Assembly (NCBI GenBank): GCA_003193925.1
Contig: PSPG01000012.1
Location: 1-64,000, forward strand
Source of the DNA: Candidatus Thalassarchaeum betae
Lineage (GTDB): Archaea; Thermoplasmatota; Poseidoniia; Poseidoniales; Thalassarchaeaceae
Length of the DNA stretch: 64,000 nt
Direction of reading: 5' to 3'
Within the stretch, counting starts at the first letter, position 1; the number at the start of each line of letters is the position of its first letter. The position numbers and the translations under genes were made by a program. Of this stretch, positions 1 to 64,000 are shown in pieces. Under the pieces are notes generated by a model. That model was not told where the DNA came from. It searched no databases and was given only the letters and a program-made list of their open reading frames with translations.

Positions 1-124
1 ATCCATTGTGTCCTATTACGCCAATACTATCGCCTTCGTCGATGCGTAAATTTACCCCCTCTAGAACTGTCAGTGGACCGAAGGCCCTGTGTACTTCTTC
101 GAGGCGAATTAACTCTCTGACCAC
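1..124 (-). CDS. ABC ATP-binding protein, probably ABC-F type (5' part only, runs off the window)
   Basis: Manual translation from GTG at 124: MVRELIRLEEVHRAFGPLTVLEGVNLRIDEGDSIGVIGHNG.., a typical ABC N-terminus entering Walker A (GxNG). Not in the ORF track. Confidence 0.75.
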   Translation of the reverse strand, partial: MVRELIRLEEVHRAFGPLTVLEGVNLRIDEGDSIGVIGHNG

Positions 125-255
125 GCCTCTCCGCGAGAGCCCCCCCTACAAGTAACCGATTGACTGGGGGGCGACTCATTCGCTACCCATTGCAACGCGG
201 GCGACTCATTGGGGTGGGCACTTACCCCTATGAGTCAGATACGTGTTGCGTGTTC

Positions 256-1152
256 TCATAACGATCTGCGATTCAATTCAGAGTTTAGCTTAGTTGGGAT
301 CTCACTTTCAACTCGTATCCTGTTCCCATTCGGATGTTCAAATTCAAGTGAAGACGCGTGTAAACACAATCTGTTCACACTAGCCTTACCTCGGCCATAC
401 CGAGTATCACCAGCAACCGGACAACCAATTTCACTCATGTGGAGTCTAATTTGAGATCTCCTCCCTGTGTCGATTTTTATTCTGATTAAACTATGAATCG
501 GTGCAGTCTGCTCTATTCTCCAGTTAGTAATCGCTTCCTTACCAGCTCTCCTCCCCTTCGTTACTAAACGCATCCGTTTATCTTTCGTCTCCTGAATACG
601 AGAGGTTACGACACCTGAATCGGAAGGAGGTTTTCCGAATACGACAGCATGATAGATTCGATTAATCGTACGATCTTTGAATTGTTTTTGCAGCATATTT
701 CTCACTTCTGGAGACTTAGCGAGAAGCAAACAACCAGATGTTTCCCTATCAAGACGATGAACAAGATGTACTCGAGTTGAATGATTTCTTGAAACCCAAT
801 TCAGTGTCCGGTCAAACATTGTATCCAATTCCCCCCTCTGGGTTGCCACAGAAAGAAGACCTGCAGGTTTGTTGACGACAATTAATGAGTGATCATCGAA
901 TAGAATAATCGGATCTGGAATTCCATCAATTTTTACCCCGGGAGGACTATCTCCTTCAGAACGAGAGAGTGTTTCTACAATTGATCCGATGGAAACAATT
1001 TCCTTAGCACGAGTCGCCTTGTTACCATCTATCCGCACGCGTCCATGATCAATCATTCGCCGCAGTGAGTTTTTCTTTGCTTCAGGATGGAGGATTGATA
1101 GAACATCAATCAAATGCCCTTGTACCACTGCCTCAATCCTTTGGTTGGCCAT
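256..1152 (-). CDS. RluA/RluD-family RNA pseudouridine synthase with N-terminal S4-like domain
   Basis: Motifs VVNKPAGL, VHRLDRETSG (catalytic Asp), TGRRSQIRLH, GDTRYG, LCLHA. Confidence 0.92.
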   Translation of the reverse strand: MANQRIEAVVQGHLIDVLSILHPEAKKNSLRRMIDHGRVRIDGNKATRAKEIVSIGSIVETLSRSEGDSPPGVKIDGIPDPIILFDDHSLIVVNKPAGLLSVATQRGELDTMFDRTLNWVSRNHSTRVHLVHRLDRETSGCLLLAKSPEVRNMLQKQFKDRTINRIYHAVVFGKPPSDSGVVTSRIQETKDKRMRLVTKGRRAGKEAITNWRIEQTAPIHSLIRIKIDTGRRSQIRLHMSEIGCPVAGDTRYGRGKASVNRLCLHASSLEFEHPNGNRIRVESEIPTKLNSELNRRSL

Positions 1153-1255
1153 GAATCTGGCAGAGGGAGGTCCCCATCAAGTTTGACGGGTGTATTCTTC
1201 TTCGTACGTAGATTATTGTGTGGATAATGGGTACTCCTAGAATCGGTGAATCCTC

Positions 1256-2269
1256 GTGGGTCCGAATCCACGAGGGTTCGGAAATACTCAAGACTCAGAC
1301 ATACAAGTCAGCATCGTGAATTCCAGTGAGTCGGGTTTCCCAACGAAGCTCGCCAGTGCGTTGGATGCCATTGGCAACACGCCGATAGTCAAACTCCAGA
1401 AGATCGTTCCCGAGGGCTGCGCTGACGTATATGTGAAGTTGGAGTCATTCAATCCTACCGGGTCGAAGAAGGACAGGATGGCCCTCTCCATGATAGAGGG
1501 CGCAGAGAGGAGGGGGGAGCTCCGCCCTGGAATGACGGTAGTCGAATACAGCGGCGGCAGCACGGGCTCTTCACTCGCTTTCATCTGCGCTGTCAAGGGC
1601 TACCATTTCCATGTCATCTCGGCCGACCCATTTGGTAAGGAAAAACTCGACACGATGCGAGCCTTCGGGGCTAATCTCGAGGTCATGGATAGCCCCGAGG
1701 GGGAGATCACGGCCGAGGTGGTCCGCGGTATGATTGCCCGTGCAGCCGAATTGGCCGAGGATGAGAATTACTTCTTCACTGACCAGCTGAACAATGACGA
1801 CATCATCCTCGGATTTGAGAGGATGGGGGAGGAGATCATCGAGCAGATTGGTGGACCCATCGATGCCTTCTGCGATTCCGTCGGCACCGCCGGATCACTT
1901 CTCGGAGTCAGGGAGGCATTCCGTAAGGCGGGTCAGGACACGAGGATAGTCGCCCTCGAACCCGCTTCCTCTCCAATAATGACGGAGGGGCGAAAGGGGG
2001 GGCACAATGTCGAGGGCATTGGACTCGGATTCATCGTGCCTCATCTAGAGGGTGAGCCGTATGACGAGGCGCGAGCCGTCGAAGAGAGCGTGGCGCGTGA
2101 GACGGCAGTTCGCCTAGCTCGCGAGGAAGGCATCTTCGCCGGCACATCGAGTGGGATGAATGTCGCCGGCGCTCTGGAACTGGCTGCCGAACTAGGCCCG
2201 GGCAAGACTGTCGTGGCGATTGCTGTCGATACCGGTTTGAAGTATCTCTCAGAAGGGTTGTTCTCTTAG
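1256..2269 (+). CDS. PLP-dependent cysteine synthase family protein (true start may be GTG about 1316)
   Basis: IGNTPIVKL, KLESFNPTGSKKDRMA (PLP Lys), VGTAGS, AREEGIFAGTSSG, DTGLKYLS. Confidence 0.88.
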   Translation: MGPNPRGFGNTQDSDIQVSIVNSSESGFPTKLASALDAIGNTPIVKLQKIVPEGCADVYVKLESFNPTGSKKDRMALSMIEGAERRGELRPGMTVVEYSGGSTGSSLAFICAVKGYHFHVISADPFGKEKLDTMRAFGANLEVMDSPEGEITAEVVRGMIARAAELAEDENYFFTDQLNNDDIILGFERMGEEIIEQIGGPIDAFCDSVGTAGSLLGVREAFRKAGQDTRIVALEPASSPIMTEGRKGGHNVEGIGLGFIVPHLEGEPYDEARAVEESVARETAVRLAREEGIFAGTSSGMNVAGALELAAELGPGKTVVAIAVDTGLKYLSEGLFS

Positions 2270-2306
2270 TGAACTTTTGTGAGTTCAGACTCACGAGGAT
2301 TTGGAA

Positions 2307-2834
2307 TCATTCGTCTTCACCCGAGAGGTTCGCACTGATCTGCTGGAGTATGTCCCTGATCTCGACGAGAACGTCGTTGGACGGCGACTCCTGACCGCTG
2401 ATGCCCGGTGAGGTGGTCAACGAGTCGCGTTGCTTGAGGACCATGTCACGGAACTTGGGTCCGTCCTTGACGCCCGTGAGGCTGAATGGGGTCGAGCCCG
2501 CGGTCTCGAACGTCATCTTGACCACTCCGAGAGCGTTCAGGATTGGCCCCTCGTGTATGGATACGTCAGTGAGTTTGTCGAGCGGTATGTTCTGCTGCTT
2601 CTTGAACAGCCATCCCATGCGGATGTTGATTGAGCGGTCGGTCAGGGCGCATGCCAGGTGATCGTACTGCTTCCTGTGAACCAACCAACCGAAGGGCAAC
2701 CAGATAATCAGCAGGGGTATGCCGACGAAGCTCACCGTCAGAGCAAACATTGCCGAAAGCCACCAGTATACTATCACCTTCCTGTCGAACTCCACTGAAA
2801 CGATGTGGCCGCTGTCGGCGTAGCCCTCTGTCAT
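2307..2834 (-). CDS. Bacterial PH-domain (YdbS/DUF304-like) membrane protein
   Basis: Two TM segments followed by INIRMGWLFKKQQNIPLDKLTDVSIHEGPI..LG...FETAG. Start moved to MTEGY. Confidence 0.75.
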   Translation of the reverse strand: MTEGYADSGHIVSVEFDRKVIVYWWLSAMFALTVSFVGIPLLIIWLPFGWLVHRKQYDHLACALTDRSINIRMGWLFKKQQNIPLDKLTDVSIHEGPILNALGVVKMTFETAGSTPFSLTGVKDGPKFRDMVLKQRDSLTTSPGISGQESPSNDVLVEIRDILQQISANLSGEDE

Positions 2835-3029
2835 GGAACCACGATTTCCCTTGTCTTCAATAATGTTGGTAATACCCTGACTAGGGCCAATCCTCGAGAA
2901 TCCGCTCCTCTTCCAGAGGACGATGCTCGTGTCGGGAAACGAAGGAAAAATGGCTTCCGGCACGATGCGACTACGTCGAGGTCACCATTGGACCGAAAGG
3001 ACTTGTTGGTGCCTCTTGGTTCGTCCGCC

Positions 3030-4430
3030 ATGCGAGGAATGGACTGGCTCCCCCGACTCATGGCGGCGGGTTTCGCTGACCGGCCGAAAGCGGCGATGCT
3101 GCTGCTGCGGCTGGCGCTGGGGGTGACGCTGCTGCTGGCGCCGGGCAACCGCTCCGCCGAGCACCTGCTGCTGCACGAGGTGGCGGAGGATACCTGGGTT
3201 CCGCTGGGGCTGCTGGGGGGCGTCGAGACCGCCTTCCGGCTGGTGGACCTGCTGGAATACGGGCTCGGGCTGCTGCTGCTGACCGGCTGCTTCACCCGCT
3301 GGGCCGCACTGGCGGCCGCCGCGCTGTTCGCAGCCTTCATCGCCGGTATCGGGCTAGTCGAACTCAACCGCGATGTCGGGCTGCTGGCAGGATCCCTAGC
3401 GCTGGCGCTGCTGGACGATGGTGGCTGGAGCGTCGACCGGCTGCTGCAGCCCCGGTGGAGTTTCTCGGCCCGCGCCGGAGCGTGGCTGGAGGCGCGGCTG
3501 GCGCGCTTCCCGCCGAGCACGCCAGGGCTACTGCTGCGTGGAGGCCTCGCGTTCACTCTGATCGCCACCGGCGTGCTGCTCTTCCGGGGAGTCGCCAGCT
3601 TCGGCAGCCCCATCTTCCTCAATCCCGAACCTGCGCCGCTGATCGCTACGGCGGAGCTGGCGCTCGGACTGTGGCTGATCTCCGGCTGGCGCAGCCGCGC
3701 GGCGGGTGTGGTTGTGTGCGGATATTTCGTACTGGCGCATCTGCAGTTCGGTTTCGAGACCCAGATGCGATCGCTCATCCTGGCGGGCTGCGGCGGGGCT
3801 CTGGGCTGCCTCGGCAGCCCGGCGCTGTCGTGGGTCGATCTACGTGGGATCTGGAGCGACGGCTGGTCGCTTGCGCCCGCCGCGACGCGCACTGGGGCGG
3901 CCGGGCTGGCAGCGCTACTGCTACTGGCGCTGGCACCGGCGCTAGCCTGGGGGGCAGGGGCAGAGGACCATCACGAAATCTACTTCGAACTCTACACGGG
4001 CGAAATCGGCCCCTTCACCTATGATGCAGATGAGGGGCAGATGGCGAGCGGTGTGGAAACGCTCAGCGTCTTGAACCTAACCTACCTCTCATTCAGCCTG
4101 GCGGTGCAGGACTCCGACGGGAATCAGGATCAGGTCTCGATCGATGTCAGCAGTCCCGGTGGCGTCTCCCTCTCTGGGGCAACCTCCGAACAGCTGGAGC
4201 TGCTGTTCCAGCTGGGTGATCCCCCCCCGGAAGGCAACCTGCCGGAGGGGGCGGGCGCCCTGTACCAGCACACCAACGGGACCGGCCCCTGGAACATCGC
4301 CATGGAGTGCGAGGAGGCCCCGGGGACCGTGGTGCTGGGGCAGGACCTGGGCGATGACGGGGTGTGCGACTGGACGGTGGGCCTCATCTACCAGTTCTTC
4401 GAGAGCCACATCGTCGAACACGGCCACTGA
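3030..4430 (+). CDS. Tandem DoxX-like membrane protein with C-terminal acidic extracytoplasmic domain
   Basis: Two DoxX-like units (LLLRLALG..LEYGLGLLLLTGCFTRWAA..RDVGL..GGWSVD; LLLRGGL..AELALGLWLISGWRSR), then a soluble acidic domain containing two Cys. Confidence 0.6.
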   Translation: MRGMDWLPRLMAAGFADRPKAAMLLLRLALGVTLLLAPGNRSAEHLLLHEVAEDTWVPLGLLGGVETAFRLVDLLEYGLGLLLLTGCFTRWAALAAAALFAAFIAGIGLVELNRDVGLLAGSLALALLDDGGWSVDRLLQPRWSFSARAGAWLEARLARFPPSTPGLLLRGGLAFTLIATGVLLFRGVASFGSPIFLNPEPAPLIATAELALGLWLISGWRSRAAGVVVCGYFVLAHLQFGFETQMRSLILAGCGGALGCLGSPALSWVDLRGIWSDGWSLAPAATRTGAAGLAALLLLALAPALAWGAGAEDHHEIYFELYTGEIGPFTYDADEGQMASGVETLSVLNLTYLSFSLAVQDSDGNQDQVSIDVSSPGGVSLSGATSEQLELLFQLGDPPPEGNLPEGAGALYQHTNGTGPWNIAMECEEAPGTVVLGQDLGDDGVCDWTVGLIYQFFESHIVEHGH

Positions 4431-4532
4431 TTCTTCCCCGCCCCGGTACCAGCCGCTCTCGCAGCGCTCAGCGCAGTGAGATGTGGAAGGAGTCGTCCCA
4501 TGACTGGTAGGCGTAGCAATTGTGCTTCCCGC

Positions 4533-4744
4533 TCATGAGGCATCTCTCCTTTCCTGAAGGAATGCGACCAAGGCATCGATATCCTGGAACTCGATGGTTA
4601 CAACGCTGATGTGTTCGCAGTCCTGGCAGATGAAACGCTTGCCGGTCTCATACCCCATGTAGGGGGCGATGCGGAGTTCGAACAGACCTCAATCGTCTGG
4701 TTCCCCTTATCGCCGTCGGTGTCGGGCTGTTCATCGGAGCTCAT
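4533..4744 (-). pseudogene. Small Zn-ribbon protein interrupted by a frameshift (or assembly error)
   Basis: ATG 4744 (AGGAG upstream) gives MSSDEQPDTDGDKGNQTIEVCSN; a different frame then gives LRIAPYMGYETGKRFICQDCEHISVVTIEFQDIDALVAFLQERRDAS* (stop 4533). The 212-nt span is not a multiple of 3. Confidence 0.55.
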
Positions 4745-4787
4745 TTCTCTCGTTCTCCTGCGGAACCGTCGGACTGAGCGCCATCGC

Positions 4788-5147
4788 TCACGACCCCCTG
4801 CGACGTCGACCCGGCTTCCACAGACTCGAGCCGTCGGCGCGAGTCTCGGCGTAACACCCGCGCCGGTTATGCCCGGTCCGGCCGCATCGACCGCACCGAT
4901 ACTCCCTCTCGGCGGGCTTGACCTCCGGCTCCTTCTCAAACCGCGTCTGGACCCTCGAGGCGGTGGTTTGGTCGTGGCACTTGCGGCAAATGTGAACGAT
5001 GTTCCCCTGGCTCTTCATGAGCCACTCCTGGCTCGTCTTCTCGGCGCGGTCCTGGCTGGTGATGTGGTACGGGTCCAACTTGGCCACTCGCCCGCAAATC
5101 GGGCACTTTCCGCGGTTCTCGGTCCGGTCCCATTGCCGCCGCGCCAT
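4788..5147 (-). CDS. HNH-like Zn-binding domain fused to a CCHC zinc knuckle
   Basis: CPIC..YHI..GNIVHICRKCHD (HNH-type pattern) plus CGRCGRTGHNRRGC (C-x2-C-x4-H-x4-C); basic C-terminal tail. Confidence 0.65.
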   Translation of the reverse strand: MARRQWDRTENRGKCPICGRVAKLDPYHITSQDRAEKTSQEWLMKSQGNIVHICRKCHDQTTASRVQTRFEKEPEVKPAEREYRCGRCGRTGHNRRGCYAETRADGSSLWKPGRRRRGS

Positions 5148-5321
5148 GCTCGACGAGGCGGGGCGGGGGACTTCAACATGGCCGCTTATCTCGATCTATA
5201 TGGGAAAGCAACGGGAAATCATGTCACCGGTGATTCCATACACGGACGGGTGCGACTTCGCTCGTTATCTCCTGTTCACAGCCTGCAAAACCCCAAAATC
5301 ACAGGGCCCCGTCCTGACTGC

Positions 5322-6041
5322 ATGCAGAGGTGCGGCGTCGACGAGATCAGTGCCGCCTTCGACGCCGGCGAGGAGATTTCCCTTCTTCTGGTGCTCCGTG
5401 ACTCCGAGGCCCCCGATGTGGCACGTCTGAGAGCCATCGCCGAGGAGCGGGGTATCCCCGTCAGGGAAGTCTCCAGTAGCGACGTCTGGAGGATGGCGAG
5501 GGACAACCGCGACGAGACTCCCGAGGTGCTCGCGCTGGTCGGCCGCGACCCCGGCGCGAGTCTCGAGGAGGTGCTTGAGCGAGGCGGGCTGGTCTGGATG
5601 CTTGCGGGGGCGCTCTACCCGGTCAACATCGGCTTCACCATCAGGACCGCAGAGGTCAGCGGCGCGGATGCGGTGCTCGTGGACTGCCAACTAAGCCACA
5701 GCGAGCGCAAGGCGGCTCTGCGCGCCTCGATGAAGGCCCACCGTTTCATGCCCGTTCACTGGGTCGACGGCTTGCAGGCCATCGATTCCGCCAAGGCCTC
5801 AGGGTTCAGGGTGATAGCCATCGAGGACACCGGCGAGGCCGGCCCGTGGGATGCCGACCTGACAGGCGATGTGATGCTGATTGTGGGCGGCGAGCACGAC
5901 GGGATTCCTGACGAGATGCTCGCCGCCTCGGACCTCGTGGTCCGGATTCCGATGAGTGGCTTCGTCCCTTCCTACAACCTGCAGGCGCCGATGGCCGTGG
6001 TTGCAGTCGAGGCGCAGCGGCAGCGCTCCGGCGACGACTAG
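5322..6041 (+). CDS. TrmH/SpoU family RNA 2'-O-methyltransferase
   Basis: YPVNIGFTIRTAEVSG, IVGGEHDGI, RIPMSGFVPSYNL (SPOUT motifs). Start moved to MQRCG. Confidence 0.88.
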   Translation: MQRCGVDEISAAFDAGEEISLLLVLRDSEAPDVARLRAIAEERGIPVREVSSSDVWRMARDNRDETPEVLALVGRDPGASLEEVLERGGLVWMLAGALYPVNIGFTIRTAEVSGADAVLVDCQLSHSERKAALRASMKAHRFMPVHWVDGLQAIDSAKASGFRVIAIEDTGEAGPWDADLTGDVMLIVGGEHDGIPDEMLAASDLVVRIPMSGFVPSYNLQAPMAVVAVEAQRQRSGDD

Positions 6042-6856
6042 TAGCCGCGCTCGATCAGGCCCGCTGCGTCGGCTCCAATCAGGATCGCACCCAGAATCGC
6101 CGCACCCAGCAGGATGTGCTTGAGCGCTTGACGCCCGGTCTCTGGGTTGTGGATGTCCGGAAGTGTGTCCACGGTGGCCACGTAGAGGAAGGTGCCTGCG
6201 GCGAACAGCATGGCGAGCGCGACCGTTTGCTCTTCCACGTCTTGCAGGGCGTAGAACGAGACCACGATCATCACCGGGGTTGCGAGCGCGAACAGGAGGA
6301 CGTCGCGGATGGCGTCCCTCCTCTGGTCGCGCTCGTGCAGGGCGAACACACCGAGGCTGAACGCGGCGGGCACCTTGTGGGACACGACTGCAAAGGCGAC
6401 CAGCGCGGTCACCGCTTCGTTCGCTCCCGCCGCGGCTGAGCCGATTGCGAGCCCGTCAGCGGCCGAGTGCAGCGAGAGGCCCAGCACCAGCAGCCAGGGG
6501 GCGGACTGGTGGTGGATGTGGCCGTGACCGTGCTCCTCGGCGTGGTCGTGGTGCTCCTCATGGACGGCGTGGCCGATGCCCGAGCCCTCCAAGACGAGCA
6601 TCAGCAGGAATCCGGCTAGTATCGCGCCGCCGAGCACCAGTGGCCCAAGCTCCCCCTCGCCCATAGCCAGCTCGAAGCCCTCGGGTATGACCACCAGCAT
6701 CGCCGAGGCCAGCAGGATGCCGGCGGCGATTCCCGTCAGGCGCCTCAGCGCCTCTTCGTTGTCCTTGATGCTGCCTAGGATTGGGATCATGCCCCCGACG
6801 AAGGCCAGAACGAAGGTCAGGACGGCAATCTCGATGGGCACCTCGGCAATCGCCAC
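6038..6856 (-). CDS. ZIP family divalent metal (Zn) transporter
   Basis: Multiple TMs, His-rich loop HAVHEEHHDHAEEHGHGHIHH, LHSAADGLAIG, HKVPAAF, AAGTFLYVA. Confidence 0.9.
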   Translation of the reverse strand: MAIAEVPIEIAVLTFVLAFVGGMIPILGSIKDNEEALRRLTGIAAGILLASAMLVVIPEGFELAMGEGELGPLVLGGAILAGFLLMLVLEGSGIGHAVHEEHHDHAEEHGHGHIHHQSAPWLLVLGLSLHSAADGLAIGSAAAGANEAVTALVAFAVVSHKVPAAFSLGVFALHERDQRRDAIRDVLLFALATPVMIVVSFYALQDVEEQTVALAMLFAAGTFLYVATVDTLPDIHNPETGRQALKHILLGAAILGAILIGADAAGLIERGY

Positions 6857-6947
6857 GCCACTGCCACCCAGCAACTCGATTTGAAACGAACGGATTCGAT
6901 AATACGATTGCGTTGTATTGAAGGTGGCCGCCATACGGGGGTCAGGT

Positions 6948-8690
6948 GTGGACATCCCAGATGGCCTACGCTCGATGCTCGAGGGCGAGCTCGGCCCGAC
7001 CAAGCAGAAGGCTGCTCGCCTAGTCGTCGATCTGGCGTCTACTGCGGGAGCCAGCGAGTTCGTGTGCGTGGAGCACGCGCACGTCTCGGGGGTGAGCGTG
7101 CTCACCGGCGGTCACGGCCTTCGCCGCTTCCTCTCCGACCTGGCCGGTGACCCCGAGGGCAGGGTCGCGATTCCGACTACTCTGAACTCCGCGGGCTGTG
7201 ACCACGAGCGGATGGAGGAAATGGGCATAGACCACCCGGACTTCCTCGAGCAGCAGTTCGAGATCGTGCACGCGTACTCCGAGCTTGGCATCGACGCGAT
7301 CCTCTCGTGCACGCCCTACGACCGCGGTATCGACGCAGGGGACGGCATAGGCTCGTGGGCCGAGTCCAACGCCGTCTGCTTCTCCAACTCCTACACCTCG
7401 CTGATCACCAATCGCGAGTCCGGGCTCTCCGCCCTCGCGACCGCCCTCACCGGCTGGGCGCCCTACTGGGGTCTGCACGTTGTTGAGAACCGCGTTCCTA
7501 ACATCCTCGTCAGCGTCGAGTGCGAGATGTCTGACGCTACCGACTGGAGCGTGCTGGGCGACTGGATAGGCAAGCAGGTACGACCCGACTGGAATCTGCC
7601 TTGGGGACCGATGCCTCGTATCATCGGTCTGCCGTGGGCCAGTTTCGAGATGCGCAAGGCGCTGAGCGCGGCGGCTGCCAACTACGGCTGCCCGATGCTG
7701 TGGGCTGACGGCCTCACTGCCGATGCACCCGCTGTCGACGGCTACCAGGGTGAGCTCACCTTCACCGAGGCGGACCTCGTCGAGCGCTACCGCGAACTCG
7801 CCCCGAGGGGGCAGGTCGACCTCGTGGTCATCGGCTGCCCACAAGCCAGCGTCGGCGAGGCGCGCGCTACCGCGGCGGCCGTCCGCGTGCGGATGGAGCT
7901 GGGAGAGGCGATCCCGAACCAGCGGCTCTGGGTCTTCATGAGCGGGCACAACCACGACCTCATCGCCGCCGACGGCACTCTGGACGTGCTGGAAGAAGCC
8001 GGGGCGCTGGTGCTGCGTGACACCTGCCCCGAGGTTACGCCCTACAACCGCTCGCGCTACAACCACCTGCTGACGAACTCGCTCAAGGCCGAGCACTACC
8101 TGACCAGTGGACTGAACCGCATGCCGACAAGCGTGGCCCCCCTCGAGCAGTGCGTCGCCCACGCCTTCGACCCGACGCTGGTCGAGGGCCCGAGCCCGGT
8201 ACTCAGAGCCGAGGGAGCCAAGTCGATGGCCTCTGCCAAGTCTCACCGCGGCGGCAAGCACGAATCAGCGGGCAGGGGTATCCCGAGCCAGAGTGAGTGG
8301 AGCATCACCGGCAAGGCGCTCGTCACCGACGTGCCGATCACCTACCTCGGCTACGTCAACCGGGACACCGGCACCATCGAGGAGCCCGGCCACCCTCTCA
8401 ACGGGACTGCAATCGAGGGCACCGTGCTGATCTATCCGAAGGGCTCGGGCTCGACGGTGGCGCCATTCGTGCTGATGGGGCTGATCTACACCGGCAAGGG
8501 ACCCGCGGCCATTGTCAACCGCGACGTCTGCCCGCTCACCCTTCCCGCGGCCTCCCTACTGGGCCTTCCATACGCCCACAGTTTCGATTCAGACCCGACG
8601 CTGGAGGTCAACACCGGAGATCAGGTCGAATTGACTCTGGCCGGCGGAAACGCGAATCTCAGGGTCGTCGCCCGTGTAAGCGAGGATTGA
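6948..8690 (+). CDS. Aconitase X: catalytic (DUF521-like) domain fused to C-terminal swivel (DUF126-like) domain; phosphomevalonate or hydroxyproline dehydratase-like
   Basis: PTTLN, SCTPY, WAESNAV, TNRESG, IGCPQAS, DTCP, TNSLKAEHY; then the small-subunit motifs GKALVTDVPITYLGYV..TGTI..HPL.G..I.G..L.YPKGSGSTV. Confidence 0.85.
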   Translation: MDIPDGLRSMLEGELGPTKQKAARLVVDLASTAGASEFVCVEHAHVSGVSVLTGGHGLRRFLSDLAGDPEGRVAIPTTLNSAGCDHERMEEMGIDHPDFLEQQFEIVHAYSELGIDAILSCTPYDRGIDAGDGIGSWAESNAVCFSNSYTSLITNRESGLSALATALTGWAPYWGLHVVENRVPNILVSVECEMSDATDWSVLGDWIGKQVRPDWNLPWGPMPRIIGLPWASFEMRKALSAAAANYGCPMLWADGLTADAPAVDGYQGELTFTEADLVERYRELAPRGQVDLVVIGCPQASVGEARATAAAVRVRMELGEAIPNQRLWVFMSGHNHDLIAADGTLDVLEEAGALVLRDTCPEVTPYNRSRYNHLLTNSLKAEHYLTSGLNRMPTSVAPLEQCVAHAFDPTLVEGPSPVLRAEGAKSMASAKSHRGGKHESAGRGIPSQSEWSITGKALVTDVPITYLGYVNRDTGTIEEPGHPLNGTAIEGTVLIYPKGSGSTVAPFVLMGLIYTGKGPAAIVNRDVCPLTLPAASLLGLPYAHSFDSDPTLEVNTGDQVELTLAGGNANLRVVARVSED

Positions 8691-10846
8691 TGGCTTCCGG
8701 TGTTCGCGCCGGTTCCGTGTCTGTGCGCCCTGACCCCGAGCCCTGCCGAGCGCAGGACCTAGGCCTGTTCGAGGTAGTCACCCGTGACGGCGCTGCTAGA
8801 ATCGGGCGTCTGCACACCCTCCACGGTTCTATCAACACCCCGATGCTGCTCCCGGTAGTCAACCCCAACCTGCGCACCATCGAGCCCCGGGAGATGTGGG
8901 ACAGGTACGGCGTCGAGGCGCTCATCACCAACTCCTACGTGATCTGGAAGCACGACGAGCTGCGCGGGCAGGCGCTGGCCGACGGCATCCACGCCCTGCT
9001 CGACTTCCCCGGAGTCGTGGTGTCCGACTCCGGCACCTTCCAATCCTATGTCTACGGCGACGTCGAGGTCGGAGCCGAGGAGATCGTCGCCTTCCAGCGC
9101 GACATCGGCGTCGACATCGGTACCATGCTCGATGTCTTCGGCCGACCCGACATGAGCCGAGCCGAGCTCGAGCACTCGGTCGAGGAGACCGCTGCGAGAG
9201 CCGAGCAGTCGCTCGATACCGCCGGCGATGGGCTCCTGCTCAACGGTCCGGTACAAGGCGGCCTGTACGACGATCTGAGGGCGGCGGCGGGCAGTCTGAT
9301 GAGCTCTGCATCTGGCGAGCACCGCGGCTTTGCAGTCCACCCCATCGGAGGCATCGTCCCGCTGATGGAGAGGCAGCGCTACCGGGCGCTGTTCCGCATC
9401 CTGCTCGCCGCGAGATCGACCATCCCCCCCGACCGCCCCATCCACCTGTTCGGCTGCGGCCACCCGCTGCTGTTCCCGATGGCCATCGCATTGGGTGCCG
9501 ATCTGTTCGACAGCGCGGCCTACGCAATCTTCGCCCGCGACGACCGTCTGCTCACCCCGACGGGCACGGTCAAGTTGGCCGATGTCCGCGAGTGGCCGGC
9601 CCACAGCGCCGCGCTGTTCGGCCACACCCCCCACGAGGTCATGGCCATGGACTCCGATGAGCGCTCGACGCTGCTCGCGCACCACAACCTCGAGGTCACC
9701 CAGGCCGAGCTGGCTCGCTGCCGCGAGGCGATCCGCAACGGTACCATCTGGCAGCTTGCCGAGCAGCGCAGCCACTCCTCGCCGCAGTTGCGCGACGCCT
9801 TCCTTTGGGTGCTCGAGCAGCTGTACGAACTGGCCGATGACCCGGTAGGTGTGACGACACTCAACCTCATGGCCTCGACCAACCCGGTCAGGAGCGGCGG
9901 CGAGCACCTCAGCGACGATGTCGGCATGAGGCCGCACATACTGCATCTCCACGCCCTGCTGTCAATGCGCTGGAGGGTACCCGGTTCGTGGTGGGACGGC
10001 TCCGAGGAGGGCCCTGTGAGAGTCGTCCTAGTCGAAGGCGCAGCGCCGCCGTGGCGCGATTCCGCTCTAGGTGCTGTTGTCTCGGCACTCGTCGAGGAGC
10101 CGAGGAGCGTGGTGATGGTCTCGACCCCGCTCGGACCCATCCCGTTCAGTCTCGAGGATCTCTCTCCGTGGTGCCACCTCGAGGGGCCCGACGACATCTG
10201 GATGGAGGCCTACGACAATGACGAGATCACCGAGGGTCTCGAGGGGCTTGGCCTCGATGGACTCCCTCTCGTCCGCATCGCCCCCTCGTCCGACTCCGAG
10301 CACGAGCAGACCACAACGGTCCGTGCCTGGCTTGACCGCTGCGCGGTGGTCGACAAACTGGCCGTGCTCTGCGGCGTCAGCCCGATTGACGGCTGCATGC
10401 TGACCGACGGCATGAGCAGCCGCCGCTCACGCACCGACCGGATGGTCAACGTCCACTCGGGCGGCGAGCACATCCTCTCTCCGCGCCTCACAGACGGCGG
10501 CCTCACCCTTGCGCTCGACGGTGCGCGACGGCTCAACGCGCTGGATCCGAACCCCCCCACTGCTTTCGACGAGCCGATTGACGACGAAGGCTCGGACCAC
10601 CCGGGAATCCCCCGTGTGTGGCTGCTCGACGACGCCATCCCGTTCGTCGGACAGGGCCGCAACGTCATGCAGGGCTACGTGCTCGGCGCAGACCCCCACC
10701 TGACTTGCGGGCAGCCCTGCCTCGTGGTCGACGGAAACGGCGGACTAGTCGCCCACGGCATAGCGGTCACCACCGCACTGGAGATGGCGCACCTCAAGAA
10801 GGGAATAGCGGTGAGGGTCCGTGACGGGGCCCTGAAGGACCCCTGA
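8690..10846 (+). CDS. tgtA: Archaeosine tRNA-guanine(15) transglycosylase with C-terminal PUA domain
   Basis: RDGAARIGRL, TPMLLPVVNP, ITNSYVI, SDSGTFQ, HLFGCGHP, GADLFDSAAY; PUA-like C-terminus (PFVGQGRNV..GIAVRVRDG). Start overlaps the AcnX stop (TGATG). Confidence 0.92.
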   Translation: MASGVRAGSVSVRPDPEPCRAQDLGLFEVVTRDGAARIGRLHTLHGSINTPMLLPVVNPNLRTIEPREMWDRYGVEALITNSYVIWKHDELRGQALADGIHALLDFPGVVVSDSGTFQSYVYGDVEVGAEEIVAFQRDIGVDIGTMLDVFGRPDMSRAELEHSVEETAARAEQSLDTAGDGLLLNGPVQGGLYDDLRAAAGSLMSSASGEHRGFAVHPIGGIVPLMERQRYRALFRILLAARSTIPPDRPIHLFGCGHPLLFPMAIALGADLFDSAAYAIFARDDRLLTPTGTVKLADVREWPAHSAALFGHTPHEVMAMDSDERSTLLAHHNLEVTQAELARCREAIRNGTIWQLAEQRSHSSPQLRDAFLWVLEQLYELADDPVGVTTLNLMASTNPVRSGGEHLSDDVGMRPHILHLHALLSMRWRVPGSWWDGSEEGPVRVVLVEGAAPPWRDSALGAVVSALVEEPRSVVMVSTPLGPIPFSLEDLSPWCHLEGPDDIWMEAYDNDEITEGLEGLGLDGLPLVRIAPSSDSEHEQTTTVRAWLDRCAVVDKLAVLCGVSPIDGCMLTDGMSSRRSRTDRMVNVHSGGEHILSPRLTDGGLTLALDGARRLNALDPNPPTAFDEPIDDEGSDHPGIPRVWLLDDAIPFVGQGRNVMQGYVLGADPHLTCGQPCLVVDGNGGLVAHGIAVTTALEMAHLKKGIAVRVRDGALKDP

Positions 10847-10935
10847 GGCTCACCTCCTCGCCCCGACCGGGGATTAGTTCAAGTGGCGCACTTACTAGTG
10901 GAGTTCGACTCCCCTCAGGGAGTCGAGGTTGTAAA

Positions 10936-11934
10936 ATGGGCCGAGAATGGGACGGCGGACCGGTCATCACGGCGCGCAATCTGCGCAAGATGTACGGCCC
11001 CCACCTCGCCCTGGACGACATCAACCTCGAGATTCCTCCGGGAGCAGTCGGCATCCTCGGTCCGAATGGCGCCGGCAAGTCGACCCTGTTCAAGTGCCTT
11101 CTCGGTCTGATTAAGACGACCTCGGGCGATGGCACCGTCCTCGGTTACGACATCAGGACCGAGGGCGACATGATCCGCTCCCGGATCGGCTACATGCCGG
11201 AGTACGACGCCCTCGACCCCGGGCTGGCCGCTGTCGACCAGGTCCGCTACGCCGGCGAGCTGCTTGGGATGAACCCGGCCCACGCCACACGCAGGGCCCA
11301 TGAGGTCCTCGAGTATGTCGGGCTGAAGGACCAGCGCTACAGGAAGATAGAGACCTTCAGCACCGGTATGAAGCAGGCCACCAAGCTGGCCTGCGCCCTA
11401 ATCCACGACCCTGAGATCCTGATTTGCGACGAGCCGACCAACGGCCTCGACCAGAGGGCCCGCGAGTTCATGCTCCAGACTCTGAGGCGCACTGTCTCCG
11501 AGGGAGGGCGCTCGGTCCTGATGAGCAGCCACGTCATGGACGACATCCAGGACGTCTGTGACCGCATCGTGATGATCCACAAGGGCAAGATCGTGGTACA
11601 GCGACGTATCGAGGACCTCGCCAAGCAGGTCGAGCGCGAAATCGAGATATCGGTCTGGGGAGGCGCCAGCCGAATGCAGGCGGCGCTCGAGGGCCGCGGC
11701 TTCGAGGTCCGCAGGCTCGGCCGGGTGCTGCGCGTCGACCGCGTCGACGACAGCACCACCTTCTCCATCCTCGAGGCTGCCGTCGAGGCCGGTGTCCAAG
11801 TCAGGCAGATGCAGGAGTACGAGCCCGACCTCGAGGACATCTTCCTGCTGATCATGGACAGGCTCGGGGCCAAGGTCAGGGGGACCTCGGAGCTGATGAC
11901 CGAGGAACACACCGGAGGTGGGCCGCTTGAGTGA
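10936..11934 (+). CDS. ABC transporter ATP-binding protein
   Basis: GPNGAGKST, FSTGMKQ, ILICDEP, SSH switch. Confidence 0.92.
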   Translation: MGREWDGGPVITARNLRKMYGPHLALDDINLEIPPGAVGILGPNGAGKSTLFKCLLGLIKTTSGDGTVLGYDIRTEGDMIRSRIGYMPEYDALDPGLAAVDQVRYAGELLGMNPAHATRRAHEVLEYVGLKDQRYRKIETFSTGMKQATKLACALIHDPEILICDEPTNGLDQRAREFMLQTLRRTVSEGGRSVLMSSHVMDDIQDVCDRIVMIHKGKIVVQRRIEDLAKQVEREIEISVWGGASRMQAALEGRGFEVRRLGRVLRVDRVDDSTTFSILEAAVEAGVQVRQMQEYEPDLEDIFLLIMDRLGAKVRGTSELMTEEHTGGGPLE

Positions 11935-12943
11935 CGACGGAATCGACATCGGCGGCGGCAAGACCCGCATGGAGGTCGCGTACGGCTCCGGTGACGGCGA
12001 CGAGGAGGCTCAGGCCACCGTCGCGAAGAGGGAGGCCACGCTCGGGGCGATCTTCGAGCAGTCCTACCGGCCCTGGGAAGGCGAGTTGGGTCCGAGGTGG
12101 GTGCGGAACTACGCCATCTTCAGGCATCACGTCTACGGCCTCTTCCGAGGCACCGGACACCGGCACTACCACCCGATGGTGAAGCTGATCATCCTCGTCA
12201 TACTGCTGTTCTCGCTAATGCCCATACTGATGCTCTTCCTCGCCTCGCTCTCCGGCGGGGGGGAGATGGCCGACTTCTTCGGCAGGATGTGGGGGATAAA
12301 CCGCTACAACCTGTGGGGCCAAGTGCTCGGGTACTTCCCTAGGAACCTGTGTTGCTGGCCCCTTCTGACGGCCTTGGTGGTCGGCGGGATGATCTCCGAC
12401 GACCGCAGGAACGGCACCAGCGCCATCTACTTCTCGAGGCCGGTGACGAGACTCGACTACACCGCGATGAAGTACCTCAGCGTCGCTGTCGTGCTGGGCT
12501 TCGTCATCGTGCTCTCGTACTTCGCCTACTACACCTCGGCCATCATCTTCAACGCCGAGGGATGGGCCTACCTAATCGACACCCTGCCCATCTTCCTAGG
12601 AGGATTGTTTGCAGGCATCCTCGTGGTCATCACCTACACCTCGATCGGACTCGCCCTGTCGAGCATCAGCCAGAGCCGCTTCTTCGCAGCCATTGCCTTC
12701 CTCAGCCTGATCTACGGCACCAAGCTGCTCGCTCTGCTGGTCGACACCCAGTTTGATTCCTCTATCCTGTACATCCTCAGCCCCTACGACTGCCTCGCCC
12801 ACATCGGGCAGTGGCTGCTCGGCATAGAGTCGAACTACGAACATCCGCTATCCTTCTCGATAGTATCGATACTGGCGGTGAACGCCGCCTCCATCGGGCT
12901 GCTCGCAGCACGCGTAAGCTCTCTGGAGGTGACTAGGGAATGA
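11918..12943 (+). CDS. ABC-2 type permease
   Basis: About 6 TMs, ISDDRRNGTSAIYFSRPVTRLDY..KY motif; overlaps the flanking ATPase genes. Confidence 0.85.
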   Translation: MGRLSDDGIDIGGGKTRMEVAYGSGDGDEEAQATVAKREATLGAIFEQSYRPWEGELGPRWVRNYAIFRHHVYGLFRGTGHRHYHPMVKLIILVILLFSLMPILMLFLASLSGGGEMADFFGRMWGINRYNLWGQVLGYFPRNLCCWPLLTALVVGGMISDDRRNGTSAIYFSRPVTRLDYTAMKYLSVAVVLGFVIVLSYFAYYTSAIIFNAEGWAYLIDTLPIFLGGLFAGILVVITYTSIGLALSSISQSRFFAAIAFLSLIYGTKLLALLVDTQFDSSILYILSPYDCLAHIGQWLLGIESNYEHPLSFSIVSILAVNAASIGLLAARVSSLEVTRE

Positions 12944-13881
12944 GCGAGGCGAAGACGCCCGCCGTCTTGGTCGACCAAGTCTCTAAGTGGTACGGACAGG
13001 TCATCGGTCTCAACGACGTCTCTCTCGCCATCGATGGCGGCGTGACTGGTGTGCTCGGCCCCAACGGAGCCGGCAAATCGACCCTGTTCAAGCTCCTGAT
13101 GGGCCGGCTGAGGCCGAGCCAGGGCAGCGTCCGGCTGTTCGGCATCGACCCGTGGTCCAACGCCGCCCCATATCGCAGGGTCGGCTACGTCAGCGAGTCC
13201 GAGAGGATGTACGACTGGATGACCGGGCTCGACTTCGTCACCACTCTGGCAAGGCTCCACGGCATGACTCGCGAGGAGGCCACGGCCAGAGCCGAGCACG
13301 TGCTCGACTTCGTCGGCCTCGCCGATGTCCAGAACAAGGAGCTAGGCAAGTACAGCAAGGGCATGAGGCAGCGCGTCAAGATAGCCCACGCACTAGTCCA
13401 CGACCCCGATCTCATCATCCTCGACGAGCCGCTGCAAGGCTGCGATCCGATAGCCCGGACCAGCATCATGAGCGTCATCCGCGAGCTTGGCTCGCAGGGC
13501 AAGACCGTGCTGATCTCGAGCCACATCCTCGAGGAGATAGAGCGCATCACCGAGCAGATCGTCATACTGCACAACGGTAGGCTGCTCGCCCTCGGGAACC
13601 TGCATGCCATCAGGGGACTGCTCGACAAGCACCCCCATAGGATACTGCTGACATGCGATGACCCTCGCAGACTCGCCTCCGAGTTCATCGCCGAGGACCC
13701 GGTCTACGGTGTGAGCTTCCCTGAAGAGGGCCAGTTGGAGATCCAGACCAACAACCTCTCTGAGGCTCATTCCATCCTGCCCCGTGTCATTGTCAATTCA
13801 GGGACCAACGTGACCTCGATTGAGAACCCTGACGACAACCTCGAGTCCCTGCTGGGCTACCTCGTGGGAGGTGATTCGTGA
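12940..13881 (+). CDS. ABC transporter ATP-binding protein
   Basis: GPNGAGKST, YSKGMRQ, IILDEP, SSH. Confidence 0.92.
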   Translation: MSEAKTPAVLVDQVSKWYGQVIGLNDVSLAIDGGVTGVLGPNGAGKSTLFKLLMGRLRPSQGSVRLFGIDPWSNAAPYRRVGYVSESERMYDWMTGLDFVTTLARLHGMTREEATARAEHVLDFVGLADVQNKELGKYSKGMRQRVKIAHALVHDPDLIILDEPLQGCDPIARTSIMSVIRELGSQGKTVLISSHILEEIERITEQIVILHNGRLLALGNLHAIRGLLDKHPHRILLTCDDPRRLASEFIAEDPVYGVSFPEEGQLEIQTNNLSEAHSILPRVIVNSGTNVTSIENPDDNLESLLGYLVGGDS

Positions 13882-15491
13882 TGGATGAGAAGGGTCGGGC
13901 GCTGAGCGAGACGGTGTGGACCCGCCTCGACCGCAAGGCCGGAGCGATAACAGAATTCACCGTCAGGCAGCTCAGGCACCGCATCTCGACATGGGTGGTG
14001 CTCTCCGTCGGCGTCCTCGTGATGGCACTGCTGCTGGCTTTCTACATCGACGGCATCAGGGATGGCTTCGAGCCGTTCGACAACGACGGCGATTCAGAAG
14101 ACTGGGACAAAGACGGATACCCTAGAGGCCAGGAGGATAAGTTCGGAACCAGTGACTGGGACGGCACCGAGTACCCCGGCTCCGGCTACTACGAGGTAGA
14201 CGGCGATATAGACTGGAACGACGAGGCAAGATTCCACTCTGGCAACCACACTTGGCAGGGTGAGGGCTACTTCGAGGCCGATTGGCTAGACACCGACTAC
14301 TCCGGCAGCCGCTGGTCGGGCATCGTCGACTGGGGGGACGTGGAGCCTTGCCCCGAAGGGCAAATCTTCGACGAGTGGTGGCCGAATTGGGGCGAGGCCT
14401 GCACCTACGACGATGGCTCCTACTTCGTCAGTGGGAAATTCAAGGCCTCCGGGTCCGTAAACGTCCCCGAGAACTACTACATGGAGTGGGGGCACATCAC
14501 CGACGAGTACTACGTCGAACCGGACCCGGCTTCGATGTACATCGACGAGGATGGCATCCTGTGGGACGGCAGGGACGTCTCCGAGATCGGCACCGAGATC
14601 GACGACGACGGCGACTGCTTGCTGTTGATGAATGACGACAACAACAACGGCATCCCTTGCGACGTCATATGGGTGCTAGACGCGGATGGCGATGAGATTG
14701 TCGAGATCAGAGCCGACTACCTTGTGAATGAGGACCCCGCGGAGAGCGAGTACGTCGGCGAGTCGTCGCACAGGACCTTCATCATCGGGACCGGCAAGAT
14801 GGCTTTCGTGATGCTGCTCGGAATCTTTATCCCGCTGTTCCTCGCTCTTGGCCTCGTCAGGGACGAGACCGAGAACGGTACGCTGCACTACCTGCTCTCG
14901 AAGCCGATCCACCGTGCCGAGTTCATCCTCTACCGGTTACTCGGCTACTTACTGCTGGCAGGCACCTACATCCTCGTATTGGTGCTACTGATGGCGCTGA
15001 TAACCTCGCTCATAGGACCGGGCGAGAGCCTGATCCGGCTGTCCGACTTCCCCGTGTGGCTGGGCATTGGCCTGGCTACCGTGCTCGTCTTAGCCGCTTA
15101 CGGGGCGCTGTACAACACATTGGGCATGGTATTCCCCAAGTACGGCGTCTACATGTGCATAGTGATCGGCGTCTGGGAGTTCGTCATGGGGATGTTCACG
15201 ATGACTCTGCCTTCGGCAACGGTGCCGATGCTCTCGATATCCCACTGGGCCTTGCAGATGATCGATGCCATCGTTCTCATCGCGTGGCCCAACACCCTGC
15301 AGTACTCGCAGATGGCCGAGGCCTTCGGCTTCGACTCCCCTCTCCCGTTCTTCTGGCAGCCTCCGGTCCACACGCTCGAGACCCAGAGCCCGGTGGTGGC
15401 CCTCATCGTCAGCATGGTAGTCCTGATGGCAGTCACCCTAGGCATGATAGTCATCGGTCAGTCCAGTTTCAAGAATCGGGAGATAATGTGA
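13878..15491 (+). CDS. ABC-2 type permease with large acidic extracytoplasmic insertion
   Basis: TM1, then an about 240-aa Asp/Glu/Trp/Tyr-rich loop with DxDGD-type motifs, then RDETENGTLHYLLSKPIHRAEF and further TMs. Confidence 0.85.
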   Translation: MMDEKGRALSETVWTRLDRKAGAITEFTVRQLRHRISTWVVLSVGVLVMALLLAFYIDGIRDGFEPFDNDGDSEDWDKDGYPRGQEDKFGTSDWDGTEYPGSGYYEVDGDIDWNDEARFHSGNHTWQGEGYFEADWLDTDYSGSRWSGIVDWGDVEPCPEGQIFDEWWPNWGEACTYDDGSYFVSGKFKASGSVNVPENYYMEWGHITDEYYVEPDPASMYIDEDGILWDGRDVSEIGTEIDDDGDCLLLMNDDNNNGIPCDVIWVLDADGDEIVEIRADYLVNEDPAESEYVGESSHRTFIIGTGKMAFVMLLGIFIPLFLALGLVRDETENGTLHYLLSKPIHRAEFILYRLLGYLLLAGTYILVLVLLMALITSLIGPGESLIRLSDFPVWLGIGLATVLVLAAYGALYNTLGMVFPKYGVYMCIVIGVWEFVMGMFTMTLPSATVPMLSISHWALQMIDAIVLIAWPNTLQYSQMAEAFGFDSPLPFFWQPPVHTLETQSPVVALIVSMVVLMAVTLGMIVIGQSSFKNREIM

Positions 15492-15501
15492 GGGCCGCTC
15501 C

Positions 15502-16686
15502 GTGAAGAACTTCCTAGGTGACCTGTCTTCGCTCTGGCGGCTCGACACATTGCCGGCCATCCCCCGCCTGTCTTGGTGGTGGTACTGGGCCATCATGTAC
15601 GTGCCTGACCCGGACAACCCGGCGCGCTCGCGCCAGCTGATGATCCTGTGGTCGACCAAGGAGACGTCAGCGATTCGCGTCAGCGGGCACTGGTGGAGGC
15701 CCGGCTCGCGCATGTCCACCGACGAGCACGGTGGGCTCGTCGTCCCCGGGATGGTCTGCGCGTGGTGGTACGACGGCAAGCGCATGTTCGAGCCCCTTGT
15801 GCTCAAGGAGTGCAGGATGGCCGTTGTGGACGACAACCACCCCCTCTGGCCCGGCGAGGGCACTGGCACGGGCGCGGGCGCGCTGGTTCCGTTACTCGAC
15901 GAGGACTTCTCGTTGGGGATGCGCCCGGGCAACGAGAGCATCTGGCTGTGCCTGACGAGCGATGCCGAGGCTCGCGCCGAGGGTGCTCCCATGTCCTTCG
16001 AGGCTGAGCTCACCCCTTGGTGGGGTCCACCCAGCACCCTGACCTACAAGAACAACGTCTACGGCTACGGGATGGGATACGACATCCTCAGGCTGCAGGG
16101 CACCAAACTCAAGCTCAAGGTTGACGACGAGGAGTTCGAGGGCACCGCATACTTCCAGAAGGTCCAGGTGCAGGCCCCCTCCTTCCCATGGTACTGGGGC
16201 ATGCTGCACTTCGACGACGGCTCCTACCTCGACTGGTTCATGCCACACAGCACCCCTGAAATGACCTCGATGGACGACACCCCTTGGCGTCGTCGCCACT
16301 TCTTCCGCACCCCTTCGATAGGGACCGGCATCTTCCACGACGCGATGCGCGGCAGGACGGAGAACTTCGCGCGTTGCGAGGTCGAGGTGGCCGAGCCTGA
16401 CGGCGAGGAGCCACTGAGGGACAATCAGGGCAACGCCCTGCCGAACTTCAGAATCAGGGTGTGGAACGGCCGCACGCAGATATCGATCGAGGCCCGGGCT
16501 TGCAGCCGGGCCCGCTGGACCTTCGACCAGCCCACGCGCGCGGGCATGGTCAGCCATCTGACGTACAACGAGTACCCACTGGAGATCGAGCGCATCGCGA
16601 TACTAGACGAGCAGGGCCTGCGCACCGCTGACGACTACGGGTGGATACACGGCAATGCCGAGCACACGTGGGGCATCCTTCATTGA
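15502..16686 (+). CDS. Trp-rich soluble protein, possibly tocopherol cyclase/CrtC/AttH-like fold
   Basis: WWWYW, AWWYDG, GTAYFQKV..PSFPWYWG and GNAEHTWG resemble tocopherol-cyclase-type motifs; the family call is tentative. Confidence 0.5.
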   Translation: MKNFLGDLSSLWRLDTLPAIPRLSWWWYWAIMYVPDPDNPARSRQLMILWSTKETSAIRVSGHWWRPGSRMSTDEHGGLVVPGMVCAWWYDGKRMFEPLVLKECRMAVVDDNHPLWPGEGTGTGAGALVPLLDEDFSLGMRPGNESIWLCLTSDAEARAEGAPMSFEAELTPWWGPPSTLTYKNNVYGYGMGYDILRLQGTKLKLKVDDEEFEGTAYFQKVQVQAPSFPWYWGMLHFDDGSYLDWFMPHSTPEMTSMDDTPWRRRHFFRTPSIGTGIFHDAMRGRTENFARCEVEVAEPDGEEPLRDNQGNALPNFRIRVWNGRTQISIEARACSRARWTFDQPTRAGMVSHLTYNEYPLEIERIAILDEQGLRTADDYGWIHGNAEHTWGILH

Positions 16687-16766
16687 GTCCGAAGCGAGCC
16701 CTGAGAGCCCGATCTCCGCACCGTTCTTAACGGTGGGGCCACCGAACGCGTCATCGAGGGAATGGA

Positions 16767-17315
16767 ATGAGCGAGGAGGACTTAGTCACCAGAGCAGCCC
16801 AGAATATCACACAGGGGGATTTCATGGGGGCGATGGCGCTTTTCGAGACCCATGTCGAGGCCAATCCGGACGATCCCGCGGGATACCACGGTTGGGCTGA
16901 GTCGGCGCTTTTCGAGATTCAGCAGAACGGCAACATCGACGACAGCGGGAAGGATCGGATCAACGAGGGACAGGTGGCCGCCTACTTCCGCAAGGCCTCG
17001 GGCCTGGCGCCCGACAACGCCGAGTACTTGGCCGCGTACGCCAGCGCACTGCTCGAGTTCGACCGCATTCCGATGGCTGTGCGCGAGTTCCAGAAGCTGC
17101 GCGACCTCGGCGCCTCAACCGAGGAGGTCGACGTCTCCTTCCACCTGTACGAGGCGGCTCGCGTGCTGATAGACGCCGTCGACCTCAAGACCGACCTCGA
17201 CAGAAGTCACCCCTTCGCCAAGCAGTATGTCCCGGTGGCCATCGAATTCGCCTTGCTCGGCCTTGGATTCCCATCGGCTGACGAGGCCGTTGAATACCTC
17301 GCCAAAGAGGAGTGA
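16767..17315 (+). CDS. TPR-repeat protein
   Basis: Helical repeats (GDFMGAMALFE..NPDDPAGYHGWA; YFRKASGLAPDNAEYLAAYASAL). Confidence 0.7.
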   Translation: MSEEDLVTRAAQNITQGDFMGAMALFETHVEANPDDPAGYHGWAESALFEIQQNGNIDDSGKDRINEGQVAAYFRKASGLAPDNAEYLAAYASALLEFDRIPMAVREFQKLRDLGASTEEVDVSFHLYEAARVLIDAVDLKTDLDRSHPFAKQYVPVAIEFALLGLGFPSADEAVEYLAKEE

Positions 17316-18205
17316 ACGGGGGGCCGTCCTTGGACAGCGTCCGCGTAGTGGTCGCTTTCGGTTACCATGGCGATGCTTTCCACGGCTCACAGGTCCAGCC
17401 CGGAATCAGGACCGTCGAAGGCTCCCTGAGACGGGCCTTGGAGAGGCTCGGATGGTGGAGCGAGGGCTGCTTGGAGATGTCCAGTCGCACCGATGCCGGT
17501 GTAAGCGTCAGGATGAACCTCGCCCGCATCGACCTACCCAGCTCGGTCTCCGAGTCGATCGAGGGTGGAAATCTGCTCAGGGCGGTGAACAACAACCTGC
17601 CTATCGGGATAGTGGTTTGGAAGGCGAGGATGGTCTCGCGGGGTACACGCATCCGACACTCTTACTCTAGGCACTACCTGTACCGCACGGAGGTCATTTC
17701 GGATTGGCCGCAGGAAGTGGATGTGAATCTGTTAAGCGAAGCCTGCTCTCTACTAGAGGGCCATCACGACTTCACCAACCTGTGCAGATTGGAGGAGGGG
17801 AAGGACCCGGTTAGGACCGTCGACGTGTGCGAGCCCTGGCTGTCTTCTGACGGTAGGGTGATCGGCATCTCGGTCAAGTCGCAGGCATTCCTCTGGAACC
17901 AAGTCCGCAGGATAGCCAGTGCCGTCTCCGGGGTGGCCTCAGGGAGGAACACGCTGGATGACATCCGCTCGGCCCTCGAGAAGCCCGAGGTCCCGCTCGA
18001 CCTCGGGCGCGCGCCCTCGGACGGGCTTATGCTGTGGTCGATAGAGAACGAGGAGTCCGAGGGCATGACCGATGGCGCGATGCCGGATACCAGTTGGTTC
18101 TCATTACCACCGAGAGACTCGCGCGAGCACACGCGATGGCTCGCTCTCGCGCGACTCGAAATGGCGACGCTGCTAGAGCGCGAGTGGCTGAAGCGACTCA
18201 ACTGA
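17312..18205 (+). CDS. truA: tRNA pseudouridine(38-40) synthase
   Basis: YHGDAFHGSQVQP..TVEG, SSRTDAGVS, GHHDFTN, AFLWNQVRRI. Confidence 0.9.
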   Translation: MNGGPSLDSVRVVVAFGYHGDAFHGSQVQPGIRTVEGSLRRALERLGWWSEGCLEMSSRTDAGVSVRMNLARIDLPSSVSESIEGGNLLRAVNNNLPIGIVVWKARMVSRGTRIRHSYSRHYLYRTEVISDWPQEVDVNLLSEACSLLEGHHDFTNLCRLEEGKDPVRTVDVCEPWLSSDGRVIGISVKSQAFLWNQVRRIASAVSGVASGRNTLDDIRSALEKPEVPLDLGRAPSDGLMLWSIENEESEGMTDGAMPDTSWFSLPPRDSREHTRWLALARLEMATLLEREWLKRLN

Positions 18206-18632
18206 GGCGAATCACGGCCTCGTCGCCGTCCTCGCAGGGCAGCGCCTCGCGCAGGAACGCTGGAGAAATCACCTCGGCGGTCTCGGTGTGGCGTGTCAGG
18301 TCCGGTATGAGGACGGCGCACTCAATCCACTCGTCTCCGCCTCTGGTTATCTCGGCCTTGAACGCGGTCGCGCCGCCGAACGAGCGCCCGTCCCGCTCGA
18401 AGCCGCGGATGCGGAGCGGCTCCGCGCCCTCTATCCTCTCCCCCTCGTCGAGACCAGACAAGACTCTCAGGCTTCTATAGTCAGCGAGGTTGTCTCCGTA
18501 CAACTCGATGTTGAGCGTGCCAGGCCAGGCACCTGCTCCTAGCACGGCCTTGAACTGGTTCTGGTAGTGAGGCTGGGCCATGAACACATGAGCACGTCCA
18601 AGACCGCTCGATACCACTCCGCGCAAGTGCAC
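18198..18632 (-). CDS. ribK: CTP-dependent riboflavin kinase
   Basis: GVVSSGLGRA..F, WPGTLNI, GFERDGRSFG, PDLTRH, EVISP.FLRE.L..DGD (DUF120-type). Start set at GTG 18632. Confidence 0.88.
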   Translation of the reverse strand: MHLRGVVSSGLGRAHVFMAQPHYQNQFKAVLGAGAWPGTLNIELYGDNLADYRSLRVLSGLDEGERIEGAEPLRIRGFERDGRSFGGATAFKAEITRGGDEWIECAVLIPDLTRHTETAEVISPAFLREALPCEDGDEAVIRLS

Positions 18633-18676
18633 GGGACTGCCCTGCGACGAACCCTCATAATGTTCGGCATTGTGAA

Positions 18677-19555
18677 TCAGAGCGCAAAGTGTTGCCCCTG
18701 TTTGCCCACCTGCCACCCTAGGTCAGAGACCTCATCGACCTGGTTCGAGCCCGACTCGAGTAGCGGGTTGGAGTGGTTCAGGTGGATGAAGTGGATCTCA
18801 GGGTCCTCCTCGACCCTCTCACCCAGTCTAGCGATGCTCTCGGTGACCGTTGGATGGGGTATCTGCGACATGTCGCGCCCGGGCAGCTCGTCGGAGTCCC
18901 AGAACGAGCCGTCGACGAGCGCGACGTCGATGCCGAGATCGGACAGCCACTGGCGTATCGAGTTCGCGCCGTGTCTGGCCAGTGTCTGCCCCCAGTCGTC
19001 GTGATCCGGCAAGAACAGCAGGGAGCGCGCCGGCCCCCTGATGACGATGGCGTGGGTGTCGGCGAGCTCATCCCTGTGGGGGACGGGCACGAACTCCAGT
19101 TCGAAGCCGCAGCCGGTGCACGGCTGGAATCCCTCCATCGAGGCGACCTCAGATGGACTGAAGGGCGATAGCGAGCCCCTGCTACCCAGTTCCTCAATCA
19201 CAGAACGGCTCGCGAAAAGAGGCAAGCCGGAGCAGCCCATAACCTCGTCGCCGAATTGCCTGAGTCCGTCGACGTGACCGCAGTGGACGTGCGTCAGGCT
19301 GACCGTGTCGGGCCGAGCCACGCCGTCTACTCCGAGGGCCTCGGCCCACAGTCTCATCTGGTCAGACAGCGCTCGGCTCGCTTCGATCAGGTGCAGGCTG
19401 CCGTCGCTGCCCCGCACCCCACAGGCGACCGGGTGCCTGCGGAGCGAATGGTCCGCGTGCGCGGCCATGCATCTGGGGCACGAGCACCCAGCATGGGGCA
19501 CGCCCCCGTCCTGCGCTGTACCTAGCAGGACCAGCGACACTCCGGCGTCTGGCAT
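18677..19555 (-). CDS. PqqB-like metallo-beta-lactamase-fold hydrolase
   Basis: LGTAQDGGVPHAGCSC..C, THVHCGHVDG, VPHRDE, DGSF, HP, IHLNHSNP. Confidence 0.8.
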   Translation of the reverse strand: MPDAGVSLVLLGTAQDGGVPHAGCSCPRCMAAHADHSLRRHPVACGVRGSDGSLHLIEASRALSDQMRLWAEALGVDGVARPDTVSLTHVHCGHVDGLRQFGDEVMGCSGLPLFASRSVIEELGSRGSLSPFSPSEVASMEGFQPCTGCGFELEFVPVPHRDELADTHAIVIRGPARSLLFLPDHDDWGQTLARHGANSIRQWLSDLGIDVALVDGSFWDSDELPGRDMSQIPHPTVTESIARLGERVEEDPEIHFIHLNHSNPLLESGSNQVDEVSDLGWQVGKQGQHFAL

Positions 19556-19653
19556 CGCTTGGCGGTGAACAACATCGGAAATGAAGCAGTCGGGTGCCGA
19601 AATCGAGCGTGTTGTTCCGATGGAGCCATGAACCGGACCGGTATTTGCGGGTC

Positions 19654-20832
19654 ATGGCGGCCGACCTGTCGTGGATGCGGGAGCGCTACGAGCAACTGCG
19701 CTCGCAGGGACTCGACTGGAACCCTCCGACGCTGCAATCGGCCAGCGAGCCGCGTTGCATCATAGACGGTCAGGAGATGATCATGCTCTCGGCTAACAAT
19801 TACCTTAATCTCGCGACTCACCCCAAGGTGGTCGAGGCCTCGATCGAGGCCACTAGGAAGTACGGGGTGGGCTCGGGCTCGGTCAGGGCCATCGCGGGAA
19901 CCCTCGAGCTCCACTTGGAGGCGGAGCGCGTCTGCGCCCTGTTCAAGGAGGTCGAGGCGGCGTTGATCTACTCGTCTGGATACACGGCGAACGTCGGACT
20001 CATTCCCACGCTGGTGCGTGGCGCCGAGGACGTCATCATCTCCGACGAACTCAACCACGGCTCCATCATCGACGGCGTCCGCCTGACCAAGGCCTCGCGA
20101 GCCGTCTACCAGCACAACGACATGGCTGCGCTCGAGCATGTACTCAAGGAGCACAATGGCAGCGAGAGGAAACTGATCATCAGCGACGGCGTGTTCAGCA
20201 TGGACGGCGACATCGCACCGCTCGTCGAGATCACCGAGCTCGCCGAGGAACACGACGCGATGATATTCGTCGACGACTGCCACGGCGAGGGTGTCCTCGG
20301 CGACGGCCGCGGCATCGTCGCGCATTTCGGCCTGCAGGGCCGCGTGACCTTCGAGATCGGTTCCTACTCCAAGGCCCTAGGCGTGCAGGGCGGCATCGTC
20401 GCAGGCAGCGAGGATGTCCGCACGCACGCGCTTAACCACAGCCGCTCCTGGCTGCTCTCGGGAAGCCAGCCGCCTGGCGTCGCCGCCGCCCAGAAGGCGG
20501 CTGTCGAAGTGCTGATGTCAGAGCCCGAGCACGTTCAGAGGCTGTGGGAGAACACTGATTACTTCCGCGGCGAACTCGACTCTCTGGGCTTCGACACCGG
20601 AGTGAGCGAGACGCCCATCATCCCCGTGATGTGCGGCGAGAGCCGGCTGGCGCAGGACCTCTCGGCAGAACTGCGAAAGGTAGGTGTCATGGTCGGCGCC
20701 ATCGTGTTCCCGATGGTGGCGCGCGACAAGGCTCGAGTCAGGACGCAGATGTCCGCGGGACTGACCCGCGAGGACATCGACGACGTCTTGGGCAAATTCG
20801 AGTCTTGCGGGCGCGTGTTGGGACTAATCTGA
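19654..20832 (+). CDS. Glycine C-acetyltransferase / 8-amino-7-oxononanoate synthase family PLP enzyme
   Basis: ANNYLNLA, SDELNHGSIIDG, DGVFSMDGD, VDDCH, GSYSKALG. Confidence 0.9.
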   Translation: MAADLSWMRERYEQLRSQGLDWNPPTLQSASEPRCIIDGQEMIMLSANNYLNLATHPKVVEASIEATRKYGVGSGSVRAIAGTLELHLEAERVCALFKEVEAALIYSSGYTANVGLIPTLVRGAEDVIISDELNHGSIIDGVRLTKASRAVYQHNDMAALEHVLKEHNGSERKLIISDGVFSMDGDIAPLVEITELAEEHDAMIFVDDCHGEGVLGDGRGIVAHFGLQGRVTFEIGSYSKALGVQGGIVAGSEDVRTHALNHSRSWLLSGSQPPGVAAAQKAAVEVLMSEPEHVQRLWENTDYFRGELDSLGFDTGVSETPIIPVMCGESRLAQDLSAELRKVGVMVGAIVFPMVARDKARVRTQMSAGLTREDIDDVLGKFESCGRVLGLI

Positions 20833-20841
20833 GGTACGGGC

Positions 20842-21291
20842 ATGGCAGATGGGCAAGACGGACTCGGTCGCTGGCCGATCAGCTGCGAACTGCCGGTCCA
20901 GTGGGGCGAGATGGACGCCCTGAAACACGTCAATCACACCGTCTTCGCCCGATGGATGGAGACGACCAGGATGTACTACTTCATCGCCTGCGGCTTCGTC
21001 GACCTGTTTGAGAAGGAAGGCGTCGGCCCCATCCTCGCCGGACTCAAGGTGGACTACCTCGCCCCGGTCAGATTCCCCGACAAAGTCACCGTGCACACAA
21101 CGATCACCAAAATCGGCTCTTCCTCGTTTGAGATGGACTACAGGATAACGAGCGCCGCTATGGGCGGCGAGACGGTAGCCACGGCCACCGTCTCGGGCGT
21201 CGTCTTCGACTACAATGCCAACCGCAGCACGCCTATGCCCGACAGCCTGCGAGCCAAGATATTGAAACTCGAGGCGAGCGGCAGCGGCTAA
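20842..21291 (+). CDS. Acyl-CoA thioesterase (4HBT/YbgC family)
   Basis: VQWGEMDALKHVNHTVFARWME..R hot-dog motif. Confidence 0.88.
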   Translation: MADGQDGLGRWPISCELPVQWGEMDALKHVNHTVFARWMETTRMYYFIACGFVDLFEKEGVGPILAGLKVDYLAPVRFPDKVTVHTTITKIGSSSFEMDYRITSAAMGGETVATATVSGVVFDYNANRSTPMPDSLRAKILKLEASGSG

Positions 21292-21911
21292 CTCGAGGCT
21301 TCGACCACTTCGTCGAGCTCCTCGTCGTCAGCCTCGGCGGCATCGTCAGCGGGAGCCTCGTCTATCGTCTTGCGCATGCCTTCGAAGGGCATCAGGCCGC
21401 GGTCCAGCCTGTCCAGTATCCTCCATCTGGGAGCGTACGACAGATGGATGTAGAGAGGCCCGGGGAAGACGAAGAAGAACCACCCGAGCCAAGTGGCGTA
21501 CTCGGGTATCTCGTTCATCATCGAGACCGAGAGTATGACCAGTCCGACGAAGGGGAACGGGAACAGGTACCTGCGGCGGTTCTCAAGGCGAATCGGAGGG
21601 CGCTTGACGGCCGAGACAACGAGGGACGAGAAACCTCCGAGAAAAGCGGTCATCGTCACCAGGATGAGCGTCTGCAGCCCCCATTCTCGGATTATCTCTC
21701 CCAGCTCATTCCCTTCCGCATTCCCTTGGTATCCGTATGGAAGCAGAAGGGTCAGCCCGATCAGCAGACCGTAGAAACCACCTACGAACACCGGGTGGGA
21801 GGTGGTCAGGGGGTAACGCAGGAACATCCGGCTCAGCGAGCCGCCCTCCAGCATGTGCCTATGGGCAGGGTCGAGTTCGTCGAGCTTGTCACGCCAGCCA
21901 GACACGACCAT
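21288..21911 (-). CDS. Hypothetical membrane protein
   Basis: About 4 TM segments and an acidic tail; coding-like codon usage. Start uncertain. Confidence 0.6.
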   Translation of the reverse strand: MVVSGWRDKLDELDPAHRHMLEGGSLSRMFLRYPLTTSHPVFVGGFYGLLIGLTLLLPYGYQGNAEGNELGEIIREWGLQTLILVTMTAFLGGFSSLVVSAVKRPPIRLENRRRYLFPFPFVGLVILSVSMMNEIPEYATWLGWFFFVFPGPLYIHLSYAPRWRILDRLDRGLMPFEGMRKTIDEAPADDAAEADDEELDEVVEASS

Positions 21912-21967
21912 GCGCGCAGACGCTTCAACTATCATCATTGCGGGCGCAAACCGTCGTTTTTCGACCC

Positions 21968-22402
21968 TCAGACTGAATTCCAACCACCACTTAGTTTGAC
22001 GGAGTCGGTCGGCAGACCCCACTTTGGTTCGTCGGCGGCAGCGTCTCTGATGAAAGGCGCCAATTCGACTCGCAGTCTAGCGATGTCGACCCCCCAGATT
22101 CCGTGCTCGACTCCACCGAGCCTCCTAATCAGCTTCGAAGCCATGTTCACGACGCCTCGGACCTTGCTGCGCTCGTAGTTGTACAATAACGCCGCGCACT
22201 GTATCATGCCTTGGACGGCGTCGATCTCCGCTCTGCACTCGCGAGGCTTGAGTCCCTTCCAGAGATCCTCCCAAGATTCGTGCGCGTGCCAGAACTCAGC
22301 CTGGTCGAAGAGCTCGCAGCCTTCGATGAACAGCCCTTGCTCCTCCTCGGACAACTCACTCCAGTCAAGCAGTGTCGAGTCGTGTGGCACGGGTGCACTC
22401 AT
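21968..22402 (-). CDS. DUF309 family protein
   Basis: G.ELF...EFWHAHESWEDLW..QGMIQCAA. Confidence 0.85.
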   Translation of the reverse strand: MSAPVPHDSTLLDWSELSEEEQGLFIEGCELFDQAEFWHAHESWEDLWKGLKPRECRAEIDAVQGMIQCAALLYNYERSKVRGVVNMASKLIRRLGGVEHGIWGVDIARLRVELAPFIRDAAADEPKWGLPTDSVKLSGGWNSV

Positions 22403-22482
22403 TCCGCCTCGCCTCTCACTGATTCTATTGTCGGAGAAGTTATCACGTGTTCCCCTCTAGGTGCAATGGTTGGAGCATTAAC

Positions 22483-23664
22483 ATGGGTGAGGAGGACACG
22501 CTCTACACAATAACAGAGGCCGATCTGGACTCCGGCCTGAGAGGAGTTCCGGTAGGAACCTGCAGGACTTCCTACGTCGACCCGATTGAGGGCGTCCACT
22601 ACGTCGGCTATCCTGTGGGAGACCTAGCCAACCTCGAGGAGGAGGACGTGATTTACCTCCTGATGCACAAGCATCTGCCCACACCAGAGGAGTCCAAGGC
22701 GTTCCACGCTGAACTCGCACAAAGGGCCGAGGGGATTCCTACCGGTGCGCTGCGCGTGCTAGAGTCGCTGACCCCGGGCAGCGGCCACCCGATGGACTGG
22801 CTCGCAATCGGGATCATGGCACTAGGCGCCGCTGACACTCATGCCCGAAGGCCCGGAAACGCACGGGCCGACTCGATGAACCTCATCTCTAGGATGCCCG
22901 AGCTGATGGCCCGGATCTTCCTGCTCCGAGGAGGCAGGCCAGGGGAACTCAGGCCACGCAAGCCCGAGCTCGGCCTGGTCGAGAACTTCGTCCATATGCT
23001 GGGCGTCGAGGGCGCCGAGGCCGAGCGGATGGAGCGTATGCTTCGATTCTTCTTCATTCTGCACATGGACCACGGTGGCGGCAACCTCTCGACCTTCTCC
23101 GGGAAGGCCGTGGCCAGCGGCCGTGCCTCGATCTACGTTTCTATCGCCAGCGCGATGAACGCACTGTCGGGGCCTCTGCACGGCCGCGCCAACCAGGCTT
23201 GCCTCGAGTTCGTACAGAGGATAGGGACCTCGGATCCCGATGAGATCGAGGCCTTCGTGCGCTCGGAACTGGCAGCCCGACGACCGATCTATGGCTTCGG
23301 GCACGGCGTGCTACGCGCCGAGGATCCCCGCGCCAGGCTCCTGTTCGAGCTCGGAGAGGAGATATGCCCTGATGATGAGAACTTCCGGATCGTCACCGCG
23401 CTCCGAGAGGTCGTCCCCCCTATCCTCAAGGAGATACCCAAGATCAGCAACCCGTACCCGAATGTCGACCTAGCCAGCGGCAGCCTGCTGCACTCCGTGG
23501 GATTCCACAAGCCCGACTACTATACGACCTTCTTCGGCTGGGCCCGAGTCGCTGGGATCTGCGCGCAGATACTCGACGAGCGCAGCGCGCGCGACGGCCG
23601 CGGCACCCCGATCTACAGGCCGAAGTACATCCCGAGGGAGCAGCCGCACCGACGCCTAGAGTGA
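22483..23664 (+). CDS. gltA: Citrate synthase family protein
   Basis: GLRGVPVG, LHMDHGGGNLSTF, LSGPLHGRANQ, GFGHGVLRAEDPR, YPNVD, IYRPK. Confidence 0.9.
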   Translation: MGEEDTLYTITEADLDSGLRGVPVGTCRTSYVDPIEGVHYVGYPVGDLANLEEEDVIYLLMHKHLPTPEESKAFHAELAQRAEGIPTGALRVLESLTPGSGHPMDWLAIGIMALGAADTHARRPGNARADSMNLISRMPELMARIFLLRGGRPGELRPRKPELGLVENFVHMLGVEGAEAERMERMLRFFFILHMDHGGGNLSTFSGKAVASGRASIYVSIASAMNALSGPLHGRANQACLEFVQRIGTSDPDEIEAFVRSELAARRPIYGFGHGVLRAEDPRARLLFELGEEICPDDENFRIVTALREVVPPILKEIPKISNPYPNVDLASGSLLHSVGFHKPDYYTTFFGWARVAGICAQILDERSARDGRGTPIYRPKYIPREQPHRRLE

Positions 23665-24771
23665 TCAGTCGGTGACACCCGCCCCGCGGTGCCCGATCAG
23701 CCTCGGACTGCCCCATGGAAGGCCCCCCTCGGCCTCTGCAGCCCATTTGTCCTCCGAGCCTGTCCAGAACATGCGCCGCCCCTGCTCGACGACTATGCCC
23801 CTCCTCCGCGAGACTCCCGATTCGGACCAAGTGGGCAGGGATTCGCCGGCCTCCTTGATGAGGTCGGCACGTTCCGAGTCCGCAGCAGCATCGAGGCGCT
23901 CTCGCCACTCCTCGTCGAGCGGCTGGCTGGCAGGCCTCGACCAGCGCGCCCCGCCGTCCGGCAACGAGACGACGCGCGGGTCCATGTTGTCGGATATGAG
24001 CGAGAATCCCGCTTCCAGCATCGAAGCCTCGAGTTCCAGCGGTGCGGGCCAGACATGCAGCCCCATCCCGGCTCGAGCCCTGTTGAGGCGCTCGAGGCCG
24101 CCACCACGGATTGCCATCGGCGTTCCGAGGTGTAGGAAGCGCTCCCACCCTTGCAGGTACTGGAGGGCCATCGCTAGAGCCGGCATCCCCTCCTTGCGGT
24201 GCTGTTTAATCAGGCCAGTGACCGTGCTGCGCATGAAGTTCGGAGTCCCGACGAGTCGCTTGATCCGATTGCTGCCCCAAGGTCTGAGGTAGGGGGATAG
24301 TCGAGTCACCGGAAACTCGAATCCGACTGACTTGGCGACAGGTCCGATCCTCGGGCTGAAGCTGTAAACCAGCGCGGACCTGTCGGGGAGATCGAATGGC
24401 CCCAACTTCTCCTCAAGGAGCCTCATCATGGCTCTCAGATAACCATCGACATCGTCTATCTGAGCGGCTGGGTGCGGCACTTTGAACTCGATGTTCGCAG
24501 TCTTGCCACCGGCCTGCCAGGCATCTGTGAACGGCCTCTGTGAGAGCAACCCGTCGAATGTCACGATGCCATGCGAGCGTAGTTCGTCCGTCCCCATCCT
24601 CTCTATGCTCCTCTCAGATTTGGGCCCCTCCCCGGGAACCAGCTCGTTGTGGTAGACCACGAAATCGCCGTCGCTGCTGAGACGAAGGTCGAACTCGACT
24701 CCGTCTGCGAACTGCATGCCATGCAGCAGGGCATCGATGGAATTCTCCTTGGGTTGGTTCCAGGCAGTCAT
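23665..24771 (-). CDS. Glycerophosphodiester phosphodiesterase (GDPD) family protein, circularly permuted
   Basis: The N-terminus starts at ENSIDAL..GVEFDLRLSSDGDFVVYH and includes NIEFK, YSF and LISD; the usual N-terminal motif (RLIGHRGA) is at the extreme C-terminus. Confidence 0.8.
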   Translation of the reverse strand: MTAWNQPKENSIDALLHGMQFADGVEFDLRLSSDGDFVVYHNELVPGEGPKSERSIERMGTDELRSHGIVTFDGLLSQRPFTDAWQAGGKTANIEFKVPHPAAQIDDVDGYLRAMMRLLEEKLGPFDLPDRSALVYSFSPRIGPVAKSVGFEFPVTRLSPYLRPWGSNRIKRLVGTPNFMRSTVTGLIKQHRKEGMPALAMALQYLQGWERFLHLGTPMAIRGGGLERLNRARAGMGLHVWPAPLELEASMLEAGFSLISDNMDPRVVSLPDGGARWSRPASQPLDEEWRERLDAAADSERADLIKEAGESLPTWSESGVSRRRGIVVEQGRRMFWTGSEDKWAAEAEGGLPWGSPRLIGHRGAGVTD

Positions 24772-24881
24772 GCCAACACCCCACGCGTGCAGTGACTAGT
24801 CCAAGAATGCAATGACGGGTCATGTTCGGGCTTTCCCCAATGCTCAAACCCTCGAACCTCCAGCGCCGCCTAGGTAATACC

Positions 24882-26819
24882 ATGTCGGACACAGTTGAAC
24901 TAGACCGCACCTCAGACCCCCGAGCAGTACGCGGATACGCATTCTACGATTGGGCTAAGTCGTCCTTCGAGACCAGCGTCACCACCGCTGTGCTGCCTGG
25001 ATGGTTCGCTTACATCTTCCTGAAGGCGAATGGGCTGGAGGCCACTGTCCTCGGGGTAGGAATTACCAGCGACGCAATCTGGTCCTACGGGGTGGCGTTT
25101 GCCGCTATCTTCGTCGCCATACTCGCTCCCTCCTTCGGCGTCATCGCCGACCGGCGCGCCATCAAGATGTGGTGGCTGAGGGTCCTGACCTATCTGGGGG
25201 CCGGGTCAACCTTCCTGCTCGCCTTCGCCCCGATGTTCGGAGTATCCCAACAGTGGGTCTGGCTGATGGTGATGTTCCTCATGGCGAACGTCGGCCTGAA
25301 CGGCGCGGGGGTGTTCTATAACGCAATCCTGCCCCATTTGGGCACCGACGACGAGATGGACGCCATCTCGAATAGGGCGTACGCCTATGGCTACCTCGGG
25401 GGCGGACTCCTGCTCGCGGTCCACCTTGTCTTGTTTAGCACAATCACCGGCGACTGGGTCATCCCGTTCATCATGGCCTCGTCCGGGGTGTGGTGGCTGG
25501 GATTCGCCTGCCTGACCTTCGCTTGGGTGCCTGAGCCGCCGATTGAGAACGAGATGGAGAGCCTCGGGGTCGCTGACTCCGCGAAACTGGCTATCAGCGA
25601 GTTGAAGAAGACCTTCGGCCAAGTCACGCGCTTCCGCACGCTATTCATCTACATGCTCGCCTACTTCTTCTTCATCGATGGCATCAACAGCGTCTCCGCC
25701 CTAGCTGGAATCTACGGAATCACCGTACTCGGCCTGACCATCGGGAATTTAATCGTCATCATCCTGATCATCCAGTTCGTGGCCGCGCCCTGTGCAATCG
25801 GCTTCACTATGCTCTCAAAGAGGACCTCCACGCACTACGCGCTCTCATTCTCACTGGTCATGTGGGTTGTCGTCATTGTCGGCGCGTTGGCCTTCGCTCC
25901 ACTGGCTCTCGATTCGCATGACGAGTACGACATCCAGTTCGACTGGGATATGGACGGTGATGGGATTACAGATGCGGACGACGACGATACCGACGGCGAC
26001 TGGTACAGCAACGCGGCAGAGACAGAGGCAGGCACTGACCCGCTGGATCCTGCCAGCACTCCCAACCCCAATCCATCACGATGGCTGCAGGAACGTCTGG
26101 CCGTAGCGGGGGGGTATGTGGTATCCGTCGGTGACAGCACCTACGATCGCGGCCTGTCTCAGAGCAATGAGGAACAGGCTTGGGCGTCCGAGTGGTCGAA
26201 TCTCCTCCCCTTGCACCTCGTCGAGAACGAAGCCGGGGATACGATCTACGAATTCGACGACCCCAGTGGTCCAGCGACAGCGGTCTTGGATGCCAGCGGA
26301 ATCTCCGGTTTCACCGCTACCTTCGACGAGGACAGCCGCTTCAGCATGAGCGTGCGAGGAGGGGATTTGGACGGCACCATTGCTCTGGGCGATGATCACC
26401 CCACGAGCCTGGGCGATGGCCCTCTGGATTTCGTATCAGATGCCGTTCGTGACGCTGCCTGGGAGCCCCTTGGCATAGGCGTTTTCGGGCAGTTCCTGAT
26501 GCTGGGCTGCATGGCAGGGGCTCTGCTGGGTGGCTCGCAGGGACTCGCACGCAGCATCTTCGGGCAGATGGTGCCCGAGACCCGCAGCGCCGAGTTCTTC
26601 GGCTTCTTCGGCTTCTTCGGCAGAGTGGCGGCGATCCTCGGGCCACTTCTGTACGGCACTCTCACAGTGATATACGACAGCAGAGTCGGGATAGCCAGCA
26701 TCTGCGTCCTGATCATCATCGGCTCGGTGATGATGAGGTGGGTCGATGTCGACGACGGTCGCCGTGCGGCTAGGGAAGAGGATGCCCGCAACCGCGGCAT
26801 CAGCCTTGAGTCCGAGTGA
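24882..26819 (+). CDS. MFS transporter (UMF1/Atg22-like) with large acidic extracytoplasmic insertion
   Basis: YDWAKSSF, VFYNAILP, GYLGGG, YFFFIDG, GGSQGLARS..VP..RSAEFFGF; an about 190-aa insert with DMDGDG..DTDGD..GTDPLD. Confidence 0.88.
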   Translation: MSDTVELDRTSDPRAVRGYAFYDWAKSSFETSVTTAVLPGWFAYIFLKANGLEATVLGVGITSDAIWSYGVAFAAIFVAILAPSFGVIADRRAIKMWWLRVLTYLGAGSTFLLAFAPMFGVSQQWVWLMVMFLMANVGLNGAGVFYNAILPHLGTDDEMDAISNRAYAYGYLGGGLLLAVHLVLFSTITGDWVIPFIMASSGVWWLGFACLTFAWVPEPPIENEMESLGVADSAKLAISELKKTFGQVTRFRTLFIYMLAYFFFIDGINSVSALAGIYGITVLGLTIGNLIVIILIIQFVAAPCAIGFTMLSKRTSTHYALSFSLVMWVVVIVGALAFAPLALDSHDEYDIQFDWDMDGDGITDADDDDTDGDWYSNAAETEAGTDPLDPASTPNPNPSRWLQERLAVAGGYVVSVGDSTYDRGLSQSNEEQAWASEWSNLLPLHLVENEAGDTIYEFDDPSGPATAVLDASGISGFTATFDEDSRFSMSVRGGDLDGTIALGDDHPTSLGDGPLDFVSDAVRDAAWEPLGIGVFGQFLMLGCMAGALLGGSQGLARSIFGQMVPETRSAEFFGFFGFFGRVAAILGPLLYGTLTVIYDSRVGIASICVLIIIGSVMMRWVDVDDGRRAAREEDARNRGISLESE

Positions 26820-27567
26820 GCCGGTCGATGACCAGTGCGAATTCGAGCAGGACCAGCATAGGCCCGCCGACCAGAAAGAGCGAGAGCGGGTCGGGCGGTG
26901 AGAGCAGCGCGCCCAGGAGCAGGGCGGAGAACCAGAGGACACGGCGGTTTTCAGTGATAGCAGAGCGCTCGATGACATCGTAACGCAGCAGCAGTAAGGT
27001 CGCAAGCGGGACTTGGAATCCCAGAACGGAGGCGAAGTACAACCCGATGATGAAGCCGATCCATGATTGCAATTGCCAAGTCGACTCGAGCCCGGCGGCA
27101 GCCGCGTCTTCGGCGAGGTACTGCAGCAGCATCGGGATCAGTATCTCGTGTGCGTACATCGCCCCCAGAGTTGCGAGAGCAAAGGAGCCGAGAATGACGA
27201 ACAGCAGCCCACCGAGGCCACCCCCGGTCGGCACGAACTTCCTCCGGTGCGCCTCGGAGATGATCGCGCGCCCGTTCCATCCGAGGTCGCACATCAGGGT
27301 GAGCACGACCAGAGCCATCCCCAGATTGGCTGCGATCCTCAGTCTGAGGAGGACGACCTCCATCGGCTGGAGTATGATGATTTGGACGCCGTCGGGCAGG
27401 TAGCCATCGGCTTGCAGCAGCCACCCGATGGCGTCTCCGGCGGCTGGATACCCACCGATGAAAGCCGCGAAGAACACCGCGACGAGCAGGTAGAGCCTGC
27501 GATACAGGTGCCCTACTAGACCGCGCAGCGCAGCTCGAGGGAGGATATCGACAGAGCCTTCGGCCAT
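26800..27567 (-). CDS. tatC: Twin-arginine translocase subunit TatC
   Basis: QPMEVVLLRLRIA, LGFQVP, NRR..WF, LSPPDPLSLFLVGGPMLVLLE. Confidence 0.82.
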   Translation of the reverse strand: MAEGSVDILPRAALRGLVGHLYRRLYLLVAVFFAAFIGGYPAAGDAIGWLLQADGYLPDGVQIIILQPMEVVLLRLRIAANLGMALVVLTLMCDLGWNGRAIISEAHRRKFVPTGGGLGGLLFVILGSFALATLGAMYAHEILIPMLLQYLAEDAAAAGLESTWQLQSWIGFIIGLYFASVLGFQVPLATLLLLRYDVIERSAITENRRVLWFSALLLGALLSPPDPLSLFLVGGPMLVLLEFALVIDRLTRTQG

Positions 27568-27625
27568 GTTGTGGCGTGGATGTCCTGTTCGTGAATACAT
27601 CGCAACGGCAACTCGCCTGGGCGCA

Positions 27626-28777
27626 TCATTTCCTGATGATGACGGTGAGCAGATCCTCGTCCTTGAGCAGGTGGTCCAGCCCGACGCGCTGCCAGTCGAA
27701 CTTGGCACTAGGTCCCTTGACCCTGGCGTAGCGAAACTTGCGAACGAAATCGCGATGCAGCTTGGCACAGACGTCGCGCACGGTGGAGGTGTCCTTGACT
27801 ATCAGAGGCTCGACGAGGTCGGCTTCCTGACCTTGCGGCTTGAGGTAGATCGACATGAAGTGCAGATTGTCGAAGATGAAGTCCTTCATGTGCTCGATGC
27901 CCTCTCCCGTCTTAGCTGAGACCTCGAGGACCGGCCAGCCCTCAGGCAGCACCGCCCTCGCCCTCTCGAGGTCCTTCTCGGTGGCGAGGTCGATCTTGTT
28001 CAGGATGATGACTGCGCGGCTGTAGACCCTGCTGCCCGCCAACGTGTCGACGATGTGGTCGTCTGTGACGTCTGTACGCAGGGTCACGGTAGCCGATACT
28101 ATGCCGAAACTGCGCACGATGCCCCGTATCTCCTCCTCTGTCAGGTTGCTCTGCTCGAGGGTCGAGCGGACTACGATGCCTCCCCTCTTGGTCCTCGTGA
28201 TGAACACCTGTGGGGGATTCTGATTGAGTCTCATTCCGGACTTCCAGAGCTCACGGTCGAGGATATCGAAGTGGGACTTCTGGAACGGTTCGATGACATA
28301 CAGCACCATGTCCGTGCTGCGAATGACGTTGAGGATCTCGTGGCCCCGGCCCTTGCCGTCCGCAGCCCCCTTGATGAGGCCGGGCAGGTCGAGAATCTGG
28401 ATCTTGCCCCCGCGGTGCTCCATCACCCCGGGTATGCAGGTCAGTGTGGTGAAAGCGTAGTCACCGATGTTGGAGTCGGCCTCTGTCAGCTGGGCGATGA
28501 GGCTGGATTTCCCCACGCTCGGGAAGCCGACCAGTGAGACTGAGGCATCACCCGACTTCTTAACCTCGAAACCGGGGCCACCGCCGCTGGCCTTGGCATG
28601 GGCCCGAGCCTTCTCCCTGCGGGCCTTGAGTGCAGCGATCTTGCCCTTGAGCTTGCCAATGTGGCCCTGAGTGGCCTTGTTGTACTTGGTCTTGGAAATC
28701 TCCTCCTCGAGGGACTTGATCTGCTCCTCTATAGTTGCCAGGACGCTCCCTCCAGTGCCTTCTCGGGCGTCATCCAC
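27626..28777 (-). CDS. DRG/OBG family GTPase with TGS domain
   Basis: TKYNKATQGHIGKLK, GFPSVGKS, YAFTT, DLPG, NKID, SAK, QRVGLDH.L.DED. Confidence 0.95.
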   Translation of the reverse strand: MDDAREGTGGSVLATIEEQIKSLEEEISKTKYNKATQGHIGKLKGKIAALKARREKARAHAKASGGGPGFEVKKSGDASVSLVGFPSVGKSSLIAQLTEADSNIGDYAFTTLTCIPGVMEHRGGKIQILDLPGLIKGAADGKGRGHEILNVIRSTDMVLYVIEPFQKSHFDILDRELWKSGMRLNQNPPQVFITRTKRGGIVVRSTLEQSNLTEEEIRGIVRSFGIVSATVTLRTDVTDDHIVDTLAGSRVYSRAVIILNKIDLATEKDLERARAVLPEGWPVLEVSAKTGEGIEHMKDFIFDNLHFMSIYLKPQGQEADLVEPLIVKDTSTVRDVCAKLHRDFVRKFRYARVKGPSAKFDWQRVGLDHLLKDEDLLTVIIRK

Positions 28778-28878
28778 GCCCCGCCCCGGGTTCTTGAATC
28801 CGGTGGCGTTCTAACGCTCGCCATAGGCGAGCGAGGGTTCTTTGCGTACCACCGAGTGGTCTGTTCGGGACGAGTGCC

Positions 28879-29559
28879 ATGGTTGATGTGATGCTTCTTC
28901 TGGTCGAGCGGGAGGCCTTCGATGGGTTGTGCTCTATGCCCCTCGGAGAGCTGCTCGATGGCATGCAGCGACGGGCTCTCAGAGACCGGCGTCCCGAATC
29001 AGACCAGCGCTTCCACCGAGCCTTCGACGTCGACCTCGAGGGTGATGTCCTGGAGTGGTCTGATGGGGCCGAGGGAACCGACCCGTCAAGGTCGCTGCGC
29101 GAACAGCGGATTTCTCCTGCGTCGGCCTGCGGACTGGCCCTCGCCCTCACCCGCTGGTGCTCGGTCGGTGAATGGCGGTGCTGGGACGCCCGACTGTACC
29201 TCTACATCGAGCCACTACTGGGCAGGGGCGTCTCCGCTGAGGAGTTCCTCCGGCCGGAGATGTGGGCGGAGTTCTCCGACGCCCTCGCCAAGACCGACCG
29301 GTTGTCTTACTCTGAGTCGGTCGTGCTTGACTGGATGTCGCGCAGGCAGGACCTCGGAGAGACGATGGAGCCGTCGGAGGACCCGCGCATCCTGCCTACG
29401 ATGGAGGCTCACCGCACTGCCAGTGACTCACTGCACATCTTCCTAGAGAGAGCTCGACGCGAGGGACTGTCTCTGTTGATTGGCCGAGAGTACCTCGACC
29501 CAGGCCTGTGGAAACTCGACTCGGAATCACTCGACTCGGCGTTGGGGGTGGGGGCCTGA
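28879..29559 (+). CDS. Hypothetical protein
   Basis: 226-aa ORF with normal codon usage immediately upstream of nadM; no recognised motif. Confidence 0.6.
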   Translation: MVDVMLLLVEREAFDGLCSMPLGELLDGMQRRALRDRRPESDQRFHRAFDVDLEGDVLEWSDGAEGTDPSRSLREQRISPASACGLALALTRWCSVGEWRCWDARLYLYIEPLLGRGVSAEEFLRPEMWAEFSDALAKTDRLSYSESVVLDWMSRRQDLGETMEPSEDPRILPTMEAHRTASDSLHIFLERARREGLSLLIGREYLDPGLWKLDSESLDSALGVGA

Positions 29560-29570
29560 CTGAGCTTCCA

Positions 29571-30173
29571 ATGCATCCAGAGCCGCCCGCCTCGCCCCCT
29601 GCCCCGGGAGTCGTCGTCCTAGGCCGCTTCCAGCCCGTCCACCACGGACACACTCTGATGATAGCCGCCGCCGAGAGGTGGCGCCTGTCGATCGCGCCCG
29701 AGCTTCCTATGATCATCGCCATCGGTTCTTCCAACCGCCCCGAGTCGATGGAGAACCCGTGGAGCACAGAGGAGCGTGAGGAGATGCTGCGGGCCTGGTT
29801 GGAGGACAAGGGCGGCTTCGAGCATGCTCTCATCGTGGCGATCCCTGACATCGAGGACCCACCCAACTGGGTTGCTCACGCAGAGCAGTATCACGGTCCT
29901 GCTGGAGTCTTCTTCACTAGCGACCTGCCTTCGGCAGGACTCTACGAGAGCGCTGGATGGCAGGTCGTGATAACCCCCTTCGAGCAGCGCGAGCGGTTCG
30001 AGGGCTGGCGGGTGAGAGCCACGGCTCAGATGATGTCCACGATAGATGACGACGAGGCGGTCCGAACAGTCCTCTCGCCCGCCATGCCTATATCGGTCGT
30101 GAACTACCTCATCGAGGCGCAGGGGCTACGCCGTCTCGCCTTCCTAGGCGAGGGCGGCGAGCCAGTCGGCTGA
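29571..30173 (+). CDS. Nicotinamide-nucleotide adenylyltransferase (archaeal NadM-like)
   Basis: GRFQPVHHGH (HxGH), IGSSN, ENPWS.EER.EM, IPDI..P.WV. Confidence 0.85.
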   Translation: MHPEPPASPPAPGVVVLGRFQPVHHGHTLMIAAAERWRLSIAPELPMIIAIGSSNRPESMENPWSTEEREEMLRAWLEDKGGFEHALIVAIPDIEDPPNWVAHAEQYHGPAGVFFTSDLPSAGLYESAGWQVVITPFEQRERFEGWRVRATAQMMSTIDDDEAVRTVLSPAMPISVVNYLIEAQGLRRLAFLGEGGEPVG

Positions 30174-32258
30174 TCACCAGATGCCTTCGAAGGTGCACGA
30201 CCCGTCGCATGTGTCACTAATCACTCCGGTGTCGAGGAAGTCGAATGCCATGGTATAGGCCGCTGGTTGGGGTATGACTTGCCCATGTGCGTTGGAGTGA
30301 TAGTCTAGGGATCCAGCGAGATTGCCAGTGGGAACCTCGGGGAAATTTCCGTCGAAGTATGCGACTCCCGAGCCCGTGATAGGCCCATTTACTACCTCCA
30401 CGCCCCATGGATGCCAGGCGGAAGCTTCCAGATTTGCAAGGCCGGCTGTCCTGACGGCCCTGTCACAACTCAAAGTCGCTACTTGGAAGTCGTTCATCGA
30501 GGTGATGTAGACCATCTGGAAGGGTTGAATCAGCCCATCCAGACCATTCTCGTGGTATGGCAGGAAGGTTTCCGCATCAGTTGAGTCCCAGAGGGATTGC
30601 ATCGCAGCTATCATGATCCCCCTGTCGTTCCTGGAGGGGTATGCTATGCTCTCGGCGAAAAGCAAATCGAAGGTAGTGTAGTGGGTAGACCTCTCGATTT
30701 GGTGAGTGAAAGAGGATCCTCCTACCCACAGCACTCCGCGGTCCACCTCGGGAACCATGCTCATCAATGCAGGTCCACGGAGACCTCCGAAGGATACTCC
30801 CCAGTAGTTCACATCCGAGACATCAACCAGATTGGTGCCTTCGTGTTGGAACTCCGGGAGATCCGCGCACACGCCGGTGAATGTCCGCATCATAGCGAGG
30901 TTGTTGACAATTGACTGCATGTGTCGCTCTTGCTGGTGCTGGAAGTACTCGACGTTGATCAGGGAATAGGTCAGAGCATCAAAATCGCCATCAGAGCTCC
31001 ATCCCTTCCAATCGGTCCCAATCATCACTCTGCCAGTCATGTTTGCGAACACCCGGTTGCCCCGTACCATGCCATCCCCGTCGCCCATGAAGCCATGGCC
31101 GAGAATTGTCATCGATCCAGAGCGACCTTCCTCGGCCAGAATCTGTGGGATGAGGATGGCGAAGACCACTTCTCGGAATTCGATGAATTCAGGAGATCCG
31201 CTCGCATCCCTGCGCATCGCTGCAGGCGGGAAGTCAGATTCCATGTACTGAGGGGTGCTGAACGTGCCCCGAATCAGGCGAAAAGTCGTATTGTCCTCCC
31301 CGTAGTCTTCCACGACCTCGGTGACGTCGCAGCCTACCCCGTCGTCTCCCAGCCTTTGCGATGCATCGTCGCGCATGGCCACCATGTCCTGCAGGATGGA
31401 AGCTGTCGAGGCGGTGTGGAAGAACCAGGCTGCCTGCAGCGTGGACCTGTCGACCCCAGCCTCCCCGAGGGAAGTGAACAGTCCCTCGTAATCGGCGCGC
31501 TGCGCCTCGATCTGAGGCGAGTCGGTGGATTGGCCGTCGCGCAGCGCGGCAAAGGCGGCCGAAGGCTCGACTGCGTTGCCCCCGGTGTCGACCAGATTGC
31601 GGTAAGCGACTCCGTAGGATGCATCGTGCTCGAGGCCGCGAACTGTGCGGATGTAGACGAAGGTCGGCTCGTCCTCCTGGCTGCGCACGTCGATCTCCAC
31701 CCAGTGCGGAAGTCGCTCGTCGGTATCGAGGTTGATCAGTACGGTTGCGTGCCCGGGGTCGAGTGAGTCGCCGATGCTGTACTGGTCGGCCAGGCCTGAT
31801 ACGTCGGGGGTCGACTCGAAGGTGGTGAATATCTGGGTGGAGGGGCTGTACCCGTCCAGTCTGTTGATCATGTGGAACGCTTCGGACGGGCCTGAACCGG
31901 AATCCGGTATCGCCTCAGCCGTGATGTGCAACCTGTAACCCGTGGCCGTGGTTTCATCATCTACGAGGAAAGCAGGAGCCGGGAAGGGCAGCATGCAGTG
32001 GTGCGGGTTCACGTCGTCGCAGAACTCGGACTGCGAGGTTAGCCTTACATCTGGCTCCGGCTCCGGTTCGGGCTCCGGTTCGGGATAGGTGCAGGACCTG
32101 TCGGATACGGTGGCATCGGGATTGTAGTTGCTTGCGGTCTCATCCATGCAACCAGGCACCTCGTCCAACGGATCTTCCACGACCTCGCCGGTGCAACCCG
32201 ACAGCAGCATGGAAATAACAAGCAGAATGCCTATCCTAGTCTTGGCATCGTGACTCAT
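30174..32258 (-). CDS. Secreted lipoprotein, alpha/beta-hydrolase (extracellular lipase-like)
   Basis: Lipobox-like LLSGC, Cys-rich module, PE linker, CMLPFP..LDGYSP, GHG oxyanion region, nucleophile elbow YWGVSFGG. Confidence 0.72.
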   Translation of the reverse strand: MSHDAKTRIGILLVISMLLSGCTGEVVEDPLDEVPGCMDETASNYNPDATVSDRSCTYPEPEPEPEPEPDVRLTSQSEFCDDVNPHHCMLPFPAPAFLVDDETTATGYRLHITAEAIPDSGSGPSEAFHMINRLDGYSPSTQIFTTFESTPDVSGLADQYSIGDSLDPGHATVLINLDTDERLPHWVEIDVRSQEDEPTFVYIRTVRGLEHDASYGVAYRNLVDTGGNAVEPSAAFAALRDGQSTDSPQIEAQRADYEGLFTSLGEAGVDRSTLQAAWFFHTASTASILQDMVAMRDDASQRLGDDGVGCDVTEVVEDYGEDNTTFRLIRGTFSTPQYMESDFPPAAMRRDASGSPEFIEFREVVFAILIPQILAEEGRSGSMTILGHGFMGDGDGMVRGNRVFANMTGRVMIGTDWKGWSSDGDFDALTYSLINVEYFQHQQERHMQSIVNNLAMMRTFTGVCADLPEFQHEGTNLVDVSDVNYWGVSFGGLRGPALMSMVPEVDRGVLWVGGSSFTHQIERSTHYTTFDLLFAESIAYPSRNDRGIMIAAMQSLWDSTDAETFLPYHENGLDGLIQPFQMVYITSMNDFQVATLSCDRAVRTAGLANLEASAWHPWGVEVVNGPITGSGVAYFDGNFPEVPTGNLAGSLDYHSNAHGQVIPQPAAYTMAFDFLDTGVISDTCDGSCTFEGIW
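32052..32084 (-). repeat. Degenerate 6-bp tandem repeat encoding a PEPEPEPEPEP linker
   Basis: ggctcc/ggttcg units in the sequence. Confidence 0.7.
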
Positions 32259-32295
32259 GGAGTCCCTGATGGCCCGAGCGGTTATCAAATGCCCG

Positions 32296-33360
32296 TCAGG
32301 ATGCAAGCATCCTGTGGAAGTGGTGAACTCCTGCTTCCTTGGTTGGAGAGTAGCGACCTCTGTCGTAAGCACCGGCAGCAACACCCCTCTGCACGGCTTC
32401 GACGATCCCTTGGTCCTCAGCCTCGACCTTATCGAGGTCCCTACCTGCTCCTTTGCCTAACATCGAGGAGTCCCAGACATAGCCGTGGTACACGATTCTA
32501 GTACGGTCCACCGACAGGGGCACGACGAGGTTAACTGACAGGCCCCAGGGGTAGAAGTTGAACATCATTCCGGGGTACAGCCAGTAGTAGTACGCGGCCA
32601 CCCTTTGACCGTAATCGGGAGAAGTCTCTGGCAAGTTGAAGCAGATCTCATTCCCACGGGCTATCCCGATCTGCAGGACCCCTCCCTCGAACAACTCGGT
32701 CCTGTACGAGTCGTAGTCCAACTCCTCATGCAGACCACCGTGTACGTAGGGTATGTGGAAGCCCTCTAGGTAGTTGTCGACGTAGAGAGCCCAGTTCGCT
32801 TCGATGTCATAGGAGCGGTGGCGCGATGGGTCGTGCTCGAAGGACTCGATCGGCATCCAACCCAAGCGCGACTCCAACTCGTCGAGGCAACCCCCGAACC
32901 CGTTCGGCTCAGTGCCTGCGAACAGCAGCCCCTTCCAGCGCTTGAGCGCGAAGGGAGCTAGATCGTCGGCAGGGCTGGGAAAACCCTCCACCCCCTCGAA
33001 CTCGGGCATGTTCCGGAAGCACCCGTCGAGCCCGAAGGTCCGCCCGTGGTAGCCACAGCGCAGCGTGGAGGCGCTGCACGGCTCGGTCGCGACCAGCATC
33101 CCGCGGTGGGTGCAGACGTTGGAAACGCAGCGGACGACATCATCGCGAGTCAGCAGCATCGGCTCGCCGACGAGGCTCTCCATGTGCTCCAGCGGCAGCA
33201 CGTTGTGCTCGGCCAACTGGCTCTCGTGTGCTGCGAAGTGCCAGCATCCGCAGAATTCCGAGACGATCCCGGCGAAGACGCCCTCGTCGGTGTAGTAGCG
33301 GGAAGGCAGTGTGTGCGCCTTCCTGATATCCGGGTCGATGAGCTGCTGTTCCGACATCAC
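32296..33360 (-). CDS. Rieske non-heme iron oxygenase alpha subunit (choline monooxygenase-like)
   Basis: Rieske CTHRG..CGYHG; mononuclear Fe motif NYLEGFHIPYVH, EDQ, E.GVHHFH. Confidence 0.88.
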   Translation of the reverse strand: MMSEQQLIDPDIRKAHTLPSRYYTDEGVFAGIVSEFCGCWHFAAHESQLAEHNVLPLEHMESLVGEPMLLTRDDVVRCVSNVCTHRGMLVATEPCSASTLRCGYHGRTFGLDGCFRNMPEFEGVEGFPSPADDLAPFALKRWKGLLFAGTEPNGFGGCLDELESRLGWMPIESFEHDPSRHRSYDIEANWALYVDNYLEGFHIPYVHGGLHEELDYDSYRTELFEGGVLQIGIARGNEICFNLPETSPDYGQRVAAYYYWLYPGMMFNFYPWGLSVNLVVPLSVDRTRIVYHGYVWDSSMLGKGAGRDLDKVEAEDQGIVEAVQRGVAAGAYDRGRYSPTKEAGVHHFHRMLAS

Positions 33361-33863
33361 TCACCCTCGGCCACTATTACTCTAGCGGCGCGAAGGACGC
33401 GGTCATGGTACATGTAACCGACCTCGACGACCTCGATGACGCTCCCTGGCTCGCAGCCCTCGGGGGCTGGGACCGTGGCGATAGCCTCCATGTTCGTCGG
33501 GTCGAATGTGGAATCCACCTCTATCTGGGTGACTCCCTCAGCCTTCAAGGCGGCCTTGGCGCCCTCCAGAGTCAGTCTGACTCCCTCTCGCAGAGCGTCG
33601 GACTCGTCACCGTTGGAAGACTCCAGCGCCTTCTCGAGGCTGTCTACCAGAGGGAGCATCCTGAGGGCCATCGACATACCGCCGTAGCGCATCCCCTCCG
33701 AGCGCTCCCGCCTCGCCCGCTGGCGCACGTTGACCATCTCGGCGGCGGAGTACTGGAGTTTCTTCTCAAGGTCTGCGACCCTTGCCTCGAGCGCCTCTAC
33801 AGGATTGGCCTCGGCCTCCTCCTCGACGGCTTCTGCGACCTCGTCCTCGACCTCATCGGGCAC
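33357..33863 (-). CDS. grpE: Nucleotide exchange factor GrpE
   Basis: AEMVNVRQR, LPLVDSLEKAL, FDPTNMEA, GYMYHDRVLRAARV. Confidence 0.92.
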   Translation of the reverse strand: MPDEVEDEVAEAVEEEAEANPVEALEARVADLEKKLQYSAAEMVNVRQRARRERSEGMRYGGMSMALRMLPLVDSLEKALESSNGDESDALREGVRLTLEGAKAALKAEGVTQIEVDSTFDPTNMEAIATVPAPEGCEPGSVIEVVEVGYMYHDRVLRAARVIVAEGE

Positions 33864-33906
33864 GTTGCGCCGTCCGAGACCTCATTCAAGAATCCAATGG
33901 TTCGCG

Positions 33907-35685
33907 TCACTCCGCGTAGAAGTATTCGCCACTCGCCTTCTGCTCGCGGTCCTTGACGCTCCCGGGCTTGTTTATCCGAGGCCTGTGCGAGTCGTGGTCG
34001 CGCCTGAACGTCACGCCTACATCCGAGAGGAAGCGGTTCATGCCCTTGCGCAGGCTCAGCGGCCCTACGGCGTTGCCATTGCTGCCTCCCTCGCCGTCGA
34101 AGACCAGCAGGGAGTCGCTTACGATATCGATGAAATAGATGTCGTGGTCGATCACCATCGCCGCCTTCTCGTTGCTCTCCATCGTCCTGCGGATGGCCTT
34201 GGCCGCTTCCATCCTCGCGTTGGCGTCCAGATAGGCGCTCGGCTCGTCGAGCAGGTAGAGGTCGGCCTCCTTGCCCAGGCAGATGGTGATGCTGACAGCC
34301 TGCAGCTCGCCACCGGACAGATTCTTGGCCTGTAACTCGAGCATCTTGTCCACCTGTAGCGTGCGCACCACCTGAGTGTGGAACTCCCCCGCTCGCCACT
34401 TATTGCCCAATTCGGTGTCCAGCCAGTCCTGGACAGTGCCCTCGAAGTCGGCGCTGACGTGCTGCGGCTTGTAGGAGACCTTGGCGTCCATCGTGCACCA
34501 GCCTTCGTCGGGGTCCATCTGGCCGGCGATGATCCTAGCCATCGTCGTCTTACCAGTGGCGTTGGGCCCGACCACTCCCACGACCTCGGCCGACTTGACC
34601 TCGCCCTGTCCGGTCTTGAGGTGGAAGTCTCCAAGCGTCTTCTCGATGTCACCCCACTTCAGGATGGGCATTCCGACCCCCTCTCCGCGGGTGCGCCCGC
34701 GCAGGAACTGGATTGGCTTCTCGCGAATCCTGATGTTCTCCTCCGCTAGGAAGCCGTCGAGGTAGGCGTTGATCGCCTTGCGAGTCGAGCGCGGCGGGGT
34801 GAAGACGCCGTACGCCCCCCTCTCGCCGTAGACGACGTGCAACAGGTCGCACAGCACGTCGAGTATCGCGAGGTCGTGCTCGACCACCAAGACGCGCTTG
34901 CCGCGTTTGGTCAGGTCCTGTATGATGCGCACCATGCGCAACCTCTCATAGATGTCGAGGTATGATGAGGGCTCGTCGAAGAAGTAGACCTCGGCTTCCT
35001 TGAGCAGCGTCGCGCAGATGGCGACGCGCTGCAACTCTCCGCCCGAGAGCGCACCCAACTTCCGCTCGAGGACGTGCTCGATGGAGAGTAGTTCGGCGTA
35101 CTTGGGGAGCTCTGCACGGTCGTCGACCCTCTCGAGCAGCTCACGGACCTCGCCATCGAAGATCTTCGGCAGTTTGTCGATGTACTGCGGCTTCACAGCG
35201 ACTGCAACGTCCTCGTTTGCGACCATTCCCAGATAGTCGCGCAGTTCCCCTCGTGGGAACGACTCGAGAATCTCGCCCCAATCGCGCGAGTTGACAGTCC
35301 AGTCGCCGAGGTTAGGCTGAATGGTCCCGGCCAGGAGATTCACCGCGGTGGACTTGCCCATCCCGTTTGGACCCAAGATGCCGACGACCTGCTGCTCGCG
35401 AGGAGTTGGCAGCCGGAACAGGCGGAAGCCGTTCTCGCCGTAGCGATGCGTCATCTCGCCTTTCAGCTCCTCGGGCAGGTTGGTGATGATGAGGGCGTCG
35501 AACGGGCACACGTTGACGCAGATCCCGCAGCCGATGCACAGCGCCTCGGAGACCAGGGGCTTACCGCTCGAGTCATCGAGCACTATGCACTCGATGCCGT
35601 TTCGCACGGGAGGGCAGAAGGCCCAGCACTCTGCGTTGCACTTCTTGGGTTGGCAGCGGTCCTCCAGCAGTACTGCCACCCGCAT
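33907..35685 (-). CDS. Ribosome recycling ATPase ABCE1/RLI
   Basis: N-terminal Fe-S domain (CQPKKC..C..FCP; CIGCGICVNVCPF), two ABC domains, TFRRD..RPRINK.GS.KDREQK. Confidence 0.97.
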   Translation of the reverse strand: MRVAVLLEDRCQPKKCNAECWAFCPPVRNGIECIVLDDSSGKPLVSEALCIGCGICVNVCPFDALIITNLPEELKGEMTHRYGENGFRLFRLPTPREQQVVGILGPNGMGKSTAVNLLAGTIQPNLGDWTVNSRDWGEILESFPRGELRDYLGMVANEDVAVAVKPQYIDKLPKIFDGEVRELLERVDDRAELPKYAELLSIEHVLERKLGALSGGELQRVAICATLLKEAEVYFFDEPSSYLDIYERLRMVRIIQDLTKRGKRVLVVEHDLAILDVLCDLLHVVYGERGAYGVFTPPRSTRKAINAYLDGFLAEENIRIREKPIQFLRGRTRGEGVGMPILKWGDIEKTLGDFHLKTGQGEVKSAEVVGVVGPNATGKTTMARIIAGQMDPDEGWCTMDAKVSYKPQHVSADFEGTVQDWLDTELGNKWRAGEFHTQVVRTLQVDKMLELQAKNLSGGELQAVSITICLGKEADLYLLDEPSAYLDANARMEAAKAIRRTMESNEKAAMVIDHDIYFIDIVSDSLLVFDGEGGSNGNAVGPLSLRKGMNRFLSDVGVTFRRDHDSHRPRINKPGSVKDREQKASGEYFYAE

Positions 35686-35753
35686 GCTCCTTCCCCCGTT
35701 GCGATTCGTTCTATACTTCTTCTGTGTGGCTTGCCAGAGGCAGCCGCTTCTGC

Positions 35754-37004
35754 TCAGAGCGCAAGGAAGCGGTAGCGCACGTACACGTACGCGGCGAGAA
35801 ACATCTTCTCGGTCTTGCTGAGTTGTATCCTCTCGGTGAAGACGTCACCGTCCTTCCTCTGTATCTTATTGAGTATCGACTGGTAGAAGGTCGCCATCGC
35901 GGCGGGTGAGTACCGAGACGACCTGTCGAGAAGACCGAACAGCTTGAACGCCTTTTCGCGGTACCCGTCGCACCTCTCGATGTACTCATCCACGAAGGGC
36001 TTCCATCCGGGGTGATTGAGCAGCTCCTTGCCGCTCTTGACGTCGTCCTCGGTGATGCCGAAGCGAGCGAGGTCGTCCAGAGGCAGGTAGATCCTGTCAC
36101 GCTCGGCGTCCTCGGCGACGTCGCGCAGGATGTTCGTGAGTTGCATGAAGACGCCCCATGACTCGGCGTACTCGCGCGCCCTCGGGTCGTCGTAGCCGTA
36201 GATCTCGATGCAGACGAGCCCGACGGTGGAAGCCACCCTGTAGCAGTAGGAGTATAGGTCCTCGAAGGTCTGGTATCGGTTGCGGTGGAAGTCGTCCTCC
36301 ATCCCGCTGACCATGTCGTCGAGCATCTGGCGCGGGATTCCGAAAGTCTCGACCGTGTCCTTCATCGCCATGAAGATCGGGTCGGTCGAGGTGACGTCGC
36401 TGTAGGCGGTGGAGAGCTTCTTCCTGTAATAGAACAACTGCGACATCTTGTCATTGTAGGCAGAGCGGTCGACGACTGGCCTGCCGGCGCTGAGAAGCTC
36501 GATCTTAGACCTGTAGTCGACCGCTTCGGGTTCGTCCGACGAGCCACCGGGGAAGATGTCGACATAGTCACCGTCGGCGATGTCGTCGGCGCGCCGGCAG
36601 AACGCGTAGTAGGCCATGATGGCGCGGCGCTCGAGGTCAGGCAGATACTTGAACGAGTGGTAGAAGTTGCCAGCCTCCCTTCTGGTGAGCTCCTCGCAGT
36701 AGTCGTATGCGGTCTCAGTCATGCGCTCAGGGACATCCGGCTCGGACCAGATTGCAGCATCGATGTGGCTGAACGGGTTGACCAACTCGCCCCTGCTTCC
36801 AATCACACCCATGAAGACCGCACCTTCGCGAACCGCCTCAAGTGCGGTGATGCTGATTACGCGAGCCGCTTCCTTGGTCAGATTGACCGCAGAGCGGACC
36901 CTCTCGATGCCTCGGGGCTCCTCATCGGCATCGTACAGGGATATGGTCCGCTCGAGGCCTAATTTGGCACCGGTGGCCAAATCTGAATCCTGACGCTGAG
37001 CCAT
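35754..37004 (-). CDS. Phytoene/presqualene-diphosphate synthase (HpnD/CrtB-like) with N-terminal extension
   Basis: NFYHSF, YAFCRRADDIAD, YCYRVASTVG, QLTNILRDVAED..RIYLP. Confidence 0.88.
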   Translation of the reverse strand: MAQRQDSDLATGAKLGLERTISLYDADEEPRGIERVRSAVNLTKEAARVISITALEAVREGAVFMGVIGSRGELVNPFSHIDAAIWSEPDVPERMTETAYDYCEELTRREAGNFYHSFKYLPDLERRAIMAYYAFCRRADDIADGDYVDIFPGGSSDEPEAVDYRSKIELLSAGRPVVDRSAYNDKMSQLFYYRKKLSTAYSDVTSTDPIFMAMKDTVETFGIPRQMLDDMVSGMEDDFHRNRYQTFEDLYSYCYRVASTVGLVCIEIYGYDDPRAREYAESWGVFMQLTNILRDVAEDAERDRIYLPLDDLARFGITEDDVKSGKELLNHPGWKPFVDEYIERCDGYREKAFKLFGLLDRSSRYSPAAMATFYQSILNKIQRKDGDVFTERIQLSKTEKMFLAAYVYVRYRFLAL

Positions 37005-37108
37005 GCTACTCCCGAATCGGGCACCGCAACCTGCCTTTGAACCTCTCCCTCGTGCGCGCGGGTCCCGCGTCACGCGGTACCGCGGAGCACTATCCCTAGA
37101 GCGTTGCG

Positions 37109-38122
37109 TCAGGCACTGCGATTGACGTCGAGTAGCTTCTGACTTCGACGGCCTGAGAGCAGGGCAAGCATGGTTTTGGACTTCAGTTGCTTAATCTCAG
37201 GCCGCAGGACTTTGATGCGGTTCTCGGCGTCCAGAACGTTCTGAGTGCGCAGCAGCGTCAGCGTCCGTTGGCCGATGAGGACCGGCAACATGCACGCGCC
37301 GCGCAGCCGAAACTGGCTGTGAGGCAACAGGCCGATGTACTCGACCGCGGCGTCCAGGTGCGCGGCGGCCTTGTCGATGTAGCCGTCGAACAGCGGACGG
37401 AAACGGCCGATGTTTTCCGGTTCAAGCAGGTCGCGTGGCTCCAAGTCGTGTTCGGTCAACACTGCGCTCGGAATGTAGCATCGGCCCATGCGCAGGTCCT
37501 CTGGCAGATCGCGCAGGATGTTGATCAGTTGCAGCGCCTTGCCGAACCGCACGCCAGTCTCGAACAGCCGTGCCTCGACCGCAGCATCGGCCTCGAACAA
37601 GTGTTCGAGCGACATGTACGTCCAGAACTCGCCGACGCTACCGGCCACGCGGTAGGTGTAATCGTCGAGTTCCTCCTCCTTGGCGAGAGGAATGATCGTG
37701 TCGTCCGTGGCGTCTGCAAACCGTTGCAAGTCCAGGCTCTGTCCGCTGATGATGATGTCAAGGCACTGCCGGATTCGCTGCTGATCGATGGTGGAAAATT
37801 GCTCGAGGCAGGCAACAGACGAAGCGGCGTTTTCCAGCAATTTCGCCTCGGCGGGGTTGCTTTGGAGGCTGGTCAGGCTGGCGAGGTCTGGCAGCGTGCT
37901 GGCGCGACCCTGGACCCGTTCGTTGTAATGCTCGAGTGCCTGTAGTCGCTGGTCAGTCGAGCCGCCTTTCGAATCGGCGATGGTGTCGGACGAGCGTGCT
38001 AGGAGATAAAGCAAGCTGACCTGAGGCCGGATGCCGGACGGCAACGCCCGGAGGGTGAGATAGAATGAGCGTGAGGTTTCCTTGAGCAGCGAGTCGATTT
38101 CTTGGTTGATCAGTTTGGACAT
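37109..38122 (-). CDS. Squalene synthase-like (farnesyl-diphosphate farnesyltransferase family)
   Basis: TSRSFYLT, YLLARSSDTIAD, YTYRVAGSVGEFWT, LQLINILRDLPEDL..GRCYIP. Confidence 0.85.
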   Translation of the reverse strand: MSKLINQEIDSLLKETSRSFYLTLRALPSGIRPQVSLLYLLARSSDTIADSKGGSTDQRLQALEHYNERVQGRASTLPDLASLTSLQSNPAEAKLLENAASSVACLEQFSTIDQQRIRQCLDIIISGQSLDLQRFADATDDTIIPLAKEEELDDYTYRVAGSVGEFWTYMSLEHLFEADAAVEARLFETGVRFGKALQLINILRDLPEDLRMGRCYIPSAVLTEHDLEPRDLLEPENIGRFRPLFDGYIDKAAAHLDAAVEYIGLLPHSQFRLRGACMLPVLIGQRTLTLLRTQNVLDAENRIKVLRPEIKQLKSKTMLALLSGRRSQKLLDVNRSA

Positions 38123-38194
38123 GAACCGCTTTCCTCCACCATGCTCGATACCTCACTCTCCTAAGACCCTCGCTCAGTTCGTGAGGGAGCAAAC

Positions 38195-39118
38195 TCACCT
38201 CAGTCCGGCTTCCCTCAGGGCCTCTAGTAGCGCCTCGCCTATCTTGGATGGGTCCCTGGCTATGTGGATGCCAGCCGCCTCGAAAGCGGCGAACTTCTCC
38301 TCAGCCGTGCCCTTGCCGCCCGAGATGATGGCACCGGCGTGACCCATCCTCTTGCCTGGCGGTGCGGTGGCCCCAGCCACGAAGCCGACGAGGGGCTTGG
38401 TGAAGTTCTCAGTGACCCATTCGGCCGCATCCTCCTCGGCTGTCCCGCCGATCTCACCGATCAACACCACGGCCTCGGTCTCAGGGTCCTCCTCGAAAGC
38501 GGCGAGGCAGTCGATGAAACCGGTCCCGCTGACTGGATCACCGCCGATGCCGATGCAGGTGCTCTGACCCTCGCCCACGCCCATCGTCTGGGCTACCGCC
38601 TCGTAGGTGAGAGTGCCCGACCTCGAGATGACCCCGATGCGCCCCTTGGCGTGGATGTACCCGGGCATGATGCCAACCTTGCAGCCACCGCTCTCTCCGG
38701 GGGTGATTATTCCCGGGCAGTTCGGCCCGATGAGCCTCACTCTCGGCCTCTGGCCGATGTGAGCGACCACGCGCACCATGTCCAGAATGGGGATACCCTC
38801 ACTGATGCAGACGATTAGCCCGCCGCCGTTGAGCTCGTGGAAGGCGTCGGCAGCCTCCATTATCGCCGAGGCTGCGAACCTCGCGGGTACGTAGATGACA
38901 CTGGCTTCCGCACCGGTCTCCAAGACCGCCTCGGCCATGGTGTCGTAGACAGGGACCGAGCGACCCGGTAGGCCGACTGTCTGGCCACCCTTCCCGGGTG
39001 TGACGCCGCCGACGATGTCAGTGCCGTATGCCACCATCCTGGTCGCGTGAAACATCCCCTGGCTGCCTGTGATTCCCTGTACCAGTATCTTGCTGCCTTC
39101 GTGGATCCAGATGCTCAT
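38195..39118 (-). CDS. sucD: Succinyl-CoA synthetase alpha subunit
   Basis: [44 protein letters not shown]. Confidence 0.97.
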
Positions 39119-40326
39119 GAGAAGTCACCTCCGATGAGCTTGACGATAGCCTCTCCGGCCTCCGCGAGAGTACTGGTTGTGAGCACATCCAAGTCGCTAG
39201 CGTCGAGTACCTCCTTGCCCTCCTCGTGGTTGGTGCCCGAGAAACGGACGACCAGCGGGACCTCGAGCCCGACCTCCTCGGAAGCCTCGATGATGCTGCG
39301 AGCGACCATGTCGCATCGGATGATGCCGCCGAAGACATTGACGAGGACCCCCCTCAGATGGGGGTCCTCGAGGATGATTCCGAAAGCGGCGGTGATCGAC
39401 TCGCGGTCCGCCGCCCCGCCAATGTCGAGGAAGTTCGCCGGCTCGCCGCCGCAGAGCTTGATGACGTCCATCGTGGCCATTGCGAGGCCGGCGCCGTTGA
39501 CCAGACAGCCTATGTCGCCGTCCAGATCGACGTACGAGAGTCCGTGCCCGCGCGCTCGGACCTCGATGTCAGACTCCTCGGAGAGATCGCGCAACTCAGC
39601 CCGCCACTGGTGCCGGAACGCGGCGTTGTCGTCGAAGCTGATCTTCGCGTCGAGCGCCACCATCGTGGCGCCTTCGGTCCTGACCAGCGGGTTGACCTCG
39701 ATCATCGAGCAGTCCCTGTCGACGAACATCGATGCCAGCGCGCCGATCATGTCGAGGAAGGAGTCGTGCGCCGAGCCCGAGAGGCCCAGCGAGTCGGCCA
39801 GCGAGCTCTTCTGCGAGTCCTGCAGACCCTCTATAGGGTCAACCCAGACCTTGTGGATGGCCTCGGGAGTGTTCTCCGCGACCTCCTCGATGTCCACGCC
39901 TCCTTCGGTGGAGGCCATGATAAGCACGGAGTTCGCCTCGCGGTCGATGAGCAGTGCGAGGTAGTACTCGTGCGCGATGGCGCAGCCTGCCTCGACGTAG
40001 AGGTTGTTGACGAGCTTGCCCGAGGGGCCGGTCTGCTTGGTGATCAGTGTGTGTCCGAGGATATTCGAGGCGTACTCCCCCACATCCTCGCGGGAGAATG
40101 CGATCTTCACCCCGCCCTGCATGACGAGGTCGCCCGAGTCGGGGCGGTACAGCTTGCCCTTGCCGCGCCCGCCGGCGTGGATCTGGCTCTTGACAGCGAC
40201 CACTTCCGAGCCCAGCGTCTCGTAGGCTGCCAGCGCCTGCTCGACGCTCGTGCAGTGAACTCCGTCCTGGACTGCGACCCCGGCTTCCCTGAGCAGGGCC
40301 TTGGCCTGGTACTCGTGAATGTTCAT
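39115..40326 (-). CDS. sucC: Succinyl-CoA synthetase beta subunit
   Basis: [51 protein letters not shown]. Confidence 0.97.
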
Positions 40327-40430
40327 AGTGCCCGGGCCGCGATTCGCGCACCGTCTTTCAACGATGCGCATACGCACCCCGCGTGGCGCGGACGCGAAGC
40401 GCTCAAACGGGGTCGCACGCCCGACCCGCC

Positions 40431-41393
40431 ATGGATGTCATAGTTTTGGCCGGTGGCTTCGGCACCCGCTTGCGTCCGTGGACCGACGGCCGCGCCAAGC
40501 CGCTGCTGCCGCTGCTCGACAAGACCCTGCTCGAGAGGGTCGTGGAGGCGGTGCCCACCGACATGATCGACAGGGTCGTGGTCGCAGCCGGCTACGGCAT
40601 CGAGGAGATGGAGGCCTACTTCATGGGCGCGAGTCTGCCTTACGAGGCAGTCCTCTCAGTCGAGGAGGAAGCGCTCGGTACCGGTGGCGCGGTGGCACTC
40701 GCGCGGCCTTACCTGAACGGCGACGGACCGGTTCTGGTGCTCAATGGCGACCTCGTCTCCAGCGTCGACGTCGCCGCTCTGGCCGCGCACCACGATGCTA
40801 CCGGTGCCACCGCGACACTGTCGCTCTGGGAGGTCGAGGACCCGAGTCGCTTCGGCGTCTGCGAGCTCGACGATGCTGGCTTCATTCGCCGCTTTCAGGA
40901 GAAGCCCGAGCCCGGGACCGAGTTCTCCAACCTGATCAATGCAGGCTGCTACCTGATCGAGCGCGACGTGCTGGCCGGCCTTGCCAGCGAGCCTCACAGC
41001 ATGGAGCGCGAGGTCTTCCCGGGAATAGCCGAGGCCGGCGAGATGGCCGGACTCGTGTTCACTGGGTACTTCGTCGACGCGGGAACCCCCGACTCGTTCA
41101 TCGAGGCAGCACAGGTTTGCATTGCCAACGGCCGCTATGGCAGCGGGCAGGTAACCGACGACTCCTGGCTCGGCGACGGCTCGCACTGCGAGGGAGATGT
41201 CTCGGGGAGCGCCATCGGAGCGGCCTCAAACGTGGGAGCCGACGCCTCGCTGACCGACTGCGTGGTTCTGGACGGCGCAAACATCGGAGCCGGAGCGACC
41301 CTCCACCGCTGTCTGGTGGGCGAGGGCGCTGACGTGGCTGCGGGAGCAGAGCTCTCGGATACCATCGTAGGACACCACGCTCACGTCGAGTGA
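40431..41393 (+). CDS. NDP-sugar pyrophosphorylase (mannose-1-phosphate guanylyltransferase-like) with hexapeptide repeats
   Basis: LAGGFGTRLRP.T..AKPL, LGTGGA, NGD, FQEKP, INAGCY, DAGTP; C-terminal left-handed beta-helix repeats. Confidence 0.9.
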   Translation: MDVIVLAGGFGTRLRPWTDGRAKPLLPLLDKTLLERVVEAVPTDMIDRVVVAAGYGIEEMEAYFMGASLPYEAVLSVEEEALGTGGAVALARPYLNGDGPVLVLNGDLVSSVDVAALAAHHDATGATATLSLWEVEDPSRFGVCELDDAGFIRRFQEKPEPGTEFSNLINAGCYLIERDVLAGLASEPHSMEREVFPGIAEAGEMAGLVFTGYFVDAGTPDSFIEAAQVCIANGRYGSGQVTDDSWLGDGSHCEGDVSGSAIGAASNVGADASLTDCVVLDGANIGAGATLHRCLVGEGADVAAGAELSDTIVGHHAHVE

Positions 41394-41433
41394 GTCCGTC
41401 AGCGTCAAAGCAGGCCGGCTTCTCGCCCGGAGC

Positions 41434-42096
41434 GTGAGCGACTGCCTGATCGTTGTCAATTTCAAGACCTACCAGACCGCCCATGGCGCGTCTGCAGAGG
41501 AGTTGGCTCGCGCCATGGCGAGCATCGAGACCGAGGCACGACTCGTCGCCGCGGTCTCGGCCCTCGACCTCTCTGCGGTCGTCTCAGCAGCCCCGGACCT
41601 CGAGGTCTGGTGCCAACACCTCGACCCGATCAACTCCGGCTCCAACACCGGTTGGCTCCATCCCGACACCGCGGTCGAGCGCGGTGCGACTGGCTCACTC
41701 ATCAACCACGCCGAGCACAAGGTCAGCATCGAGCACGTCGCCATGCTGCTTGACCAGGTTCCTGAGGACTTCCGCGTGTGCGCGTGCGCGTCCGACGTCG
41801 ACGAGGCGCAGGCGCTCGCCGCACTCAGACCGACCTACGTGGCAGTCGAGCCGCCCGAGCTCATCGGTGGCAACGTCTCGGTGACTTCGGCCGACCCGGG
41901 CATCGTCAGTGGCACAGTCGCTGCGGTACGAGAGGTGACCGACGAGGTAGGAATCCTCTGTGGTGCTGGCGTGAAGACCGGGGCGGACGTGGCCACGGCG
42001 ATTGAGCTAGGCACGATCGGAGTCCTCCTAGCCAGTGGCGTGACCAAGGCTGACAATCCGCGAGCCGCGCTCGAGGACTTAGTCTCAAAACTCTGA
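41434..42096 (+). CDS. tpiA: Triosephosphate isomerase (archaeal type)
   Basis: VNFKTY, LINHAE, AVEPPELIG, CGAGV, GVLLASGV.KA. Confidence 0.95.
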   Translation: MSDCLIVVNFKTYQTAHGASAEELARAMASIETEARLVAAVSALDLSAVVSAAPDLEVWCQHLDPINSGSNTGWLHPDTAVERGATGSLINHAEHKVSIEHVAMLLDQVPEDFRVCACASDVDEAQALAALRPTYVAVEPPELIGGNVSVTSADPGIVSGTVAAVREVTDEVGILCGAGVKTGADVATAIELGTIGVLLASGVTKADNPRAALEDLVSKL

Positions 42097-42100
42097 ACCG

Positions 42101-42208
42101 TCATTGCTTGGCGCGCTTGCGCGAGGCCTTTCTGCGTCGTAGTTTCTTCTTGCGCCACTTCCAGCGCTGCTTCCCGTGCTTCTTCCACGCACGGGAGCCT
42201 CTCTTCAT
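42101..42208 (-). CDS. rpl41e: Small basic ribosomal protein eL41/eS32 (archaeal form)
   Basis: Manual translation: MKRGSRAWKKHGKQRWKWRKKKLRRRKASRKRAKQ* (35 aa), containing the RWKWxKKxxRR core. Below the ORF track cutoff. Confidence 0.8.
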   Translation of the reverse strand: MKRGSRAWKKHGKQRWKWRKKKLRRRKASRKRAKQ

Positions 42209-42263
42209 GCGCGTTGCCGACCTGCTCTCCCTATTTGAGCGATTCGCGGGGGCTCGCGAGGGA

Positions 42264-42340
42264 TGGTGGGCGATACAGGATTCGAACCCGTGTCACCGGC
42301 TTAGAAGGCCGGCATGATATCCAGACTACACCAATCGCCC
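42264..42340 (-). tRNA. tRNA-Arg (anticodon TCT), CCA encoded
   Basis: GGGCGAT..ATCGCCC acceptor stem, CCGGC-CTTCTAA-GCCGG anticodon arm, GGTTCGAATCC T-arm, ACCA end. Confidence 0.93.
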
Positions 42341-42363
42341 TGATGTCCCCGCAGGACTCTCGC

Positions 42364-43158
42364 TCAAGAACCCTGCACATCGTCTGAGATGTCATCGAGC
42401 AGCTCTCCGATCGCTTCCTCGACCGCTTCCTGAATCTCCTCGGCGTCAGCGTCGGCGCTGTAGTTCAGCGAGCCGTCGTCCTTGGTGTCCGCACGCACGT
42501 CATCGACGCTCCTGCCCACCGCCTGCGCTATCTCGCCCTGCATCTTCCTGCGCCGCTTGCGCTTGCGGCGGACCCTCCTGATGGTGCTGGTGATTCTCAG
42601 CAGGATCTCAAGTATGGCCAGCAGCACGAGGCTGCTGAAGAAGGACCTGGCCAGCTCGGGCAGGTTGTCCATCAGGGCCTCGAACTCGTTCCACTGGACC
42701 GAGGTCGAGCCGACTAGGAAGACACCGAGGACGGCGAACGGAAGCATCTTGGCGACATCCCTCGAGAGGTCCTCGGTCCAGTAAGCCAGTATGCGCACGG
42801 CGCCGACCACCGAGGTCGCGATGAGCGCGTTCCTCGCATGGTCCGAACTGTCCGAGAGCAAAGTGAGGATGACCGCGAGGACGAGTGTCCAGAAGGCGAT
42901 GAGGATGGGTATGACCAGGATGTACTGAACGACGAAGAGGATGCTCCTGAGGTACTTCTTCACCTTGCCACCGAAGTCGTCGGCGTACTTGCTCAGGTCG
43001 AGCGTGAGCAGGTCCTTCTTGGCCAGCACCCGGTAGAACATGAACACGAATCCCGAGTACACGGCGATGGCGATTATCGCCATCAGCGTCGGGTAGGTCT
43101 CCCTGCCGAAGTCCTGTATCAGGGCGAGGAGCTCATCGCTCGTCCGAGGTATCTCCAC
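42364..43158 (-). CDS. Hypothetical membrane protein
   Basis: About 5 TMs, RILAYWTEDLSRDVAKMLPF motif, basic then acidic tail. Start set at GTG. Confidence 0.7.
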   Translation of the reverse strand: MEIPRTSDELLALIQDFGRETYPTLMAIIAIAVYSGFVFMFYRVLAKKDLLTLDLSKYADDFGGKVKKYLRSILFVVQYILVIPILIAFWTLVLAVILTLLSDSSDHARNALIATSVVGAVRILAYWTEDLSRDVAKMLPFAVLGVFLVGSTSVQWNEFEALMDNLPELARSFFSSLVLLAILEILLRITSTIRRVRRKRKRRRKMQGEIAQAVGRSVDDVRADTKDDGSLNYSADADAEEIQEAVEEAIGELLDDISDDVQGS

Positions 43159-43196
43159 AGAGCCCACACGCCGGTGCGACTCAAGGTAGTTGCGCC

Positions 43197-43742
43197 CTAC
43201 TGTGGGCTGAATGGCCGGGCGCATTTGGGGCACCTGGTAGGCGCGCTGACCCTGACTCTCTGCCAGGTGTGCCCGCAGTTGCCGCAGATCCACTGCCTCT
43301 CCGGCAGGCTGTCGAGGACCTCACGCCGCATCCTCCTCAGCACCGGCGACCGAGCCAGGCTGGGTGCCGGCGCGATCTGCTTGACCAGCTCGGCGTGGTT
43401 ACCGCCGTGCGCGATCAACCCGGCAGCGTGCAGCAGTTCGTGCACGAGGGTGTGCCGGAACAGCACCTCGTCCTCAGCCAGGATCCGGTTGAGGCCGATT
43501 GTGACCGAGCCTGGTGCGACCCTCAGCCGGCGCCGCCGGAACAGTTCGTGGTGGTCGTACTCGAAGCGGGTCATCCCCAGGCGGCTTTCGTCTGCGGGCA
43601 GCCACTCGAGCCTCAGGTGCTTGCCGAGGTGACGCAGGAACGGAGCCTCGTCCTTGCTCAGCACGGCCTTGAGATCATCGAGCAGGCCGTCGGGCATCTC
43701 GGGGCCTCCCAGCACCCCGCCTCCATCGCTCCCCGCGGTCAT
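43197..43742 (-). CDS. SprT-like zinc metalloprotease with C-terminal Zn ribbon
   Basis: TLVHELLHAAG..H (HExxH), CGNC..CPKC. Confidence 0.7.
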   Translation of the reverse strand: MTAGSDGGGVLGGPEMPDGLLDDLKAVLSKDEAPFLRHLGKHLRLEWLPADESRLGMTRFEYDHHELFRRRRLRVAPGSVTIGLNRILAEDEVLFRHTLVHELLHAAGLIAHGGNHAELVKQIAPAPSLARSPVLRRMRREVLDSLPERQWICGNCGHTWQRVRVSAPTRCPKCARPFSPQ

Positions 43743-43765
43743 GGCCCAGCGTGCCCCCATTCTCC

Positions 43766-43771
43766 TTAAAT
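43766..43771 (+). promoter_or_regulatory. Putative TATA box of tRNA-Ala
   Basis: TTAAAT about 26 nt upstream of the tRNA 5' end in GC-rich context. Confidence 0.45.
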
Positions 43772-43796
43772 GGCCGTCGTCGGTGGCCCGCTCACT

Positions 43797-43870
43797 GGGC
43801 GTGTGGCGCAGCATGGAAGCGCGCTTCCTTGGCATGGAAGAGGCCCCGAGTTCAAATCTCGGCACGTCCA
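43797..43870 (+). tRNA. tRNA-Ala (anticodon GGC), CCA not encoded
   Basis: GGGCGTG/CACGTCC acceptor with the G3:U70 Ala determinant, CTTCC-TTGGCAT-GGAAG anticodon arm, GTTCAAATC T-loop. Confidence 0.93.
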
Positions 43871-44020
43871 CTTTCTCTTCCTAGGATGCCGTCATGCGTA
43901 GGCTCGCAACCCCGCGATTCTGGTTAATGGGAAAGTCAATGGGGTCACCACCCCCCCAAACTGCACTACGGTGCGCATTCTACATTGATACTAAATAGTC
44001 TATACTTGCGCGCACGACGT

Positions 44021-46276
44021 ATGAAGTCTAAGCTAACAGCAACACTTCTTTGCACGCTAATGATTGTATCAACTCTTGCCGGTTGTCTCGGCGGGGATGA
44101 TGGAGACGACGACCCAGACCCAACGATGGTCATGGGATGTACCTACGCGGACGCGACCAACTACAACGCCGACGCTACGATGGACGACGGATCATGTGAG
44201 TATGCGCCCGGTGAGGAGCCAGTTCTTGGCTGCACCAACGCGGGCGCTACGAACTACGATTCCGCCGCCACTCGTGACGACGGCTCGTGTACCTACGCTG
44301 AAACCGTGATGGGCTGCATGGACCCGGCTGCTAACAACCATAACGCAGATGCCGAAGACGATGACGGTTCTTGCGACTATGGTATGGCTCAGGGAGACAT
44401 TATGGCAGCCTACTCGGCTGGCGACATGTCCTTCGAGGAGGCTCTGTACGAGCTCGAGAAGTCGAGAAAGTGCCGTGAGCAGGGTTCCAACAACCCCTGT
44501 GAGATAGTCGAGATGTCGATTGGCGACGCCTCGACAATCGACCCCCACGATGCGTACGACTCGGCATCCGGAGACGTCATTGAGCAGGTCTACGACACGC
44601 TCTACCGCTATGCGGGTGACGGAAGCGGAAACGCCATCATCGAGCCCCGCCTCGCCACCGGCTATTCAGTCAGCGCCGACGGTCTGACCTACACGTTTGA
44701 TCTACGAGATGACGTGTACTTCAGCAACGGTGACCTGATGGAGGCCTCTGACGTTGTGTACTCATGGTGCCGCGTACTTGGCTACGGCTCGCCCGACAGC
44801 CACGTGGGCTGGATCCTAGAGCAGAGCTTCGACTGCAACGACGCTGATGGTAACCACAGCGACACTGGCGGCGAAAGTCTCACTGTCAACAGCGCGACCT
44901 CTTTCTCGGTCACACTGTTCGCTGAATCCTCGGCGTTCATCTCGACGATCGCCTACACGGTCGGCGCTGTGATCAACGCCGAGCTGTGCGAGGCCAACCG
45001 CGTCGATGCGGGCGGTGATGGCGACGACTACTGCCACGAGTGGATGGACGAGGCTCCGTTCGGAGCTGGGACCAACGCTTATCTGGTACAGTCTTGGGTC
45101 CGTGAGGACCGACTCGTCCTCGTGCCGAACTGGATGTACTGGGAGAGCGGTGATTACAACATCAACCGCCACACCGTGTCCATAGTTACCGAGGCCACGA
45201 CAAGGCTGCTCGCCTTCACCGACGGTGAGGTCGACTTCGGCAGCATCAACATCGAGGATCTGGTGAACTTCTGCGACAACCTGGAAGACAAGCCTAACGT
45301 ACAGTCCAAGGCAGGATACATCTGCAGTTACAGGGAGACCTTCACTACGACCCTGTCGGCCTTCAACCTACACCCGAAGGCCCTTGATGCAGGAGAGGAC
45401 AACACCAACACTGGTGCTAACTCGTCCCTCATCCTCAACCACGACTGCAGCGGCGACGGCACCAACGACTGCAGCGTCATGGAGGTAGGAGCGGTCCGAG
45501 CGGCCATCTCCTACGCGTTCGACTACGAGACCCACCGAAGGGACACGTACGACAACTCGCTGGCACCGCAGTACGGCCCGATCCCGACTGGCTTCCTGTA
45601 TGCGGATACCCAGTACGAGGTCTTCACCTACGACCTGGCCTACGCTGAGCAGCTCCTAGAGGACGCTGGCTTCATCCGCCAGTACGACTGCTCCTCGCTG
45701 AGCCGCAGCGGTGCGGCAGACGTGGTCGCTGAGGCAGACAGAGACGGCACCGAGTGCCGCCTGCCGAACATCCTGGGCGTAATGGCCAACGAGGGCAACG
45801 ACTACCGAATCGCCATGGCCGGCCAGCTCGCTGAGGCCCTGGGGACCATCGGAGTCGCCACCGCCGGAGATGCCAAGCCATGGGCAGAGTACCTGACCAT
45901 GTACTACACCAGGACATGGGACATCAGGTTCAGCGGATGGGCCCCTGACTACCTCGACCCCGACAACTACTGGTCGCCGTTCGCCGGCGGTTACTCCATC
46001 GGCGGCGACGCCTATGGTACGGGTTACGAGAACGCGGACGTCAACGCCGCCCTGCTCATTGGCAGGACCTCGCAGGACGACGCTACGCGCGAGCAGGCGT
46101 ACGTCGATGCCTTCGAGGCCTGGATCCTAGATCCCAACATGATCATCATTGGACAGTACAACGGCGTAGGTGTCAAGCACGACGACATCTGCAGCCCGGA
46201 CTGGGTCGCCATTGGGTCCGCCCACTGGTTCGACTACGACAAGCTGCCAATGGTCAAGTCGGCTCCTGCTGATTAA
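44021..46276 (+). CDS. Peptide/nickel ABC transporter substrate-binding lipoprotein (family 5)
   Basis: Lipobox-like LAGC, three Cys-rich repeats, TIDPHDAYD..VYDTLY..PRLATGYSVSADGLTYTFDLR..FSNG, VRAAISYAFD, GWAPDYLDPDNY. Confidence 0.9.
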   Translation: MKSKLTATLLCTLMIVSTLAGCLGGDDGDDDPDPTMVMGCTYADATNYNADATMDDGSCEYAPGEEPVLGCTNAGATNYDSAATRDDGSCTYAETVMGCMDPAANNHNADAEDDDGSCDYGMAQGDIMAAYSAGDMSFEEALYELEKSRKCREQGSNNPCEIVEMSIGDASTIDPHDAYDSASGDVIEQVYDTLYRYAGDGSGNAIIEPRLATGYSVSADGLTYTFDLRDDVYFSNGDLMEASDVVYSWCRVLGYGSPDSHVGWILEQSFDCNDADGNHSDTGGESLTVNSATSFSVTLFAESSAFISTIAYTVGAVINAELCEANRVDAGGDGDDYCHEWMDEAPFGAGTNAYLVQSWVREDRLVLVPNWMYWESGDYNINRHTVSIVTEATTRLLAFTDGEVDFGSINIEDLVNFCDNLEDKPNVQSKAGYICSYRETFTTTLSAFNLHPKALDAGEDNTNTGANSSLILNHDCSGDGTNDCSVMEVGAVRAAISYAFDYETHRRDTYDNSLAPQYGPIPTGFLYADTQYEVFTYDLAYAEQLLEDAGFIRQYDCSSLSRSGAADVVAEADRDGTECRLPNILGVMANEGNDYRIAMAGQLAEALGTIGVATAGDAKPWAEYLTMYYTRTWDIRFSGWAPDYLDPDNYWSPFAGGYSIGGDAYGTGYENADVNAALLIGRTSQDDATREQAYVDAFEAWILDPNMIIIGQYNGVGVKHDDICSPDWVAIGSAHWFDYDKLPMVKSAPAD
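44135..44380 (+). repeat. Three tandem about 28-aa Cys-rich modules (GC.D/N..A.NY...A..DDGSC.Y)
   Basis: GCTYADATNYNADATMDDGSCEY / GCTNAGATNYDSAATRDDGSCTY / GCMDPAANNHNADAEDDDGSCDY. Confidence 0.85.
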
Positions 46277-46295
46277 CGCCGTGAAGACGTAAGGC

Positions 46296-46371
46296 CGACG
46301 GCAGCCGCCCTCGGGCGGCTGCCGTCGTACCGTCAATCGACTTTCTCCTGCCTGCCTATGGCAGGCAGGAG
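46296..46371 (+). promoter_or_regulatory. Two perfect GC-rich stem-loops between the SBP and permease genes
   Basis: CGACGGCAGCCGCCC-TC-GGGCGGCTGCCGTCG (46296-46327) and CTCCTGCCTGCC-TAT-GGCAGGCAGGAG (46345-46371). Confidence 0.75.
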
Positions 46372-46418
46372 GCAACTGTGATAGAGCAGTCTCAGCATGG
46401 TCTTCGCGGGGGGTCACG

Positions 46419-47603
46419 ATGAAGCTGCACGAGTTCGTAGCTCGCCGCCTGCTCCTGCTGATCCCTGTGATGGTGGGAGTCACGGTCCTGACATTCACCA
46501 TCTCTCATCTCATCCCCGCAGATGCCGCCGCCGCACAGTGTGGCGACAAGTGTGGCGTCGTCGTTGATTACACCGAAGATGGTGATCCCATAACCGCTTA
46601 TGCGGCCAACAGGGAAAGGCTGGGGATGAACGAACCGCTCACCACGCAGTTCAGGCTCTACGTGACCCATCTCTTACAAGGCGACTGGGGGGAATCGAGC
46701 ACCTATCACCGTCCCGTCGCAGATGTGGTGAAAGACGCGGCCCCGATCACCTTGGAGATGTCCTTCTTCGCTCTACTCATAGCCTATCCCCTGGGGATCT
46801 CCCTCGGCATCCTCAGCGCTGTTCGGCAGGACCGGATGTTCGATCACATCTCGCGATTCTTCGCCATAGCGTTCGTCAGCCTGCCGATATTCTGGTTCGC
46901 GATGGTCCTGCAACTATTGTTCGCTACCCAAGCCCCCGAATCAGGAGTTGGAGGTATCTGCGACCCGCTCACGAAGTGGCTCCCGCTCGTCCCCGACACG
47001 GATGGAGGCTGCTTCCCTATCTACGGGAGGCACGACCCCAGCCTCACGTACCCCGAAGACGGATTCGCCTCTTTCTACCCTGCAGGAGGGACCGGGTTCC
47101 ACCTGATCGACAGCTGGTTCGTGACCGACGGGAAGCTGGCCACACTGCCGGCCAAGTTTGGCTCCAACCGGCTGCTCTTCAAGGACACCCTGTTGCACCT
47201 AGCACTGCCCTGCGCATGCCTGGGCATCGCCTCCTCCGGTTCCCTGCTGAGGTACATGCGCGCCAGCCTCCTCGAGGTCCTACACGAGGACTACGTGAGG
47301 ACTGCCCGCGCTAAGGGACTCTCTGAGTTCAGGGTGGTCATAGTACATGCATGCAGGAACGCTCTGGTCCCGATAGTCACCATCCTCGGATTCTCAATCG
47401 GCGGAGCGATAGGCGGCGCTGTACTGACTGAGACAATTTTCGCCTTCAACGGCATGGGCCGGGTGGCTGTCAAGTCAATCCAGTACCTCGATTTCCCCGT
47501 CATAATGGGTGTGACGCTGATTACTGCGGCCATCTTCCTGCTGTCCAACCTCGTTGTGGACATATTGTATGCAATCATAGATCCAAGGGTGAGGCTTGAA
47601 TGA
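46419..47603 (+). CDS. Peptide ABC transporter permease DppB/OppB
   Basis: RRLLLLIPV, GDWGES, P.FWFA, HLALP, EDYVRTARAKGL, HACRNAL, ETIFAFNGMG, DILYAIIDPRVR. Confidence 0.93.
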   Translation: MKLHEFVARRLLLLIPVMVGVTVLTFTISHLIPADAAAAQCGDKCGVVVDYTEDGDPITAYAANRERLGMNEPLTTQFRLYVTHLLQGDWGESSTYHRPVADVVKDAAPITLEMSFFALLIAYPLGISLGILSAVRQDRMFDHISRFFAIAFVSLPIFWFAMVLQLLFATQAPESGVGGICDPLTKWLPLVPDTDGGCFPIYGRHDPSLTYPEDGFASFYPAGGTGFHLIDSWFVTDGKLATLPAKFGSNRLLFKDTLLHLALPCACLGIASSGSLLRYMRASLLEVLHEDYVRTARAKGLSEFRVVIVHACRNALVPIVTILGFSIGGAIGGAVLTETIFAFNGMGRVAVKSIQYLDFPVIMGVTLITAAIFLLSNLVVDILYAIIDPRVRLE

Positions 47604-49357
47604 GGGGCTGGGACGAAGGCAAAGAGGATCGCAAGGAAAGCCTGAGGAGGCTTGTCGAGGCTCTATCTCAATCCAGGAGCGACATTTCGCGGAGCTGGAG
47701 GATATACCGCCGGTCCCTGCTTGCAGTAGTAGGGCTCATGCTGGTAATGTCCGTCGTCACGGTCTCGATTTTCGCCGACGATATAGCAGTCGAGCACCCC
47801 TACCGGAACCTGCAGGACACGGAGGACCTCTGGACCATCGACTACGAGCCCCGGAGGGCCCACCCGTTCTCCGAGGAGTGCGACTGGCACGAACAGTCTA
47901 TCACCGTGGACACCAGATCCCCCCTCTTCTCGGAGACCGTAGTCGCCGTGTCAGACAACAAGGTAGGAGACGACAACAAGTACTACCGCGACACCCTCTC
48001 TGTAATCGAGCTCCTCAGCCTGAAGGATGACCTGGGCTACGGCCTCAACATCTCATTGATTAGCATAGACCCGAACAACTCCTCTATCCTCATCGTGTCC
48101 GAGGAGCTCTACAACAACTCGTCAATGACAGGCAAGGTCTGGCTCACCTACGAGTTCGAAAACGAGGCCATGCACATCTGGTGGATGCCGGAGGGCTACG
48201 AACATTGCATCTTCGGAACCAACGATCAGGGGCAGGACATGTTCAGCAAGGTCCTGTACGGATCCCGTGTCTCTCTGAAGATCGGAATCACCGTTGCCAT
48301 GCTCACAGTGACCATAGGGACCATCGTCGGCAGTGTGAGCGGCTACTTCGGCGGCAGGGTGGACGAGGTAATCATGAGGATCTGTGACGTCTTCTTCGCA
48401 ATACCCGGGCTGATCCTCGCCATGGCCTTCGTCACGGCGATGTCTGCGATGACGAGCCTCACTATGCCAATGTGGTTGGGGATCCTGATTCCGATATTAT
48501 TCCTGGCCGTGGTTTTCAGGTCATACCTGGCATCAACCATCGCAGGAGACCGAATCAGCGACCAAGTGATGGGGTCATTAATGCGAAACCGGAACATATT
48601 CCTAGGTTTATTCTTACTCTTCTTCTTCGTTGGCTTGTTCCCCGGTGCTTCGTGGTCAGACCTCTTTGGAATCTCAGACAGCCAGGGATGGAGAATCGGT
48701 GCTGCCACGGGTATAATCCTCATCCTCGGAATGTTAGCGCTAGCAGACAAGCGCTTCATCGAGAAGACAAGCTTCGATGGCGCCGGGGAGCGTCTGAGCA
48801 AATCCCTCGATTGGACAAACCCGTGGAGGTACCTCACACTGAGGACCGTGGCGATCTTCGTTGCTGCAGTAGTCATCTATCGCTTCTCAGGTAGCCCCGG
48901 GGATGAGATAGTCGTGATCAAGGACTTCGACCGACTCTGGAAGATACAGGCCGCCCTGATTTTCACCGGATGGCCAGGCTATGCCAGGCTGATCAGGGGA
49001 CAGGTTCTGTATGTCAAGGAGATGACATTCGTCGAGGCAGCTAGGAGCGTGGGCGCTCCTTCGGGGAGGATAATGTTCAGGCACATCCTTCCCAATGCTT
49101 GGGCCCCGCTCCTCGTCGCCTTCACTCTCGACATCGGAGGGACCATTCTGACAGCGTCCGGGCTGTCGTTCATCGGACTGGGGGCTGCCCCGGGCACAGC
49201 GGAGTGGGGCATCCTTGTATCGGAGAGCAGGCGGTACTTCGTCCCCGACCCACACCTGATGCTCTTCCCCGGACTCGCTATCGCAGTCACCACTCTCGGT
49301 TTCAATCTGCTCGGTGACGGGATCAGGGACGTAGTGGACCCCAAGAACAGGAGGTGA
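47600..49357 (+). CDS. Peptide ABC transporter permease DppC/OppC with extracytoplasmic and extra TM insertions
   Basis: FGTNDQGQDMFSKVLYGSRVSL, GYFGGRVDEVIMR, WPGYARLIRGQVL..FVEAARSVGA, HILPN, FNLLGDGIRD. Confidence 0.9.
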   Translation: MRGWDEGKEDRKESLRRLVEALSQSRSDISRSWRIYRRSLLAVVGLMLVMSVVTVSIFADDIAVEHPYRNLQDTEDLWTIDYEPRRAHPFSEECDWHEQSITVDTRSPLFSETVVAVSDNKVGDDNKYYRDTLSVIELLSLKDDLGYGLNISLISIDPNNSSILIVSEELYNNSSMTGKVWLTYEFENEAMHIWWMPEGYEHCIFGTNDQGQDMFSKVLYGSRVSLKIGITVAMLTVTIGTIVGSVSGYFGGRVDEVIMRICDVFFAIPGLILAMAFVTAMSAMTSLTMPMWLGILIPILFLAVVFRSYLASTIAGDRISDQVMGSLMRNRNIFLGLFLLFFFVGLFPGASWSDLFGISDSQGWRIGAATGIILILGMLALADKRFIEKTSFDGAGERLSKSLDWTNPWRYLTLRTVAIFVAAVVIYRFSGSPGDEIVVIKDFDRLWKIQAALIFTGWPGYARLIRGQVLYVKEMTFVEAARSVGAPSGRIMFRHILPNAWAPLLVAFTLDIGGTILTASGLSFIGLGAAPGTAEWGILVSESRRYFVPDPHLMLFPGLAIAVTTLGFNLLGDGIRDVVDPKNRR

Positions 49358-49361
49358 GAAG

Positions 49362-51047
49362 GTGTCGGATAACTTGCTCGAGATCGAGGGTCTCAGAGTC
49401 CACTTCGACACTCTGGACGGGCCAATTGAGGCTCTCCACTCCGTAGACCTGAAGGTCAAGCAGGGCCAGATAATGGGGCTGGTCGGTGAGTCGGGGTGCG
49501 GGAAGTCAGTCACTTCACTGGTGACGATTGGTCTGGCTACCTGTGATGTCGACGAGGGCAGCGTGAAGTACGAAGGCGAGGAAATGCTGTTCAGTGTTTC
49601 AGAGCACGACAAGAAAATCCAAGACGTCTCAGGACGGATAACCGTGCTCGGGGTATTGGCATCGATAGTAGCGGTTTTCTGGACGATTCTGATAAACCCC
49701 ATTCAGGGCATTACCCTCCTTGTCATATTCTTGTTCGTGGCAATAGTCTCGTGGATTTTTGGGTTTATCGCTAAGAGCGAATACCGACGCCATCAGAAGT
49801 TCATGCAATCGGTGCGCGGCAACAAGATCAGCATGATCTTCCAGGAGCCCATGACGGCCCTCAACCCGCTTTACACGGTGGAGAAGCAGATCTCCGAGGT
49901 GATGCGCGTGCACGACAGGCTTGTCGAGGCCGAGACTCCGCGTTACGTCAGAGTCGGTCAGGCACTTGTCAGCCCTGCCACCCTCATCCGCGACGCCTTT
50001 TCCTCACGGCCACAAGCGTCGATTGCCACCTCCTCCGTTCTCGCCTTTGTCCTCGTCGCCCATCTGTCTGGCTTCGCCGACTCCGCTGCAGAGGCAGTCA
50101 CCGCTCCCTTCGTCTTCGTCTTCAAGGATCTCTTCTGGGTCCTCATCGTCCTCCTTAGCGGATATCTTGTGAATTCACGGGCACAAATCGAGGCGTTGAA
50201 CGCCTTGTACCGGCCTCTAAAGTACGCCGCCCCTCAGGTTCCTCTTGTCTCCGCCGTGGCTTTGGTCATCTTCCTGATGCTCTGGATGCCGCTCTCCGCT
50301 TTCCTCGGGATGGCTGTAATCAGCACTCTCCTGGCCCTGCCGGCGATCATAGTCCTGGACTATCTGAGACTTGACCCCGCGCACACCCGACAGGTCATCG
50401 GACTCCTCGAGGAGGTCAGGATTCCGGATCCGAGCGCAGTTGTGAAGATGTACCCGCACGAACTCTCCGGAGGGATGCGTCAGAGGGTGATGATCGCCAT
50501 GATGATGGCTTGCGAGCCCAAACTGCTCATCGCCGACGAGCCGACAACCGCCCTCGACGTTACAATTCAGGCCCAGATTCTACAGTTGATGCGAGACCTG
50601 CGCGACGAGAAGGACACGGCTATCCTGCTTATCACACACGACTTGGGGGTTATCGCCGAGATGTGCGACGCAGTCACCGTGATGTACGCCGGGGCGGTGG
50701 TCGAGACAGGCAGTATCGAGGATGTTCTTTCTAAACCTCGGATGCCCTACTCAATCGGCTTGCTTCACAGCATTCCAACGATCGATGAAGAGGCTGGTCG
50801 CAGGGAGGTACTGCCTATCATCCCGGGCCAAGTCCCGGATCCCAACCTACACTTCGATGGTTGTAGGTTCCACCCTCGCTGCCCGTTCGCGGACGCAACA
50901 TGCATCTCAACTCCGCCACCGATGAAGGAGGTCGAACCCGGTCACTTCGCAGCCTGCCACCACACCAATAGGACGGAGAACGTTGCAGACGTGCAGGCCT
51001 CATTCGACGTTTTCGCAGCCGAGTACGATTTGGAAGGAGTTGCCTGA
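49362..51047 (+). CDS. Peptide ABC transporter ATPase DppD/OppD with two hydrophobic insertions
   Basis: [47 protein letters not shown]-terminal CRFHPRC..C..ACH; 561 aa versus about 330 typical. Confidence 0.9.
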
Positions 51048-51048
51048 G

Positions 51049-52113
51049 ATGCCAGATGACAGCAAGACCGACGAGGTCCTCATAGAGGTCGAGGGAATGA
51101 GGAAGTGGTTCCCGATCAAGAGCGGTATGCTGACTACGGTGAAGAGCCACGTCCGCGCAGTTGACGGGGTCGATCTGCAGGTAATGCGAGGTGAGACCCT
51201 CGGGATCGTCGGCGAGTCGGGTTGCGGTAAGACCACGCTGGGACGAGTCATACTGGGACTCACCCATATGACCGAGGGGTCGGTCCACTACGCCGGAGAG
51301 GACATCCGGATGATGACAAACAGAGACCTCAGGAGGAGGCTCCAGATTGTGTTCCAGGACCCCGGAGGCTCGATGAACCCGAGGATGTCGGTGCGATCCA
51401 TAGTGGGGGAGCCACTCCAGGTGAATGGAATGGCCCAGGGTGCCGAGTTGACGCAGAGGGTAGCTGATTTGCTTGATTCCGTGGGCCTCAAGCGCGAGCA
51501 CATGAACAGATTCCCCCACGAGTTCTCCGGTGGACAGAAGCAGAGGATCGCCCTAGCGAGGGCACTATCTCTGGACCCTGAGTTCATTCTCCTCGACGAG
51601 CCAACCAGCGCATTGGACGTGTCCGTTCAGGCCCAGGTTCTGAATCTGCTCGAGGAGATAAAGGCGAAGCACGGCCTCACTTTAGTCTTCATCACTCACG
51701 CACTCAACGTCGTCAACCACATTTGCGACAGAGTCGCAGTGATGTACCTCGGAAAGATCGTCGAGATTGCCAATACGAACGACCTGTTCAGTAAGCCAGC
51801 CCACCCATACACGCATGCTCTGATGTCGGCTATCCCAGAGCCCTCACTAGAAAAGGCCGCTAGGAGGAGGGTAGTTCTGAGTGGTGACGTACCCAGTCCC
51901 ACAGACCCTCCTCCGGGATGCAGGTTCCACACCCGTTGCCCCATCGCTGAGGAGGGGCTCTGCGATGTCGAGGAGCCGAAACTTGAGTCCATCGGTGAAG
52001 GCCATGAGGTCGCGTGCCACTTCCCACTGGGTCCCGGGATGAAACTCCCAATGCTAGACGATGCCGAGAACCCCTCTGAGGAAGACCACGGGCCGAAGAC
52101 GATCGTATTCTGA
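51049..52113 (+). CDS. Peptide ABC transporter ATPase DppF/OppF
   Basis: [56 protein letters not shown]. Confidence 0.94.
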
Positions 52114-52122
52114 GGGACACCA

Positions 52123-52497
52123 ATGGCTGAGAAGGAATCCGACACAGACGGAACCGAGGCCACTCCCCCTCCGATGCACGACAAGAAAGAGGAGGCAGAG
52201 GCCGCCTTCTGGAGACTGAAGAAGGCCTCTGACAAGAGCAGAGAGGAGCGAGTCAAGCGAGTTCTGGCTCAGGAGGGGGAAGGGCTTCTGACTACACTCG
52301 GCAGAGTGGTGTACATTTCGGCGTGCATAGTGTTCGATGGCGTGGTGCTGCTGCAAGTTCCAGCCGGCATGGGCAGGACCTTAGCCGCCTGGTCCCTGTA
52401 TGTGGTCTTGCTAGTAGTCGCCATCAAGCTACAGCACGACCTCTACGAGAAGTGGTTCGATGTCGACATCAGTCCGATCGACTTTGATCGGCAGTGA
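52123..52497 (+). CDS. Hypothetical membrane protein (2 TMs)
   Basis: Follows dppF by 9 nt; charged N-terminus and two hydrophobic helices. Confidence 0.6.
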   Translation: MAEKESDTDGTEATPPPMHDKKEEAEAAFWRLKKASDKSREERVKRVLAQEGEGLLTTLGRVVYISACIVFDGVVLLQVPAGMGRTLAAWSLYVVLLVVAIKLQHDLYEKWFDVDISPIDFDRQ

Positions 52498-53731
52498 TCG
52501 GGAAGCGCTCAGTGGCGATTCGCTCGAAGCGCCTGAACGAAGGCACGACGATACCGATTATCGTGGCGGCGACCATGATCGACACCGCCACAACAAAGGC
52601 CGCCTCGAGCCCCAATCTCTCGATCATCATCCCGCCGAGGACCATAGCGGGTGGAATCAGGATGAAGGAGCCGATTGCATCGATAGAGTTGACCCGGCCA
52701 CGCAGATGCTGCTCTACGCTGTCCCCTATCGTCGTGTTCCAGATGACTCCCAACACCCCCACGAGGAGGCCTTGGAACAGCGAGATCAGCAGAATGAGCG
52801 CGAACCAGGGCACGAACACGAACAGCAGGTCCAACCAAGCGGCGAAGCCGACGGTGACGTAGAATACCGTCCCACGTGAGCTCTTCGGAATCGGATTACT
52901 GCCTGCATAAAGGGCACCCACGGCGGCTCCGATCGGGAAGACGGCGCCCCAGATTCCGTAATAGAAACCATTCCAGCCGTTATTCAAGGCGATGGAGGGG
53001 ATGCCGACATCTACTATCGCAGCACCAACGTGGAATGCCATGAACACGAGGATTCCGACGAACAGCCAAGGCTGGCTGCGAGTGAAAGACAGAGCATGAC
53101 TCATCTCCGACTTGAAGTCGGAATCCTCTTCCTCATCCCTGACGATTGGGACCTCCTCCATGTTGTACAGCACATACGCACTGACGAGGAAGGTGACCAT
53201 GTCGATGAAGAGCGCGACTTCGATGCTTGAATAGGTGATTATTGCACCACCGATCAGACCACCGAGCGACCACGAGATAGTACGAATGGAATTGAGCAAA
53301 CCGGTCGCAGAGGCCAGGATCTCCTCGTCTACTAGGTCTGGCACAAGGGCCTGAGTCGCGGGTATCGAGAAAGCTGTAGACGCTCCCATCATCACGGCGG
53401 CGAAGAGCAACACCTTCAGCACGGGGAGGCCGATGAGGAGGAGGCTGATGAAAAGGAGAGCGAAGCTTGCCTGTACATAGTCGGTGTACAGCGCGACGGT
53501 CCGCCTGGGTATTCGGTCGACCACCATCCCGCCAACTGTCAGAAGGGGCAGGTGAGCGACGAAATATGCGACTCCGAACCACGCGAACCACACCGGTCCG
53601 GCTAGCTCATTCACACGCCATCCTGCCGCGACCATGAAGCCGGCTCGGCCGACCTTGCTAACGCCGTCCCCAATCAGGAAACGCCGCAGGTCGCGGACTT
53701 CCCAAGCCTCTCGGAGACCCATTGCCAACAT
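52469..53731 (-). CDS. MFS transporter (macrolide-efflux/EntS-like)
   Basis: About 12 TMs, GGMVVDRIPRR, PATQALVPDLV, LRGRVNS. Confidence 0.88.
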   Translation of the reverse strand: MLAMGLREAWEVRDLRRFLIGDGVSKVGRAGFMVAAGWRVNELAGPVWFAWFGVAYFVAHLPLLTVGGMVVDRIPRRTVALYTDYVQASFALLFISLLLIGLPVLKVLLFAAVMMGASTAFSIPATQALVPDLVDEEILASATGLLNSIRTISWSLGGLIGGAIITYSSIEVALFIDMVTFLVSAYVLYNMEEVPIVRDEEEDSDFKSEMSHALSFTRSQPWLFVGILVFMAFHVGAAIVDVGIPSIALNNGWNGFYYGIWGAVFPIGAAVGALYAGSNPIPKSSRGTVFYVTVGFAAWLDLLFVFVPWFALILLISLFQGLLVGVLGVIWNTTIGDSVEQHLRGRVNSIDAIGSFILIPPAMVLGGMMIERLGLEAAFVVAVSIMVAATIIGIVVPSFRRFERIATERFPITADQSRSD

Positions 53732-53814
53732 CGCGGGAACAGGCGCATTTCAAGATGTCTTGAGGGCAATCTGAGCAATCCTCGGAGTACAGTGAATGGA
53801 CAGATGAACGAAGG

Positions 53815-53955
53815 CAGTAATATTGATATTTCAATTGTTCTCATTTGAACATATTATTCTACGAGAATTGTACAAACGTACAATAATCATCTAATTGAGT
53901 GAATATTCTGCTAGTATCAACGTCATGTGATGTTCATTCGACCGAATGATTATAG
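53815..53955. promoter_or_regulatory. AT-rich divergent promoter region with several inverted repeats
   Basis: TGTTC-N6-GAACA (53836-53851), ATTCT-ACG-AGAAT (53856-53868), ATTGTAC-AAAC-GTACAAT (53867-53884), TCATTCG-AC-CGAATGA (53934-53949). Confidence 0.6.
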
Positions 53956-53993
53956 CACTCTCTCGCACGCATGCGCGCGTTCGGGGGAGTAAG

Positions 53994-55496
53994 ATGTTTG
54001 AGTCAGCGGCGCAGGTAGGCCTGGAATCCCAAGACGGCCCGTTGACACTCGACAGATTCGGGGCCGAATCGGCGCGAATCGGTAGGGAGGTCGCAGACCG
54101 CTACCACCGCTATCGCATCGAGACCGAGGAGGTCGACGACGCCCAGCCGCTGCCTCACAGGTTCCTTGTCAAGGTCGGTAAGGTCGGTCTCGCGAAGTTC
54201 ATCGCCAAGGAGATGCTGATGTACTTCGGACAGTTCGATGTCATCCTCTCCAGGCCGTGCACCTATGGTGTATTCTCAGGGCCGGTGGGCGGCTTCGCTC
54301 CTAGGCCCAAACTGTGTGTTGGATGCCTGCGCTGCTGCGTCCAGCACCCGGATTTCGTCAAGGTCCTGCCAAACCCAGATCTTCTGGCCCTGGGAGACTC
54401 GTACACCACGCACGGGCACATCACCGCCATCGACGAGGAGGCGAGGAAGGGCATGGTCCCGGTTCGCGGCCAGGGCTATAGGGGGCGCTTCGGCGGACCT
54501 GGCTTCGATGGGATGCTGACCGACATGTCCGAGATCGTCCGCCCGAGCAGGGATGGCATCCACGGACGCGAACTCATCGGCACCTCCGTGGACGTCGGCA
54601 GCAAGCCGATGCACCTCTCGTTCGACTCCAGCGGCAACCTCTCCGGAAGCACCCCCGAGATGTTCACCATTCAGGTTCCGTTCGTCTTCGACCTGCCCCC
54701 TGGCAACCTCGGCTCGACCGGCCTAGTCAAGGTGGTCGACACAACGAGCAGGCGCATCGACACCCTCGCGTGCCTCGATGCGCACACCGTCGTACGGCTC
54801 AGAATGGACGCGCCTCACATCGTCCCGGTGCTCGATACCGCTGAGGCCGCGCACGCATCCGAGTTCCCAGCCGCGAGGCTGGTCGAGCTCGATGGTTGGG
54901 ACGCTGACGCTTTCGAGGCGGCAAACGAGGCTACCGATGCCATGGTCGGAGTGCGCCTGCACTTCGAGGAGGGCTGGCAGGAGCGCTTGAACGCCGCAGT
55001 GGACGCCGGCGCCAAGGTCATCCACCTGCTCGCCGACCTGCACGCACGAGGCACTGACGGGACCTTTGTCTCTGAGTTGTTCAAGGAGGCACACATGATG
55101 CTCATTGAGCAGGGCAGACGCGACACGGTCACCCTGTTCGGAGGGGGTGGCATAGTCGGCGCTGACCACGTCCCCAAGGCGATTATCAGCGGACTTGACG
55201 CAGTTGCGCTGGACCTGGCTGTGCTGTTCGCACTGCAAGGGCGTTCGCACGGCTCTCTGGAGAAGCGGGATAGGGTCTCAGGTACCCTGCCTAGGATGCT
55301 CGACCACGGGTGGGCCGAGCAGAGGCTCGCCAACCTGTGCGGCTCGTGGAGAGACCAACTGCTGGAGATTCTCGGCGCGATGGGCATCCGCGAGGTGCGC
55401 CGCCTGAGGGGCGAGTTCGGTCGTTCGATGATAGTCAAGCACCTCGAGGACGAGGCCTTCGAGGGAATAGCGGGCTACACCGGAGGTGGTGCTTGA
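53994..55496 (+). CDS. Glutamate synthase-related protein: ferredoxin-like Cys cluster plus degenerate FMN-binding barrel
   Basis: RPCTYGV..CVGCLRCC, GYRGRFGGPGFDGMLTDMSEIVRP, RDTVTLFGGGGI..DHVPKAI..G.D, EILGAMGIREVRRLRG. Confidence 0.75.
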   Translation: MFESAAQVGLESQDGPLTLDRFGAESARIGREVADRYHRYRIETEEVDDAQPLPHRFLVKVGKVGLAKFIAKEMLMYFGQFDVILSRPCTYGVFSGPVGGFAPRPKLCVGCLRCCVQHPDFVKVLPNPDLLALGDSYTTHGHITAIDEEARKGMVPVRGQGYRGRFGGPGFDGMLTDMSEIVRPSRDGIHGRELIGTSVDVGSKPMHLSFDSSGNLSGSTPEMFTIQVPFVFDLPPGNLGSTGLVKVVDTTSRRIDTLACLDAHTVVRLRMDAPHIVPVLDTAEAAHASEFPAARLVELDGWDADAFEAANEATDAMVGVRLHFEEGWQERLNAAVDAGAKVIHLLADLHARGTDGTFVSELFKEAHMMLIEQGRRDTVTLFGGGGIVGADHVPKAIISGLDAVALDLAVLFALQGRSHGSLEKRDRVSGTLPRMLDHGWAEQRLANLCGSWRDQLLEILGAMGIREVRRLRGEFGRSMIVKHLEDEAFEGIAGYTGGGA

Positions 55497-56815
55497 TGAC
55501 GATAGTCAAGCCCAGCGACGCGCTGATCCACAAGACGACCCACCTGATGCAGGAGGGGATGAACGCGAGGGCGTTCGGGGAGTACGAGATGCCGGAGGCC
55601 CTCGGCGATGCGCGCTGGACCGACGAACTGATCCTCTCGACATGGTACATGGCCGAGACCGGCGAGGTCCCGGACGATATGAACTTCAAGACCGGCAAGA
55701 GCGACGGCGGCTTCGACAGGCTGCGCTTCCGGTTCTTGGCGGAGGGCGAGTGGCTGGATCACTCGGAGGACATCGACACCAGCCTGCCTCTGAACCGCCG
55801 TGACGATGGGAAGAACGAGATCGAGATCGACATCCCCTGGTACGGCGGCGGGATGTCCTATGGCTCGGTATCGATCAACGTGATGATGTCCAGGGCCAAG
55901 ACCGCGAAACTCTGGAACACCTTCATGTCAACTGGCGAGGGCGGCTATCCGACGGAGCTTTACGAGGTCAAGGAGAACATCATCACCCAGGTCGCCACCG
56001 GGTACTTCGGCGTCGAGGAGGAGACCATCCAAGCCGCGCCCATTGTCGAGCTCAAGTACGCTCAGGGCGCGAAGCCCGGCCTCGGCGGGCACCTGCTCGC
56101 AGCCAAAGCCGGCGAGGAGGTCGCCAAAATACGCGGCTCTGTGCCCTTCGTCAGCCTGTTCAGCCCGTTCCCATTCCACTCCACCTATTCGGTCGAGGAC
56201 CACTCGAAGCACCTCGACTGGATTGAGATCATCAACCCCACAGCACTGCTCGCGGTCAAGGTAAGCACACCCCACGACGTCGACATGGTCGCCGTCGGCT
56301 CGTACTACGCCGGCGCTCACATCATACACATGGACGGTGGCTACGGCGGTACCGGAGCGGCTCCTGAGATAGCCAAGAAGAACATCGCGATGCCAATCGA
56401 GCTCGCCATCCCGAAGGTGCACAAGTTCCTGCAGAAGGAGGGCGTCCGCGACGAGGTCACACTGATTGCAAGCGGCGGCGTTCGCACCGCCGACGATATC
56501 GCCAAGGCCATCGCCTTGGGTGCGGACGGCTGCGTGCTGGGAACCACCGACCTCGTTGGGATGGGGTGCACCAGGTGCGCCAATTGCGAGGGAGGCCCGT
56601 CCGGCCGCGGTTGCCCATGGGGCCTGACGACAACCGACATCGAACTGCAGGAATGGCTCCAGCAGGACTGGGGCGTCAAGAGACTCGACAACCTGTACAC
56701 CGCCATGCAGTGGAGGCTGCGCGATATTCTGCGCAAACTCGGCCTGAACAGCGTTCAGGAGCTCACGGGCCGTACGGACCTGCTGAGGTACATCGGCAAG
56801 GAGGACGGCGAATGA
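55496..56815 (+). CDS. Glutamate synthase FMN-binding domain protein (GltB2-like)
   Basis: GGMSYGSVS, STGEGG, QVATGYFGV, ELKYAQGAKPGLGGHL, DGGYGGTGAAP, ASGGVRT.DDIAKAIALGAD, CTRCANC..CPWG.TT. Confidence 0.9.
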   Translation: MTIVKPSDALIHKTTHLMQEGMNARAFGEYEMPEALGDARWTDELILSTWYMAETGEVPDDMNFKTGKSDGGFDRLRFRFLAEGEWLDHSEDIDTSLPLNRRDDGKNEIEIDIPWYGGGMSYGSVSINVMMSRAKTAKLWNTFMSTGEGGYPTELYEVKENIITQVATGYFGVEEETIQAAPIVELKYAQGAKPGLGGHLLAAKAGEEVAKIRGSVPFVSLFSPFPFHSTYSVEDHSKHLDWIEIINPTALLAVKVSTPHDVDMVAVGSYYAGAHIIHMDGGYGGTGAAPEIAKKNIAMPIELAIPKVHKFLQKEGVRDEVTLIASGGVRTADDIAKAIALGADGCVLGTTDLVGMGCTRCANCEGGPSGRGCPWGLTTTDIELQEWLQQDWGVKRLDNLYTAMQWRLRDILRKLGLNSVQELTGRTDLLRYIGKEDGE

Positions 56816-59391
56816 TTGACCCCGAGGTGATTATACGGGCTCGCCGTGAGATGACGGCCAGCCATCCGAGGTTCGAGCGCCGCGAGGATGACGCTGCCGA
56901 GGGCGGATGCGGGGTGATCGGACTCGCCTCAGAGGTGCCTGTGGCAGGTCGCCACCTATTCGACTCCCTCGGCCAGATGAGGAACAGAGGCAATGGCAAG
57001 GGCGGCGGCGTCGCGATGGTCGGACTCGATCCGGAGCAGTTCGGAGTCGACGCCGCGACCCTCTCAGGCTCATACATCTATACCGTGGCATATCTCGACT
57101 CGAGCAATCGCGATGCGGTCGAGGAGGTCTGCATACATCCGAATTTCCACGTCGACCACGTGCACGAGATGCCGGCTCTGTCGACTTGGCAGACCGATCT
57201 ACCGGCACTCGACACACAGCCCCCCGACGTGGTCTGCTACTTCGTCAGACCACGCGAGGAGGAGCTGGACCGGTTCATCGCCGAGAAGCTCGACGACGTC
57301 ATTGACCCGAATGACAGGGCGGCAGCCTCGGAGGAGTTCGTCTTCCACATCACCCACGCGCTCAACGTCGAGTTCTACGCCAAGGACGGGCGAACCGACG
57401 CCTTCGTGCTGAGCCACGGACGCGACATCCTGATCCTCAAGATAGTCGGCTACGCCGAGGACGTCATCCGCTACTACAGCCTCGAAGAGATGACCGCCCA
57501 CGTCTGGATCGGCCACCACCGATACCCTACCCGGGGCAGGGTGACGCACCCGGGAGGGGCTCATCCGTTCGGTCAGGGGATAGACTCTGCTCTGGTCCAC
57601 AACGGAGACTTCTCGAACTATGTCTCAGTCACCGATTACCTCGCCCAGAGGGGGATGGAGCCGTTGTTCTTCACCGACACCGAGGTCGGCGCCTTGGCCT
57701 TCGATCTGCACCGCCGGGTCTACGGCTACAAGATGGAGTACGTCATCGAGAGCCTGGCCCCGACCAGCGAGCTCGACTACGTCATGCTCCCCGAGGACAA
57801 GCAGGAGGTGTACTCCGCCATCCAGAGGACACACATCCACGGCAGCCCCGACGGACCCTGGTTCTTCATCATCGCACAGTCCGAGGGTCCGACCCACCGA
57901 CTGATTGGAATCACCGACACCAGCATGCTGCGCCCGCAGGTGTTCGCCTACCAGCGCGGCGAGGTCGCGATTGCGTTCTGCGGCTCCGAGAAGCAGGTCA
58001 TCGACGCGGTGCTGGAGAGCCTCGCATCCGAGGACAAGCGGTTCTGGCGCCGCGCCGACGAGTACTGGAACGCCAGAGGTGGCTCGTACACCGACGGCGG
58101 CGCCTTCCTGTTCGACGTCAAGCCCACCGAGGACGGCGGCAAGGAACTGGTCATGACCAACAAGTTCGGTGATGTGGTCGACACCCACCCCCGCGGCGAC
58201 TGCAAGCTGGTCCCAGCCGCAGACCATTCTCCAGTCGAAGTTACCAAGATGGGCTCCAACCTGGCCTACTTCGCCGTCCTCGAGGCACTGCCTCACATGG
58301 GTTGGGCCGAGGCCTTGGCCACGCTCGAAGCCATAGAGGCCCACTCTGCCATGGCCGGGCGCGAGTGGGCTTGGGACCTGCTCACCCGATTGCTCGACAG
58401 GAGGTACGACACCGGGGGGCTGCGTCGCAGTTTGTGGCTCGACTTTGTCGGGGCAGCACTCAATCGAACCCTCGCCTCAGCGACCCACGAGCCCTGCGAC
58501 GGCTTCGTCGGACAGCGCACCGTCGGTCACCGGCCTCAGCCTGCCTCGCATTCGCAGAGGATCGTGGTTGATGCTAGGCCATACTCATCCGAGGGCACGG
58601 AATCGCTCGCCCTCGAGCTCGTCGCTCTGTATCGGGAGGGCTGGAAGCGGTTCGTCCTCCTGCACTGCCGTGGTCACCGATTCATCGGCAACGGCTTCGG
58701 GCCGGGTACGTCTGGCGTCAGCATAGATGTCTTCGGCGCCATCGGCGACTACCTCGGAAGCGGCAGCGACGGCATGGAGATCCACATGCACGGGAACGCG
58801 CAGGACCAAGTCGCCCAGATACACAAGGCGGGCGAGCTGGTCGTCCACGGCGATGTCGGCCAGTGCTACGGTTACGGCGCCAAGGGGGGACGCCTGTTCG
58901 TGCTCGGCAACGCTGCCGGTAGGCCGATGATCAACGCCGTCGGTAGCCCCAAGGTGGTCATCAACGGGACAGCTCTCGACTACCTCGCGGAGTCGTTCAT
59001 GGCCGGCGACCCGCTGGACGGCGGTGGTTTCATCATCATCAACGGGATGCGGTTCGACGAGCGCGGAGAACTCGAACCGCTGGAGACACCCTATCCCGGG
59101 GGGAACCTGTTCTCTCTAGCCAGCGGTGGTGCGATTTACGTCCGCGACCCGTACCAGCGACTCTCCGACTCGCAGCTCAACGGCGGGGCTTTTACCGATA
59201 TGACCGAGGCAGACTGGGCAGTCGTCGAGCCGATGCTTCAGCGCAACGAGAAGCACTTCGGAATCTCCCTTCAGAGGCTGCTGACAGTCGACGGTGAGCT
59301 AACGAGCCCAGCCGAGGTATACCGCAAGGTCATCCCGGTGAAGTCGAAGATCCTGCACGCCGAAATCGCTTGGGGCGGGCATCACGACTGA
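56812..59391 (+). CDS. Glutamate synthase glutamine amidotransferase (Ntn) domain fused to C-terminal GXGXG domain (GltB1+GltB3-like)
   Basis: AEGGCGVIG (N-terminal nucleophile Cys after a propeptide), MRNRG, HHRYPT, AHPF, HNGD, TDTE, DGPW, LRP; C-terminal GHRFIGNG, GDYLGS, HGNAQD, DYLAESFMAG. Confidence 0.88.
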   Translation: MIDPEVIIRARREMTASHPRFERREDDAAEGGCGVIGLASEVPVAGRHLFDSLGQMRNRGNGKGGGVAMVGLDPEQFGVDAATLSGSYIYTVAYLDSSNRDAVEEVCIHPNFHVDHVHEMPALSTWQTDLPALDTQPPDVVCYFVRPREEELDRFIAEKLDDVIDPNDRAAASEEFVFHITHALNVEFYAKDGRTDAFVLSHGRDILILKIVGYAEDVIRYYSLEEMTAHVWIGHHRYPTRGRVTHPGGAHPFGQGIDSALVHNGDFSNYVSVTDYLAQRGMEPLFFTDTEVGALAFDLHRRVYGYKMEYVIESLAPTSELDYVMLPEDKQEVYSAIQRTHIHGSPDGPWFFIIAQSEGPTHRLIGITDTSMLRPQVFAYQRGEVAIAFCGSEKQVIDAVLESLASEDKRFWRRADEYWNARGGSYTDGGAFLFDVKPTEDGGKELVMTNKFGDVVDTHPRGDCKLVPAADHSPVEVTKMGSNLAYFAVLEALPHMGWAEALATLEAIEAHSAMAGREWAWDLLTRLLDRRYDTGGLRRSLWLDFVGAALNRTLASATHEPCDGFVGQRTVGHRPQPASHSQRIVVDARPYSSEGTESLALELVALYREGWKRFVLLHCRGHRFIGNGFGPGTSGVSIDVFGAIGDYLGSGSDGMEIHMHGNAQDQVAQIHKAGELVVHGDVGQCYGYGAKGGRLFVLGNAAGRPMINAVGSPKVVINGTALDYLAESFMAGDPLDGGGFIIINGMRFDERGELEPLETPYPGGNLFSLASGGAIYVRDPYQRLSDSQLNGGAFTDMTEADWAVVEPMLQRNEKHFGISLQRLLTVDGELTSPAEVYRKVIPVKSKILHAEIAWGGHHD

Positions 59392-60314
59392 GCGACGAGG
59401 CGAGCTACCTCGTCTGCGCACCCCCAAGACAGCGTGACACCGGCTCCGCCGTGGCCGTAGTTGTGTATCACAGGCCTTCCTGAGATCGTCTCGGCCACGA
59501 GCCGGACCTCGGTACGGGAAGGTCGCAAACCGACGGCGCTGCCGACAATCTTCGAGCGGTCGAGGTCGGGCCACAGAGCCTCGACCTTCTGTAGTATGGC
59601 CTCGGTGTCCTCAGCCCTGATGTCCAGCCCCCAGTCGCCAATCTGAGAAGTTCCTCCTAGAACGGTGACGTCACTGCGGGGAATTGTGTAGGTCAGGCTC
59701 TCCGGCTGCTGGTCGAAGTGCCCGATACCCGGGTCCTGGTCGAGCAAGATGACCTGGCCGCGAGAGGGGCGGATCTCCTCGTCTCCGCACAATTCCCGCG
59801 CCCCCAGTCCGACGCAGTTGATCACGATGTCACCCGGGACCTCGGAAAGGTCGCTGACGAAGGCCTGCCTGAATGAACCGCCCATCGACTCGACCTTGGA
59901 GCGAAGCCAAGGCATGTATCGATGCATTTCAATCACTGGCGCCCTGAACTCCCAGCCGAACACGTAACCCTGTGGAATCTCAACGGCTTCGAGGACTCGG
60001 AACAAAGCGATATCGTCCTTCCACGAGGGTAGTTCGACTACTTCCCTGAGGTACTCTCTGCCATCTCTCATCACGACGCCCGAATCCGGTGCCTCGCGAG
60101 CCAGCCTCTCCAACTCGGAGTACGTGACCGTGGCCCAGGCTTCGACCCTCTTCGCCGGTGCGGTGAGGAATGGATACCAGATTGCTGCAGCAACATCGGA
60201 CACGGTGTCCGGGCTGAATCTGTCCGAGACGACTTCGACCTCGTGCCCCTCCTCTAACAGCCTCGCTGCGCAGCTCAATCCCGAGACGCCGGCGCCGACT
60301 ACCGTGCAACGCAT
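59382..60314 (-). CDS. D-amino acid oxidase family FAD oxidoreductase
   Basis: VVGAGVSGL, SDVAA, INCVGLGA, RGQ, YTIPR, LGG, VGLRP.R, HNYGHGGAGVTLSWGCA. Confidence 0.92.
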   Translation of the reverse strand: MRCTVVGAGVSGLSCAARLLEEGHEVEVVSDRFSPDTVSDVAAAIWYPFLTAPAKRVEAWATVTYSELERLAREAPDSGVVMRDGREYLREVVELPSWKDDIALFRVLEAVEIPQGYVFGWEFRAPVIEMHRYMPWLRSKVESMGGSFRQAFVSDLSEVPGDIVINCVGLGARELCGDEEIRPSRGQVILLDQDPGIGHFDQQPESLTYTIPRSDVTVLGGTSQIGDWGLDIRAEDTEAILQKVEALWPDLDRSKIVGSAVGLRPSRTEVRLVAETISGRPVIHNYGHGGAGVTLSWGCADEVARLVAQS

Positions 60315-60371
60315 GCTCCGCGATGGCCGTACTCTTCATGATAACGTCGGCTGACGTGTTCGCCTCTCGGG

Positions 60372-60602
60372 GTGAACCTCTTGAGTGACGGCCTCCCCCG
60401 GGTACACGGTGGAGTCTTGCCGAAGGTGAAGCGACCGAAGAAGGGCTGGTTCAGGCCCGACAAGAAGAAGCCCCGCATGGGCACTCGTGTCAAGCCGAGC
60501 GAGAAGGGCCTGCCTCCGTGCCCGGCCTGCGGCCAGTGGAGCATGCAGAGGGACAACGCGAAGAGCGAGTTGTACTGCGGCTCGTGCGGCGCGATACTGT
60601 GA
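60372..60602 (+). CDS. Small basic protein with TFIIB-type Zn ribbon
   Basis: Lys/Arg-rich N-terminus; CPACG..ELYCGSCGAIL. Start uncertain. Confidence 0.6.
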   Translation: MNLLSDGLPRVHGGVLPKVKRPKKGWFRPDKKKPRMGTRVKPSEKGLPPCPACGQWSMQRDNAKSELYCGSCGAIL

Positions 60603-60708
60603 GCGAGTAAACCCAATACGCGACCGCCCTCCCGTCCATCTCGCCGCAGTGATGAGGAACCGCACCGGGCGCTTCGGGCGCCGCGAGTGATGGGCGATCT
60701 GAGCGGCA

Positions 60709-61839
60709 CTACAGATAGGTCCAGACTAGAGCAAGCATATTCCACATCATGTGACAAGCAATAGATGGCAATAGACTGCCAGTCCTCATTCTAATCCATC
60801 CCCACAGGATTCCGCCAATGAAGATCGCACCCACAGAAAAAGGATCGACATGAACCAAACCAAACAGTATAGCGCTCCAAATAATGGCGGTCCAATCACT
60901 GTGTTTCCTATTGATTGCGTCAAGAACATATCCGCGGAAAAATAGCTCCTCTGCGATCGGAGTTACGATTGCGATTGAAAGAAACAAGAAAGCGATATCG
61001 ATCGAACTTGACTCCCAATCGGTTCCCAAGTCAATATTGGTAGAAGGCTCACCAAATATTCCAAACCACGCAATACCGTAAATCGTAGTAAGAACGAAAT
61101 TGATTATGGTGACGACGATTGGGATTGCTAAGACTAGAATTAGAGCTCTCTTCACTGAACCGAATTTCAGCATCTCCTTAATCCTGTCCAAACTGCCATC
61201 GACATAGATGTACAGGAGTACGAGAGGAATCAGAATGATTTCTATCAATAGTGCGGATATTGAAAATGCCAAACCATCAGACAGACCTGCCCAATAAAGG
61301 GCAAACCAAAGTGCCAAGATACCAATAATCGTCAGTAGCCACCATCCTATGAGGAATGTGATGATGATTAGCCACGAGACCCATGTTTTGTCACTAGCAC
61401 CGACGGACTTTTGTTCGACAGATAAGTCAGCTGGAACTCCTTCAAATGCCTCTCTAAGTGAGCCCTTTCCAGATAGGTCCCAGACCTGCCCAACTGCTGA
61501 TTTACCATATCCATGCAGCAACCTGCCGATATCCCCCATAGCCAAGTGATCCGGGTCCTTTGTAATCCGGGAGAGTTTTTTTTCCCGTTCCACTCCGATT
61601 CTTGAATTGAAATGCGGTTCGATGTAATTGTAGCAGAAATATATCGCCAAATATATCGATAAGATAGACATTAGCAGGAAGGATAGCCAGCCCCCTGCTA
61701 TCCAAGCATCCACCAAGATTGCAAGGGCGATGATCGACAGAGTCCCTTTAGTGGGGAAATCTCCAATGAATGCCCTTCCAAACGGCCCCAAAACCTCTTG
61801 ATTCTCGCCTTGAGGAACGAGTTGAAAATCCTGGTTCAC
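60709..61839 (-). CDS. CPBP/Abi (CAAX-protease-like) intramembrane metalloprotease
   Basis: PIAEELFFRG, SAILFGLVH, SIACHMMWN; multiple TMs. Confidence 0.88.
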   Translation of the reverse strand: MNQDFQLVPQGENQEVLGPFGRAFIGDFPTKGTLSIIALAILVDAWIAGGWLSFLLMSILSIYLAIYFCYNYIEPHFNSRIGVEREKKLSRITKDPDHLAMGDIGRLLHGYGKSAVGQVWDLSGKGSLREAFEGVPADLSVEQKSVGASDKTWVSWLIIITFLIGWWLLTIIGILALWFALYWAGLSDGLAFSISALLIEIILIPLVLLYIYVDGSLDRIKEMLKFGSVKRALILVLAIPIVVTIINFVLTTIYGIAWFGIFGEPSTNIDLGTDWESSSIDIAFLFLSIAIVTPIAEELFFRGYVLDAINRKHSDWTAIIWSAILFGLVHVDPFSVGAIFIGGILWGWIRMRTGSLLPSIACHMMWNMLALVWTYL

Positions 61840-61845
61840 GGAGAT

Positions 61846-63156
61846 CTATTCCTCTGAAGAATCACCAATTATCTGCTGCTTCCTCAACTCAGCTTGAAGG
61901 GTAACCAGCTCAAGATAAGAAGTTCTAGCCTCGAGGTACTTCTTCATCTCATCCAAGTAGGACTGCTTCTCGGCGGCGTAAAGACTCCCGTCCCTAGCGT
62001 TTGCGTCCATCTTGTACAGTATGGTGAAGAAGAAAAGAGTGAGGACTAGGGGCCCCAGGAGCATGAGGTAATTATCATCCAGATTGTAGGTGCTACCCTT
62101 CACTTCGGTACCGGACCCTAGGATGATGGAAATAATCACTACACTAGGCCATAGGATCAGATTCGCGAGCAGCAGGACCCACTCGTAGAGCTCATACTCA
62201 GATCTCCTACTGGGTCTGCGTGGTTTGGTAACCGGGGCCTGTTCCATGCGACTATCTAACTCGCCCACATGGGGGGTGAGATATGAGGATTCTGCACCAT
62301 CGTCGGCCGAATCAATGAGTAGAGAGGTATCGATTTCAGAGTCCCTCTTGGGACCCTTCACTCTATCCCTGTAAAGTGGTATGGAAACAGCAGAGAAGAA
62401 ACCGAACAGACCTACCGCCGAGGAAACAATAACTGTCCAATCGTAGGAATATTCTCCTACGTCCACCATCCTGAGGACGAAAGATCCAATGAATACCAAT
62501 GATAGGTAGTACAACGACTGAAATTTCTTCAGTAGGTAAAGCACAGAGGATAGGAGCAGAAGAACGACCATCACATCGACGACGCCAGAATGCAATGAGA
62601 GCGCGTCAAAGGCCTGGTGAGAATCGAAATCTAACGAAATCAGTTTGGCCCCGATTAAGCCGAAGATGGAAATCAGAATCGCAACGTCCTGGCCGGTTTC
62701 ACCTAATCCCTCAACCATTGAGGAAACAAGACCATGCGAGACTGAGCCCTCGGAGAGATACGCCAGCCAGAGCGCAGTTTGGAATATCACGGTGGCAGGG
62801 ATGATGTAAGGAAGGTGAGTACCTACTGCCTTCAAGCCGGATACGATCTTTTTCCCAGCACCCCTCATCCAGTCCCCCAATCCCGAGGCTTTCTCCGGGA
62901 TATTGGCATTCTCTACCGAAGACGTGATCCTGCTGCCGAACTTCTCAATCCCCTCCTGGGTCCTCACCAGAAGAGACTCGGTGTCGGATGAGTCGGAAGC
63001 CCCCTCCTCTTCTCCGAAACCTCCCCCTTCTGGTTTCGGGTCCTTGCTGAACTTCTCCCTTATCGAATCCTCCAGTTTTCTGGAAGCCGCATCCACGGTG
63101 TCCAATGCCTTCTTCACCCTAGACTCAAATGAGTCGTCATTGGACTCATCCGCCAT
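61846..63156 (-). CDS. Hypothetical membrane protein
   Basis: Charged amphipathic N-terminus, about 7 TMs, coiled-coil-like C-terminus. Start set at MADES. Confidence 0.65.
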   Translation of the reverse strand: MADESNDDSFESRVKKALDTVDAASRKLEDSIREKFSKDPKPEGGGFGEEEGASDSSDTESLLVRTQEGIEKFGSRITSSVENANIPEKASGLGDWMRGAGKKIVSGLKAVGTHLPYIIPATVIFQTALWLAYLSEGSVSHGLVSSMVEGLGETGQDVAILISIFGLIGAKLISLDFDSHQAFDALSLHSGVVDVMVVLLLLSSVLYLLKKFQSLYYLSLVFIGSFVLRMVDVGEYSYDWTVIVSSAVGLFGFFSAVSIPLYRDRVKGPKRDSEIDTSLLIDSADDGAESSYLTPHVGELDSRMEQAPVTKPRRPSRRSEYELYEWVLLLANLILWPSVVIISIILGSGTEVKGSTYNLDDNYLMLLGPLVLTLFFFTILYKMDANARDGSLYAAEKQSYLDEMKKYLEARTSYLELVTLQAELRKQQIIGDSSEE

Positions 63157-63208
63157 GTCCGGTGCAACGCATCGCAACCCTTGAATCTCTCGTCGCCTTG
63201 GAATCATC

Positions 63209-63610
63209 ATGCAGGACATCGCGAGTGAAGTACCAGCATCGAGTGGCGATTCAACGAAAGTGAAGCAAAGGGACCTAGGGGCAGTGGTGCATATCGTTTC
63301 TGCCTTACTGATGCCTTTTAGACTTGGAATCGCGATACTAATTCCAGCATTCCTCTACTTCTATCATAATCGCGAATACGGGGGTGACCAGAGGGACGAA
63401 TTCATGATCGGACACTTCAGAGAGGCCCTAAACGCAAACGTCACCTTCCTATTGGCAGCAGTCATCCATGCGATCCTGACCTTGGTGTTGGTCGGTTTCC
63501 TGACTGCGATTGTTCACTGGATAGCTCTACTTTCTTGGTCCTTCAGCGCCCAGTCAGCTCTGAAGTCAGAACGGCCCTATCGGTACCCCCTGACTCTAAG
63601 GATATTCTGA
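63209..63610 (+). CDS. DUF4870/Tic20-like membrane protein
   Basis: H.REALNAN.T, three TMs, C-terminal YRYPLTLRIF. Confidence 0.75.
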   Translation: MQDIASEVPASSGDSTKVKQRDLGAVVHIVSALLMPFRLGIAILIPAFLYFYHNREYGGDQRDEFMIGHFREALNANVTFLLAAVIHAILTLVLVGFLTAIVHWIALLSWSFSAQSALKSERPYRYPLTLRIF

Positions 63611-63709
63611 ATCTCTCTCGCCATTGGATCATTCCGTTCCGTCAGGAACGGACTTCCTCAAGGGGAATCCTTCATGACCGCCCCATCAGGCAGCGTAGAG
63701 CGAGACAGA

Positions 63710-64000
63710 ATGGTGGATGCATCGGCCTACCTAACCGACGACCAGATGATTTCACTGGGCCTGGTGGCAGCCCTGCTGCTGATATCCAAGTTGCGCGACA
63801 TGCTGGACTCGAGCGGCCTTCTGGCAGCTATGGCGGTGGGCCTCACTGTCTCTCTCCTGGGTCACTGGACCTGGCTGATTATTCTCATCGTTTTCTTCGT
63901 AGTGGGCTCATTTGCCACGAAGTGGCGCTTCGAGGAGAAGCAGGCTCTTGCGATCCAGGAGGCCAACGAGGGAGTCAGAGGCTGGCGCAACGTGATGGCG
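63710..64000 (+). CDS. DUF92/TMEM19 family membrane protein (5' part, truncated by the window)
   Basis: Manual translation: MVDASAY..LDSSGLLAAMAVG..FFVVGSFATKWRFEEK..GVRGWRNVMA. Not in the ORF track. Confidence 0.8.
   Translation, partial: MVDASAYLTDDQMISLGLVAALLLISKLRDMLDSSGLLAAMAVGLTVSLLGHWTWLIILIVFFVVGSFATKWRFEEKQALAIQEANEGVRGWRNVMA

Follow-up and report, generated by a model that had tools for sequence, protein, structure and literature searches.

A DppD-type ATPase of Candidatus Thalassarchaeum betae with predicted transmembrane helices inside its nucleotide-binding domain

We found in Candidatus Thalassarchaeum betae a DppD-type ABC ATPase whose nucleotide-binding domain (NBD) contains predicted transmembrane (TM) helices; this architecture is real, no published or solved example of it was found, and the insertion of the helices into the membrane is a prediction. 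NBDs are the conserved soluble part of the ABC superfamily, and membrane helices spliced into the middle of an NBD break that rule. The gene lies in a window of 64,000 nucleotides (contig PSPG01000012.1, positions 1 to 64,000), which is the whole stretch of DNA analyzed. On balance, models and comparisons lead us to favor a working importer of the peptide type whose DppD would be integral to the membrane, its extra helices anchoring or bracing it at the rim, probably together with an insert in the permease DppC and a small protein encoded after dppF.

Results

Two hydrophobic inserts in an intact ATPase

The canonical DppD/OppD is a cytosolic protein of ~330 aa without a TM segment, whereas the DppD analyzed here has 561 aa and six hydrophobic segments by sequence. 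An earlier note, made from the sequence alone, had claimed that the NBD motifs are intact despite two hydrophobic blocks, and all of them were located in the correct order, namely Walker A (GESGCGKS, aa 42, position 49485), Q-loop (FQEP, aa 160), LSGG signature (LSGGM, aa 368, position 50463), Walker B (LLIADE, aa 388), D-loop, and H-loop (H426). The Fe-S cysteines C501/C507/C514/C532 correspond to E. coli C284/290/297/315, and oligo_HPY (PF08352) was detected above its cut-off in the C-terminus. The scores against the NCBIfam OppD/DppD equivalogs were below the curated cut-offs (NF007010, 309 versus 575 bits; NF008246, 284 versus 541), which we attribute to the inserts splitting the match; the insert-free DppF was also under its own cut-offs.

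Three DppD blocks (residues 5-76, 148-188, and 340-537) aligned to the contiguous residues 4-76, 83-123, and 127-322 of M. tuberculosis OppD (8j5q), indicating that insert 1 adds ~65 aa and insert 2 ~148 aa. The working boundaries (Table 1) agree with those of the earlier note, which had placed about 70 aa with two TM-like helices before the Q-loop and about 155 aa with about four before the signature. In Kyte-Doolittle plots with 19-residue windows, six windows reached 1.8-2.9 in DppD, two of them in insert 1 and four in insert 2, compared with zero in DppF. The maximum at these regions was 1.33 in 78 DppD-type and 80 DppF-type domains from 80 bacterial DppD loci, a set that came from a generic-motif genome scan (1/64 parts) and was used for controls only. 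Similarly, the spacing from Q-loop to signature was 208 in DppD versus 60-63 in the bacterial controls. A Pfam search of DppD gave no match to a TM-domain family; the hydrophobic helices sit inside the NBD.

Insert 1 is AT-richer, as had been noted (GC 0.47 versus 0.57-0.58), and insert 2 is not (GC 0.60). Base composition is therefore weak evidence of a foreign origin for insert 1 and does not support one for insert 2, and a tblastn search for a donor within the own genome found none (best E 0.12 or worse).

Table 1. Features of the dpp operon, with positions in the window
Feature	Position	Strand	Description
DppA/OppA-type substrate-binding protein (family 5)	43985..46276	+	763 aa from first TTG; Pfam SBP_bac_5, E 5.5e-51
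DppB permease	46419..47603	+	394 aa; Pfam BPD_transp_1 and BPD_transp_1_N; NCBIfam Opp2B/DppB best, below cut-off
DppC permease	47600..49357	+	585 aa, 9 hydrophobic segments; Pfam BPD_transp_1
DppC insert	48455..48934	+	~160 aa, four predicted extra TM helices; outward-facing loop of permease core
DppD/OppD ATPase	49362..51047	+	GTG start, 561 aa, no internal stop; intact ABC motifs, C-terminal four-Cys Fe-S domain
Insert 1	49590-49799 (aa 77-146)	+	Between post-Walker A strands and Q-loop strand; working boundaries
Insert 1 TM helices, predicted hairpin	TM1 49638-49694, TM2 49710-49772	+	Hydropathy; 5-aa outside turn, Lys/Arg-rich inside flanks
Insert 2	49923-50378 (aa 188-339)	+	~152 aa, helical subdomain; working boundaries
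Insert 2 helices, predicted	Amphipathic 49941-50006; TM 50016-50069, 50106-50168, 50238-50291, 50301-50360	+	
DppF ATPase	51049..52113	+	354 aa, ordinary; Pfam ABC_tran and oligo_HPY
124-aa two-TM protein	52123..52497	+	Charged N-terminal helix and predicted TM hairpin

Predicted topology and fold of the inserts

Across 36 two-insert proteins, TM1, TM2, TM5, and TM6 showed a mean Kyte-Doolittle value (KD) of 1.9-2.3 with charged residues near zero, and TM3 and TM4 were weaker and more variable (mean KD 1.6 and 1.2). On the two inside flanks of hairpin 1, Lys/Arg average 3.1 and 5.1 per sequence. Outside turns measure 3-5 aa, except for the TM3/TM4 loop with 9-12 aa. The loop that joins TM4 to TM5 on the inside has no net positive charge (2.5 Lys/Arg versus 3.7 Asp/Glu). 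A simple hydropathy scan of insert 2 counted 2-5 helices among members, so that, given the weak TM3 and TM4, the count of six may fail in some of them.

An AlphaFold model of DppD from a 110-sequence alignment (pLDDT 94, pTM 0.84) superseded one from 10 sequences that was weak in the core (pLDDT 68); AlphaFold models no membrane. Insert 1 was modeled as helices 81-110 and 113-137 (pLDDT 95-98), and insert 2 as helices 194-215, 217-236, 239-269, 273-308, and 311-334. In a superposition on E. coli DppD (8z1v_C), the model covered 321 of that chain's 323 residues (Z 37.9, rmsd 2.3 Å, 43% identity), indicating that the inserts loop out of an undisturbed ABC fold, and Z ranged from 37.6 to 38.9 against eight DppD/OppD chains. 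About 230 residues of the model have no counterpart in the E. coli chain, and no solved chain among the top matches covered the insert helices, the whole-model searches being filled by NBD matches.

E. coli DppD pairs with DppB, not DppC, and K243 of DppB forms a salt bridge with E114 of DppD (PMC12136057, in the part available). This E114 maps to the Glu of QI-x-E, which is E179 here, and insert 2 begins 9 residues later, so that its site (site 2) faces the membrane. By the general layout of the ABC fold, the site of insert 1 (site 1) would face the membrane as well. Both inserts are predicted to be transmembrane, each with an even number of helices and with its ends in the cytoplasm. A complex prediction of DppD, DppF, and the 124-aa protein scored 0.00 and gave no answer, which counts neither way.

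The dpp operon and its companion genes

The dppABCDF operon, with its family-5 binding protein, two permeases, and second ATPase, is the sole peptide-type importer locus in the 1.48-Mb genome. DppA has Cys-containing repeats and one hydrophobic segment, the N-terminal anchor (aa 17-35), and DppB retains the RTARAKG coupling helix, the element that binds DppD in E. coli. The best NCBIfam matches for the substrate class were all far below cut-off; from the family alone, the substrate would be a peptide, although nickel and further solutes are also handled by binding proteins of family 5.

An enlarged DppC and a small 2-TM gene had been pointed out beside DppD in the earlier note, and both recur in the relatives. 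DppC could be read in 37 of 59 loci and in this locus. Its insert was present in 25 of the 25 with DppD insert 1 and in 0 of the 13 without, and the core-motif spacing was 187-236 residues in the former and 33-47 in all 13 of the latter. This co-occurrence lies within one clade, so it counts as one event and not as independent support. In two short-insert operons (L039:3715-6819, − strand; L040:6018-8321, + strand), the DppC frames of ~1030 and ~770 aa are extended before the permease core in place of the four-helix insert. A TM window was found in DppF in none of the loci examined; the insert was always on DppD.

The 124-aa protein matched no family in Pfam or NCBIfam. An alignment of 35 sequences showed nine invariant residues and a near-invariant Asp (D72) in the first hairpin helix, and the protein is more conserved than the DppD inserts. 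Its gene occurs in 55 of 401 genomes of the class, 54 of which also match DppD/F; in the 55th it adjoins a dppF truncated at a contig end. Wherever a locus holds it (39/39), the gene lies directly 3′ of dppF, in short-insert and two-insert operons alike, and it was not found in 43 genomes of the MGIII type described below. Judging from these sequence data, the protein is likely an accessory subunit of the importer.

A small ORF of 2-3 helices right after dppF was observed in archaeal-type operons with soluble inserts (L234:4444-4812 and L260:4854-5246, oriented coordinates). Around the operon, an upstream SprT-like gene is syntenic in 21 and a downstream MFS gene (window 52469-53731, − strand) in 27 of 59 relatives' loci; the upstream region (window 42364-43871, − strand) also includes a 309-aa membrane gene at 42364-43293, which gave no Pfam match.

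Assembly support

The insert junctions, which the earlier note had marked for checking, were analyzed with assembled contigs, not raw reads, from four DNA runs that carried no flag as a potential source. One such contig spans 48991-51611 with zero differences and a second spans 49399-50810 with 7 substitutions and no gap; all four junctions are bridged by these contigs. RNA-library contigs, which show presence only, not expression level, and with DNA carry-over uncontrolled, cover the dpp operon in relatives; one of 839 nt begins in the ATPase core, crosses insert 1, and reaches insert 2. A second dpp operon in one relative (L034, G011:C37) has frameshifts in dppA, dppD, and dppF, reflecting decay or sequencing error.

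Conservation and range in Poseidoniales

At E ≤ 1e-30, 99 of the 401 genomes of the class matched a DppD-type query. The fetched loci yielded the 36 complete two-insert DppD proteins, including this one, from its own family (Thalassarchaeaceae, which we take to be MGIIb) and one genus of a second family of the same order; not counted were the frameshifted copy in G011:C37, genes cut by contig ends, and one D-F fusion protein. A homologue of the same order carries the NCBI label Candidatus Poseidoniales. The earlier note had asked whether the inserts are conserved in homologues, and the layout proved to be kept in 35 Poseidoniales homologues under purifying selection. The spacing from Walker A to Q-loop is 115-121 in 36 of 36 proteins of two families, that from Q-loop to signature 193-289, and insert 2 ranges from 144 to 238 aa. 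Five insert residues are invariant in all 36 (P205, W308, P310, L337, and D338), and the residues shared by 75% or more of the proteins are predominantly Pro, Gly, Trp, Leu, and Ala.

Where dS was usable, dN/dS was ~0.06-0.67 in the inserts versus ~0.02-0.08 in the core and below 1 in every pair, several distant pairs with saturated dS being excluded; for TM5-6, comparing this genome with its two nearest relatives gave ~0.1. No part of DppD is less conserved than the inserts, and the middle of insert 2 varies widely. This pattern fits inserts that are constrained but loosely, as lipid-facing helices would be; the selection pattern and the conserved Pro/Gly/Trp/Leu/Ala are better matched by structural lipid-facing helices than by a channel or binding site.

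The operon is patchy, being present in about one-third of the family genomes searched (51/165, judged by the small gene, with many genomes incomplete), and the DppD gene tree does not track genera. Together, these observations suggest transfer or loss of the dpp operon.

The standard four-Cys pattern is retained in 26 of the 36 two-insert proteins and altered in 10. Replacement of the Fe-S domain by the anchors was considered as a general cause and rejected, since the four cysteines are kept in those 26 and in 34 of 35 Marinimicrobia proteins; 7 of 10 hairpin-bearing MGIII-type DppD are without the C-terminal Fe-S domain. At L086-L093, L111, L112, L040, L098, and L099, both ATPases together show a variant in place of the standard motif, of the C-x-x-C ... 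C-x-x-C type in DppD and C ... CPCC in DppF, possibly a different metal site. At L116:1411-4110 (− strand; G119), the end of dppC and dppD form one 899-aa open frame ending at the contig edge, which is a fusion or an error.

Inserts at the same loops in other lineages

In a core-only tree (FastTree), four short-insert proteins, which have a single-hairpin insert 2 and no insert 1, were sister to the 36 two-insert proteins (support 99/98). Other Thermoplasmatota hold hydrophilic coiled coils, Cys-rich modules, or basic amphipathic helices at the same two sites; the maximum KD of these soluble inserts is 1.04 at site 2, which often ends in a basic amphipathic helix. A family labelled Poseidoniia, which we take to be MGIII, carries at site 2 a 70-aa hairpin of its own, alongside relatives free of inserts. 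Because such close relatives lack any insert, anchoring is not needed for the DppD family in general. In this MGIII-type family, dppB and dppC are fused (750-815 aa; L081, L082, L083, L084, L085, L095, L113, L114, L117).

A metagenome scan by spacing pattern, covering one insert length band, listed 120 of an estimated 150 stretches; 119 of those listed were parsed, with 85 hydrophobic and 34 soluble inserts. Sixty of the stretches listed form a bacterial-type group with the signature FSGG and fixed spacings (133-134 and 141), and a hairpin is found at site 1 too in 37 of the 38 with Walker A in view. Six of the seven clusters of this group that were looked up carry the NCBI name Marinimicrobia. 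The one permease pair scanned there was YejB/YejE-like, of ordinary length and without a DppC insert, and no small ORF follows dppF in the Marinimicrobia loci examined. A 64% GC metagenome contig (L291), whose DppD has a hairpin at site 2 only, branches beside the Marinimicrobia group.

Marinimicrobia form a separate branch in the core tree, in which the three hairpin groups need three changes. In AU tests, grouping all three in one clade was rejected (p 0.0001), whereas neither of the pairs tested was (p 0.24, 0.14). Profile comparison of the inserts between lineages gave probabilities of at most 13%, with controls up to 11%, and has little power, as it also fails to link the long and short insert 2 of Poseidoniales (1-2%). 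More than one origin is the simplest reading of these sequences, with three origins unproven. A stepwise route is likely, in which soluble or amphipathic inserts would have given one hairpin at site 2, followed by insert 1, the expanded insert 2, and the DppC insert.

A hairpin in LivG of the same genome

LivG of this genome has a 79-aa hairpin at the position of site 2 (L354:7060-8085; G000:C7:109059-110084, + strand). It is present in 14 full-length members among 15 listed of a 23-member cluster, and the exact protein occurs on 88 contigs. Conversely, the hairpin is absent from 29 other LivG loci measured, and no match covers it in 20 congeners. By sequence comparison, it is a recent, separate gain at the same site. 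The Liv operon (L354:3-7063) encodes a multi-domain binding protein of >1000 aa and a fused LivH-LivM permease of ~1300 aa with ~19 hydrophobic segments.

Discussion

The importer resembles E. coli DppBCDF/OppBCDF (8z1v, 8z21; PMC12136057) and M. tuberculosis OppABCD (8j5q) in operon order, ABC fold, and the four Fe-S cysteines, and shares with the E. coli system the two residues that form the coupling salt bridge, Glu in DppD and Lys in DppB. However, the E. coli and M. tuberculosis ATPases are cytosolic domains of ~325-335 aa without inserts, unlike DppD here, and the available part of PMC12136057 describes neither extra DppC helices nor a small 2-TM gene for E. coli. Thermoplasmatota DppD/DppF have inserts at the same two positions, but these are hydrophilic. 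Marinimicrobia (SAR406) DppD resemble DppD here in having hydrophobic hairpins at both sites, but they are ~490 aa long, with one hairpin per site and inserts not detectably homologous. The long Mycoplasma OppD/OppF (NCBIfam NF043079) have a profile length of 561. In the ESM Atlas, only generic ABC clusters were found, with the insert region under 0.9, and the neighbors of DppD include Mycoplasmatota clusters of 570-599 aa. The extra length of the Mycoplasma OppD/OppF is presumably a soluble insert.

Fused TMD-NBD proteins such as MacB, type IV exporters, and DppC-DppD fusions also combine an ATPase with membrane helices in one chain, but in these the domains follow one another along the chain and the helices are the transport domain; in DppD here, the ATPase fold itself is interrupted by helices, and the operon has its own permeases. 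Early proposals that the helical domains of HisP and MalK enter the membrane are not known to have been borne out by later structures. A full-text literature search, with subscription journals mostly uncovered, found no description of TM helices inside an ABC NBD, nor of this operon. Within the searches made, nothing indicated that the inserts are not TM, lack read support, or belong to an already described family, the points on which the earlier note had thought its reading might fall. Its proposal of an undescribed system has to be revised to a remodeled known importer. In Marinimicrobia, the ATPase hairpins come without a DppC insert and, in the loci that were read, without the small gene. 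Of the roles it had suggested, the best fit is scaffolding or anchoring; a second substrate path is hard to reconcile with almost uncharged helices, outside loops of 3-12 aa, and a variable insert 2, and the data speak neither for nor against sensing.

In the reading we favor, the RecA-like core would bear insert 1 as a single hairpin and the helical subdomain would bear insert 2 as an amphipathic helix and two hairpins, both inserts starting and ending in the cytoplasm. The insert helices would flank the groove holding the DppB coupling helix, with the six TM helices at the lipid-facing rim bracing DppD against the permease rather than carrying substrate. They would probably form an outer belt jointly with the small 2-TM protein and the four additional helices of DppC, and transport would follow the normal DppABCDF cycle. 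As E. coli DppD pairs with DppB and not DppC, contact between the DppD and DppC inserts stays a proposal.

Alternatively, insert 2 may act as a regulatory lever, which we regard as the main rival, possible but clearly the less probable reading: seated on the rotating helical subdomain, it would couple ATP turnover to the state of the membrane (thickness, pressure, or lipid) or to the small 2-TM partner. The helical subdomain of E. coli DppABCDF rotates ~20 degrees between states (PMC12136057, in the part available), which is in line with a lever. So are the use of site 2 in every lineage found, LivG included, the occurrence of the insert always on DppD and never on DppF in the loci examined, and the small protein, with its hairpin Asp and a conservation higher than that of the inserts. 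However, the insert helices lack conserved residues of a polar or ligand type, no similarity was detected between inserts of different lineages, and the small gene was found neither in the 43 MGIII-type genomes nor after dppF in the Marinimicrobia loci examined.

It is rather unlikely that the inserts are a tolerated accretion, in which bilayer-adjacent loops would accept insertions that drift to hydrophobic hairpins and are locked in without function. Insert 2 does vary from 144 to 238 aa, the 79-aa LivG hairpin is missing from 29 other LivG loci and uncovered in congeners, in other archaea these loops accommodate coiled coils and Cys-rich modules, and the permeases of this lineage gain extra segments too. 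Against this, two families share a fixed insert 1 spacing of 115-121, all 36 proteins have P205/W308/P310, no pair with usable dS reaches a dN/dS of 1, and the Marinimicrobia spacings (133-134, 141) are likewise fixed. Nevertheless, neutral additions once locked in could look alike, so this conservation is compatible with accretion too.

A second membrane pathway or an extracellular sensor built from the DppD inserts, the DppC insert, and the small protein is very improbable. Although twelve extra predicted helices in one operon, co-inherited in the two-insert clade, could provide one, the outside loops are 3-12 aa, TM1, TM2, TM5, and TM6 are almost uncharged, the inserts are the least conserved part of DppD, and the Marinimicrobia hairpins occur with ordinary-length permeases. 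An assembly artefact or a decaying dppD, to which the frameshifted second copy in one relative (G011:C37) might point, is refuted with near certainty by the spanning contigs, the 35 further complete in-frame homologues, and purifying selection.

Beyond this operon, a broader reading that we offer tentatively, as possible rather than probable, is that ABC importer ATPases have repeatedly turned into integral membrane proteins in marine heterotrophs, through helical-subdomain hairpins that would act as a membrane lever linking the ATPase cycle to the bilayer or to a dedicated small membrane subunit, an undescribed mode of regulation. The lineages concerned would be Poseidoniales, MGIII-type archaea, and Marinimicrobia and, separately, LivG of this species. 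Peptide and amino-acid transport proteins are reported to be abundant in marine Group II archaea, which are abundant and uncultured (PMC9723583, in the part available). The proteins form a natural series from no insert through an amphipathic insert and one hairpin to six helices, and this recurs in a bacterial phylum and a second ABC family. With this series and its recurrence, one can test how membrane anchors arise on a soluble motor and whether assembly or coupling changes with them.
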